In this document: piece by piece, positions 1 through 64,000 of the stretch
Position numbering within the stretch: position 1 is the stretch's first letter
How the letters are laid out: each line of letters begins with the position of its first letter
Assembly: GCA_002269645.1 (NCBI GenBank)
Contig: NIVC01002670.1
Span: 86,619 to 150,618, forward strand
DNA: 64,000 nt
From: Macrostomum lignano
Lineage: Eukaryota
Direction of reading: 5' to 3'
The notes under the pieces: generated by a model
Seen by the model: the letters and a program-made list of their open reading frames with translations, nothing else
Database searches by the model: none
Told to the model about the DNA's origin: nothing
Made by a program: the position numbers and the translations under genes

Positions 1-699
1 CAGAAGCTGCTGCGGAGGCGGAGGCGGTGACGGGGGAAGCTCGGGAGGCGGATGGGCGACAGCGGCGTGCCTGGCCAGGGAGGCCTCGTCGCGGAATCGC
101 TTGCCACAATTTGGACAGGGCAGAAATCTTGGCGGCGGCAATGCCGAAGCGAGCGCATGCTGGCGCTGATGCTGCTGCTGCTGCCCCAGGCTGCCTCCAG
201 CGGCTGCCGAGGAGTGCTTCTTCTGGTGCGCTTTCAGGTGTTCGCGGCGAGGAAAGCGCCGATCGCACAGGCTGCAGGCGTAAGGCATTTCGCCCGTGTG
301 ACTGCGCCGATGCCGGACCAGGCTGGACCTGGCCGTGAAGGTTTTGCCGCACTCGTTGCAGGTCAGGTGCTGCTGGCGCCGGCGCCCGAGGATGACAGCG
401 CGCGGAGACTGCGGCATTTGCAACGGAGGCGGCGGCGGCGGAGGCGGTGATGGCGGTGGCATTGGCTGATGCTGCCGCGACAGTGACGGCGGCCGCTGGC
501 CCTCTAGAAGCGGAGGCGGAGAAAGCGAAGGCTGCGGAGGCGGCGGCGGTGAAGCCGGACAATGCAGAGTCGACTGTTGCTGCTGCTGCTGCTGCTGTTG
601 TTTTCGTTGTTGTTGTTGCTGTTGCTGCTGCAAGAGGCTGTCGTCTCCGTTGACGGCGAGCAGCTGGACCTCCAGCTCGGCCGCGGAGTCGGCGCACAT
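1..699 (-). CDS. C2H2 zinc-finger protein (partial, runs off the left edge; 5' end uncertain)
   Basis: Minus frame open from 819 to 1, first ATG at 699. Translation gives poly-Q/poly-P tracts and three fingers: CNECGKTFTARSSLVRHRRSH, linker TGEMPY, CSLCDRRFPRREHLKAHQKKH, and CPNCGKRFRDEASLARHAAVAH. Absent from the ORF track because it has no stop inside the window. Confidence 0.85.
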   Translation of the reverse strand, partial: MCADSAAELEVQLLAVNGDDSLLQQQQQQQQRKQQQQQQQQQSTLHCPASPPPPPQPSLSPPPLLEGQRPPSLSRQHQPMPPPSPPPPPPPPLQMPQSPRAVILGRRRQQHLTCNECGKTFTARSSLVRHRRSHTGEMPYACSLCDRRFPRREHLKAHQKKHSSAAAGGSLGQQQQHQRQHALASALPPPRFLPCPNCGKRFRDEASLARHAAVAHPPPELPPSPPPPPQQLL

Positions 700-989
700 C
701 TCTAGGAAGCCCAGTCTGAGGCAGGGATCGTCGTCAAAGTCGCTGTTAGCCCAGGTGTTCCAGCACCCGATGCCCAGGCAACGGAGACGTCGCCGTTGCC
801 ATCGCTGTCGCCGTTGCTATTAGCTGAATTGCCGTTGCCATGGTGACCGTTGACGGCCGGCAGTGGCGGCAACGATGGTTCGGTCTGGAACTTGTGGGTT
901 GATATTTGTAAAAATAGAACACCATCTACGTATCTTTATACGGCAGGGAAAATTATTTAAAATTAGTTTGTAAAAATGGATTCTATAGG

Positions 990-1340
990 AATTCACAGAC
1001 ATACCAGACACTGCAGGCACACCGTAAGACAGACATAACAGACACTGCAGGCACACCGTAAGACAGACATACCAGACACTGCAGGCACACCGTAAGACAG
1101 ACATACCAGACACTGCAGGCACACCGTAAGACAGACATACCAGACACTGCAGGCACACCGTAAGACAGACATATCAGACACTGCAGGCACACCGTAAGAC
1201 AGACATATCAGACACTGCAGGCACACCGTAAGACAGACATATCAGACACTGCAGGCACACCGTAAGACAGATATATCAGACACTGCAGGCACACCGTAAG
1301 ACAGACATATCAGACACTGCAGGCACACTGTAAAGACAGA
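990..1340. repeat. 34-bp minisatellite (CAGACACTGCAGGCACACCGTAAGACAGACATAC), about 10 copies
   Basis: Direct periodicity, e.g. units at 1005 and 1039. Lies between the TRMT2B polyA signals and the zinc-finger exon. Confidence 0.95.
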
Positions 1341-1495
1341 AAGCACCATAAAGCATACAACAGTAAAACACACAGATACAGACGCAAGGCAGACAAAACA
1401 GAGAGTGGGTTTTATTAAAGACTAACTGTAATAATCGCAGTAAAAAAATAAGCTGAAACACAGCACTTCCCAAGAGATTGTAAATCTGCATTTGA

Positions 1496-1501
1496 TTTAT
1501 T
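1496..1501 (-). promoter_or_regulatory. AATAAA polyadenylation signal, probably of TRMT2B (second copy at 1411-1416)
   Basis: tttatt on the plus strand about 80 nt downstream of the stop at 1579. Confidence 0.5.
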
Positions 1502-1578
1502 AAAGTAAACCTCAAGCTCGTGGACAGTGCACGATACAAGCTTACACAAAAATGCCAGGATAAGAACGCTATAAAAAG

Positions 1579-4500
1579 CTATCTAACAAAGTCCAGCACT
1601 AATTCCACGTGGCGGCAATTTGGGAACAGATCGATAGGCTGGCAGCTGGCCAATCGGAATGGCCGGCCCGAGCCTTCAGGCATCAGCAGGCGGAGGAAAT
1701 TGTCGGTCGGCTGGCCCTCCGGCCGGCAGGAGATGTACACTATTCGGTCAACGGTCGGGCAGGCTCGGATTGCGGACACCGAGGCGTCGTCAAGGCCGTC
1801 GCGGGCCGGGTTCAGCACGCAGCAGACGCTGTCAGCAGAGAAGCAGCTGTCAATAGCTGACAGGCGATTAGCAAAGAAGGTGGCAGCGTCCTCGCAGTGA
1901 TATTGAAATGCGTTGCTAGGCAACCCGTTTAGCCTGGCGTTGTCAAGAGCGTCACGCACGGCGGACTGGTTGGAGTCGAAGCCGATTAGCTGGTCGAATT
2001 GCCGACTGTCGAACAGCACCTGGCCGACGACGCCGGTGCCGCAGAAGGCGTCTATAAGCAGACGGCGGCGTGGCGGCGATGACGGGGGCAGCTCCGCAGC
2101 CAGCAGCTGGCGCAGGTAGCCGTACAGGGTCTCAGCAGCTACCGTGTTGTTCTGAAAAAACGAATGCGGCCGAACTTTGAAGCGCCGGTCCAGCAGGCGC
2201 TGGTGCAGCGAGTCGCGGCCGAATAGGTGTCGCGGCTCCACAGGCTGGAAGCAGTTACTGCTGGCCTGGCTGTAGCCAGACACCAGGTTGAGGCCGGAGC
2301 GGAGCACCGCCGGGAAGAACTGGCGAGTCTGCAAATTAACACGTTGACATGCTAGACTAGAAGCTTTACAGGCTCGAATTGCTATTGAGAGAGACTTTCC
2401 GATAGGACATAATAAAAACGGCATTGAAATTGGCTCCAAATTTATTGTTAATTAGCAAATTTTCATGCACGGAAAGCTTATTACCGTTTTCCTTAGTTCC
2501 AGTCTAGGCATCAAGAAAGGGTCTGTAGCTAGACAGGGCATAGCTATCGAGAGGTAAGACCATAAGGAGGCCATGACCCCCCAATCGTCTGGAAAAGTAA
2601 TTGACGCCCCTTTGTACTCCTTTGGCGCTCCTAGTGCTGGTGTCCCCTGGTGCTGGTGTCCCCTGGTGCTGGTGTCTCCTGGCGCTGGTGTCCCTGATGC
2701 TGGTGTCCCCTGGTGCTGGCGCCCCTGGTGCTGGTGTCCCCTGGTGCTGGAGTCTCCTGGCGCTGGTGTCCCCTGGTGCTGGCGCCCCTGGTGCTGGTGT
2801 CTCCTGGCGCTGGTGTCCCCTGGTGCTGGCGCCCCTGGTGCTGGCGCCCCTGATGCTGGTGTCCCCTGGCGCTGGCGCCCCTGGTGATGGCGCCCCTGGT
2901 GATGGTGCCCCTGGTGCTGGTGTCCCCTGGTGCTGGCGCCCCTGGTGCTGGTGTCCCCTGGTGCTGGCGCCCCTGGTGCTGGCGCCCCCGATGCTGGTGT
3001 CCCCTGGCGCTGGCGCCCCTGGTGATGGCGCCCCTGGTGCTGGCGCCCCTGGTGCTGGCGCCCCTGGTGCTGGCGCCCCTGGTGCTGGCGCCCCTGGTGC
3101 TGGCGCCCCTGGTGCTGGCGCCCCTGGTGCTGGCGCCCCTGGTGCTGGCGCCCCTGGTGCTGGCGCCCCTGGTGCTGGCGCCCCTGGTGCTGGCGCCCCT
3201 GGTGCTGGCGCCCCTGGTGCTGGCGCCCCTGGTGCTGGCGCCCCTGGTGCTGGCGCCCCTGGTGCTGGCGCCCCTGGTGCTGGCGCCCCTGGTGCTGGCG
3301 CCCCTGGTGCTGGCGCCCCTGGTGCTGGCGCCCCTGGTGCTGGCGCCCCTGGTGCTGGCGCCCCTGGTGCTGGCGCCCCTGGTGCTGGCGCCCCTGGTGC
3401 TGGCGCCCCTGGTGCTGGCGCCCCTGGTGCTGGCGCCCCTGGTGCTGGCGCCCCTGGTGCTGGCGCCCCTGGTGCTGGCGCCCCTGGTGCTGGCGCACAG
3501 TAAAAAAAAATTTCCCGCCACAAATTAACACTAGAGCTTCACCAAGTTAAGCAGAGTTGGTCTCGGTTAGTATGCACTTGAGTAGGTTTCTTGTGTTACT
3601 CCCCAATAAACGAGTGGCACATTAAACGGAGCTCAAGACCACCCTGCTGGGATGGGGTATAGCAGCTCAGAGCTGACGTAGGCACACTGGGTGGCAGTTG
3701 TAGCCCCAACAGACATTTCTATCAACCGCACTAACCAGCTCAGACAGTAGCCGAGCCTCGGCCCCAGCTGGCAGCTGTCCGTGGTAGCAAACCTCCAGCA
3801 TCAGCTCGTCATCGTGATTAGTCCTGGCAACCAGGCCGGCCCAGGCCCCGTCTGGTTTCCTATGCTTATCGTAGGGATCGAATTGACTCTGGCCGCTGCG
3901 CAGGAAATCGGTGAATAATTGAAATACTCTGGCATGAATCGGGCAGGTGCTAGCCAGGTGTTCAACGCTGAATCCGACTCGGCGGTGCGGGAAGCCGGGC
4001 TCGAACATTCGCACCTGCATGCTGTGACCAACCAGCGGCCAGCCGTCCGGGTCGAACAGCACCGACGCGCTGTTCCGGTTGCGGCGCCACCAACCCCGGC
4101 CAGGCGGGTGCAGCACCGGTGGCACCGGGCACAGGGCTTCAGCTCGGCTGCCACCCTCGGCCTCGCCGCTGCGTAGGCAATTGGTTAAACGGCCTATTAG
4201 GGCCGCTACTCGGCGATGCTTGAGCTCAAGTTGAGCAGTGTAGGGCAGCGGCTGCAACGGCTGCACGTGCTGTCGGATTCGATCGTGAGGCCTGGCCACC
4301 CTGGACAGGACCGGGGAGGCGCGGAACGGCCGGCGCAGACAGCCGGCAGATGCGGGCACCGCGGCATCCAGACAGGCCGCCACTGCGCTACCTGCGACTG
4401 ATGCTGTTGCTGCCGCTGCCGACTGGAGGTACGAAAATAAGTTGTTAGATAAAGTGTGGTGCTGACACTAATGAACCTAACTATAGTGTGGTGCTGACAC

Positions 4501-6888
4501 TAATGAACCTAACTATAGTGTGGTGCTGACACTAATGAACCTAACTATAGTGTGGTGCTGACACTAATGAACCTAACTATAGTGTGGTGCTGACACTAAT
4601 GAACCTAACTATAGTGTGGTGCTGACACTAATGAACCTAACTATAGTGTGGTGCTGACACTAATGAACCTAACTATAGTGTGGTGCTGACACTAATGAAC
4701 CTAACTATAGTGTAGCACTGACACTAATGGACCTAACTATAGTGTAGCACTGACACTAATGAACCTAACTATAGTGTAGCACTGACACTAATGAACCTAA
4801 CTATAGTGTAGCACTGACACTAATGAACCTAACTATAGTGTAGCACTGACACTAATGAACCTAACTATAGTGTAGCACTGACACTAATGAACCTAACTAT
4901 AGTGTAGCACTGACACTAATGGACCTAACTATAGTGTAGCACTGACACTAATGAACCTAACTATAGTGTAGCACTGACACTAATGGACCTAACTATAGTG
5001 TAGCACTGACACTAATGAACCTAACTATAGTGTAGCACTGACACTAATGAACCTAACTATAGTGTAGCACTGACACTAATGAACCTAACTATAGTGTAGC
5101 ACTGACACTAATGAACCTAACTATAGTGTAGCACTGACACTAATGAACCTAACTATAGTGTAGCACTGACACTAATGAACCTAACTATAGTGTAGCACTG
5201 ACACTAATGAACCTAACTATAGTGTAGCACTGACACTAATGAACCTAACTATAGTGTAGCACTGACACTAATGAACCTAACTATAGTGTAGCACTGACAC
5301 TAATGAACCTAACTATAGTGTAGCACTGACACTAATGAACCTAACTATAGTGTAGCACTGACACTAATGGACCTAACTATAGTGTAGCACTGACATTAAT
5401 GGACCTAACTATAGTGTAGCACTGACACTAATGGACCTAACTATAGTGTAGCACTGACACTAATGGACCTAACTATAGTGTAGCACTGACACTAATGGAC
5501 CTAACTATAGTGTAGCACTGACACTAATGGACCTAACTATAGTGTAGCACTGACACTAATGGACCTAACTATAGTTTAGCACTGACACTAATGGACCTAA
5601 CTATAGTGTAGCACTGACACTAATGGACCTAACTATAGTGTAGCACTGACACTAATGGACCTAACTATAGTGTAGCACTGACACTAATGGACCTAAGTAT
5701 AGTGTAGCACTGACACTAATGGACCTAACTATAGTGTAGCACTGACACTAATGGACCTAACTATAGTGTAGCACTGACACTAATGGACCTAACTATAGTG
5801 TAGCACTGACACTAATGGACCTAACTATAGTGTAGCACTGACACTAATGGACCTAACTAAAGTGTAGCACTGACACTAATGGACCTAACTATAGTGTAGC
5901 ACTGACACTAATGGACCTAACTATAGTGTAGCACTGACACTAATGGACCTAACTATAGTGTAGCACTGACACTAATGGACCTAACTATAGTGTAGCACTG
6001 ACACTAATGAACCTAACTATAGTGTGGCACTGACACTAAAAGACCCAGTTGGAGTGTGGCACTGACACTAAAAGACCCAGTTGGAGTGTGGCACTGACAC
6101 TAAAAGACCCAGTTGGAGTGTGGCACTGACACTAAAAGACCCAGTTGGAGTGTGGCACTGACACTAAAAGACCCAGTTGGAGTGTGGCACTGACACTAAA
6201 AGACCCAGTTGGAGTGTGGCACTGACATTTAAAGACCCAGTTGGAGTGTGGCACTGACACTAAAAGACCCAGTTGGAGTGTGGCACTGACACTAAAAGAC
6301 CCAGTTGGAGTCTGGCACTGACACTAAAAGAGCCAGTTGGAGTGTGGCACTGATATAGTAATTGAAGCGAATGAAGCCAACTGAAAGCCGTGTATAAACA
6401 ATAAAATCACGATAGACGGCTTTCTGCAATTCGAAGCTATTGAAATCCGTGTAAACAGCGAATGGCCTGCTTATTAATACATTTTTAATACAAAAAATTG
6501 GAGACACGAAACAGATTACAAGAAAGACACAAAAAGACTGCCACAATTAACTGGAGTATAGAACATTAATTTTGTTAATAAATCTTTGCCTATTTTTATA
6601 TTGATATTAGAGTAACTAAATCATTCATTTCCAAACATGCATAATAATTAACAGATGGAAATAAAAAACGGTAGAAAAAAATGGAAATGCTTTCCTCGTG
6701 TTTTTTCAAGAGAATTTAATAGTAAATTTCATTGTGCAACAGAATTAAGTATTGTTACCTTTTAGCATAATGAGTTGAGTAAATACTGCATGTCGTACAA
6801 TAAGACTGCAAGATTCCCCCGATAAAGTTTCAAGATTCTTGCTTTTCAAAATCTTGTCCCTGCCGGAGTGCTCAGCAAGACTGGCCAT
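1579..6888 (-). CDS. TRMT2B: tRNA (uracil-5-)-methyltransferase, TrmA/RlmD family, TRMT2B-like
   Basis: Exons 4422-3736 (ccag|, |gttagt) and 2328-1579 (ttgcag|) join in phase 0. Candidate exon 1 at 6888-6787 (aaaATGGCC, phase 0) is less certain. Motifs PLQPLPYTAQLELK, FFQNN, DAFCGTG, VLNPARDGL, YISC (catalytic Cys) and DLFP..HVELV. NPAR rather than DPPR, and no RRM, favour TRMT2B over TRMT2A. Confidence 0.85.
2630..3497. repeat. 15-bp GC-rich intronic minisatellite (GCCCCTGGTGCTGGC)n
   Basis: Near-perfect from about 3040 to 3497, with degenerate 12/15-bp variants at 2630-3040. Source of the spurious GAPAP/QGRQH/LVLAP ORFs. Confidence 0.95.
4454..6350. repeat. 32-bp minisatellite (GTGTAGCACTGACACTAATGAACCTAACTATA and variants), about 59 copies
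   Basis: Period 32 (4454, 4486, ...), with variant blocks ordered along the array. Confidence 0.95.
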
Positions 6889-7134
6889 TTTAGCACTGCT
6901 TTGCAATGACTCAGAGCAGAGTTTTATAGCAGAAAAGGGAGGAGGCACTTATTGTGTATAAATACTTGGCTGTTTATTATAATAAAGCTTGCTGCAGCCC
7001 AATTGGGCCTATGCGCATTGAATTTAATCCAAGATACTCGTATGTTTGCCAATGTAACGGAGTTTCTGTCTATGGTTGCAAGGCTGGCACCTCTTTAGAA
7101 CTCAGGACTGCATCATCCAAGTACGACTTCCGTA

Positions 7135-7500
7135 CATGGATGAATGAATAGAATGGATTGCTGTTCTGGCTCTGGCTATTTTCGTTTTTGACTCTTTTGC
7201 ATCCGGTTCCCCCCCGTGCCTTTTCATTGGTTGATGATTGCCATGGACAGTTTTCGGCCTTCGCCCCTTTCTTTCGATGCACAAGCGCTTTCTTGTTAGT
7301 AAATAGAAGTTACTTGTGTTGAAATTGAACTTTGTTGAAATTCTCAGTTCTTTGCGCTTGAAAGAAAGGGGCGAAGGCCGAAAATTGTCTATGGCAATCA
7401 TCAACCAATGAAAAGGCACGGGGGGGAACCGGATGCAAAAGAGTCAAAAACGAAAATAGCCAGAGCCAGAATAGCAATCCATTCTATTCATTCATCCATG
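7135..7500. mobile_element. hAT-type MITE/foldback element with about 140-bp inverted arms
   Basis: Arms 7135-7275 and 7360-7500 are reverse complements with few mismatches (CATGGATGAATGAATAG...). 8-bp TSD CTTCCGTA at 7127-7134 and 7501-7508. Confidence 0.9.
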
Positions 7501-8130
7501 CTTCCGTAGAACTTTTCTTAGAAAATTTCGGTTTCTTAGAAAACTCAGATTTTTACAAACAAAGCTTTACAAAATCAGTATATCATTATTTTTTTGTCGA
7601 ATAATGAAAACTTCCCATCCCTGCAGTGTACTTTTCGCGCAATACCGGGCCCAAAAATGCCTTCGAAGAAAGAGGTTTCTTTAGTCCCCTTCTAGTTAAG
7701 TAGTCCTTGCTATCATTCATAGACTACAGAAATATAAGCGGACAAAAAGGGTAGCCTTGGATGCCCTTGGATTTTAGCTCAAGCGGGTTAACTCAGTCCC
7801 CTCCGGTTCTGACATTAGACAAAAAATTGCAAGCTAATATGATTAGAATTCGTCAAACTCAAACAAAAATATTCTTTAAAAACATGTTTTGCAAAAAATC
7901 TGCAAAGAGACAGTGGCAAAATAATCGGCAAAAGTACTCGCAATATGAAGGGGAAGAGTCACCACTGTTCTCAAATAGATGAGTCTCACAACAAAGCATT
8001 AACCATATCAGTTCCGAAAAAACTTCAACACTGTACACCTATTTAACCTTCAAATGATTTTAACGGGAAAATTTGTTTGCACTTACCTAAAAGAGATTTG
8101 CTAAAAACTCACATTGTTACTTGCGAGTAG

Positions 8131-8205
8131 GCGCGCGCGCGCGTAACAAGCGGCAACGCGTCCTAACCCTCAAACCTAGGTTCCTGGGTTCGAATCCGCA
8201 GACCA
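8131..8205 (+). pseudogene. tRNA-like Pol III head (SINE or tRNA remnant)
   Basis: B box GGTTCGAATCC at 8187-8197 and degenerate A box TAACAAGCGG at 8144-8153. No intact cloverleaf. Confidence 0.4.
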
Positions 8206-8422
8206 ATGCAGTAAAATTAACTTGGCGTTTACAGAGGGACTGCTGCTGGTCTTGGTTTAATTAAGCGCCCATGAAGGCTAGTGTTAATTGAATTAATACC
8301 ATCAAGCCTGTCAATATCATAATCAAAAAGTACATTAAAACGCTTATTTCTTTTCCAGGCAAAAAGACGACGATAAAAAATGTATGGAGTTAAAGCAAAA
8401 ATCCGACTAGCGCAGACAGAGC

Positions 8423-15325
<6,903 letters not shown>

Positions 15326-15834
15326 GGCATATATGAATGGCTGCAATCTTTTATCATGCCCGGCAGACTGAAATAATTGCATTGATTAGCGGCTTTGCTT
15401 TAAGTGAAACAATAATTCAAAACTTATGGTTTGACTGAATGATTTGTAACAACTAACAATCCGCGGTTGCGATATAAAGATATCAGTTTCAGCAATTTAT
15501 GTACATGCATAATAATTTTTTACATAACAGGTGCGCCGAAGTGTAAAACAGAATATATCAAACTAATGATGAAAATAAAATGAAAATATATAGCAGTTTG
15601 TAAAAAACTTCTTTACTATACAGTTATAATACAAACTACTTCAAACCTTAAACTATACAGCTTAATTAGCTTAATTAGGAAAAAGGAAAGTCAAATTCAG
15701 ACTACAAGAATAGGATAAAAATGCCTAAAGTTGTGTTCCTAAAACAAGTTTTAACATTGCAGAAACACAGTATAATAGCAACTTTTGGACAAACGTGACA
15801 TAGCAAACTGGCACTGGCAGTGCAGCACGCATTT

Positions 15835-16130
15835 TACTGATCAAGTGAAAATTACCATAGACTATAGGGCCATAACTGGCTGATCAAGTGAAAATTACCA
15901 TAGACTATAGGGCCATAACTGGCTGATCAAGTGAAAATTACCATAGAGTATAAGCCCATATCTGGCTGATCAAGTGAAAATTACCATAGACTATAGGCCT
16001 AGATCTGGCTGATCAAGTGAAAATTACCATAGACTATAGGCCTAGATCTGGCTGATCAAGTGAAAATCACCATAGACTATAGGCCTAGATCTGGCTGATC
16101 AAGTGAAAGTTACCATAGACTATAGGTCAT
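15835..16130. repeat. About 43-bp minisatellite (TGATCAAGTGAAAATTACCATAGACTATAGG...), intergenic
   Basis: Units at 15838, 15881, 15924, 15967 and 16010. Confidence 0.9.
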
Positions 16131-16478
16131 GTGCACACTTGCATTAATCAAAGTTTGCTCGCATTAGATATAGTAAGAAGCAAGGCAATCACTAGATTGT
16201 TTTTTAATACCACAATCGGCATAAAAACCCATGTTTATTTCCCTGATAAATAAATAAAGAGAATACGAGCTATACAATTGTTAAATATTATCTAAATGGA
16301 TAAAAAAGAATGCCACTAGTCACTAAATAATTATCACTAAACTGAAGCAATTTTTGTTTGGAAAATGCTCTTTTGTCCTAAAAAATAAATTTTTAAATAA
16401 TTCTAATAAGAAGACAATTATAAAACAGATTAAATCCCCTCCGATTCTCCCAGATTGATGACTTCATTTAAAAGCGGC

Positions 16479-19270
16479 TTAATCGCGCCACCAGAATTGC
16501 AAATCGCCGTCAAGCGAACCCGTAGCGACGACGCCATCCCGACAGCTGACCGAGACGGCGTTGGGCCAGCCGGCCAGCGGCCTGGGCGGCAGAGTGGCCA
16601 AATAGGCCTGCATTGGGTGCCGCTCCCGGCAGACCAGCACCGCACCGTCGGGCGAATCGATGCAGGTCACATTGTTGCCGACTCCTAGTTTCTGATGCTG
16701 TTGCTGTTGCTGCTCCTGCTGCACCGAATCGCTACCAACAAACTCGGCGGCGTCGAGATCGGCAGCGAACGAGCTGGCATCGATGAGGCGGCAGTGACGG
16801 CGGCACCAGTTGAAGCAGCGAATACCGCCGTGCTGTACGGCGCCCCAGATCTGTCTGGTGTCGCCGGCGTCGCCTGCCGGCTGTTGGCTGGACAGACAGC
16901 GGAGGTAGCGGGATCGGCCAAGGCTGAACTGCTGGACAGGCTGGCTCAGGCTGGCTCTGAGGTCCGTCACGCATACGTTGGTGTCTTCGCCTGCGTGAGC
17001 GGGGCGACTTTGCATTGGATACTGGAGACTGGGATTTATAAGGCAAAATATCCCAGATTAGCATTAGAAAGGCGATTTTTTCTCGGAATTAGGTGATTTT
17101 CTGTCGGGATTGAAATCTCTCCGGGTATTTTAATGGCGATTTCTCTCAAGATTGGCGGGCGATTTTCTCTCGAAACTGGGGGGGAAGCAAATTAATCTCG
17201 TGATTAGGGAGTGGCGATTTTCTCTCGAAATTGGGGGGGAGGCAATTTAATCTCGTGATTAGGGAGTGGCAATTTTCTCTCGAAATTGGGGGGGAGGCAA
17301 TTTAATCTCGTGATTAGGGAGTGGCGATTTTCTCTCGAAATTAAAGGGGGGAAGCAATTTAATCTCGTGATTAGGGAGTGGCGATTTTCTCTCGAAATTG
17401 GGGGGGGGGGAGGCAATTTAATCTCGTGATTAGGGAGTGGCGATTTTCTCTCGAAATTGGGGGGAGGCAATTTAATCTCGTGATTAGGGAGTGGCGATTT
17501 TCTCTCGAAATTGGGGGGGGGGAGGCAATTTAATCTCGTGATTAGGGAGTGGCGATTTTCTCTCGAATTAGGGGCGATTTTCTCAGAGAATTAGGGGCGA
17601 TTTTCTCAGAGAATTAGGGGCGATTTTCTCACAGAGTTAGGGGCGATTTTTTCTTAGGATTAGGGGCGATTTTCTCCTGGAATTAGGGGCGATTTTCTCC
17701 TGGAATTAGGGGCGATTTTCTCTCGGGATTAGGAGATTTGCTCTCGAGATTAGGGGAGGGGGGGCGATTTCCTCTCGAAATTGGGGGGGGGGTGGGAATT
17801 TTCTTTCGAAGTGGGGGGATAAATTGCTGATATTGCTGTGAAAAAAATTAACTAAACAAGCCAGCCTGTGCATCAATGAATATGCTTAACAAGACTCACC
17901 CGCGGTGAGCAGGTAGTGATCCGACAGCGGCAGCACGCACAGCACTGGCCTGGAGCTGTGCACCGTGACTCGCCGCCTTGTATCGCGAATATCTCTACAG
18001 TCAAGCACGTAGGCGCTCCGATCGAAGCAGCCGGCCAGGGCGACGTTCTTCCCCAGCCAGGCGGTGCACAGGACCGGGCTGCCCAGCATCACGGCATCGG
18101 CCAGCTGGGCGGGGTGCAGGGCAAACCGGCGCAGCACCCGGTCCCAGCATCCCGTCAGCACCGAGTCCTCGTGGGCCGCCACGCTCCAGATCCAGCCGCG
18201 GTGGTGCTGCCGGTCACGGTAGGAGAAGCAATCCGCGTCCGCGGCGCCCGACCGGATGCCGCGCAGCGACACCAGCCCGAACGTCTGCATGGGATGGAAG
18301 ACAGGGAGTCGCTGATGGATGAAACAGAAGCATTTACCGAAGACGCAGGCCATCCGTGATGCGAGTTTTTGTTTGTGTTTTTAATTATTGAGGAAGGCTT
18401 TGGGAATTTTCCGCCGAGCTCTAAGCAGGCACACAAAGGGTGCACATCGGCCTGGGGTTCTCATTGTCAGGCATGTCAGGTCCAAAATTAATGAAGGCCC
18501 ACCATGTGCGGAATCGAACCCAGGGTCTAGCTATTGTGCGAGGCGACAGATTCAGACGCTCTGATACCCGGACCCGAAACTGAGCTTGAGATTGCAACCC
18601 AATTTTCGAGCTTATAATTTTCGAGTTTGTAAAAGTTGACCAATGCGAGTTTCGGCATTCCAATCCGAAGGCAGCCACTCGCCTGATCGCGGCTGCCAAC
18701 GGCGGCCAGCCCGCAGCTGCTGGGCAGCAATTGCAGCGCGTCGATGCACACCCCGATGCCGTACTGCATCCGCCGGTGCCTGGAACGCGACGGATCGCCA
18801 AACCGGTCGATTGCCGTCTCCAGGGCTGTACACCGTCTGCGCCAACGATGCCCGTCGTCAAGATCGTCGACATCCCCGCCGCCGCCGCTGCCACCGTCAG
18901 CAGCGTCTTCGGCAGAGTTGATGGAGGAAGTCGACGACAACTCGTCGGGTAGGCGAAATCGCCGAGGCGCTCCGGCTTCTTCTTGAACGGCTCCGTCGCA
19001 GATCTCGCCTGCGCCCGGCAGCTGGCGGCTGTGCAGCAGGCGACGGACGCGCATCTGCCAGAAGACGCGACTGCCAAGCAGCTGGCGCATCCGCTGGCAG
19101 GTGGCGCTCAACTGGGCGACGGAGCGGCAGTCCAGGTGGCCGCACAGGCGCTCAATTAGTTCAACGGGCAAGCGGATTAGCTGGCTATTATCAAGCGTAT
19201 CGATTGCGTTGCCGGGCAAATTCTCTTTGTTACTATTGTCACTGGGCGTTGAACGCACGAGAGCCGTCAT
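16479..19270 (-). CDS. FBXW9: F-box/WD40 repeat protein 9-like
   Basis: Exons 19270-18683, 18284-17900 and 16990-16479 are phase-consistent (0, 1); the first intron needs a GC donor. F-box LIRLPVELIERLCGHLD. WD repeats GSRDQ|TFGL, HRGWIWSVAAHEDSVLTGCWD, LLTAG|EDTNVCVTDLR and GSLDGDLQFW. AATAAA at 16239-16234. Confidence 0.85.
17150..17790. repeat. About 55-bp G-rich minisatellite containing TTAGGG, followed by about 22-bp units, in FBXW9 intron 2
   Basis: TTAGGG at 17204, 17259, 17314 and onward. G-runs of 6-12 nt. Confidence 0.9.
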
Positions 19271-19489
19271 GTTAAATTTACTGATGAGTAATCTTATAGG
19301 ACAGCAGCTATCGGCGGTAGCTGCCGCACATGAAGGCGGTTGAAAATTGAAAATCCATCATCAAACTGTAAAAATAGTCTATGGCTATTGTAGCAAATAA
19401 TTGGCGAACTGGGTCAGTTACTCGTACTTCTACAGCTTCTAATGAGTTCAAAAAACAAGCCGCAGTCTTGTTGGAAACATCGGATATTC

Positions 19490-20045
19490 TTAGGATTATC
19501 CACCGGATTTCTATGGGATTTATCATATGGATTAATGTGGGATTATCGGACAGATTTTTATGGGATTTATCATATGGATTATTGTGGGATTATCAGACGG
19601 ATTTCTGTGGAATTTATATGGATTATTGCAGGATTATTGGACGGATTTCTGTGGGAGTTATCATATGGATTAACGTGGGATTATCTGATGGCTTTCTGTG
19701 GGAATTATCTTATGGATTAATGTGAGATTATCGGACGGATTTCTGTAAGATTTATCATATGGATTATTGCAGGATTATGACGGATTTCTTCTGTGGGATT
19801 TATCGTATGGATTATTGCAGGATTATCTGACAGATTTCTGTGGGAGTTATCATATGGATTAATGTGGGATTATCTGACAGATTTCTGTGGGAGTTATCAT
19901 ATGGATTAATGTGGGATTATCGGACGGATTTCTGTGGGATTTATTATATGGATTAATGTGGGATTATCGGACGGATTTCTATGGGATTTATCATATGGAT
20001 TAATGTGGGATTTATTATATGGATTAATGTGGGATTATCGAATGA
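19490..20045. repeat. About 47-bp degenerate minisatellite (GGATTTCTGTGGGATTTATCATATGGATTAATGTGGGATTATCGGAC), intergenic
   Basis: Direct periodicity between CLP1 and FBXW9. Confidence 0.9.
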
Positions 20046-20271
20046 TTTGGCTTAACTTCTGTAGGGATTATCTCACCTATTTTGCGGGAGTTAAAGTAGA
20101 CAAGGAACACCGAAAACTGGCTAAAATTTAAAGAAGCAAAGACAAACAAAGATGATCAAGTCAATTATTAAATATTAATTATTATTATTGTACACTGCAT
20201 AATATCCCGCAGACACTAATATAAAAGCAGTAGCAATGAAAACAGTGCGCAGAATGCAATATTGAGAATTC

Positions 20272-23200
20272 TCAGGACATCATCCAGGTGGCGGTGCTAA
20301 CCAGCATCAGATTACTTGGGGGCGTGCCGCTAGCCGGCGCCAGAGCCACTACGCTGTCGTTAAGCACGTCGACTACAACGCAGAATCCGTAGACAGGATA
20401 GTCGGCCAGCTGGTCGGACGAGGTCGCCTGGCTGACGCCCAGCAGCGCGTGCAGCAGGCTGCGATCCGGCAGCACCCGGACAGCGCGGCGCCAGTGCTCC
20501 TCCCGTTCGGACTTCTCGTGGCCAAGCGGCAGCAGCGACGAAGGCAGCGCCTGCACGCCCAGCCTATAGAATTGAAACGCGCTAGTTGGCATGCTAATTC
20601 GGTGCGGACTGAGGCTCAGCAGCGGCCCTTTAAAGTATTCCGTCACTTTTCTGTCGCGCAATTCCTGTCGAATCTCCTGGCCGCGGTCGGCTACGCCGCG
20701 CGACTTTGGCAGGGTGACAATTTTGACAAAGCTGGGCAAATCTCGCTTTAGATCGTTGTACAGCCGCTCCGACTCGATCACGAATATTAGATCCACCTGA
20801 GGGATAATGCGAGCAGTTCTGATTGGAGTGCTACCCCGGCCCTCCTAACATTTATTCAGAGTGCTAATCCCTCAGGCACTCATTGGGAGTGCTAGTCCCT
20901 CAGTCACCCATTGGGAGTGCTAATTCCTCAGGCACTCATTGGGAGTGCTAGTCCCTCAGTCACCCATTGGGAGTGCTAATTCCTCAGGCACTCATTGGGA
21001 GTGCTAGTCCCTCAGTCACCCATTGGGAGTGCTAATCCCTCAGTCACACATTGGGAGTGCTAGTCCCTCAGTCACCCTTTGGGAGTGCTAATCCCTCAGT
21101 CACACATTGGGAGTGCTAATCCCTCAGTCACCCATTGGGAGTGCTAATCCCTCAGTCACACATTGGGAGCGCTAATCCCTCAGTCACACATTGGGAATGC
21201 TAATCCCTCAGTCACCCATTAGGAGTGCTACCCTCTCCGTTTAGATAGTCGTTAGAGGCTTGAACAAACCTCAAAAGCGCTGGCGCACTGTTTAATAGCA
21301 TCGTATCCTTCGAGTTTAATCCAGCCGCATGTGTTTATTACCAAGCCGGCATAATTAGCATCCTGGTCGTATTCGCAGCGCTTATTAACGTACTCGGCTA
21401 GCCGGTTCATCATATAAAAGTACAAATTAATATTAGCCTGCGGATTCGTGTGGCCAAATTGGAATAGCACCGGGGCTTGCTCAGTCTCAAGGCCCTCCTC
21501 GATGTCGAACGGCTTGCGCACTGGCACGGCGCCCATTGTACCGGGCACGCTGATCTGCGACTGGCCGACGTCGACGTCAACGTAGATTGGCTTGGACTTC
21601 TCTCTGGATGGGCAACGGCGATTAGGAGAGGGATCTTCCGGATTGTTGCAGGTCTGGCCAATTCTTTATCCTCGAGTTGCACCATTTTTATGTCAATCTT
21701 TTCATTTATCGTGTCTATCTATTCGATTATTTGTCTGCTGTCTACCTCTCTGTCTATCAGTCTACTATGCCTACCTCTCTATGCCTCTCAGTCTACTGTG
21801 TCTACCTCTTTATGCCTCTCAGTCTACTATGCCTACCTCTCTATGCCTCTCAGTCTACTATGCCTATCTCTCTATGCCTCTCAGTCTACTGTGTCTACCT
21901 CTCTATGCCTCTCAGTCTACTGTGTCTACCTCTCTATGCCTCTCAGTCTACTGTGTCTACCTCTCTATGCCTCTCAGTCTACTATGCCTACCTCTCTATG
22001 CCTCTCAGTCTACTATGCCTATCTCTCTATGCCTCTCAGTCTACTGTGTCTACCTCTCTATGTCTCTCAGTCTACTATGCCTACCTCTCTATGCCTCTCA
22101 GTCTACTGTGTCTACCTCTCTATGCCTCTCAGTCTACTGTGTCTACCTCTCTATGCCTCTCAGTCTACTATGCCTACCTCTCTATGCCTCTCAGTCTACT
22201 ATGCCTACCTCTCTATGCCTCTCAGTCTACTATGCCTATCTCTCTATGCCTCTCAGTCTACTGTGTCTACCTCTCTATGCCTCTCAGTCTGCTGTGTCTA
22301 CCTCTCTATGCCTCTCAGTCTGCTGTGTCTACCTCTCTATGCCTCTCAGTCTGCTGTGTCTACCTCTCTATGCCTCTCAGTCTGCTGTGTCTACCTCTCT
22401 ATGCCTCTCAGTCTGCTGTGTCTACCTCTCTATGCCTCTCAGTCTACTGTGTCTACCTCTCTATGCCTCTCAGTCTACTATGCCTACCTCTCTATGCCTC
22501 TCAGTCTACTATGCCTATCTCTCTATGCCTCTCAGTCTACTGTGTCTACCTCTCTATGCCTCTCAGTCTACTATGCCTACCTCTCTATGCCTCTCAGTCT
22601 ACTATGCCTATCTCTCTATGCCTCTCAGTCTACTGTGTCTACCTCTCTATGCCTCTCAGTCTGCTGTGTCTACCTCTCTATGCCTCTCAGTCTGCTGTGT
22701 CTACCTTCACTGCAGACTGCAGGCCTAATTTTTACTGATTACTTAGACTTAGACCCGAAGAAGAATCCTAATAATCATAAAATTATTGATAGTTTATCCA
22801 CAGTAAAATTCAGGATGCCAAAATAAAATTTGATGTCATGATATGAACCTACACGGCAACAAGAAATAGAAGCACTACCTAGTAGCCCAGGACACCAATT
22901 GTCGACAAAGCGACGTCTTGCCGGCATCCTTCGGGCCGCAGACGAGAACCCGCGGCCCGCGCCGTCTCGCCTCTTGTGCCTGACGGCGCAGCTGCTGCAG
23001 GGCGGCGTGACAGTTGACGTACACGGTGACAGCGTGGGTGTCCTTAGAAGTATAACGGGATTCCGTCTCGCCCCAGACCTTCAGTTCGCAGCCGCTGAAG
23101 GTGAACACGGCCGCCTTGGACCCGGCGGGGAAATGGTAGCGCCTCTGGCGCACAAGCTCGGTGCCGAACACTTCGGCTTTGCCTTCGATCAGCTTCACCC

Positions 23201-23327
23201 AGAAGCTGGACGTGCTGAGCGCTTCGAAACGGAGCTCGCAGAAATCGTCCAGCTGGACGGTCTGGCCGCCCTCCGGCTCGGGCTCGACTTCAGGGACCTC
23301 CTCTGCGTCGGCGGCCGTGTCAGTCAT
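20272..23327 (-). CDS. CLP1: Polyribonucleotide 5'-hydroxyl kinase Clp1
   Basis: Exons 23327-22879, 21603-21270 and 20796-20272 join in phases 2 and 0. Motifs ELRFE, GKAEVFGTEL, AVFTFSGC, Walker A GPKDAGKTS, YVDVDVGQSQISVPGTMGA, GLVINTCGWIK and LPKSRGVADR. Confidence 0.95.
20825..21232. repeat. 28-bp minisatellite (GGGAGTGCTAATCCCTCAGTCACCCATT) in CLP1 intron 2
   Basis: Direct periodicity. Confidence 0.93.
21740..22706. repeat. 31-bp minisatellite (CCTCTCTATGCCTCTCAGTCTACTGTGTCTA) in CLP1 intron 1
   Basis: Period 31 (21781, 21812, 21843). Confidence 0.95.
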
Positions 23328-23789
23328 TGTTAACTTGCATAATAACAATGATAAGTCACGCTGATTGTTCACATAAGTAATTGCTGTAGATTAGGTATAT
23401 TAGCCTGAATTCGCATTGTCTGGCTTCATTTTCAACATTCAGTCTTCTATTCAGCAAAATTTGGTTAACTTCAAATTTGCCAATAGCAGAAATCCAAATA
23501 TCAGATTAATAAACTCATGGCTGACTCATGGAAAAATTCCTTTCAATTTAGCAACTTAATTCTGATTCTTTGATATTTATATTATTCAAGCAACTTATCT
23601 TTTGTCAAGCTCACTGAACTAAGACCCTAAGCTAATACTTGTGAAAAGCATTTGGTTTCTAAAAAAACATAATCAGAGAGTGAAATCTATTCTGGCTCAT
23701 TGTGTTGTCTGTTTAAGGTGCAAGAATGGCCCCTATTCTATGAAGCTCATTGGTCCTTCTATGCTAGACTTCCACCTAAGATTTGGTCC

Positions 23790-24290
23790 ATTCTAGACTA
23801 TTAGACTAGACTACAGTGGTCCAATATACGAGCATACTATTAGATAGGGAGGTATATAAAGCATTGTCATATTCACATGTTCTGCTATACAAATAGTCTA
23901 CCTTGAGCTAGTCAATGGCATGACTGCTACTCAATTCATCAACGGCTTGCAAAATTTTGTATCAAGACATAGAGTAACATAGCTAAATAGGGCCTAGCAA
24001 CAATTCTAAGACCCCCAAATAAGCAGCTTGCATTTTTGAGGCCAGCACTAGTTTCTAGGTGGAATCATTTAACTTATAAAAGAGGAGTTACATATAAATT
24101 CATTTCCAAGAGAGCTCCATGGTGGAGGCTTTTTGGAATATACATCTTGATGATCAGCATTATAAAGGCCTGTCTGAAGAAAAGCATGGGCAAGAGACTT
24201 CTAAAATTTGATCAGCTACTTACAACCATCATAGAGATTGAAGCTATTGTTTATAGTCACCTACTAATGCATATCTATAGATGATGAGAA
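23790..24290 (+). mobile_element. Degenerate BEL/Pao LTR-retrotransposon integrase remnant
   Basis: Recognisable fragments LDYSGPIY, VYLELVNGMTATQFINGLQNFVSR and YKFISKRAPWWRLF...KACLKKSMGKRLLKFDQLLTTIIEIEAIVYSHLL. The BEL consensus is RAPWWGGFWER...EIEAVLNSRPL. Confidence 0.8.
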
Positions 24291-24932
24291 TTGTTGGCAC
24301 CATTTCTTATATTGCTTATTGCAAGTCTTGAGTCTTATCTTATTTCTTATAATCTAAAATTTCAAATTTTAGCTTTGTAATATTATACTTGGGTTAGGAT
24401 AAGTATAAGTATCTCTTATATGACTATAAGACACATGCAATAGAAAATTGAGAAAAGCCTATCTTATCATTACTGAAATGTCCAAAAATATTACTGAGTT
24501 ACTTTTAACTATTATCTATTCAATTTTTATTACTAAATAGTCTTAGATTTGTTAGTTTTATTATATATCAAGAAAATTTTATTTCTCAATTTGATAAATT
24601 TATTGATAAGATTCAAATCATTCTTATACCTTTAATACCTATTTTTCCTTATCTCAAACTAATGATAACTTTAAGTTGTATAAGAAGTATTGTTTGGAAG
24701 ATTAGATAAGGTATACACCAATCAAAATTGGTATACAAAGTAGATTTAAGGATGGTTTTGATATATATAAGTAGACTTGAAGATTGACCAACATTGCTAA
24801 TATGCAAATTGGCATATATTAATTTTAGACACACTTTACCACATGGTATAATATATATTTATGTAATGTTACAAATTTATTTTTTTGTTTGTTAATTTTT
24901 TTCTTATGGTTAAAAAATACTTGTTAATATAT

Positions 24933-25200
24933 CATACATGCGCAACCCCCCTGATTTACACTGGCCATGCGACTTACTTTTTGACCAAAAATGTGACCTA
25001 CCTGGGAAAAAAACCCTAGAGCAACATTAACTCAATTTTGGGTAAACGGCAGGAGTAACTATGACTGTCTTATAAGGGCTAAATGCCTCCTCATCTAATT
25101 AGTGCTATATCTGTATTCTTTGGGGTGGGCATTTTTGTGACTTACCCCTGGTCCACCACGATTTATAGTAGCCAGATCGGCCAGCAGTTGCGCATGTATG
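24933..25200 (+). mobile_element. hAT-type MITE (TIR CATACATGCGCAAC) carrying a 28S rRNA-derived segment
   Basis: 14-bp perfect TIRs at 24933-24946 and 25187-25200. 8-bp TSD TAATATAT at 24925-24932 and 25201-25208. Confidence 0.9.
25040..25104 (+). pseudogene. 28S rRNA-derived fragment (helix 69-71 region) inside a MITE
   Basis: GGGTAAACGGCAGGAGTAACTATGACTGTCTTATAAGGGCTAAATGCCTCCTCATCTAATTAGTG versus conserved eukaryotic LSU GGGTAAACGGCGGGAGTAACTATGACTCTCTTAAGGTAGCCAAATGCCTCGTCATCTAATTAGTG, recalled from memory and aligned by eye. Confidence 0.85.
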
Positions 25201-25829
25201 TAATATATTAATATAAAAATTCTAACCTCTTAATACTAAAACTGGTGCGATGTTTGTCTGTATGTATGTTGTAACTGAACTCCTACAATTTATTATATAA
25301 AAATAGAGTTCCACTATAGCTATAGATATATATGGGAAGTTATAGATACATTGCTTTTGGCTTCCAAGTTACAGATATAGATATAGTTATAGGAATAGGA
25401 ATTTTACCAGATTTTTGCCACATCTTATATAAACCTTTTTTTAACTGACAAAAATTTTGGTACATTTACATGCATCTTTGTTTAATTAGCTATATCATAC
25501 CTTGAAAATATCTAGAATTAATGTTATGATGCAAATATGCTTATAAGTTCAATATTACAATAATAATTGTTTGAAACACAACTTGTCAACAAATGTATTG
25601 TACTATATATTCATAATAAAATGTCAAATATGAGTGTATATATGTATAAGAGCGTATTAAGATAGCTTTTTTTAATTATTGTGAATGGACATTGAATTGT
25701 ATATATACATATATATATACGAGGCCAACTCCTCCGTTGGCGGAGTAAGGGGATAGAACTCCCATCGGCTGAAATCCATCAGCTGAATCCAATGACACGA
25801 ATCCCATCGTCCAAATCCTCTCCAAATCC

Positions 25830-27490
25830 TCTATTAACCCCCCAAAAATCATGTTGTTTTACCTGTTTGCAAAAATTGACTGCCTGCCATTGTCCAGATT
25901 GAGACTCTCGTCTGTCCCTCTCTCCTCTTTGCTCTCTCATCTCTAATCTCTCCTATCTCCTCTCTGCTCTCATCTGCTCGTTTATCAATCATTTCTCATC
26001 TCATCTCATATCTCTCATCTCTACTCTCTTATCTCTCCTTTCTGCACTCTCATATCTACTCTCTTCTTTCTCCTCACTACTTTCTCCTCTACTTTTTCCT
26101 CTCTTCTCTTTTATCTCTTCACTCTCCTCTCCTTTATCTCCTCTCTGATCTCTCATCTTTCTACTTTCTCCCCTCTCCTCTCTCCCTTATCCTCTCGCTT
26201 CTCTCTCCTCTCTCTCCCCTCATCTTTACTCTTTTATCTCTTCTCTCTCGTCTTTTGGCTCTACTCCCTCCTGTCTCCTCTTTCTCCTCTCTTGTCCCCT
26301 CTCCTCTCTCCTCTCAATTCCCTCATCTCTTCTCTCGCCTTTATTCTCTTTTTCTTTTCTCTAAGCTGTCCCTTTTGATTCTCTCTTTTTATGTTCTCTT
26401 TCATCTAATATTTTATCCACTCTTTCCTTTTCTCTTTTCTCTATTCCCTTTCATTTAGCCATTTCATCCTCTCTATGAAACAGATATAATCAAAATCCTC
26501 TCCATTAAACTGCAATCCAGCGTGTATCATCTCCTTCAAGCTACAATCCATCAATTAAAAGAATATTATCTCTATCAAATTTCAGTCACTCAAGACTATG
26601 AAACTGAAGTCTATAAAATATGCTTTTTACTTGTCTGGGTATACGTCAAAAAATTTAAAAAATCCTCCATAAAACCTCTGAAATATCATAGCATGTTTTC
26701 CCTGTTTGCAAAAATTGACTGCCATCGTCCAGTCTGAGACTCTCCTGTCTCCTCTCTCCTCTTTGCTCCTTTATCTAATCTCTTCTCTCTGCTCTCATCT
26801 CCTCTCTCATCTCTACTCTTACTTTCTTATCAATCACCTCCCATCTCTCATCTCTCCTCTCTGCGCTCTTATCTCTTTTTTCTTATCTCTATTCTCTCAT
26901 CTTTCCCCTTTGCTCTCTCATTTCTTTTCTCATCTCTCTCCTGAGTCCTCTCTCTCTTCTCTTCTCGCTTCTCTCTCTCCCGTCTTCTCTCCTGTCTTCT
27001 CTCAATTCTCTCTTATCTCTCCTCTTCTCTTCCATCTCTCATCTCTACTCGCTTATCTATCGCCTCTCCTCTACCCTGCCCTCTCTCTCTCTTCTCTTTT
27101 CTCTCTTGTCTCTTCTCTCTGCTCTCATTTCTCATACTCCTATTTTCTCTCTTACCCTCTCCTTTTTCATCTCTCATCTTTCCCCTCTCCTCTCTACCGT
27201 CTCCTGTCTCATCTCTCTTCTCTCTTCTCTCTCCTCTGTACTCTCTTATCCCTCTCTCCTCCCATCTTTCCTCCCTCCTTTGCTCTCTCATTTTTCCTCT
27301 CTCCCCTCCTTTCTTCCCTCTACATTCTCTTCTCTTCGCTCTCCCTCTTCATCATTCCCGCCTCACTCCCCTCTTCTCTCCCCTCTGTCGTCGACTCGTC
27401 TTTAATCTCACAGCTCTCATATCTACTGTCTTTTCTATCATCTTTCTATCCTCTCTTCTCCTTGAAATCTTTTCTCTCTACTCTCTTATC
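25830..27490. repeat. Two pyrimidine-rich (CT) low-complexity tracts, each preceded by a shared head (CCTGTTTGCAAAAATTGACTGCC...GAGACTCTC)
   Basis: Head copies at about 25862 and 26701, each followed by 550-750 nt of C/T. Confidence 0.8.
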
Positions 27491-28648
27491 TGACGGACTG
27501 AAAGCGCCGATAATCAAACCAATTGAAATTTATCACCCGCCTCCTCCATTACTGAAATTACTCAAATGATAGCTGGCTTGAATTTGTGTACGCAACCTTC
27601 CCCCCCAACTACAATCTTGGCAGAAAGTTTAAAAGTATGGAAATCGTTTTTTCAATGCTGTGCTTTTTGTTTTCATATTTAAAACAAATAACTTATAACC
27701 CCAAACTCAGCGTTGCAAGATCTTTCCAGCAATACAAATTCTCTCCTCTCAAAGCTTAAAACTCAAGGAACAGTTAGCGTTTGAACTTCCCGCTCGCAAG
27801 TTTATTCATTGAATTTAGCTGCCCAGCTAATACACAGCCTTTTGAAAGACGCCGATAATAAAACCAATTGAATCTCGACACAGTCCTTATCTATCTGTTT
27901 ACACAGTACATTGCTATGTACACTCAGCCCAAACCAACCCCCCATTCCGGGGGAATCATTAAATTTTACTGCACCCCCAACACGCAAGGGTTTTATTAGC
28001 ATTGAACCCAGAACACGCGTCACCCACCCCTCCAAAACACAGCGACCCGCGGGAGGAGGTTGGGGTGGTTGTTTTTACAATTATGCCACTACCCCTCCAC
28101 TGGAGAGGCAATGTGGCCAAAGAAGGTTAAGAAAACAGTTTTCTGCTTTTTTAACTGACTTAATTTTGGAAATTTCAACATTAAAATAGCCTATTTGTTG
28201 CGTAGGAAAATTCTGCATTGATATATATAAGTCCCGCATTTGAGTTGCCAGCCGTCTAGGAGGAGATACGCGTTAAACCCGGCCGGTCGATCGATCCACT
28301 CAGCTTTAGATATAAGATATATATATTGTAGATTATAGCTATATAATATATGTAGGTAGATGCTTGCATAACTTAAATACATAATGGAAAAATATGTTTG
28401 AAGACACTGCATGGGATTGAGACATGCATGTCCCTGGTAAATATTAATTCCTTATATAAATTAGAGATTCAGATGTTTCAAAGACAAATATATCCAAACA
28501 TATATAGTAACCTAGCTATGTGCCATAGTTTGGAAGGCAACATGTAGGCTTCTATGCTGGGATTTCCTGGTATATAACAAGGGTCTTACCATTTTGCAGT
28601 ATACATTAGGATATATCTTGGCATATATGACACATACATTATGTCAAA

Positions 28649-28820
28649 CATGCTTGGGCGCAACCTAGGGATTCACACAGCTGTTTCTATTGGCAACACA
28701 CACATGTAAGTTGCTATTGGACGGAATAGTAGTCACGTGACTGCTCTTAGCCAATAGCAACTTACATGTATGTGTTGCCAATAGAAATGGCCAAGTGATT
28801 CCCAAGGTTGCGCATGTATG
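28649..28820. mobile_element. hAT-type palindromic MITE with the same TIR family (...GGTTGCGCATGTATG)
   Basis: 8-bp TSD ATGTCAAA at 28641-28648 and 28821-28828. The interior is a long hairpin (TTTCTATTGGCAACACA...ACATGTAAGTTGCTATTGG and its reverse complement). Confidence 0.85.
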
Positions 28821-29019
28821 ATGTCAAATGACAATTTTTTTATATTGGCCCCAGCATATATGAGGTCTTGTCATTTATTCTGGCATTAAAACTGGCATAT
28901 ACTAATATATGATCCAAACTATATGCTATATGTACTACCCCAACCTTTTCACCTTTGCATCCATGGTGGCTACCAATGGCTATAAGACTAATTCCTTTAA
29001 GACTTATAAGCATCTAGCT

Positions 29020-29254
29020 CATACATGGGCAACAGTTGGCCAAGTCAGCCGATCTGGCTGACCAATTAAGTAGCTGACAAGGCATTTTGACTTAATAAGA
29101 CAGTTATAGTTACTCCTGCTGTTTACCCAGAGTTGCGTTAATTTTGCATTAGGGTTTTTTACATGTAAGTCGCATTTTTGGCCAAAAACTACATTGCATT
29201 TTTGTTAAAACTAAGTTGCATGGCCAACCAAATTTTGGAGGTTGCGCATGTATG
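29020..29254 (-). mobile_element. hAT-type MITE, second copy carrying the 28S-derived segment, inverted relative to 24933-25200
   Basis: TIRs CATACATGGGCAAC and GTTGCGCATGTATG. 8-bp TSD ATCTAGCT at 29012-29019 and 29255-29262. 28S-like segment on the minus strand at 29128-29065. Confidence 0.88.
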
Positions 29255-32200
29255 ATCTAGCTCTATTATTGACTCCCTATATATAGCTCTATTATTGACT
29301 CCCTATATACTAGCTAGCCATCATGTATATTTTTATGTATATGAACCTATATTGTGACCCTTTACTTTATTGATATATAAACAACTACATGTACATATTG
29401 CTACAATTTACTAAAAACTGTTTACTTTTATAATTGTTTACTTTTTACAAGCTATTGACACTTTTGGATGCTTTGAAAGATAATCCTCTAGTATAATAAT
29501 ATAATAGGCATGATTGCTCTCACTGAAATTATCCCACTGCTGCAACCAGCTATTGTCAAAGGGGTGTTCCTCTGTCTTTATGAATGATCCCACTAGTTAG
29601 CCACCAGCTATTGTAGGAGTACTTTTCTAATTCCTATTATTAAGTTACTAAGTTGTGCTAGTATTAAACTTCTATCGATCTACTTAATGTACCTTTGCAT
29701 GTACATACTATTATCACTGGTAGCATCTACTTATCTACTTCTATTGGTAACATTCACTTATATTGGTAGCGTCTACTTATCTACTTCTGTACTTTTAGCC
29801 TGAGTGGTCTATTGGCAACTGTCGAATTCTTAGTCTCTCAGTCCTGGCATTCCCAGGATCAGAGGGTCATAGCTTTATGTGGTTTTCCCCACCCTGAGGC
29901 AATCTTCTCTTGCTATGAAGCAGTCCTCCTACCCTGAGGCAAATTTACAATTACTGCCCTAAGGCAATTTCTTGCTTTTAGTGGTCTCGAACTCTCCCAA
30001 TATGGGGGTTTTTACTTATAGAAATGAATAAGTCACTTGAACAATTTTCTTATCAAGTCTTAGCTATTGAAAGCTTTGCTGCGAGAGCACACAAACGAGT
30101 AAGTCTTCCTGGCCCACTCAGGGCTTCTATTTATACTAAGATTCGGTACAATTTTTACCAAAACTTAATTGCGAGAATAAGTTGTATTTTCGTTGTATTT
30201 TCAATTATTGTTTTTTTACAACTCACAACATTTAAACAAAATAATCATATTTTTGTGCAAATTTGAATAAGGTTTTTTGTTTTCTAAGAAACAAAATATA
30301 GAAATGAAAAGTTTTTTTTAAACATTTATATTGCATTACAAAAGCCCTTCCTCAATAAGAAACTAAAAATCTCTAAGAAGCTGCATATCACAATAGTAAA
30401 TGTAGCAACTTATCTGCAAATCTATGGATATGAATACTGATATAGATAAGGCTAAAAGAACTTTTTGTAGATACAAATATTGTATTGTATTGTAGAGGCA
30501 GTTGAATAAATCAAGACTAAAATCCAAGGGTTTCAGCAAAAATTGAATATTATTTACTAAATCTGATAAATATATGGCAGTTGTTATTTGTCCAGTGACT
30601 AGATGAATAGTGATGTGGTTATTTGTCCAGTTACTAGACCTATAGATTTGTCCAATTAAATTGCTAATATAAGTATTGATTTGTTTAGTGATGAATATTT
30701 TGAAATTTTTAGGACCTTTCTTATAGTCATATCTTGATTAATATTTTGTTATATATTAATGCAAGCAAAGCAGATATATATAATGTGTAAGCAATTTGGA
30801 ATAATTTGGTAATATAAGACATACACTAGTAGGCCTAGGCCTGGGCCTATAAAAACATAATAGGCCTAATCAAGATACGAGTAAAAAGTCTGAAGTCCAG
30901 AAATATTCATCCTTGTAGTTTCTGTAAAATAGATAAAATAGATAACCGGACAAATAACAAAATGCCTATTTGTCTAGCTACTCTAACATTAACTGGATGA
31001 ATAGGAAAACATGGCTAGGCCCTATTATCTAGTAACCAGACAAATAACCACATTGCTATTTGTTTGGTCACAGGACAAATAACAACTGCCTATATATACA
31101 AAATAGCTTGCATTTTCTACAAGATGTATTTTTTTTATAAAAATAGGACTTTGTGGCTTGATGCCTGCTTGTCTCTGGCCTTGCTTCTACTGTAGGCCAT
31201 AGCAGGCCTACTGGCTCTAGACTGTATAATCTTAAAGCCAAGCCAAAGGCAAAAATCGCTTTAAAATCTAATGATTTGGTAAACGAAAGCAATGGAATGG
31301 CTGTACAGTTAAGTTAATTTTGTGCAAAAATATTTTTACGAAAAACCCATTACTGCAGTCTTTTATAGCATGTTGTGTCTAGCCCAACCCCACTTAAAAA
31401 TAATATACTCAGAAATACAATAATTTTAATACTAATTACAAAAAATCCATGAACCAAACGCTGCGTTAAACATTGGCAAATACAGGATGAAGTCTTTCAG
31501 TCAGAATGCAAAACAAGAATGACAAGCGATCATCTAGAGCCTGAGTAGAGTAAATTAGTGACTTTAAAAAAATTGAAAATTTTCTAAGAACAACTGCTGG
31601 TTAATTTTAAAACAGCGATAGTACTGGTAAATAGCAGGTTATCCGTATAAAATGAACTATTGTTTCGTGATCTGTTACATTTTCAACCAAAAAATAAATA
31701 TTTCCTAATTTTTTCCTTACAATTTTAGATTGATATTCTTTATCCTCCACGATACATATCCTATGAAGAAATTTTTTTAGCCGCTATAGGTACGAGTTAA
31801 GAATTTTAATCAAAGTCGACTTCAAAAGGAAAATGAAGCTTCGTTTCCTACAAAATTTGGGGGCTGCGAGAAGAATACACTACGGCTGATCTACATGTAT
31901 ACGGAGGAACTTCAATGTGTACAGTTAAATTATTTGGGGAAAATAGCGATTAGTCATGCCTTGGATAGCTGCGTACCCGATGAAAATGTTTCACCCAGTT
32001 TGTAAAAAAATTCGTCTTTTTTTACATTCGATTGTTCAATAACAATGAACAAAAATTCGATTGTTCAATAATTGATTAACCTTGTTGATTAATACAGTAG
32101 AAGCAAAAAGGCGAACTGTTGTATAAATGTTAGTTATATTGCCGAGATATACACGTACACATTTACATGTGTCTATTCTAGGCCTAGGGAACGAGATGGC

Positions 32201-32755
32201 TAGTATAAGGAACCATATAGAGAATCCAAAAATATACTTTTTGAAATTTCAACAGCAAACGGTAAAAATCGTTCACTTTGCATGGCAGAAAATTTTCGTG
32301 CCCAGATCATCGTTAGCAATCCACCATATGCAGGTACGTACAAGGACCACAGTAACACTAGGACTAGTCTAAGTAGTCCTTGGGTACGTACTGTAGTACT
32401 ATGTACAAAGTATCATCCTTGGTTCCGGCCTCCTTTCATGGCGTCTTTATAGTTGGGCGTACATTTACTTAAACCAATACCTTAACAGAAAGATAACGAC
32501 ATGTACATAATATATGCATATGCACATAAATTAGAGAACAAATCCATAATTCTTTACGCTCTCGAAAACTCGGATTTTTCTAGCGGGGGTACGGGGTTTT
32601 TCTCCACTAAATTTCTCTGAAAAACCCCGTTCTGTGAGCATTAAATGCACTATAGCGATACGACAGATAATACGCTCCTTACTACGGCCTCCAACTCATT
32701 TCTAAGAAAATCAAGTGCAGCGTCCTTCTAAACTGCATTTGTCCATAGACCTGTG

Positions 32756-32800
32756 TGTACATGCCCGCGACGATTAGAAAGTCAGGGCCGCTGTGTGTGA
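32756..32800 (+). repeat. Isolated degenerate copy of the SINE core hairpin (TGTACATGCC...GACGATTAGAAAGTCAGGGCCGCTGT)
   Basis: Similar to the cores at 57154-57194 and 58343-58382. Confidence 0.6.
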
Positions 32801-34672
32801 GCGTGACACAGGTGTGTGAGCGTCTATGAGTGCATGCGGTTATATGTGCAGGAGTCAGCGAGTGCAGGTCAGAATTGCTTAGTGCTGGTTGTGGGATGAT
32901 TTCATTGGAGGCGTTGCGCCGGTAGCTAGAACTCTCTTGCGATTATCTAGTTTGTTTATCCTCTGTTACGGGAGCAAGTTCTAGACTGGGCAATGTGTGG
33001 TAGAAGCAAGAACGATCTAGACGTGTTCTTACTTAAGTCGTCCTTGGCGTCGGATATCTGAGCGGAACGGGAAAACGTATTAAGTCACAAGCTGAATCGC
33101 ACCTCGAAGATCGGCCTTGTGCTTTGTCCCATCACAATCAGTGGTGACAGGAACGCTGCTGGTATTTCGTTGCTCGAGGAACGTGACCTGCCCATTTGGA
33201 AAAGCATAATCTTTTCAAAGTATTCTGATTCTCGTTTATTGAAGAGGCAACAACATAAAAAAAAGGAAATAATGATAAGTAGTATGGTTACATGCATTGA
33301 TTTTGCCTAATGTTATATACTCGTAATAGTTAAGCGTCATGCCCCAGGGGCGCAGAAAAAGGGGTGGGCAAAGCGAATTGGCGCGCCTCCTTGACAACTG
33401 ATCAGGCGCGCCCCTTCTAAGCAGCTGTGGCGCCACTGGTGTAGTAACCCCACACCCAACCCCCCCCCCCTGATGACATCCTCGAGGTGCCGGCCCCAAG
33501 CATCAATGTCGCCCCCCCCCCAAAGATGTGAAAAATCGTTGCCACTCCCCTGGCAACTGTAAGTTAAGTGGATTAAATTCTTTTGTTCTGACAGGGTTCA
33601 ATCCAAGGAGATTGCTAAGTGATTGAGCTGCTTTTTTTGTCCGGACAATAATGGACAACTCATTTACAGTCAGCTAGACTAGAAGCTCATATTAGAATTT
33701 GAATTCAATTTTTCAATTTGACAATTGTTGGAGTACCATTCTACTAACCAATTGAAAGCAAGAAAATTTTCTCACAAAAGGCAATTTTTCTGGCAAAAGT
33801 ATTGAAAATAATTGCCTAGATTAATGAATGCAACTTAAAAATTAGCATGGTTACTGTAGGAACTGAATGCGATTGAGTCTGATGCTTTCAGTAGACAGCA
33901 GCAAGAAGTCTCAATACATAAAATAGAATCTATCCATTTTAATCCTTAGCGAGACGGGACTGCAGCTAAAGCCGCGCTGAGCACACTGAACAAATGCGCG
34001 CACTCGGGGAGAGAAAATCAGCGGGCAAAACAAACGCTAGAAGTCGTCCCCAGCGCTAGCCATGTACTCACTCACTGCAGTCTGCACCTGGTTACTTTCA
34101 CTTTACTTTTACCCGGTTAGTTTTGTTTCTGGCTTTAACCCACTCAAGCCCAAAACAGATTTAGTTCAAGTGTTAAGTTAATAAATAAAACATGAATAGT
34201 TGGAGCAGGCTGTGTACGAGCGTAGTATTATGATTCATTTTTCTTGTTTACACGTACGAGTAACAAACCTAATAAATAGTACGCGGTGTACGTGTAAGAT
34301 GCACTGGCGAAGCCAAGATCACGGTCATGACCCCCAGGACCTCCACCCAGTCAGCCGATAATTTATAAATCGTAGATTTCTTTAGACTCCCCGGGATAGA
34401 AATCATGACTAAGCCACTGGATGCTAGCATGAAAACTTTTCATGTCATGTCAAGTCAGGAGAAGCATTATTACCAAACCGACAGACTTTTCATTGGCTCC
34501 TGGACCTGAGAGAACATTTTGATGTGATGAAGCTGATTTTCTGGTCTTAACAGCTGCCTCATCCGCAAAAAGCCGACTCCATTTGCTATGATATCTTAGC
34601 ATAGTCGTTAGCATTGAGTTAGGTGCGAGTAGGATTCAGATTTCAAGATTTCATGATTTGGTACCTAGATAT

Positions 34673-35316
34673 TCGAGGGGTGTCCGGAAAGTTCTGACAC
34701 TTTTAACCCCGGAGGAAAACAGTAGCAGCTGCAAGCACATCTTTGGCGTCATTTTAAAGAGGCACATATTTTCTTTCCAATTCATTCAGTCGCGTGTATT
34801 TTGGTCATTTCATTTAAAAGTTATGTGTGAAAACCCATCGCAATGCCACTGATAGTCTCACAGTAAAAGGTGAAGTACATAACTTAGGCAACTTTTTATG
34901 GATCTTGTTTGCAGCACGCAAGTATACAAGTACACACAAAACGGCTCTGATTTCAGTGCATCCCTCACTTACCGTCCATCCCTTCTGAGTTGAGTATTTT
35001 ATTCACTCCGTCACTTCTAAGCAAACCTCACTGCTTTGCACCTTGCGAAATTTTGCTTAATCAAGTGTTTTGATTTTTGCGATTATTGACACCATGATGA
35101 GTCTGCAATCGAAAGAAGGCCAAAGGTACGGAATGCTCAAGCGATGGCAAAATTGTGTTGCTACAGGTGGAGACTATGTTGAGAAAGCTGCCTTGAAGGT
35201 TGATGATGATGATAAGTGACTACAATTCGTTTTTTAGGACAAAACCTAGCTTTTTAAATTTTTAAACTTTTACTGTAAGACTATTAGTGGCATTGCGATG
35301 GGTTTTCACACAACTT
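34673..35316 (+). mobile_element. Degenerate mariner (Tc1/mariner) derivative
   Basis: Mariner-like end CGAGGGGTGTCCGGAAAG at about 34674. C-terminal transposase remnant LKRWQNCVATGGDYVEK at about 35137-35187. About 50-bp inverted repeat at 34818-34869 and 35267-35316. Confidence 0.7.
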
Positions 35317-36389
35317 ATGATCTTCATGTGGGTTCATATGGGTTCCGTATGTTTTGCATCATCTAGCATATTTAACAGCAATAATACAATAACTAACAAT
35401 GCTCTGCATCCTAAACGGCATTTTATGCATGTTTCGAGTAAGTGCATTTAAAGCAATTCTTCAACTGCTTGTATCTAGAATTGTGGTTTCTTTCAGAATA
35501 AAAGTGTTATATAGGAACACAGGTCATTAATTTGCAGTTAGTTCATCGGTTTCTACCGGTAGCTTGTTGCATCTATAGGACAATAGGTTTTACTCGATCT
35601 TGTAATTTCGGTCCTGCCAATAACTGTAATCTTCATAGAGTTTACCGAGTACTTAGGTAAAAATTATACGGGCTCAATGGCTCGAGCAAGGCATGAGAAG
35701 ATTTGAAATAATAGAAGTTTATTTTATTGAATGTTGAGCATACATTAATTCCAACTGAGTAAAGGAAACGTTTAGTCCATGCACGATCATGGACAGACTA
35801 GAAAACGATTGGACTAGAAGTCCCATGACACTGCTGACAGCATTCGTGCAGCCACAATAACACTTCTTCTAGTCTTTCTTTCTCGCTTTCAGCTATATCC
35901 TGTTTCTCTTTCCGCTTCTGTCATGCAGGCGCGACGCGCTGACATCAGCCCGGATACAGTCCACTGCAGATCCGATTGTTTTTATCCAATATTTTTTTTC
36001 AGATCAGATTCAAAATAAAAGCAATGCAGTTGCTCGCTCTGAAAGAGAGCATGACTCTCTGTAGCAAGGGAAATGAAATTAAATCAGGCGCAGCGCAGAG
36101 GGACCCGGTACGGTTTGGCGGGGACTATTTTTAGTTGAGCACAGACAGAACAACATTACCGGTAGAGCGAACATCGGTTAAGACTCTCGCGAAATGAATG
36201 GCTCCAATCAAGTGCATCGTAGCGTTAAAACGAATAAATAGTTAATTAGCTAGGAGTACTATGCAGTGAGAAAATGCGAGCTGCATCAAGTGGAATGCGA
36301 GCTGGAGTGGATTTAAGTGCTTTTATACCAACCAGTTTTTGGTTTGGTAATTTGGTAGAAATTAAGGGTAGCAGGTATGAGACTGGAGG

Positions 36390-38680
36390 CTTACGGCGGA
36401 TCTGCCATCAATACCATCGGCAAAGTCAAGCTTCTGGTTGTATTTAACAACACCAGAGTGACTGCCATTTTCTACGTCGCCGACAATGAATCGGTGGGCC
36501 GGGTCCGGTCCCCGCACCGGGGAAGGCAGTCTTGAGTAATGACCAGACCTCTTTGGGCTGGATCCAGAGCGCCAAGGGGGTCAGATCGGTCGGCATGGCA
36601 AGACAATGGAAAATATGCGTGACGGTTTCGTCGTCCCGGCCGCATATGCGGCAAAGCAGTGAGGCCGACGTGTCAATTTTAGATTGATAGGTGGCGAGCA
36701 GCTTACAGTGACCGGAGCGCAGCTGGGCTAGAGTGATGCGCTGGCGACGGTTGCGAAGGCTCTCGGTGGTGCAGATGTTCGGCGCGCGCGAGCCAAGGAC
36801 CGGGTTTGGCGGCTGCTTGTTGAAGTGCTCGCTGACAAACGCAGTATGTATGGACTGCCGAGTATGCGAGGCGGAGGGAGGCAAAATCCGTGATGGGAGT
36901 CGAGTAGGATGATAGCCGATGCGAGCGAAAATGGCGTTGGAGAACGAACCAAGATTGCAGCGAATGGAGCGACGTGGCGAGGGGTCTTGGAAGAGCTGGT
37001 GATTAGGATGCCAGGAGGCCGAGCAGGAAGCCCAGCGACTCAAGGCGCTCAGAGTGCGCTTTAACAGGGAGCACGGCGCATTCAGAGTGAAAGTTCTCGA
37101 CCTGAGTGCAGTTGTGACACTCGGTGATGATTCGCAGAGCCACGTTCTGACAGCGCTGGAGCAGGTTCCAGCTGGTCTTGCTGAGGAGGGGCGACTAGAC
37201 AGGGGCGCAGTAGTTAAGTTGTGACCTGCAGATGGCTTCGAAGGACACGCTGAGAGTCTCTTTATCTTGGCCCCAGTGCGTGCCACAAAGAGCGCGTAGG
37301 ATGGGTGGATTTGGAGCGGACCTTGTTGCTGGTCAGTTTGGCATGAAAGCAAAGAAGGGGGTCGAACGTGACGCCCAGGATCTTCGGGTTAGTGCAGTAG
37401 GACAATGGCGAGCCGCACAGAAAGATCGGAGGAGACGAGTGAAATTCGTGGGTTTTGCTGGTAAAGATGGTAGCAGGTGAGTTGCCCAGCGAGAGCGGAA
37501 GGCTTTTAATTTCGAGATAGCGGCAGAGCTGATCGAGGTACGGTTGAATGAGCTCAGAGAGTTTAATGACAAACGGGCCGCGAGCGCAGATAGAAATGTC
37601 GTCGGCATACTGCGTAATTTGCAGGTTTGGCGGCGGACGCGGAAGGTCAGACATATAGAAAGCGGAAAGGAGAGGAGATAAAACTCCGCCTTGTGGGACT
37701 CCGACGTGCAGCGGGCGGGATTTAGAAAGAATAGTGCGATAATCGGGGAGCGACTGTTAAGATAAGCGTGAAGCCAGCGGACCAAAGCGTGCGGCAGAGA
37801 GGACTGAAGCAGCATCTCGCAGAGCTTGGTATGTTCGACTTTGTCAAAAGCGTTTTGGAGGTCGAGAGCGACAAGGAGACTACGGAGAGCTGGCTTCTGG
37901 GCGTTTAGGCCCTCACTGGTGAAGGTGGTCAAGCCGAGCAGAGCCGTGGTGGTGGAATGACGGTCGCGGTCTGCGTCGGTCCAAGAGCTTTATTCATCGG
38001 ACCAAAGTCGACGCCTCGTTGAAGCCGGTATCACAGCCAATGCGGAAGTTTTCGATCAGGCGGAAGATCACCCGAAAGGACATCAGTAATCAGTCGAATA
38101 GAGCGACCAGGCATCATGGAGAAGGTCAATGCCTTGAGTGGGTCAGCAAAGTGGTTGTGACACGCAACGAATCCAATAAAGTTCGTCTCTGCGTAGACCT
38201 GTGACAAGTTAACAAAGCGCAGACCGCTACCCTGTGCCGTCAATCGAGGACCTGTCAGCGAGCATTACCGGGTCGAAGTGCTTCAGCAAGCTGGACCTCC
38301 AACAAGGTTACCAGCAGATACTACTGCATCCTAACTCTCGAGGACTGAATTTCTTCATCCTCGATGCCGGCCTGTACGAGTTCATCGTGGTGCCATATTT
38401 GAGTCCAGCTCCGGAGCTGCCTTCCAGAGGGCCCTTCGGACAGTGCTTCAAGGAGCTCCAGGCGCCATCAAAATCGTTGACAAAATCCTGGTACACAGCA
38501 CGAACGAGACTGAGAATGAAAAGAACCTCCGTGAAGTCCTGGACACAAAATTCACCGCGAAGGCTTCACGCTCAACCTTGAGAAGTGCAAATTCAGGCAG
38601 CCAAGCGTCGAGTTCTTTGGGTTGGTGATCTTTTCAGATGGAATCAGAATGACCCAGTCCAACGTTGAGGGGATAGATCA
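36390..38680 (+). mobile_element. Ty3/Gypsy pol remnant (protease region and RT), interrupted by a LINE
   Basis: YGGSAINTIGKVKL...FYVADN before the insert. After it: KVRLCVDL, YPVPSIEDL...SKLDLQQGYQQILLHP, IVDKILVH and LNLEKCKFRQPSVEFFG, with frameshifts and stops. Confidence 0.8.
36490..37975 (-). mobile_element. 5'-truncated non-LTR retrotransposon (I/Nimb/Ingi-like RT and C-terminal CCHC)
   Basis: STTTALL, LLVALDLQNAFDKVEH, QYADD, PKILGVTFD and ITLAQLRSGHC...CRICGRDDETVTHIFHC, in broken frames. Confidence 0.85.
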
Positions 38681-38789
38681 ATTAGATGAAATTAGATGAG
38701 ATAAAATAGGTAAGATTAGATGAGTTGACGAGATAGATAAATAGCTCGTAGGAATGATGAATGAGTTTGATTGAATGGATCAACTAAAT

Positions 38790-39265
38790 CAGATAGGTCA
38801 GGTAGATCAGATAGGTCAGGTAGATCAGATAGGTCAGGTAGATCAGATAGGTCAGGTAGATCAGATAGGTCAGGTAGATCAGATAGGTCAGGTAGATCAG
38901 ATAGGTCAGGTAGATCAGATAGGTCAGGTAGATCAGATAGGTCAGGTAGATCAGATAGGTCAGGTAGATCAGATAGGTCAGGTAGATCAGATAGGTCAGG
39001 TAGATCAGATAGGTCAGGTAGATCAGATAGGTCAGGTAGATCAGATAGGTCAGGTAGATCAGATAGGTCAGGTAGATCAGATAGGTCAGGTAGATCAGAT
39101 AGGTCAGGTAGATCAGATAGGTCAGGTAGATCAGATAGGTCAGGTAGATCAGATAGGTCAGGTAGATCAGATAGGTCAGGTAGATCAGATAGGTCAGGTA
39201 GATCAGATAGGTCAGGTAGATCAGATAGGTCAGGTAGATCAGATAGGTCAGGTAGATCAGATAGA
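38790..39265. repeat. 18-bp perfect minisatellite (AGATCAGATAGGTCAGGT), about 26 copies
   Basis: Direct observation. Source of the SDRSGR/LSDLPD ORFs. Confidence 0.97.
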
Positions 39266-39758
39266 TTTTCAGTTTTTTCGAAAATAAAACAGATTCGTCT
39301 TTTAAAGCCTAAAAGCAAAACAACGTAGCTCATAAAAGAAGAAGAAATTTACATAATCGAATGGGATTCTTTAAAAAAAATCGGGAAGCAAAATATTCAC
39401 TGGCACACACACGCATCGGCTGCAGAGGTTCTCTTGCTCATCTTAAAAATGACGCGCCATCCAGCTATCTTTAGCCGCCACCTGGCCATGGCGAAACTGC
39501 CCACACTTTCAGTCAATTCGTGCTCGCACATTTCTTCTTCCCGATTCTCTTTTATTCAATTTATTTATTCATCCTTTAAACGCCTGATATTTCCCAAGCA
39601 AAAGCCCGGCTCGCGAATTCTCTTTAGTGGCCGACTGCCGTCCGCCAATCAAGGAAGCCCTCCTGACTCGCCTCCTTCCTTTTTACTGATAGAAAGCGGA
39701 GTCCTCTTCGTCTCGAAGCCCCCCTGACGCCTGAGCAGCACATCAGCAAGAGACAAAG

Positions 39759-40946
39759 ATGGAGGAGTCACTCGGTAGACTTGCCAGTTCGAGTAGCGCG
39801 ATGGTGGCCTGGTACCTGCTGGCAGCCACCACTGTAGCCATCCTGCTGCTGTGCCTCGCCGGCCTGCGCAGCTGCCTACTGCGCCGCTACCGGCTGGGCA
39901 GCCTCCTCATCGTGCGCTGGATCTGTCTCGCCGACATCTGCTTTGTCCTACACCGAGTTGTGTTTCTTCTGCTCACCGCCTTGCTGTCAACCGGACCGCC
40001 CGGCAGTAAGCTGATCATCACTTGGACATGTAAGCTCTACACTGCTCTGGAGTCGCTGCTAACGCTTGTGCAGACCTGGCTACTGGTCCTGCTGGCCATG
40101 GAACGGGCCGCAATGAAGCTGCGTCCCGATACCGGCCTTCGCTACTTCAACCGACTCCGCCTCCGCGTCGGGATTGCCATTGCCGGCATTCTTGCGTTCT
40201 CGCTGCACATCAACTACATCTATGTGTTCACGCCTGTTACGAGTGCCATTTTCAACGAACGGGCGCCAGGAGCAGCCGAGCTCAACTTTACAATGCCGTC
40301 GATGACCCCAGCTGTAAAAGTTGACTTTGAGCCGCACCCTCAGATGGGGTACAATGATTCTGTCGAATACCAGGAAGGGTGCGCCATCGACTTTGGCTTC
40401 GAGACATTCTACAACTACGTGGAGATGGCCAACATCCTGCTTGGAGTCTACCTGCCCGTGCTCATCGTCAACACCTGCGTGGTGCTCCTGTGCTCGCATT
40501 ACGCAGCTCGCGGCTTCACCCGGCTATCGAATCAGCAGGCTGCCCGGCTGTTGCCGCCCGGCTCAGCTGGCAATCAGCGCGCCCTCGCCAGCCTAGCCCG
40601 ATTCAACAACACTATCGACGCGCTGTTCCTGGCGCTGAGCCTGTTCTCCTACGTGCCAATGGAGTCTATCGGAATCTACAAAGCCTTCCTCGTGCACACG
40701 TCCAAAGCGTCTCACCAGTTCCTGTACGAGCTGGTCTGCAGCATGTTCATGCCGGCGAAGAACCTGCTCGACGCGCTGCTCATCGGACCGACGCTGATCT
40801 ACCTGCTGAGCGCGGCACGACTTGGTTATCCCAAGCCGCCGCGTAGGCCAGAGCAGAGTGACTGCAACAACCGTGTCACCGCGAATGCCGAGAGCGCCGT
40901 CGACATCGAGTTGGACGACCTCAACCCAGGCGGTAACATCGTCTGA
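39759..40946 (+). CDS. Intronless class A (rhodopsin-like) GPCR, probable peptide receptor
   Basis: 395-aa ORF with about seven hydrophobic segments. TM2 ICLADICF, TM3 C(KLY)...LLAMER (DRY-like), an ECL2 Cys and TM6 FSYVP. GC-rich coding composition. Confidence 0.85.
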   Translation: MEESLGRLASSSSAMVAWYLLAATTVAILLLCLAGLRSCLLRRYRLGSLLIVRWICLADICFVLHRVVFLLLTALLSTGPPGSKLIITWTCKLYTALESLLTLVQTWLLVLLAMERAAMKLRPDTGLRYFNRLRLRVGIAIAGILAFSLHINYIYVFTPVTSAIFNERAPGAAELNFTMPSMTPAVKVDFEPHPQMGYNDSVEYQEGCAIDFGFETFYNYVEMANILLGVYLPVLIVNTCVVLLCSHYAARGFTRLSNQQAARLLPPGSAGNQRALASLARFNNTIDALFLALSLFSYVPMESIGIYKAFLVHTSKASHQFLYELVCSMFMPAKNLLDALLIGPTLIYLLSAARLGYPKPPRRPEQSDCNNRVTANAESAVDIELDDLNPGGNIV

Positions 40947-41954
40947 GAACTAAAGAACAAAGAGCAACTGAAAAGGCCGACGAGTTACATCAACAATTTA
41001 CCTATATGTATACGTTTAGTTTCCTGTTTTTCATAAACTGTTGACTGTTTTCAGACTACTGTGTCATTCCCTCTTAGCAAGAATTTGTGTCTTGTGTCTT
41101 GCTAATGGCTGGAAGACTTATTGTCGATTTGTTGTCGAGAAAAATTTTGTTTTTCAGCACTTAACTGGCTATTTTCCCGAATCGCGAGGTTAGTGTTTTC
41201 TCCGAGGTTGTTTCAAATCGGTCTTCAATGAATTTTTTTTGAGATTTGCAAGTTGTAGCGTCCGACTTTGATTACAATGTTTTGATCTTTCCATTTTAGT
41301 TTCACTCGCAGTTTATCTCCCTGACTGTTGTGTTTAGTGTTGTGTCGGTAGTTGTGCTTTGCTTACTTTGCCCAGTTAGTCTCGACTAGCAGCTCTGTCT
41401 GCGACAGCAGCGCAGCAGCTGTTGCCACACTGCAAATAGCTCGTACTTGCTCTGGTTTGAGACGCACTGATAGACGTGAGCAACGCTGAAGCAGCAATGC
41501 AGACCTCACATTCGGCTGCCGGATTGCCGCCGTTCAACTCTGATAAGGAAGGGAGCTCAACAATTACCCTCGTAGCTAATTGAGTCTGATAGGTCTGACA
41601 GCAGGCCAGGAAACGCGACCGTCATGAATTCTGCTGGAACTGATAGATTTGGGCTCCGGCCGCACCCGACCTTTATAAAACGTCGTGTTTTCCCAAGTCA
41701 TCCAGCCCGTTCTTTTGCAGACGATGATTGCAAAACACCTGCGTAATGTTAAAGCTTCATCATATTAGATTGGCCGTGCTTTGATTGCCACTCTGTTTAC
41801 AGTATTTGCAGTACATTTTTCTGCGCAGAAATATACCAATTACGAGTAGTTAGAAAGCACGTGTTTGTTAGAAAAAAAGAAAATCTCGGCGAACTGTTCT
41901 CTTTTCGTAAATTTGAACACAATTAAAATTGATTAGCTGCAGAATTACTTCTTT

Positions 41955-44900
41955 CAACAACAACAACACAACAACAGATTACGCAGTTAGCGTCACAGGG
42001 CGCGCTTCAAGGCCAGGTCGCGTTCACGCCACCGGCTGAATCCGGGGCGCCGGCGTCAGCCAGCAGGCAGTCGACGAAACGCCGAGTGCGCGCCTGCCCC
42101 CGCAGCGTTAGCAGCAGCACCTCCTGCGGGGGCTTGTGAGCACCCTCCAAGAAGGAGCTAAAGGAGACATGGACAACCTCCAGCAGCTCCGGGGGCCCCT
42201 GGACCTAAACCCAAGTCTGGGAATGACTAATGGCTCACACCACCACCGACCACCCGGAGAGGACGAGCCAACCGTCACCGCAGGCAACCTGCACCGTGTC
42301 CTGCGGCTCCGCGGGGGCAGGAGTCCCGACAGTTGCCACGACAGCGGGCCACGACGGCGACGAAACCGTCGGAAACGCGATTTAACCCCCCAACCTAGCC
42401 AAGAGCTCTTGATTATGCAGTTTAACTGCAATGGCTTGCGCAGCCGTACTACGGAGCTGGCTAATCGGTTGGAGGCTGAACGCCCAGCCGTCGTTCTACT
42501 CCAAGAGACGAAGCTCCTACCTAAAGACGATTTCCGTGCACCTGCGGGCTACGTTGTGGCCGCCCGCTGTGATGGCGTCCCCAATGACAACGACCCGAAC
42601 ACACTCCCCCAGGATGCACAGAGGACGGGTGAACCTGCTCACCGGGGCCCCGGACCCCCCCCCCCCGGAAACAAGCACGTTGCAGGACCCGCCAGCCAGA
42701 TGATCAAGACGGATGTAAGTCTTGGAGAACCGCATGCACCAACCGGCAACTGGAAGACATACCGGAAGCAACCCCGCCTGGAAGCAGCTCTACCGCCCAA
42801 GCCGCGGCCACGACGGCACCTCCGACTGACCGGGCCCTCGGACCGACCTGTAGACGCCTTGCCCCGAACGACCGCACGAACTACTGTAGCGGATGCATCT
42901 CTCGCCGCAAGTGCCTACGTCGCAGCGCTGCATCTGCGCCAACCTCCTCGCAACAACAGTCCCAGCCCTCGGACCTCTCCAGCTCCGCTAATCCAAAAAA
43001 CTCTAAAAACATGACGGGGCGAGGAGGGACCATGGTCATGGCCTGCGAGGACCTCTGTTACTCCAAGCTCGACTGCGGCCCACCCAGCAGCGAAATGGAC
43101 GTCGCCGCCTGTAGGATTTGCCCCCTCAAACAGCCGGACTTGCTCGTCGCCTCGGTCTATATCCCGCCGGTTAGCGCTCAAAGACAGCAGAGCGACCGTG
43201 AATCGGGCTGCCCTCTGGACCGTATCCCTCACTCAGGACGGGCTGTCATCGGTGGCGATTTCAATGCTCATGGCGGCTGGGACCAGCATATGGAAGAGGA
43301 AAGCCGCGGACGCGCTGTCGAGGAATGGGCAGCGCGCTCCGGCCTCACGATCTGCAATGGCACGAACCACACCAGGACTAGCCCGGCCACAGGCAAGAGA
43401 AGCAGCCCCGATATCAGCTGCGCCTCTGGGGCCTTAGCGGAGACTGCCATCTCCAGCTGGAGAACCGGCCGTGACCACCTGCCCATCTTCTTCAGCATCC
43501 AGGGCCATCGCCCAACGCAGAACAAGAGAGGTCCAGCCCGCTGGAACTTCCGCAAGGCCGACTGGCGCACCTTCAGCGACCACCTGCAGCTCGCGTTGAG
43601 CACGCCCCAACTGGAAGCCAGCAGGACACTGGACCAACAGACCGCCGCACTCAATGAAGAGATCCTCAGGGCTGCACACCGTGCGATCCCGCGAGGCAGC
43701 AGAGCTGGCCGAAGAGCCCCTTTCTGAAACGAGAAATGTCAGCCAGCGTGCGACGCGGTGCAAGAAGCCAGGACCACGGCGGAGACCACAAAGACACCGG
43801 AAGCCATGGCCGCTTACAACAGAGCCAGACACCACACGACCAAAACCATCCGCACTGAACGCCGAGCCTGTCTGGAATCAAAGGCCAGCGAGCTTAATGT
43901 CAACAGCGACCTTTACGCCCTGCTCCGAAACCTCCGAGGGGAGTCAGCTAAGAAGCGAGATGCTGCTACTATCTATAGCAGCGCAAGCAAAGGGAGACCA
44001 GCACGTACCTGCCACTCCGACAAGGATAAGGCAGATCTTTTCTGCCAGCTGTACGCTGAAGTCTCCAGGGTGCCGCGTAGACCTATCCGCTACGAAGTCA
44101 AAGCCGGACTGCGGAACCAGACGGGGCACCTGGACGCATCGGAGGAGAACTTCTCGGTCTCCGAACTCCGAACTGCTCTGCGTAAACTTAAATCGGGCAA
44201 AGCCGCCGGAGCGGACGGAATCCACAACGAAATGCTCAAACACCTGCCACCGGCCGGCGACTCTGCGCTGCTAGAGCTCATCAATCGCAGCTGGAGAGAA
44301 GGTAAGACACCCAACGCCTGGCGAGGGGCAGTTATCATCCCGATCCCCAAAAAAAGGAAAAGACCCGGAACAGCCTAGCAGTTACCGCCCTGTCGCCCTG
44401 ACCAGCTGCGTGGCCAAGTGTGCGGAAAGGATGGTGCTGGCTAGACTTAACTGCTTCCTCGAAACTAACGGAAAGATCTCCGCTAGTCAAGACGGCTTTC
44501 GCAGGCACCGGAGCTGCGAAGAGCAGATCGGCCGCATCTGCCAAGATATCTTTGACGGACTCGAGGCTAGCCCGTCCCTGCGCAGCATCCTGGCTCTGCT
44601 CGATTTCAGCCGCGCCTATGACAGGGTGTGGCGCCGGGCTCTCTACGCCAAGCTCCTTAGAATGGGCGTAAGCCACCGCATGGTCCAGTGGATCAGGGGG
44701 TTCCTCTGTCAAAGACGCGCCCGAGTTCGCTGGAACGCCGCCCTCAGCCGCGAGAGAAGTTTCCGCGAAGGCCTCCCACAGGGCAGCGTCATCGCCCCGA
44801 CGCTGTGGAATGTGTACGTCAACGATCTGGTCGAAGCCCTTAATCAAGCTGCCCCGGGCATTGGCATTAGCCTCTACGCCGATGACAGCGCACTGTTGAG

Positions 44901-47050
44901 CACTGCCAACTCGCTCTACCGCTGTGCCGTCAATCTGCAACCGGCCCTGGATGCGGTACACACCTGGTGCGTCACCTGGAAGGTCGAAATGAGCCTAGCT
45001 AAGTGCTGCTACACCACCTTCACCCTCGCGCCAAGTGAATGCAATGGAAAAACGCGCCCAGATCTGAACATCGCGGGAGAGCCGCTGGCGTACGAGGCCC
45101 ACCCGACCTTCCTGGGGGTGACCCTCGACGGCCAGCTCACTTTTAATCAGCACGCCCGTGACATTTGCAAGCGCATGGCAGCCCGCAGAAGACCACTGGC
45201 GGCGCTTGCCACCAGATCGAATGGCGCAAGTTTCAAAGTTCTCCGAATGGCCTACATCTCTACGGTCCGGGCCGTAGCCGACTTCGCAGGTGGCGTCTGG
45301 GCGCCTTCGCGTCCCCGAGCACACGCCTCCTTGTGGAGCGCCAACAGAACTGCGCCGCCCGCATCATCACAGGGTGCATCCAGCCGACAAATATCAGAGC
45401 GCTCTTGGCCGCCGCCGACCTGCCGCCGCTCGGTCACCTGTTCCTGGAAAGAGCAGCGGTCCTCCGTGAAAGGGTCCTACGGCTCCAGCCAGACGTACCA
45501 GCGCACCAAACGGCACTCAGAACCTGCAGACCCCGACTAAAATCCCGAGCCCACGAAAGCTGGATCAGAGATCAGCAGCAGACACCGGAGCGGCCGATGC
45601 TGGTCAATGACTACAAGCGACCACACCGTGGCTGCTGGAGGCGCGCAGCACAAGAATTGACCGACGAACTGGACCTACATACGCGCGCGCCGTATACGGC
45701 GCCGGGTCCACCGTGGACCTTCACCGACAACGTCGTCTTCGACCTCAATCTGGCAGACGCCTGCAACCGCCGACTCCCCGACAGCATTCGGCGAACCCGT
45801 ACTCTCGAATATCTGGCTTCCAGACCTGTGCCGGACATCTAAATCTGGACTGATGGCAGCGCCACCGAAGGCCACAGAAATGGACGCGGAGCCGCGGTCA
45901 TCACGACTAGGCTCTGGGGACAGGTGCGCACTGCTGCGGCTGGAGCGATCTGCAGTAGCACCGCAGCGGAGTTGACTGCTATAGCCACCGGCCTTGCAAG
46001 CATCCGACACCTGGACACGACATCCTCACTGATAGCCAAGCGGCGCTCCTCACACTCATGCGCGGTCCTTGCGACCAGAGCGACCCGCGGGGCGCGGAGT
46101 GCTGGTCCCACCTCGGCGCGATGCAGCACCGCATCCGCCTCACCTGGGTGCCGGCCCACGTTGGGGTGGAAGGCAACGAAAGAGCGGATGCTGCTGCCAA
46201 CCGCGCCGTGAATCTCCGCCAAGAAGAACAGGCAATCCCACTTTGCACTGCCAAGGCGCTCATCCACAGAGCTAGGCGTCGCCTCGACCGTGACTTCTGG
46301 GGACGCAGCGCACCATGGACTCACCCCGACCGCATCAGCCGAGCGGAGGCAACGGCGGTCTACCAGCTCCGCGCAGGCTGCAGCACCGCCTGTGCCGCTA
46401 CCCGCCACCGCATCGGCATTGCTGACTCGCCGCGGTGTCCGGACTGCGGTGAGCCAGACACCGAGAGTCACCTGTTAGACGACTGCCCCCGCGGAGACCA
46501 CGCCCGCGCTGTCCACCCCCTCGACCTCAACGACGCGGGCGGGATCTGCCGCTTTCTCCGGGTGGTGGGCCGACCCCTCGGCCGGCCAAGCCCCCAGCCG
46601 CCTGCCGGCGGCGTCGAGGGCTCGGTGTAGAGAGAGAGAGAGCACCTCCTGCACCGGCTCTGGGCAGTACGACTCGGCGCGGAGTATGTGGCCTGCCAGT
46701 TGGAGTCGCCGACGGCGCAACAGGTCGCTTGGACGGACCAGGCCGGCGCGGTGATACAAAGCCGCGTTGGTCACTCGCTCGTAGCCGATCTTGAAGACGC
46801 CGCGTCAACTTATTGCTCGAGCGACTCCGTCAGCGTCCAGGTCTCGGCGTTGTACAACAGGACGGTCTCGATCAACGCCTGGAACAACGCCGCCCTCTGG
46901 CGGTCTCGGACTGCAGGACTGCCGTCACAGAACGAAAGATAGCCCAAGCAAGCCCGCGGCGACGCCGCAAATCCTCGCGTTCTTTCTTCTTTCGCATTCA
47001 GGCATCGGCGCTACCGCAGGAACAGAACGTCAGCTGGCTGGATCAGCCGG
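41955..47050 (-). mobile_element. 3' fragment of an RTE-like LINE, split by the Ingi-like insertion
   Basis: 46645-47050 reads LFQALIETVLLYNAETWTLT...RRRLQLAGHILRAESYCPEPVQEVL. It continues left of the insert (42127-41990) as QEVLLLTLRGQARTRRFVDCLLADAG. (TTG)n tail at 41955-41977. Confidence 0.8.
42128..46640 (+). mobile_element. Near-full-length Ingi/I-group non-LTR retrotransposon (APE-RT-RNase H-CCHC), disrupted by frameshifts and stops
   Basis: 12-bp TSD AGCACCTCCTGC at 42116-42127 and 46641-46652, and a (GA)n tail. APE: IMQFNCNG, LLQETKL, SVYIPP, GGDFNAH, SPDIS, DHLP. RT: SSYRPVALTS, QDGFR, LDFSRAYD, GLPQGSV, YADD, FLGVTLD. RNase H: IWTDGS, AELTAI, WVPAHVGVEGNERAD. C-terminal CPDCGEPDTESHLLDDC. 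Confidence 0.93.
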
Positions 47051-47324
47051 CTGAGGCAGCCAGTTCAATCAAGCTGTCACTCGAGTGCGGTCATGGATTC
47101 AATATATGGCTGCAATATCAATTATGCATTAGTGGGAACGCGTCATTAACATTTGGACAGGCTTAAGTCCTCGCTGGAACCGCTTCTGTACGCTATGTGA
47201 GGCACTACTTTTCGTTGATTCTGGACGAAACGAATGCAAGGCACATTCATGGGACAACTGTGAACTGAGCAAAAATTTTACGAATATCCATCAGCAGTCC
47301 TGCTCATGCCCGTACCGTGTAAAC

Positions 47325-47658
47325 CAGGGGTCGGCAAACTCCGGCCTCTCTATCCGGCCCTCGGGGTCCTTTGAAACTTCACAATGGCAGTCCGGCTCGC
47401 TCAAGGCTTGTGTCTCTTCTCAGTTCTCTCTCTCCTCTCCTCTCCTCTCCTCTCCTCTCCTCTCCTCTCCTCTCCTCTCCTCTCCTCTCCTCTCATCTCT
47501 CTCCTCTCTTCTATTCTCTTCTCTCATCGCATCTCTCATTTCACCTCTTTTCTTTCTCTCTCCTATATTCCCCCTCTCTCTCATTTGGAACGCAGCAATG
47601 TTCTACGAGCGTAGATTCTTGATCTGGCCCTTAAGGTAGAAAAGCTTTTCTACCCCTG
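47325..47658. mobile_element. hAT (Charlie-like) MITE with an internal (CTCTC)n tract
   Basis: Ends CAGGGGT... and ...TACCCCTG. Near-perfect 8-bp TSD GTGTAAAC (47317-47324) and GTGTAAAG (47659-47666). Confidence 0.75.
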
Positions 47659-48284
47659 GTGTAAAGGATTTCTGAAGAGTTCTTTAGCGATAGGAAATTT
47701 CAAAGTCTCTCAAGAGTCTCCCTAAAGTCTCACTAAAGCCGCTTATCAATTTCCTAAGTTATGGTGAAGTCCCAAGCTCAACAAGCTCTTAGCAAGCTGT
47801 TGAGTCAAGTAAATCCGGGTTGTCCTTTTAATCCGCACTCCTATCGCTGTGGTTTAGTCTGATAATTAAAAATGCGATCTTTCTATCGAAAGCCTGAAAG
47901 AAGTTAATGCCACAATCTACACTCACTGTACCGTTAAGGTTGGTAAGCCGGAACCGAACCAGGGGTTAAACGCGCGTTCACCTCTAGGTTTTTCTGCCAC
48001 TCTATAAATTGATTGTACACGCAGTTCGATAAAAACTATACATCTCATCGCTCAGGGTAACTATAGCAGCAGAAATTGGGGAGTTCTACAGATGCAACTA
48101 GCGGTATCTTTTGGAGGTTGCATAAGCGTGCACAAGCGTGCAGGCTCCGAGTTGTATCTAAGCGCGCAACAAGAAACAAAAGAGAACTCACACGAAAGTG
48201 CGCTGTTAGTGATTGGCACAAGGGCGCAGGCAATCGATAGCATTTCCAAGCGTTGTACATCATCACAAACCCTCCCTGATAGCG

Positions 48285-49160
48285 ATAGCAGCCAGTGGCG
48301 GCTCATCAAAGAACCCTGATAGCAGCCAGTGGCGGCTCATCAAAGAAGCCTGATAGCCGACAGTGGCGGCTCATCAAAGAACCCTGATAGCAGCCAGTGG
48401 CGGCTCATCAAAGAACCCTGATAGCCGACAGTGGCGGCTCATCAAAGAACCCTGATAGCCGACAGCGGCGGCTCATCAAAGAACCCTGATAGCCGACAGT
48501 GGCGGCTCATCAAAGAACCCTGATAGCCGACAGTGGCGGCTCATCAAAGAACCCTGATAGCGACAGTGGCGGCTCATCAAAGAACCCTGATAGCCGACAG
48601 TGGCGGCTCATCAAAGAACCCTGATAGCCGACAGTGGCGGCTCATCAAAGAACCCTGATAGCCGACAGTGGCGGCTCATCAAAGAACCCTGATAGCCGAC
48701 AGTGGCGGCTCATCAAAGAACCCTGATAGCCGACAGTGGCGGCTCATCAAAGAACCCTGATAGCCGACAGTGGCGGCTCATCAAAGAACCCTGATAGGAC
48801 AGTGGCGGCTCATCAAAGAACCCTGATAGCCGACAGTGGCGGCTCATCAAAGAACCCTGATAGCCGACAGTGGCGGCTCATCAAAGAACCCTGATAGCCG
48901 ACAGTGGCGGCTCATCAAAGAACCCTGATAGCCGACAGTGGCGGCTCATCAAAGAACCCTGATAGCCGACAGTGGCGGCTCATCAAAGAACCCTGATAGC
49001 CGACAGTGGCGGCTCATCAAAGAACCCTGATAGGACAGTGGCGGCTCATCAAAGAACCCTGATAGCCGACAGTGGCGGCTCATCAAAGAACCCTGATAGC
49101 CGACAGTGGCGGCTCATAAAAGTACCATGATAGCAGCCAGTGGCGGCTCATCAAAGAATC
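48285..49160. repeat. 34-bp minisatellite (GCCGACAGTGGCGGCTCATCAAAGAACCCTGATA), about 25 copies
   Basis: Period 34 (48424, 48458, ...). Confidence 0.95.
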
Positions 49161-50039
49161 TTAAATTTATTGTCAGCCAGCTGAAACAGATTCACAATCT
49201 GCTGATTAGGAATGAAGCAACAGCTGGCTTGACACAGACGCCGCTGTTAAGGGGCCTTATTAAGGTCTTCAATTGTACAGCATGAAGTACTCGTAGACTT
49301 ACTCGGAAGCCTACTTCAAGCGTAGAGATCGTCGCTTCTAGCAGCTTCCTGTGACACCTCACTGCCATGCTCGTATATTTCTAAACTGTATAGCATTAGG
49401 AGTTGTACGGACTTAATTAAGGTTGGGGCAGATGCGGCCTTAAAGATTGCCATAGCAGGCGGCACCGCGGGCGGCAATTTGTGCTGCTGCTGACCGGCTG
49501 TGCCCCGCTGTTTTGATGAAGCTAGATCTTAGAGCTCTTCAACAACGTTGCTACGGCAATTGCTGATGCGAAATGTCGACAGTTTTTATTGCTTACATTA
49601 TTAGCAACCCTGTTTAATCTCTGTAGAATTCGTATCATTGTCATTTCTCTTTTCCAACGGCAGTTTGCATCGATATGAACTTCTGATTTATGGATATGAA
49701 CACTCATCCGCTTAAACTGTTTTGTTATTTTTGTTGAGCCATGCGGAATCCGAGTCATTCCTATTCTGTGGGATTCAGCCAGCAGACTGTTTACCTGGGA
49801 GCCGCAGCACAAAACAAAAAACAGACAGACATTCAAGACCTGCTTTGCCATTCATTGCCCAGTACCGCAGTTGCACTCTTGCAGTGCTGAGTAGCTTGGA
49901 TTTATTGGGAATTTAATGCATTCTCTTCTGCTTCCTCAAAGTAACCAATACTCGAATTACTAAAATGCCTCATCATTCTAAGCCAGGTTAGAGCAACCAA
50001 TCAATTAGTAACGTGCTGTGAGCGAGTAAGTGAATTGAT

Positions 50040-50560
50040 CAGTTCCTGATTTCATGAGTGACTGCATGAGTTGATGAGCAAGCTTGAGTTTGAGTTCATG
50101 TGTTAATGAGTGAGCTCGTGAGTGGGCTCATGAGCGGGTTCATAGGTGATTTTATGAGTGAGTTCATGAGTTTATGAGCGATGTTTTAGTTCATGAGTAA
50201 GTTTATGAGCAAGTTCATGAGTGGTTTATGAGTGAGTTCATGGGTGAGTTCATGAATTCATGAGTGAGTTAATTTGTGGGTTGAGGAGTGCATTCATGAG
50301 CTTCTGTAGTGAGTTTATGAGTGAGTTTATGAGTGAGTTTATGAGTGAGCTTATGAGTGAGTTCACAAGTTAATGAGTTTATGAATGATTTTTAGTTCAT
50401 AAGAGGATTAATAATTTGGTTCATGAATGGGGTTATGAATGTGTTCGTGAGAGAGGTCGAGAGTGATTTCATGAGTTTATGAGTGATTTTTTATTTCATG
50501 AGTGAGTTCATGAGGGAGATCCTGATTTCAGGAGTGACTGAATGAGTTCATAGGATAGTT
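50040..50560. repeat. Degenerate TGAGTTCATGAG-type simple repeat
   Basis: Direct observation. Confidence 0.8.
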
Positions 50561-51919
50561 CTTTAACTCATATGAGTTTGAGTGTTAACCCCACTGAGAG
50601 AGTGATTGCACTAAAACAGACTAGCCAAGCAAGTGGAAATATAAAAGTAACGGAGTAGAAAGTGTGTAGGCAATAAAAAAGAGAAGAGAAATTGCCGAGA
50701 ATCGCGGGGTCAGTACCTGGAGTGCATACATGAACAGCTGCTTGCAAAGAGCGGCCATACGCACTGCCCCAGCCCACGCAAGTATTGACCGCACTGCCAA
50801 TTTTTCAAACCCGTCCCACTCTGTACGCAGCTGGTAGCGCTCGGGCTGGCACATTTGGGGGTCTCACCCAGCCAGTGTGTACACAGCTGGTGTGCAATGC
50901 AGTGTACACGCCTGGCTGTACTGTCGCCCACGTATTCACTGAAACAGGCAGTGTATAATACGCAGGCATGCAGCTAGAATAACCGATGCTAGCCACATGC
51001 TGCATGTAGAAATAATCGGCACGCTTGTGAAATCCAATCTTTGCAAAGTCATCTGCGATTTTGAGGAGATATAAGCGGCGGATTCTGGATTTTTTAGCCT
51101 CAGGTGAGTTGGGGACCATAACCGGAATCAACTAAAAACGTAGCTCGCACATCGCATTTCAAATCTGTGAAAAAAAGATTAGCTACGCAGCTGTTTCTGG
51201 CGTGTGTTGTTGTTTTTGCTTTTTCTCTTGCTAATCCAGTGGTTATCGGTAGCGGGCGCATTGCGTGATCCAGTCCCGCGGTCATGTGATAGCCGCATTA
51301 ATTCTAATCAAAAATGATACAGTGGACCAAAGCAGACTGTTGAGAATACGCACTGAAAGTTTTTTATGGTAATTTTTACCAATATTGATGGGCTGCAGAG
51401 GGCAGAAACGAGCTGTAACGCCGAGGCGCGTAGCACCGAGGAGTGTTCGCTCGTTTCTGCCCGATGCGGCCCATCCATATTAGTGTTATAGTTAGCGGGC
51501 GTGAAACCGCCTTTCACGGGCCGCTGAGACTTTCTATGGTAAAATCCTATTTACTCCAATGCATTCAGTCGGTTTCACGGCCCGCTGAAAATGTCTATTG
51601 CAAAGTCAGAAGAAAGCGGGGTCAAGGGGGCGCTGAGCCCCCTTGCGGGGGTGTGGGGGCGGAGCCCCCACATTATCACACCAGCACACAAGATGAAGAA
51701 AGAAATAATGAAATCTAAAAAATGTCTATTGCCAAAACTCCTTATTTTGCGAATTGAAAAAAATAGTAACAGATACTAAGAATTATTAAGCAGCACTAAG
51801 CTTTACTTTTAAAATATACAAGCTTCTGCTCGGATTACAGTGGACAGAAGTAAATCATTCGTATTTTTTTCTGAATCTTTAGAAGGCACCTTTAGCCCGT
51901 GGCTTCAACATACACAACA

Positions 51920-52260
51920 GTTCCAGTCTATGGCTTCAATATAGTCACAAACCATTTAGTCTATGGCCTCAATATAGTCACAAACCATTTAGTCTATGGC
52001 TTTACGACGTAATATAGTCACAAACAGTTTAGTCTATGGCTTCGATGTAGTCACAAACTGTTTACTTTATGGCTTTGATATAGTCACACAGTTTAGTCTA
52101 TGGCTTCAGTATAGTCACACAGTTTAGTCTATGGCTTCAATATAGTCACACAGTATTCTATGGCTTCGATATAGTCACACAGTTTAGTCAATGGCTTCGA
52201 TATAATCACACAGTTTAGTCTATGGCTTCAATATAGTCACACGGTTTAGTTTATGGCTTA
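51920..52260. repeat. About 31-33-bp degenerate minisatellite (TTTAGTCTATGGCTTCAATATAGTCACACAG)
   Basis: Direct periodicity. Confidence 0.85.
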
Positions 52261-52869
52261 TGTATTGTTAAAATGAGTCTAAAAGACTAATCGAGTGTCG
52301 AGTCCAAAAGCAACCGGAAATTCAGTCGATAATCAACTTCCTTCGATTCAAAAGTAGCAGTACTTCTCCTTTTAGCCTAAAAATCACAAAAAGATAGTAT
52401 GCTCGGGTATACGATAGAGAAGCGAAGGACTCTTTAGTTCCCTTAATAAATCATAGACATAAAGACTCCCCGGTATGGGAAGCTCAAAAAATCCCTTGAG
52501 AATGTCAAAAAAGCTCGGGACGAGTCGAAGGAGTGCCTCCCTGCCAAAACCTCCTGGGACTGCACATACAGCAAAACCCCCGCCTCTGGGTCAGGCCCCG
52601 AGGGGCGGCTCTTCTTCAGTTCATTTCTGACAGAAGCCTGACCTAAAAAAGGACAAAAATACATATTTTAATGTTTAAAATCGCAAATAGCCCATGTTTC
52701 ACATCCACATAAACAAAAAATATCTGAATTTATAATGTTCGGGCAGCTTGAAACTGCGCAGAAATAAATACATAGCAAATAAGAGTAAATTCCAGAAAAT
52801 GTAAGCCCTTTTTGGTCGCTAAGCCACTGCTGTCTGATGTAGTCAGCCAAGGATACGCTCGTAGAACTC

Positions 52870-54960
52870 CTTGAGTCAGTCTACGCGCACTGGACCGAGG
52901 TTGAAACGCACGACAGCCTTCGTGACTTCGTGACTATTCTAACTACAACACTACTTGACACCTACTGGCATCGCGGTCAGACCGCAGTACTGACCACGGT
53001 TGGCTCGGACGGCCGACCTCGGCTGCGACAGCACAGCATCAGCATAATAGCAGGGACACACAGAGGGAAGCGCAGCGCACAGCGCCGTTCTGAGCGGAGG
53101 CGCCAGAGCAACCGGTGAGGGCGACTCCGTGGCGCAGCCAGACGCCAGTCGCCTCCGGCCTCTGCTACCACAAACCTGGATCCGCCGGTTGGCGCCGGGG
53201 ACCAAGACCCCCAGCTGTACCAGGTGGCCGCCTGAGGCTCTGCAATCTGAACTGCCGGGCCCTAATGGCCCACTGTTGGTGGTGCTGCTCGGGGACCTAG
53301 ATGCAGTTACGCGGACATGGATGCGTTGGAGCACCTGCTCGACCGGCTGGACCTGGTGTCCGCTAACACTCAGTTACACAAGCCTCCCTCGCGCCTGGTC
53401 ACCTTTGCGGGCTGCAAGAGGAGGCGCACAATGCACGCGAGCGGAACACAACGAAGTGGTTAGCGCAACTCGATCACGCGCTGGTCCCGACTCGCCGCGT
53501 CGTTTACTGCGACACCGTCCAGCTCCAGATTGACAAGCTAGTCAAAGTGGCTCCCATCGCCGGCCTTGTGGTCAAAACGCTTAAAGACCAAGGTGCTCAC
53601 CGTGCTGACTGACATCCCCAGTGGACCTGACATGACATGCCGCGGCGCAGACGGGTGGAAGACCCTACTCCTTCGGATTCGCCTGGCCGGCCTATCGATC
53701 CATCCGGATCGTCCTTCAGTCAGAAGCGCTGGCCAACCGCCAGAGGGCTCGGTTCTGGCAGGCGGTAGTCGACACCATCCTATTGTACAATGCCGAGACG
53801 TGGACGCTGACGGCCATGCTGAAGCGGCAGCTGGACTCGGCGGCTGCTCCGCGAAGCCTTTTGCCCCCAGCCTCTGCAGGACAGGCTGCTGCTCCAAGCC
53901 TCTGCAGGACAGGCTGCTGCCCCAAGCCTCTGCAGGACAGGCTGCTGCCCCAAGCCTCTGCAGGACAGGCTGCTGCCCCAAGCCTCTGCAGGACAGGCTG
54001 CTGCCCCAAGCCTCTGCAGGACAGGCTGCTGCCCCAAGCCTCTGCAGGACAGGCTGCTGCCCCAAGCCTCTGCAGGACAGGCTGCTGCCCCAAGCCTCTG
54101 CAGGACAGGCTGCTGCCCCAAGCCTCTGCAGGACAGGCTGCTGCCCCAAGCCTCTGCAGGACAGGCTGCTGCCCCAAGCCTCTGCAGGACAGGCTGCTGC
54201 CCCAAGCCTCTGCAGGACAGGCTGCTGCTCCAAGCCTCTGCAGGACAGGCTGCTGCCCCAAGCCTCTGCAGGACAGGCTGCTGCCCCAAGCCTCTGCAGG
54301 ACAGGCTGCTGCCCCAAGCCTCTGCAGGACAGGCTGCTGCCCCAAGCCTCTGCAGGACAGGCTGCTGCCCCAAGCCTCTGCAGGACAGGCTGCTGCTCCA
54401 AGCCTCTGCAGGACAGGCTGCTGCCCCAAGCCTCTGCAGGACAGGCTGCTGCCCCAAGCCTCTGCAGGACAGGCTGCTGCCCCAAGCCTCTGCAGGACAG
54501 GCTGCTGCCCCAAGCCTCTGCAGGACAGGCTGCTGCCCCAAGCCTCTGCAGGACAGGCTGCTGCCCCAAGCCTCTGCAGGACAGGCTGCTGCCCCAAGCC
54601 TCTGCAGGACAGGCTGCTGCCCCAAGCCTCTGCAGGACAGGCTGCTGCCCCAAGCCTCTGCAGGACAGGCTGCTGCTCATATTGCAGGGCACATTTAGGC
54701 GGGGCAAGGCCGGCATCCGTCGATACTCTACTCTTCTGGATTGCGTCATTTGTTTTTTCTTCGGGTCGCGGTCATTGTCGCTAGACGTTGCCGATAGGGC
54801 CGGATGCCTAGCACCATACAGCCAGGGGGCGCGGCTGAGCAACCCCACGCGGGCGGACAGCAGACGACGGAGTCCAATTTGCGGCCTGCGGCGAGTGACC
54901 GAGTCCCGGAGCGCAGGGCTCCTCCGCAGGCGCCTTACGCTGTAAAAACCGCCGCCCGCC
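52870..54960 (+). mobile_element. Scrambled RTE-like LINE remnant (APE and RT C-terminal pieces)
   Basis: RLCNLNCR, VVLLGDLDA, LEHLLDRLDLVSANTQ..KPPSRLVTF and ILLYNAETWTLTAMLKRQLDSAAA. A further minus-strand piece at 55040-55250 reads LYRAETL. Confidence 0.7.
53866..54676. repeat. 28-bp minisatellite (GCTGCTGCCCCAAGCCTCTGCAGGACAG), about 29 copies, inside the RTE remnant
   Basis: Direct observation. The 28-aa periodicity of the spurious ORFs equals three units. Confidence 0.96.
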
Positions 54961-55349
54961 GCCAACCCAACGGTGAAGTCCTCAAACTGAGGTGGAAGAC
55001 AGAACTCGACAGGCTGCATATCCGAATGGGAGACCAATTAGTCACCCCGTCACCGGCAGGGTGGCACAGTGCTTTTGCCTCGCTGACGGGGCGTCCAGGT
55101 GCGCGACGTGGACGCTGGTCTCATGCCCCCGCGTCATGAGCCTCGGCGTTATGCGTATCAAAGTTTCAGCCCTGTACAACCTTTTCCATATTAGTACATG
55201 TATATTGAAGTCCGCTGTGTCCATGAAAACTATAAGTGGCGAATGAGTTCTGATCACATAAAAATGATGTGCTGCAGTTCTTTCTCTATGCTAATCGGCT
55301 GTCATTTTTTTAAACAGGAAGTTCGAACGACACCAAGAAGCTTCGCGGC

Positions 55350-58300
55350 ATGCTGCCAGCCGCGCTGATGTCAACAGCCGCGGTCCAGCGCAAGGTTAGA
55401 AAATGCTTGGTTTGCTTGCACCCAGATGGCCACGCAGGGATGAGTCTCGCTTCTTAGAAAATAATTGACTGGCTGGATTTGCGCGAGAAGATAAATCAGC
55501 TGGAATCTTTAATTAACTTTGTAATAATTAAAAAGTCCATTCCATTTTTCATATCACGTACGAGCTGTTTTAGGTATATTAGTCAATATTTTTCAGTGAC
55601 TTGGAATGTTTTACAATGAAATCTTTAGTAATCAATTTCAGTTATTTTATCAAAAGTGACAATAATTAGAAAAAGCCGACACTACTGCAATGACACACAT
55701 ACATTTACACAGCAAGTCTTGGTAAAGGAAAGATTTGAAAATATTATGGAGCTGTGTCATTTTCAGTATTGTACGAAACTTTCAAAAATGAGATCGAGGC
55801 TCAATACATAGGTTCATAAAAATTTTCGAAGCTTTGAAACAGGTCATTCATTAATTGAATAATTTGTCTTCGCTCTGTTGCGGATACTTTTAAGCCTAGT
55901 TGATTTTTTTCTCCAGAAAATAAAAAAGTTCCTATCTCAGTCGATTCACTTAAGTCGTTCTTGGTTGCACCACTTTTGGTTGTGTGACTTTTCACTCAAC
56001 TTTTCACTCACCCTGCCAGGCTGCTCACAGATTTTCCCTAGTATCGGTCACGCGTCTGGTGACAGCCCTCCTCCTGCTGCACCTGCGGGCTCCGCTTGGC
56101 GACTGCCGGCTGCTGCACGTCGGCCTGGTGTTCCGCCACGGGCACCGGTCGCCGATCCACCCGCTGCCAAACGACACCTACACAGTGGCCAACACTTGGC
56201 GCGACGGGCTGGGCCAGCTCACTAATATTGGCAAGCGGAACCAGTTCGAATTGGGCAAATTTATTCGCAAGCGGTACGGCGAGTTTCTCGGATCCAGGTG
56301 AGCTGGCGTTGATTGAAAGGTGCAACAATGTGTTTAGTCCGAGGTTCGATTGACAAGTTCATTTATATATATTAGTTGGGTTCTCCAAATATGAGAATAC
56401 ATGCACAATGGACGCAATAGAAAAAATACGTATACACTGGGAAGAATTTTAAACGCAGCTCTCTACCTAGAAGCAAACGCAACTCATCCAGAAAGTGCAC
56501 ACCTGTCTATGGTTCAGATCGAGCTTCAGAAACGCGTGTAGCCTCCTCTCGCAAGTAACAGGTCGTTGACTCGACGCGGAATTTCCAGAACAAAGCGTCG
56601 AACGCAATCCTGGGGAATTTCCTGACACTTTTCGCAGCATTCCACAGTTCAACGGCTGTCTACGGGGGATTCTACGCTCCGTTCCACACGCAGCACGCAC
56701 CATTTTCAGCAGGCGTTGATCTGGCCTCGCCTGTAAACTGCAAAGTTGGTGAAGCGTGAGTCACGCTTCCAGTGGCTCTGCTCTTCTGTTGAAGACGTAA
56801 AACTGTTGAAGGTGACATGTGACCTTCGAAGTGGTTAACAACTGTCATCTGTTGAACTTTTCTCTCTGCAGGATCACTCTATCTAAATAACCGTGGCGTT
56901 TAATTTAGTCTAACAAGCATAAATTTTGTCCATAGCGGCTCTATAAATTCACCAGTAGATTTTCTTTTAGACATGACTGTCACAAGCAGTGAGGGGGCCG
57001 TAGCCCAGTGGTCTAGCGCAGGCTCTGGTGTGCCAGCGGCCCAGGCTCGATTCCAAGTGCAGTCACATTAATTTGGGGCTGAATTGGAATCTCGGCTTGG
57101 CTCTGCTCGTGCAATTAACGGCCTTGAGAGCCAACCCCCAAGGCGCAGTGAAGTGTACATGCCTAACGATAAATAAAGTTAGGGCCGCTGTACACTCCTG
57201 TGTGAGTGTGTGCCTGCGTACGTATCCGCGCGCTTGTGTGCCTGCTCAGGGGAGTCGGCAGAATTGGCAGTAATGCCTCTCGCCGGTTGTGTGCCTATGT
57301 CGCTTAAAGTGCGCCAGGGTGCACACAACCCCCCTGCCTCTAATAAAAAAGTCACAAGCAGTGAGGACGAAAGCAGTGCATATCTGCAGTTGCTGTGAAG
57401 TAGTAATATCAGCCTAGAATTGTGGACCATATGCTAGACTGTCGAAAGAACGCAAAGGGCTTGTCATGGAAGCTTAATTTTGACCATGCTACGCTCCTAA
57501 AATAATATTTTTGCACTTTTGACGTCACCTTGCTTAAACAAGACAGAAAAGGATTTTTAATCGCGAGTACGCGTCAATATTTTCGTCCTTGTTTTGTGAG
57601 GCTGTTTTTCTCGCTAAAATTTATGGGTTTAAGAGGTTTATCAGCAACAATTTTCATTTCGAAAATTTCGCCTTGCAAGTAGCCCCTGTAATTAGCTGAT
57701 GCTCAAAGCTGCAATTTCCAGCTGGAGAAGGGTGTACAGCGCTAAACGATTGATTTTCAACAGTCTTAGTGAGGCAAATTTGAAGAACAAGACAGTTGCT
57801 GGGCTGATTGTCTGCTTTTACTTAGCATTTTGGAAAGCGTCCACTCGCTTCATCAACCGTTCAACCTGTTTTGAGAACTCTGGTTTAATACTGATAATTG
57901 CAACGGCTAATTTGACGATTTTTTTCCGTTGCACTGCGTCATGGATGCAAAGTTCAAGTTCAAGTTCAAGTTTGTCAAAACATGTTGAACATTTCAACAG
58001 GGCGTTGCCACAGGCGGTCACAATTGGATGCAAAAATGTCAATATCGCAGTAGTGCAGGCTTTCCAAAACAGAAAGTATGAAGGAGGTGCAGAATCTTCG
58101 GCTTTAGCTAATCCTAAGAGCATTTATGCTGATTGTACTTAGCAATGTTCAAGCATTCAAGCAAGATGAAAGTGCTAATAGTATAGCTATAGGGTTGAAA
58201 CAACAGCGAAAGGAACAATTAAAATTCAGTGTGTCTAGAAGTGAGAGCAGCATTTCATGGTGCGCCTCATGGCTTAAGGCTGACATCCAGGGCGCCGGTG

Positions 58301-61133
58301 GGAGCGCCGGTGGGAGCGTCGGTCGCCGGTGTTCACACAGGATGTACAGCAGCCCTGACTGTCCAATCGTCAGGCATGTACAGTCTCTGTGCCTTGGGGC
58401 TGGCCCTCATTGGTCGTGAATGGCTCAACGACCCCGACAAAATTTCGTGTGCAAGCTTTCAATTAATGAGGCTGCACAGGGAATCGAGGAATCGAACCAA
58501 CAGCCGTAGCGTGAGAGTCAGGCGCGTTTACCGCTGAGCCGATCTGCCCCAAACTACTCGTCTGGCCCTTTATCAACTGCAGTCAGTTTTTAGAATCAAA
58601 ATCAATAAGGAAATGCATCGAAAAATCTGCTTCCGATTTTGCATTCATTAAGCCTTTCAGTTTTATTGGTCACTGAATAGAGAGAGTGATTTCTTATTTT
58701 TTGCTTTAACCCAATAATCCAAACCCAATAATTTAATTATATTTCCTTTTTAGAAAATTAATTGCTCAGTCTATCTCTATGCAGCGCTAATTAAAGAGCG
58801 GGAAGTCTCGTTTACCTAGGATTACCTATTCTGAGTAGAGTAGGGATCCTAGCGAGCATGAATTAGCGCTATTGCCTATTTTCTTCCCTGCAAACCAATT
58901 TAACTCTGAAAAAATAAGGTAATTTCGTAACAGGCTTTCGTAATGCATTGTCTAGATGTAGAGCTTTTTGCTACCGATTTGGTTTGGATCTTTACTTCGG
59001 GATCCATCCCGTTGCTTAACTTGACATCCCCATTTGCATGATTTACTTGTGCGGCATTCTGCTTAACAGCCCCAGTCTACTGCACTGACTTGCCAGGTAC
59101 AACAGCAGCGAGCACCGCGTCCGATCCAGCGACATCGACCGCACGCTGATGAGCGCGCAGGCCTGCCTGGCGGGCCTGTTCCCGCCAACTGGCGACCAGG
59201 TGTGGCAGGCGGGCCTCAGCTGGCAGCCGATTCCGGTACACACGGTGGCTAGCAGCGCGGACCCGATGCTGCTGCCCAGCGATTTCGAAGGCTGCAGACA
59301 GCGATTTGTCCAACTAACGACGGAGGCTCGTCGCAACTCGTCGGAGCGGCGACGCTTAGAAGTTGAGATGGCCGGCTTTCTGCGCCGCCTGTCGGCCGAG
59401 GCCGGCTCGGGACGCGGGTCAATTACGCTCAACAATGTCTACAAGGTAAGCCGCGGATGTTGCCATTGTTGTAGCCTTGCTTTCCGTTGTGCCCCGACAT
59501 ACGGTAGCTAATTGTACACCACCGTTGCCACATGGAGGCGCTGCCCGTCAGGAGCTGAGCCAGTTTCGCCCCAGCAGCGCTAATTGTATTGGCTCCAACT
59601 CATTTTTGAGTCGGAAATCTAATGCATTTGCATCACGCGTCGTCTGCATCGTCCCAGTTCCTGTTAGGGACCTTCGATTGGATCAGCAGACTTAGGGAGG
59701 CAGATTCCTTTAATTAAAGGATGCATGGCATTGTCACATGCACTTACTGTCGTAATTTTTATACGACTAGACATTAACGTTCTTCATGAACTTCTGTCAT
59801 TGGTTTTTATGGCACAGTGCAGCTGTTACAGGCACCGAGTCCAGAAGTCGAAAGACACGAGAAACTTTGGGGGGGGGGTTCCAGGCCAAGATTTTTTACT
59901 TCGAGAGGTGAACTCTGGATAAGATGGGATGATGGATAGGATTGATAGACTTTATTAATCGCTCAATAAAAACTATACGGATTTGTTCATCTCCAATAAA
60001 AGGGCCTTACATAAGCATTTATCATAATTATTAATTAATTTTAGAGAGTAACTTGCAATCTTGTCCCCCCTTCGGGGCGCCCCATTAGCAAGGGACGGAA
60101 ATTATTTACGTGAATCCTATTTGCCTTGACTTCTTAGCAATTCCCCAGTAAGCCTTGACATCTCAGCAATTCCCCAGTAAGCCTTGACATCTCAACGATT
60201 CCCCAGTAAGCCTTGACATCTCAGCAATCCCCCCAGTAAGCCTTGACATCTCAGCAATTCCCCCAGTAAGCCTTGACATCTCAGCAATCGTCCCAGTAAG
60301 CCTTGACATCTCAGCAATCCCCCCAATAAGCCTTGACATCTCAGCAATTCCCCAGTAAGCCTTGACATTTCAGCAATCATTGAGAGCATCTTGCCGCCCC
60401 ACCTTGACAGGTGATTGACACTCTGATGGTGCTTCGCACAGCCAATCTCAGCCTGCCAGCCTGGGCCCTGGTGCCGGACACTCAGCTTCGCCTGCGCCAG
60501 CTCGGCCGGTTCTCCTGGTCGGAATTCGCCAGCACCGCGGAGCTGCGACAAATGCGAAGCGGCGTCCTGATAGACGACCTCCTGTCCGGCATGGAGGACG
60601 CGGCCGCTGGCCGAGGCCGACGCCTGATGATCTACTCTGGCCACGATGTGACCCTGGTGCCGCTTCTAGCCGCCCTTGGCAACAAGGACTACTCGGTGTG
60701 GCCGAACTACGCCGCCTGCCTGATGTTCGAGCTGCACGCAACTGCAGCCGGGAACGGCTCGCTGGCCGAGGTGAAAATCTTCTACAGGAATGACAGCCAG
60801 GCGGAGCCGCTGCCCATCCGGGTCCCCGGCTGCGGCTCCGGCCTTGCCTGTCCGCTGCACCGACTGGCTGCGCTGCTGGCCGGCTGCCGCCTCAGCCCCG
60901 GCCAGTTCCGCAGCCTCTGCCTCGGCGACTCGGGACACGATGGCACTGGCCAAGCCGTGTCCTTGGACTCAACTATTACTAGAATTCTCATTGCCGTAGC
61001 CGTGGCGCTGCCATCAGTCATCCTGCTGCTAGCTGCTGTTCATTTTTTCTGGCTGCGCAGCTGGCTTGGCAGACGGCGCGATGAGTCACCGACAGTGGCC
61101 TATCACAGCCTGCTGAGCGAGGTCGAAAACTAG
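55350..61133 (+). CDS. ACP2: Lysosomal/prostatic-type histidine acid phosphatase, type I membrane protein
   Basis: Exons 55350-55394 (tentative), 56020-56297, 59097-59445 and 60411-61133 are phase-consistent (0, 2, 0). Catalytic [34 protein letters not shown] and YSGHD. C-terminal TM helix and YHSL sorting motif. AATAAA at 61270-61275. Confidence 0.9.
56995..57350 (+). mobile_element. tRNA-derived SINE, full length
   Basis: A box TAGCCCAGTGG (57001), B box GGCTCGATTCC (57045) and an A-rich tail AATAAAAAA. 16-bp TSD GTCACAAGCAGTGAGG at 56979-56994 and 57351-57366. Confidence 0.92.
58250..58550 (-). mobile_element. Second tRNA-derived SINE (different head, shared central domain)
   Basis: Minus strand reads GGGGCAGATCGGCTCAGCGG (A box) and GGTTCGATTCC (B box at 58498-58488). 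Core at 58404-58334 is homologous to 57130-57204. No TSD found. Confidence 0.8.
60130..60378. repeat. 30-bp minisatellite (GCCTTGACATCTCAGCAATTCCCCCAGTAA) ending next to the last phosphatase exon
   Basis: Direct periodicity. Its reverse complement resembles the 13190-13810 unit. Confidence 0.92.
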
Positions 61134-63305
61134 CTGGTTGTACATGTAGTTAGGCTAATACACACACCGCAATACTGGTTATTACAGAATCTGTAATCTG
61201 TAGGTTGCGGTCAAATAGTTTCTTTGCAATCTATTTAATTTGATTAGCCATTTGCCGGATAACTCTGACAATAAAGCCTGCTAAGGATGAAAATCGCAGT
61301 CCGTCGTATTGTAAATTTAGGAATCCAGCGCAGATTACGATCACGATCGAACTATTAGTGAGTATACAGGGGCTGAGAATTCGAAGCTTTTATTCTAATA
61401 GAAAGCGTCAGTCAGAATTAGAGTCTAGTTTCAGAGAAATCTCCCCTCTCTACCCGGGGAGAATCCGGGGCTCCGGAGTCGAGGCCACAGTTCAGAGCAA
61501 AAGGTACAAATACCGTAGAGTAGCATCTTGCAGAGGTAGCTTTATGAGTCGCTGAAACATCACTAGCTCGTATATTAGGCTTTTTGACAGTGCTCGAAAG
61601 GGACGGCCTAAGATTAGTCGGAGCGGGATTCGAGCATTGTCCCCATCGAAACACCCCGTAATTAAGGAGTACATGTACTACTACACTCTAGCGACACTTT
61701 AAGCCGCAGGCTACGGAGAAAGTTTCTTATCTATACTGTTGTTGTTGCAGCGTCTTGTCTCGAACTGCAGTCTGGATTTTAGTGTTGAAAGACCATTTTT
61801 AGTATACGGATTCTGTGCCTTCTTGCGCCAGGAAATTTTAGCGCTCGCTGGAGTATTTTAGTGGGCTGCCTGCAAACTTTATGGGTGAATAATTATACAT
61901 ACACATTTAGAATTATTTGGACTTTCAATAAATTTTCATGACTTCAGTTAGAAATATCCTCGCTTTGGCAACTAACGGTAGAAAAAGAGTTCATTTGACA
62001 GACTTGTGTTGGAAAATATGAATAAAGCGTATTTTTAGCTTCAATTTTCACTTTTAGTATACAGGACTAACACTATTACCATCTGCTTAATTGTATTAGC
62101 TGAATAAAATTATTTCGATGAAAGCCCTCTGTCAGCTTCTCTGTAGTCTCATTATTCGCATTTAACGGTGCGCGCGTGGCTATATCGTGTTCTTAGAAAA
62201 ATAAAAGGTATCTAGCTTATATTTTAGACATTGTTTGTTCCAATTCATCAATTTTATGACTTGGAAGTGGTGTCTTGTGAGTAATTTACTCTCTAAACTA
62301 GAACGGTCTTCCTGATCCTGTTTTATTTTTTAGTGCATAGAGACGACTAGGCTAAATTTGTTTTCTTGGTTATGGCAGATCCGGCTATGTTGCTAATTTT
62401 AAATCAAGAACCACTCAATACTAGGGACGTGAATAAGCTTCTATCTTCTTAGTGCTTTCCATTAAGGTGACAGTGAATTTGTGTCTGTGGTAAAAAACCT
62501 ATTCAAGCAATGCTTTTTCGAGGACTGAGTTATTAATAGATCAACCTCCAACTTTTGTCGTTTCCTGTCCCTAGTGTTGAGCAAAGTCTGTTTGAAGCAG
62601 ATAGTGACGGCTCGCTACGTTGATTTACTAAAAGCATACTAGGCGACATCAACACATGTACTATTGAGTAATTGCAAACTCTCACCGAAAAATCTCACTT
62701 TCAAACTCTCCCAAGCCTAGCTATAGCGGTCCGTTCCGTTTACTTTACACTAAAAGCAGGATTTTCTGGGTAAATATTTTTACCTAAATGATTATTTGCG
62801 TTATTAAAATTTCGTTACAATGCTATTCAATAAAGGGCTCTTTCCTAGTTTAAATGCTCTTTCAATGTGGGATTAACCAACAAGCAAATTATGAGCATAC
62901 AGTATACCAATTAAAATTTATATGCGAATACATGTACAAGAATGTTAACAATACCGGTAGCATCAGTGAGAACAATGGACTACAGTAATAATCTGTATAT
63001 TCTAACAATATCTCCGTGAGAATTCTAGAATATTGGAAACTAAACTAACAGTTTCATCTTCATTGTTCGTACATAAACATGGCTATGTATGGCTACGCAA
63101 GATTCGGCTTATAGGAGCTTCTGCAGCCTTCTTCTTGCAGCAGTGCGCTCCTTTTCTCCGCTAAACCTGCGCATTCTCAGCCTGCACCAATGATGCCGAC
63201 GAACCCATGAGTACAGTCTCATGGTAGGTAGTTGCAGACTATTTAACATGTTCTTCACAGCAGGGTAGACTAACTCCAGAAATGCTTATATCAGGATGCA
63301 TGCCA

Positions 63306-63728
63306 TCACGTCAGTGCAGCAGCGAGTTGCAGACGTCTCGTAGCGAAATAAAGCTCCACTTCATCAAATACAGCGATGCTGATTCCAACGGCTGACATGA
63401 CATGAAAGGTTAAAGCTGTGTCAGACTTCGGACAGCAACTGACTTTTCCACGCACTGCAGTTAAAGGTCGTGACTGTTCGCAGCGTGTAGCCACCAATGT
63501 ACACAGCATGACTTCTTCCACTTCGATCCGATCCATTGCAACGGGGCAAGCCACGTCTGGGCCATCCAATCTTTGAAAAGATTCCTGACTCAGCGCTACA
63601 TCGCCATCGCATTCGCAGGTTTCGCTGGCGCTTAGTTGTTCGGCGATCCCCGACGGCGCCGGCAGAGTGCAATGCAGCAGTTCCGGTTTTTCGTTGAAAC
63701 CGTTACGAATTGTAGCAAAACTGCAGTT
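63306..63728 (-). CDS. Possible terminal exon of an unidentified Cys-rich protein
   Basis: ttctag| acceptor at 63729, then about 140 open codons (NCSFATIRNG...CECDGDVAL...CCPKSD...) ending in TGA. No family recognised. Confidence 0.3.
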   Translation of the reverse strand, partial: NCSFATIRNGFNEKPELLHCTLPAPSGIAEQLSASETCECDGDVALSQESFQRLDGPDVACPVAMDRIEVEEVMLCTLVATRCEQSRPLTAVRGKVSCCPKSDTALTFHVMSAVGISIAVFDEVELYFATRRLQLAAALT

Positions 63729-64000
63729 CTAGAAGTAATAGTATGCTATACTGTGTTAACACTAGTACGCTCGTATATGCTATATCCATAGATATGTGCT
63801 GGATATTCTCTCACTTACGTCAACATGTTCTTGGCGTCAGACATCTCAGACAGACATAGCTGACATTTTTGTTACCAATTAAGCTCGCTATCAACTGTTT
63901 CGCAGAGGCGGATCGACAGCAGCCAGCCTCCTTAAATGGCATACGAGTCTAGTTTGCATTCCTTGTGAAGCTCACGAGATGGAATTTCCAGCTGATAACT

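What the first reader, a model, noticed from the sequence alone, without database searches (positions are those of the whole stretch)
42289..42318. Ubiquitin C-terminus mimic (LHRVLRLRGG) at the start of a LINE ORF: candidate DUB-processed retrotransposon polyprotein
Seen: in frame with the APE domain, about 40 codons after the first ATG (42169), the element encodes LHRVLRLRGG, which is 9/10 identical to the ubiquitin C-terminus LHLVLRLRGG. It is followed by RSPDSCHDSGP, a basic run RRRRNRRKR, and then the first APE motif (IMQFNCNG). Established: deubiquitinases cut ubiquitin precursors after LRLRGG; cytopathic pestiviruses use captured ubiquitin as a processing signal; related APE-type LINEs (L1Tc/ingi, some CR1/L2) place a 2A StopGo peptide at this same position. 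No DxExNPGP 2A motif is present here. Inference: this family replaces 2A with a host-protease site that removes the leader and exposes an N-terminal Arg (an N-degron) plus an NLS on the APE-RT-RNase H protein, coupling maturation to turnover. Caveat: the leader does not look like a full ubiquitin fold, which many DUBs need, and this copy is frameshifted.
Basis: partly seen in the sequence, partly recalled or inferred. Interest (0 to 1): 0.85.

Follow-up and report, generated by a model that had tools for sequence, protein, structure and literature searches.

The report
Ubiquitin-tail mimic replacing LINE 2A
A flatworm-type jumping gene (LINE) carries, where its relatives have a ribosome-skipping 2A peptide, an 11-residue copy of ubiquitin's tail that selection has kept unchanged in two very divergent elements, so it is probably a working signal, perhaps a host-protease cut site, though cleavage is untested.

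Summary
Observation confirmed. Window 42289-42318 (+) encodes LHRVLRLRGG, in frame with ATG 42169 and the APE domain of one dead APE-RT-RNase H LINE (~41975-46645). It matches ubiquitin residues 67-76 at 9/10.

It is neither chance nor decay. A Macrostomum lignano LINE (L090; PAA56246.1/PAA91395.1) is only ~49-54% identical in protein. It carries the same NLHRVLRLRGG at the same place, with 8 synonymous and 0 non-synonymous differences. This is the longest identical run between the two elements.

105 of 123 relatives have a canonical 2A (PA[WH]LA.LLL[LRK]AGD[IV]ExNPGP) at this position. Anchored on the conserved Asp, LLLRAG becomes LRLRGG by two point changes. A beach-sand contig (L089) has an intermediate, VLRLRGA-DATEGPGN. 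The motif therefore probably evolved from the 2A's leucine-rich half after NPGP was lost, not from captured ubiquitin.

There is no ubiquitin fold in the 32-50 aa leader and no protease in these elements. The residue after GG is Arg here but Asp in the relatives.

Deubiquitinase (DUB) cleavage is the leading mechanism but is untested (confidence ~0.4). Rivals are a binding or targeting peptide and a nascent-chain stall helix.

Verdict: new variant of a known kind; interest 0.65.

The parts
41975..42168 (+). 5' end / 5' UTR of the LINE (boundary approximate)
   Evidence: Composition switches from an AT-rich (CAA)n flank to GC-rich sequence. An in-frame stop lies at 42106-42108 upstream of the ORF.
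42169..42285 (+). Short leader peptide (39 codons from ATG 42169, or 21 from ATG 42223); no recognisable domain
   Evidence: It cannot be aligned with the L090 leader apart from an 'MT' start and a Pro/acidic stretch (pN 0.47).
42286..42318 (+).
   Evidence: Identical in L090 at 2148-2180, with 8 synonymous and 0 non-synonymous differences. It is the longest identical run between the two elements. It matches ubiquitin residues 67-76 at 9/10.
42319..42414 (+). Linker with the Arg-rich run RRRRNRRKR (42352-42378); the first residue after GG is Arg
   Evidence: Comparable basic linkers follow the 2A in relatives L002, L007, P0108 and P0109. The linker is poorly conserved (pN 0.49).
42415..42591 (+). 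APE endonuclease, N-terminal part (MQFNCNG...LLQETKL...)
   Evidence: Pfam PF03372, residues 83-141. 50-58% identical to relatives.
42592..43142 (+). Family-specific insert inside APE. It is Pro-rich and carries a Cys motif, CRRLAPNDRTNYCSGCISRRKC, at 42849-42914 in frame 0. A frameshift lies within the insert.
   Evidence: The same kind of insert, with CxxxxxxxxxWCxxCxxxxxC, is seen in L002, L007, P0115, P0121, P0147, P0159 and P0161.
43143..43490 (+). APE endonuclease, C-terminal part
   Evidence: Pfam PF14529, residues 45-160 of ORF 43011-43727.
44416..45123 (+). Reverse transcriptase domain
   Evidence: Pfam PF00078, E 4.9e-30. Best database relatives are 49-61% identical.
45843..46630 (+). 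RNase H and C-terminal region, ending at stop 46628-46630, followed by (AG)n to ~46644
   Evidence: Pfam PF00075; tblastn to the RNase H regions of relatives; sequence.

Best explanation
The element is a dead copy of a single-ORF APE-RT-RNase H LINE. It belongs to a clade whose ORF normally begins with a very short leader that ends in a StopGo/2A peptide.

In the lineage that includes this copy and a Macrostomum lignano element, the NPGP core of the 2A was lost. The leucine-rich N-terminal half of the 2A was remodelled in place into NLHRVLRLRGG. The typical family sequence LLLRAG-D becomes LRLRGG-D by two point changes. The new peptide reproduces ubiquitin's beta5 strand and tail, and has since been held invariant by purifying selection.

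The most likely function is a recognition and cleavage signal for host ubiquitin-tail-specific proteases. These would cut after Gly-Gly and detach the 32-50 residue leader from the endonuclease-RT protein. That would take over the separating job the 2A did in the ancestor, and would leave a new N-terminus (Asp or Arg) followed by an Arg-rich stretch.

Shown: the motif, its frame, its conservation, its position relative to 2A, and the absence of a ubiquitin fold or an element-encoded protease.
Inferred: derivation from 2A, cleavage, the identity of the protease, and any consequence for stability.
For: Conservation. L090 (M. lignano) and the window share 11/11 residues with 8 synonymous and 0 non-synonymous codon differences. 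Flanking leader and linker have pN 0.47-0.49 and the APE N-terminal part has pN 0.30; pS is about 0.75 throughout. The motif is longer than any identical run in the APE or RT catalytic blocks. The two elements are only ~0.49 identical over the mid-region plus RT, no closer than either is to 2A-bearing relatives.

Position. 105 of 123 relatives with at least 30 aa upstream of the APE start have NPGP there. MAFFT places VLR-LRGG under L[VI]R-LRAGD of the 2A.

Path from 2A. The family logo is PA[WH]LA.LLL[LRK]AGD[IV]ExNPGP. L089 reads VLRLRGA-DATEGPGN, with remnants of D..E..PG in register.

Mimicry pattern. All six tail residues that deubiquitinases contact (L71-G76), plus H68 and V70, are kept. 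The one mismatch (L69 to R) is a buried core residue in ubiquitin (ubiquitin structure: own knowledge).

Cleavability. The residue after GG is never Pro.

Literature. 2A at the N-terminus of APE-LINE ORF2 is established (PMC3708506). All known 2As need a terminal PGP, so this motif cannot work as StopGo (PMC12338488, PMC12846837).
Against: There is no ubiquitin fold upstream. Cellular deubiquitinases hydrolyse bare LRGG-type peptides orders of magnitude more slowly than ubiquitin fusions (own knowledge).

No protease domain was found in the window element, L090 or L089.

Only two independent lineages carry the full motif. The third, L089, has Gly-Ala, which is a poor deubiquitinase substrate in ubiquitin.

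Both motif-bearing copies are themselves defective, so selection is inferred for their active ancestors.

No family consensus could be built, because the host genome was not searchable.
Confidence: 0.4

Rival explanations
1. The motif is functional but is not cut. It is a binding or targeting peptide at the N-terminus of the ORF protein. For example, it could be a decoy that docks into ubiquitin-tail pockets of host deubiquitinases or ubiquitin-binding proteins to recruit or blunt them. Or it could form part of the Arg-rich nuclear/nucleolar or RNA-binding N-terminal region.
For: The same conservation evidence applies. The motif is followed directly by Arg-rich runs in all three elements. No ubiquitin fold is available to make it a good protease substrate. 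Relatives in this wider group are linked to the ubiquitin system: P0151 has an OTU domain, and DUB domains fused to 2A-bearing ORF2p are reported in PMC13405545.
Against: The motif occupies exactly the slot of a peptide whose only known job is to separate leader from ORF (PMC3708506). The terminal Gly-Gly, the hallmark of a scissile site, is conserved together with the strand residues. The linker after it is not conserved (pN 0.49).
Confidence: 0.28
2. The motif is the surviving 'stall helix' half of the old 2A. It acts inside the ribosome exit tunnel to slow or throttle translation of the ORF without separating the chain. Its likeness to ubiquitin is incidental.
For: It is derived from the leucine-rich N-terminal half of 2A. 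A 2026 preprint proposes that leucine-rich 2A-like helices reduce protein output, including in LINE ORF2p (PMC13405545).
Against: In that study, reduction-class peptides still carry a canonical or near-canonical C-terminal core, which is absent here. The motif has fewer leucines than family 2As (Leu replaced by Arg at -5). In working 2As of this family the N-terminal half varies freely, whereas here 11 residues are invariant at greater divergence. That pattern points to sequence-specific recognition.
Confidence: 0.15
3. The motif is a chance resemblance or a neutral relic of a decayed 2A in a dead copy, with no function.
For: This copy is dead. Arg, Leu and Gly are common in GC-rich DNA. LRLRGG alone is expected about 0.02 times per window, so hundreds of times per genome. 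This was my own working idea.
Against: The identical 11-mer occurs with only synonymous differences in an element ~50% diverged. Under the flank or APE substitution rates, 7-11 non-synonymous differences were expected and none was seen (my rough Poisson estimate from the rates: probability about 1e-3 to 2e-5).
Confidence: 0.07
4. The motif is a captured 3' end of a host ubiquitin gene, for instance by template switching at the LINE 5' end, as pestiviruses capture ubiquitin.
For: It matches ubiquitin residues 67-76 at 9/10, including L67, H68 and V70, which the 2A ancestry does not obviously explain.
Against: There is no similarity to ubiquitin upstream of residue 65-66 in any frame. Both elements share the same two non-ubiquitin residues (Asn, Arg), so the origin was single. 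The Asp after GG and the L089 intermediate fit the 2A register. Only two point changes are needed from the family's LLLRAG.
Confidence: 0.05

Closest known systems
N-terminal 2A/StopGo peptides of APE-type non-LTR retrotransposons (L1Tc/Ingi; CR1, L2, Rex1 and Crack elements; Odon et al. 2013, PMC3708506)
   Same: Same place in the same kind of single-ORF element: a short leader, then the signal, then a basic linker or PHD finger, then APE. Direct relatives of this element carry a canonical 2A. The motif appears to descend from the 2A's N-terminal half.
   Different: The defining D[VI]ExNPGP core is gone, so ribosomal skipping cannot be the mechanism. The conserved part is the upstream half, recast as LRLRGG.
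Ubiquitin and ubiquitin-like precursor processing (polyubiquitin, Ub-ribosomal protein fusions, ISG15 LRLRGG, FUBI-eS30) by deubiquitinases
   Same: Identical six-residue tail LRLRGG plus beta5 residues L67, H68 and V70. It is followed by a non-Pro residue, as required for cleavage of ubiquitin fusions.
   Different: There is no beta-grasp domain. The whole leader is 32-50 residues with no ubiquitin-family match.
Ubiquitin inserts as processing signals in cytopathic pestiviruses, and LXGG sites cut by viral papain-like or OTU proteases
   Same: A mobile or replicating element uses a ubiquitin-type Gly-Gly junction to mature a polyprotein.
   Different: The pestiviral inserts are whole ubiquitin monomers captured from the host. 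LXGG sites are cut by a virus-encoded protease. Here there is neither a captured fold nor an element-encoded protease in the motif-bearing elements.
LINE ORF2 proteins fused to deubiquitinase domains (Josephin, OTU; PMC13405545 preprint) and relative P0151 found here
   Same: This shows that LINEs of this broad group engage the ubiquitin system. P0151 combines 2A, PHD, APE, RT, OTU and RNase H.
   Different: Those elements carry the enzyme. This one carries what looks like a substrate or ligand motif.

Membership tests
2A / StopGo ribosome-skipping peptide | C-terminal core (D/G/C/N)(V/I)ExNPG|P; a terminal PGP is obligatory | tested here: not met
   No NPGP or PGP follows the motif in the window (RSPDS) or in L090 (DSNVT). 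L089 has a degenerate DATEGPGN. The requirement is taken from PMC12338488 and PMC12846837.
2A / StopGo ribosome-skipping peptide | Leucine-rich upstream half positioned about 8-19 residues before the skip site, at the N-terminus of LINE ORF2 | tested here: inconclusive
   Position and partial sequence agree with the family logo: L at -6, L at -4, R at -3, G at -1 and D at 0. However, R at -5 and G at -2 are each seen in only 3% of family 2As.
Ubiquitin / ubiquitin-like protein | Beta-grasp domain of about 76 residues | tested here: not met
   Pfam finds no family at E<=10 in the window or L090 leaders. phmmer against PDB aligns only ubiquitin residues 65-77. The leader is 32-50 aa, and an in-frame stop lies upstream in the window.
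Ubiquitin / ubiquitin-like protein | C-terminal LRLRGG tail ending in Gly-Gly | tested here: met
   LRLRGG is exact in the window and in L090. L089 has LRLRGA.
Deubiquitinase-processed fusion | Actual endoproteolysis after Gly-Gly by a ubiquitin-specific protease | not testable with these tools
   This needs expression and N-terminal mapping. The only sequence prerequisite checked is a non-Pro residue after GG: Arg or Asp.
APE-type non-LTR retrotransposon with RNase H (I/Ingi/Nimb-like group; clade not resolved) | APE endonuclease, reverse transcriptase and RNase H in one ORF, in that order | tested here: met
   Pfam PF03372/PF14529, PF00078 and PF00075 lie in order on the + strand. The intact relative L089 has a 1403-aa ORF with the same order.
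APE-type non-LTR retrotransposon with RNase H (I/Ingi/Nimb-like group; clade not resolved) | Assignment to a named clade by RT phylogeny against reference elements (Repbase/Dfam) | not tested
   No reference LINE library was available. Database names such as 'transposon BS' and 'jockey' are automatic labels.

The most novel reading that the evidence does not exclude
A retrotransposon lineage has exchanged a ribosome-skipping 2A for a minimal ubiquitin-tail mimic, 11 residues with no ubiquitin fold. Host deubiquitinases cut it, releasing the leader and creating an ORF protein with a destabilising Asp or Arg N-terminus. This would be the first host-deubiquitinase-matured retrotransposon protein. 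It would also be a natural example of fold-independent cleavage at LRLRGG.
Probability: 0.3. Interest if true: 0.85.

Novelty: new variant of a known kind. Interest (0 to 1): 0.65.

Why it matters
How single-ORF LINEs make their proteins is poorly understood, and the role of the N-terminal 2A in them is still debated.

A lineage that lost the 2A core, yet froze the neighbouring residues into a copy of ubiquitin's tail, is a natural experiment. It shows that something at this position is needed. It also suggests that detaching the leader, or engaging the ubiquitin machinery, is the function selection acts on.

If cleavage is real, it would show that an 11-residue ubiquitin-tail mimic is enough for processing in vivo. 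That would interest deubiquitinase enzymologists. It could also serve as a compact alternative to 2A or ubiquitin-fusion tags.

If the motif is not cut, it would be a transposon-encoded ubiquitin-tail decoy, which would also be new.

The case also shows how few mutations (two) separate a 2A helix from a ubiquitin tail.

Tried and rejected
1. A word-indexed protein search with the window's N-terminus found nothing. Relatives were reached only through the RT, through profiles built from relatives' N-termini, and through the exhaustive profile search.

2. After my working hypothesis was that LRLRGG is a neutral decay product of a 2A in a dead copy. I rejected it when P0161/L090 showed the identical motif with only synonymous differences.

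3. MAFFT aligned P0117/L088 'WLRRQLRTG' with the motif. I rejected this alignment: in L088 that stretch lies after the PHD finger, and a decayed 2A (METVQPW) lies before it.

4. The JGI metagenome scan with the N-terminal profile returned mostly bacterial exonuclease III-like loci, none of them useful.

5. Degenerate-DNA scans for LHRVLRLRGG in prokaryotic genomes and viral contigs gave only out-of-context chance hits in GC-rich bacteria. None was followed by an APE domain.

6. The attempt to identify the host by exact look-up of the neighbouring 395-aa membrane protein failed. The host is inferred to be a Macrostomum-like flatworm, but only from the L090 relative and one shared repeat.

7. 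L091 (upstream of P0157) is a decayed 5' end with in-frame stops and was uninformative.

8. A search for an element-encoded protease, using the P0151 OTU domain in tblastn and Pfam, found none in the window, L090 or L089.

9. No second copy of the element exists in the window. The only other RLRGG strings in the window lie in a 28-bp satellite.

10. Structure prediction of the leader was not run. A single-sequence model of a 50-residue low-complexity peptide would not be informative.
Full report
1. WHAT IS AT THE COORDINATES

Window 42289-42318 (+) reads CTG CAC CGT GTC CTG CGG CTC CGC GGG GGC, which is LHRVLRLRGG. These are codons 41-50 of the frame that opens at ATG 42169. A second in-frame ATG lies at 42223.

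The frame continues through RSPDSCHDSGP, the Arg run RRRRNRRKR (42352-42378) and LLIMQFNCNG. Pfam's endonuclease model starts at that point.

The surrounding element runs from about 41975 to 46645. It has APE, RT (E 4.9e-30) and RNase H in order on the + strand. It ends at a stop at 46628-46630, followed by (AG)n. It is a dead copy: the ORF pieces sit in frames 1, 0, 0, 1, 0 and 2, which implies at least four frameshifts and one in-frame stop. There is no second copy in the window.

2. CHANCE

In 300 block-shuffles of the window, LRLRGG arose 0.023 times per window. A match of 9/10 or better to ubiquitin's LHLVLRLRGG never arose. The exact 10-mer occurs only about three dozen times in the six frames of 596 Gb of prokaryotic DNA, and never upstream of an endonuclease domain.

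A genome-wide scan would still turn up bare LRLRGG strings by chance. The case therefore rests on relatives.

3. RELATIVES HAVE A 2A PEPTIDE HERE

The N-terminus alone found nothing in the word-indexed search. The RT found relatives at 49-61% identity. Most are on unnamed ENA metagenome or assembly contigs, and some are from the barnacle Amphibalanus.

Fetching their DNA showed a canonical 2A in frame just upstream of APE:
- L001: LLQQCGDIHPNPGP, then a Cys-rich zinc-finger-like stretch, then APE.
- L007: AYLALVRLRAGDIERNPGP, then a basic linker, then LMQFNCNG.
- L002: AHLALLLMRAGDVERNPGH, with the same layout.

A profile of these N-termini recovered many more relatives. Of 123 relatives with at least 30 residues upstream of the APE start, 105 have NPGP there. 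Their logo is PA[WH]LA.LLL[LRK]AGD[IV]ExNPGP.

This agrees with the published finding that APE-type LINEs place a 2A in the N-terminal region of ORF2, sometimes followed by a PHD finger, and often in single-ORF elements (PMC3708506).

4. FIRST READING, THEN REVERSED

MAFFT aligns the window's VLR-LRGG under L[VI]R-LRAGD of the 2A. Because the copy is dead, I first took LRLRGG for a neutral wreck of a 2A.

The exhaustive profile search overturned this. One hit, P0161, reads ...DDNANLHRVLRLRGGDSNVTASPRQTRSSKKRGRGHRSGSELQVLQFNCNG. P0161 is PAA56246.1 of Macrostomum lignano. Its cluster mate PAA91395.1 reads on through APE.

Its locus, L090 (GCA_002269645.1, NIVC01002647.1), holds a LINE that is a different family from the window's:
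- 54% identical over the N-terminus.
- 53% identical over the first 150 RT residues.
- About 0.49 identical over the mid-region plus RT.
- No closer to the window than either is to 2A-bearing relatives.

Yet the 11 residues NLHRVLRLRGG are identical. The codons are AAC CTA CAT CGG GTT CTC CGT CTA CGC GGA GGC in L090 and AAC CTG CAC CGT GTC CTG CGG CTC CGC GGG GGC in the window. That is eight synonymous and no non-synonymous differences.

By Nei-Gojobori counting:

| Region | pS | pN |
|---|---|---|
| Motif (11 codons) | 0.75 | 0.00 |
| 20 codons upstream | 0.77 | 0.47 |
| Linker | 0.74 | 0.49 |
| APE N-terminal part | 0.80 | 0.30 |

At the flank or APE rates, 7-11 non-synonymous differences were expected and none was seen. 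My rough Poisson estimate from these rates is a probability of about 1e-3 to 2e-5.

The motif is the longest run of identity between the two elements. It exceeds LLDFSRAYD and FREGLPQG in RT and VLLQETKL in APE.

Both elements share the two residues that differ from ubiquitin (Asn for Thr66, Arg for Leu69). The motif therefore has one origin and was then conserved.

5. WHERE THE MOTIF CAME FROM

Anchor the sequences on the Asp that follows G-G in L090 and L089 and that begins the 2A core, D[VI]ExNPGP. The family consensus at positions -6 to -1 is then L L L [L/R/K] A G, against L R L R G G in the motif.

Family members with LLLRAGD (P0116, P0120, P0149, P0153) are two single-nucleotide changes away: Leu to Arg at -5 and Ala to Gly at -2. 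Each of these two residues is seen in only 3% of working 2As.

L089 is a 4.7-kb beach-sand metagenome contig with a nearly intact 1403-aa ORF and an RT 54.5% identical to the window's. It begins GTPVLRLRGADATEGPGNRQRQRR...LIQFNCNG. It shares VLRLRG. It has Ala instead of the second Gly. It still shows D..E..PG in the 2A register. It looks like an intermediate.

Capture of a ubiquitin gene end is not needed to explain the motif, and the data do not support it. There is no ubiquitin similarity beyond residue 65 in any frame.

The 2A ancestry does not obviously explain the extra matches to ubiquitin at L67, H68 and V70. The one mismatch, L69 to R, falls on a residue that is buried in ubiquitin's core, whereas H68 and V70 are on its recognition surface (own knowledge of the structure). 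That pattern is what mimicry of an exposed strand without a fold would look like. It rests on very few positions, however.

6. WHAT IT PROBABLY DOES

The motif cannot be a StopGo site. Every characterised 2A needs a terminal PGP (PMC12338488, PMC12846837).

In working 2As of this family the upstream half varies freely at modest divergence. For example, it is LVRLR in L007 and LLLMR in L002, which are 68% identical in RT. Here 11 residues are frozen at about 50% divergence. That points to recognition by a sequence-specific partner rather than a general helix or hydrophobicity requirement.

Three things make cleavage after Gly-Gly by host ubiquitin-tail proteases the most economical mechanism. 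The exact LRLRGG is present. The next residue is not Pro. The motif takes over the slot of a chain-separating signal. I put this at about 0.4.

The main obstacle is real. The leader is 32-50 residues with no ubiquitin-family match, and cellular deubiquitinases generally need the ubiquitin body.

None of the three elements encodes a protease. A more distant 2A-bearing relative, P0151, does carry an OTU deubiquitinase domain between RT and RNase H. A recent preprint reports Josephin and OTU domains fused to 2A-bearing LINE ORF2 proteins (PMC13405545). So the wider group is entangled with the ubiquitin system.

Rivals:
- An uncut binding or targeting peptide, such as a decoy for ubiquitin-tail pockets or part of the Arg-rich N-terminus (about 0.28).
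- A surviving 'stall helix' that throttles translation (about 0.15; the core motif such peptides retain is missing here).
- No function (about 0.07).
- Ubiquitin capture (about 0.05).

Arg follows GG in this copy, but Asp follows in L090 and L089. Both are destabilising N-terminal residues in the Arg/N-degron pathway (textbook knowledge), but the sample is three. The Arg-rich linker is shared with 2A-bearing relatives, so it is not specific to this solution.

7. COMPARISON WITH WHAT IS KNOWN; NOVELTY

The element is an ordinary member of the RNase H-bearing APE LINEs. Its clade was not resolved, because no reference library was available.

The N-terminal 2A of such LINEs is known. A ubiquitin-tail-like motif in its place is not: a full-text search for LRLRGG together with 'retrotransposon' found no paper.

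The motif fails membership of the 2A family (no PGP) and of the ubiquitin family (no fold). It resembles ubiquitin-precursor and ISG15 processing sites, ubiquitin inserts in pestiviruses, and viral LXGG sites. Unlike these, it has neither a fold nor its own protease.

I class it as a new variant of a known kind: N-terminal leader signals of LINE ORFs.

8. LIMITS

- Only two independent full-motif lineages were found, plus one partial lineage.
- PAA56246.1 and PAA91395.1 are the same insertion in duplicated loci.
- The 5' boundary of the L090 element is inferred only from the apparently uninterrupted paralogue PAA93933.1.
- The host of the window is not identified. A Macrostomum-like flatworm is likely, but this rests on L090 and one shared repeat at 70% identity.
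- No family consensus could be made.
- All statements about cleavage are inference.

Noticed in passing
window 42592-43142 (Cys motif at 42849-42914, frame 0); also L002, L007 and L090: The APE domain of this LINE group is split by a long Pro-rich insert carrying a conserved Cys motif (C-x9-WC-x2-C-x5-C; for example CRTRFRDDRSRWCGKCRAHRRGGC in L002). In the M. lignano element (P0287) the insert additionally holds a PHD-like finger. A zinc-binding module inside an APE endonuclease is unusual.
   Followed up: partly
P0151 (1683-aa relative, JGI metagenome), residues 1301-1391: A 2A + PHD + APE + RT LINE relative carries an OTU deubiquitinase domain (Pfam PF02338, E 4.5e-9; DGNCFYRA) between RT and RNase H. 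No such domain is present in the window element, L090 or L089.
   Followed up: partly
L090 about 1900-4930 (M. lignano NIVC01002647.1); proteins PAA56246.1, PAA91395.1, PAA93933.1: The M. lignano LINE sits in frame after 'QQQSLM' of a polyQ C2H2 zinc-finger gene, and it is annotated as part of that gene's protein. The paralogue PAA93933.1 continues with zinc-finger sequence instead. These are probably chimeric gene models caused by the insertion.
   Followed up: partly
window 13187-13810: A 28-bp satellite (about 21 copies, with higher-order periods of 174 and 203 bp). Its translation contains PRLRGG, the only other RLRGG strings in the window. They are unrelated to the LINE.
   Followed up: yes
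window 46650-47000 (-), and 53736-53813: A 3' fragment of a different LINE abuts the element tail to tail on the minus strand. It has the C-terminal motif ...LYHRAGLVRPSDLLRRRRLQLAGHILR. An 82% identical 78-bp piece recurs at 53.7 kb.
   Followed up: no
window 37337-37914 (-): An RT fragment of another, distant LINE (31-38% identical to the element's RT).
   Followed up: no
L004 about 3874 (-): An unrelated AT-rich LINE in a relative's contig also starts with a 2A (LLLQWDIEVNPGP) followed directly by APE. This shows how common the arrangement is in these genomes.
   Followed up: no
P0003, P0020 and P0030: LINE reverse transcriptases close to this element are deposited as proteins of bacterial MAGs ('Cyanobacteria bacterium J06598_3', 'Candidatus Omnitrophica'). 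This is almost certainly eukaryotic contamination of the bins.
   Followed up: no
window 39759-40946 (+): An intact 395-aa multi-pass membrane protein ORF lies 1 kb upstream of the LINE. It has no Pfam match and no exact match in the gene-position collection.
   Followed up: partly
window 47413-47536: A (TCTCC)n microsatellite of about 20 copies lies just downstream of the LINE cluster.
   Followed up: yes
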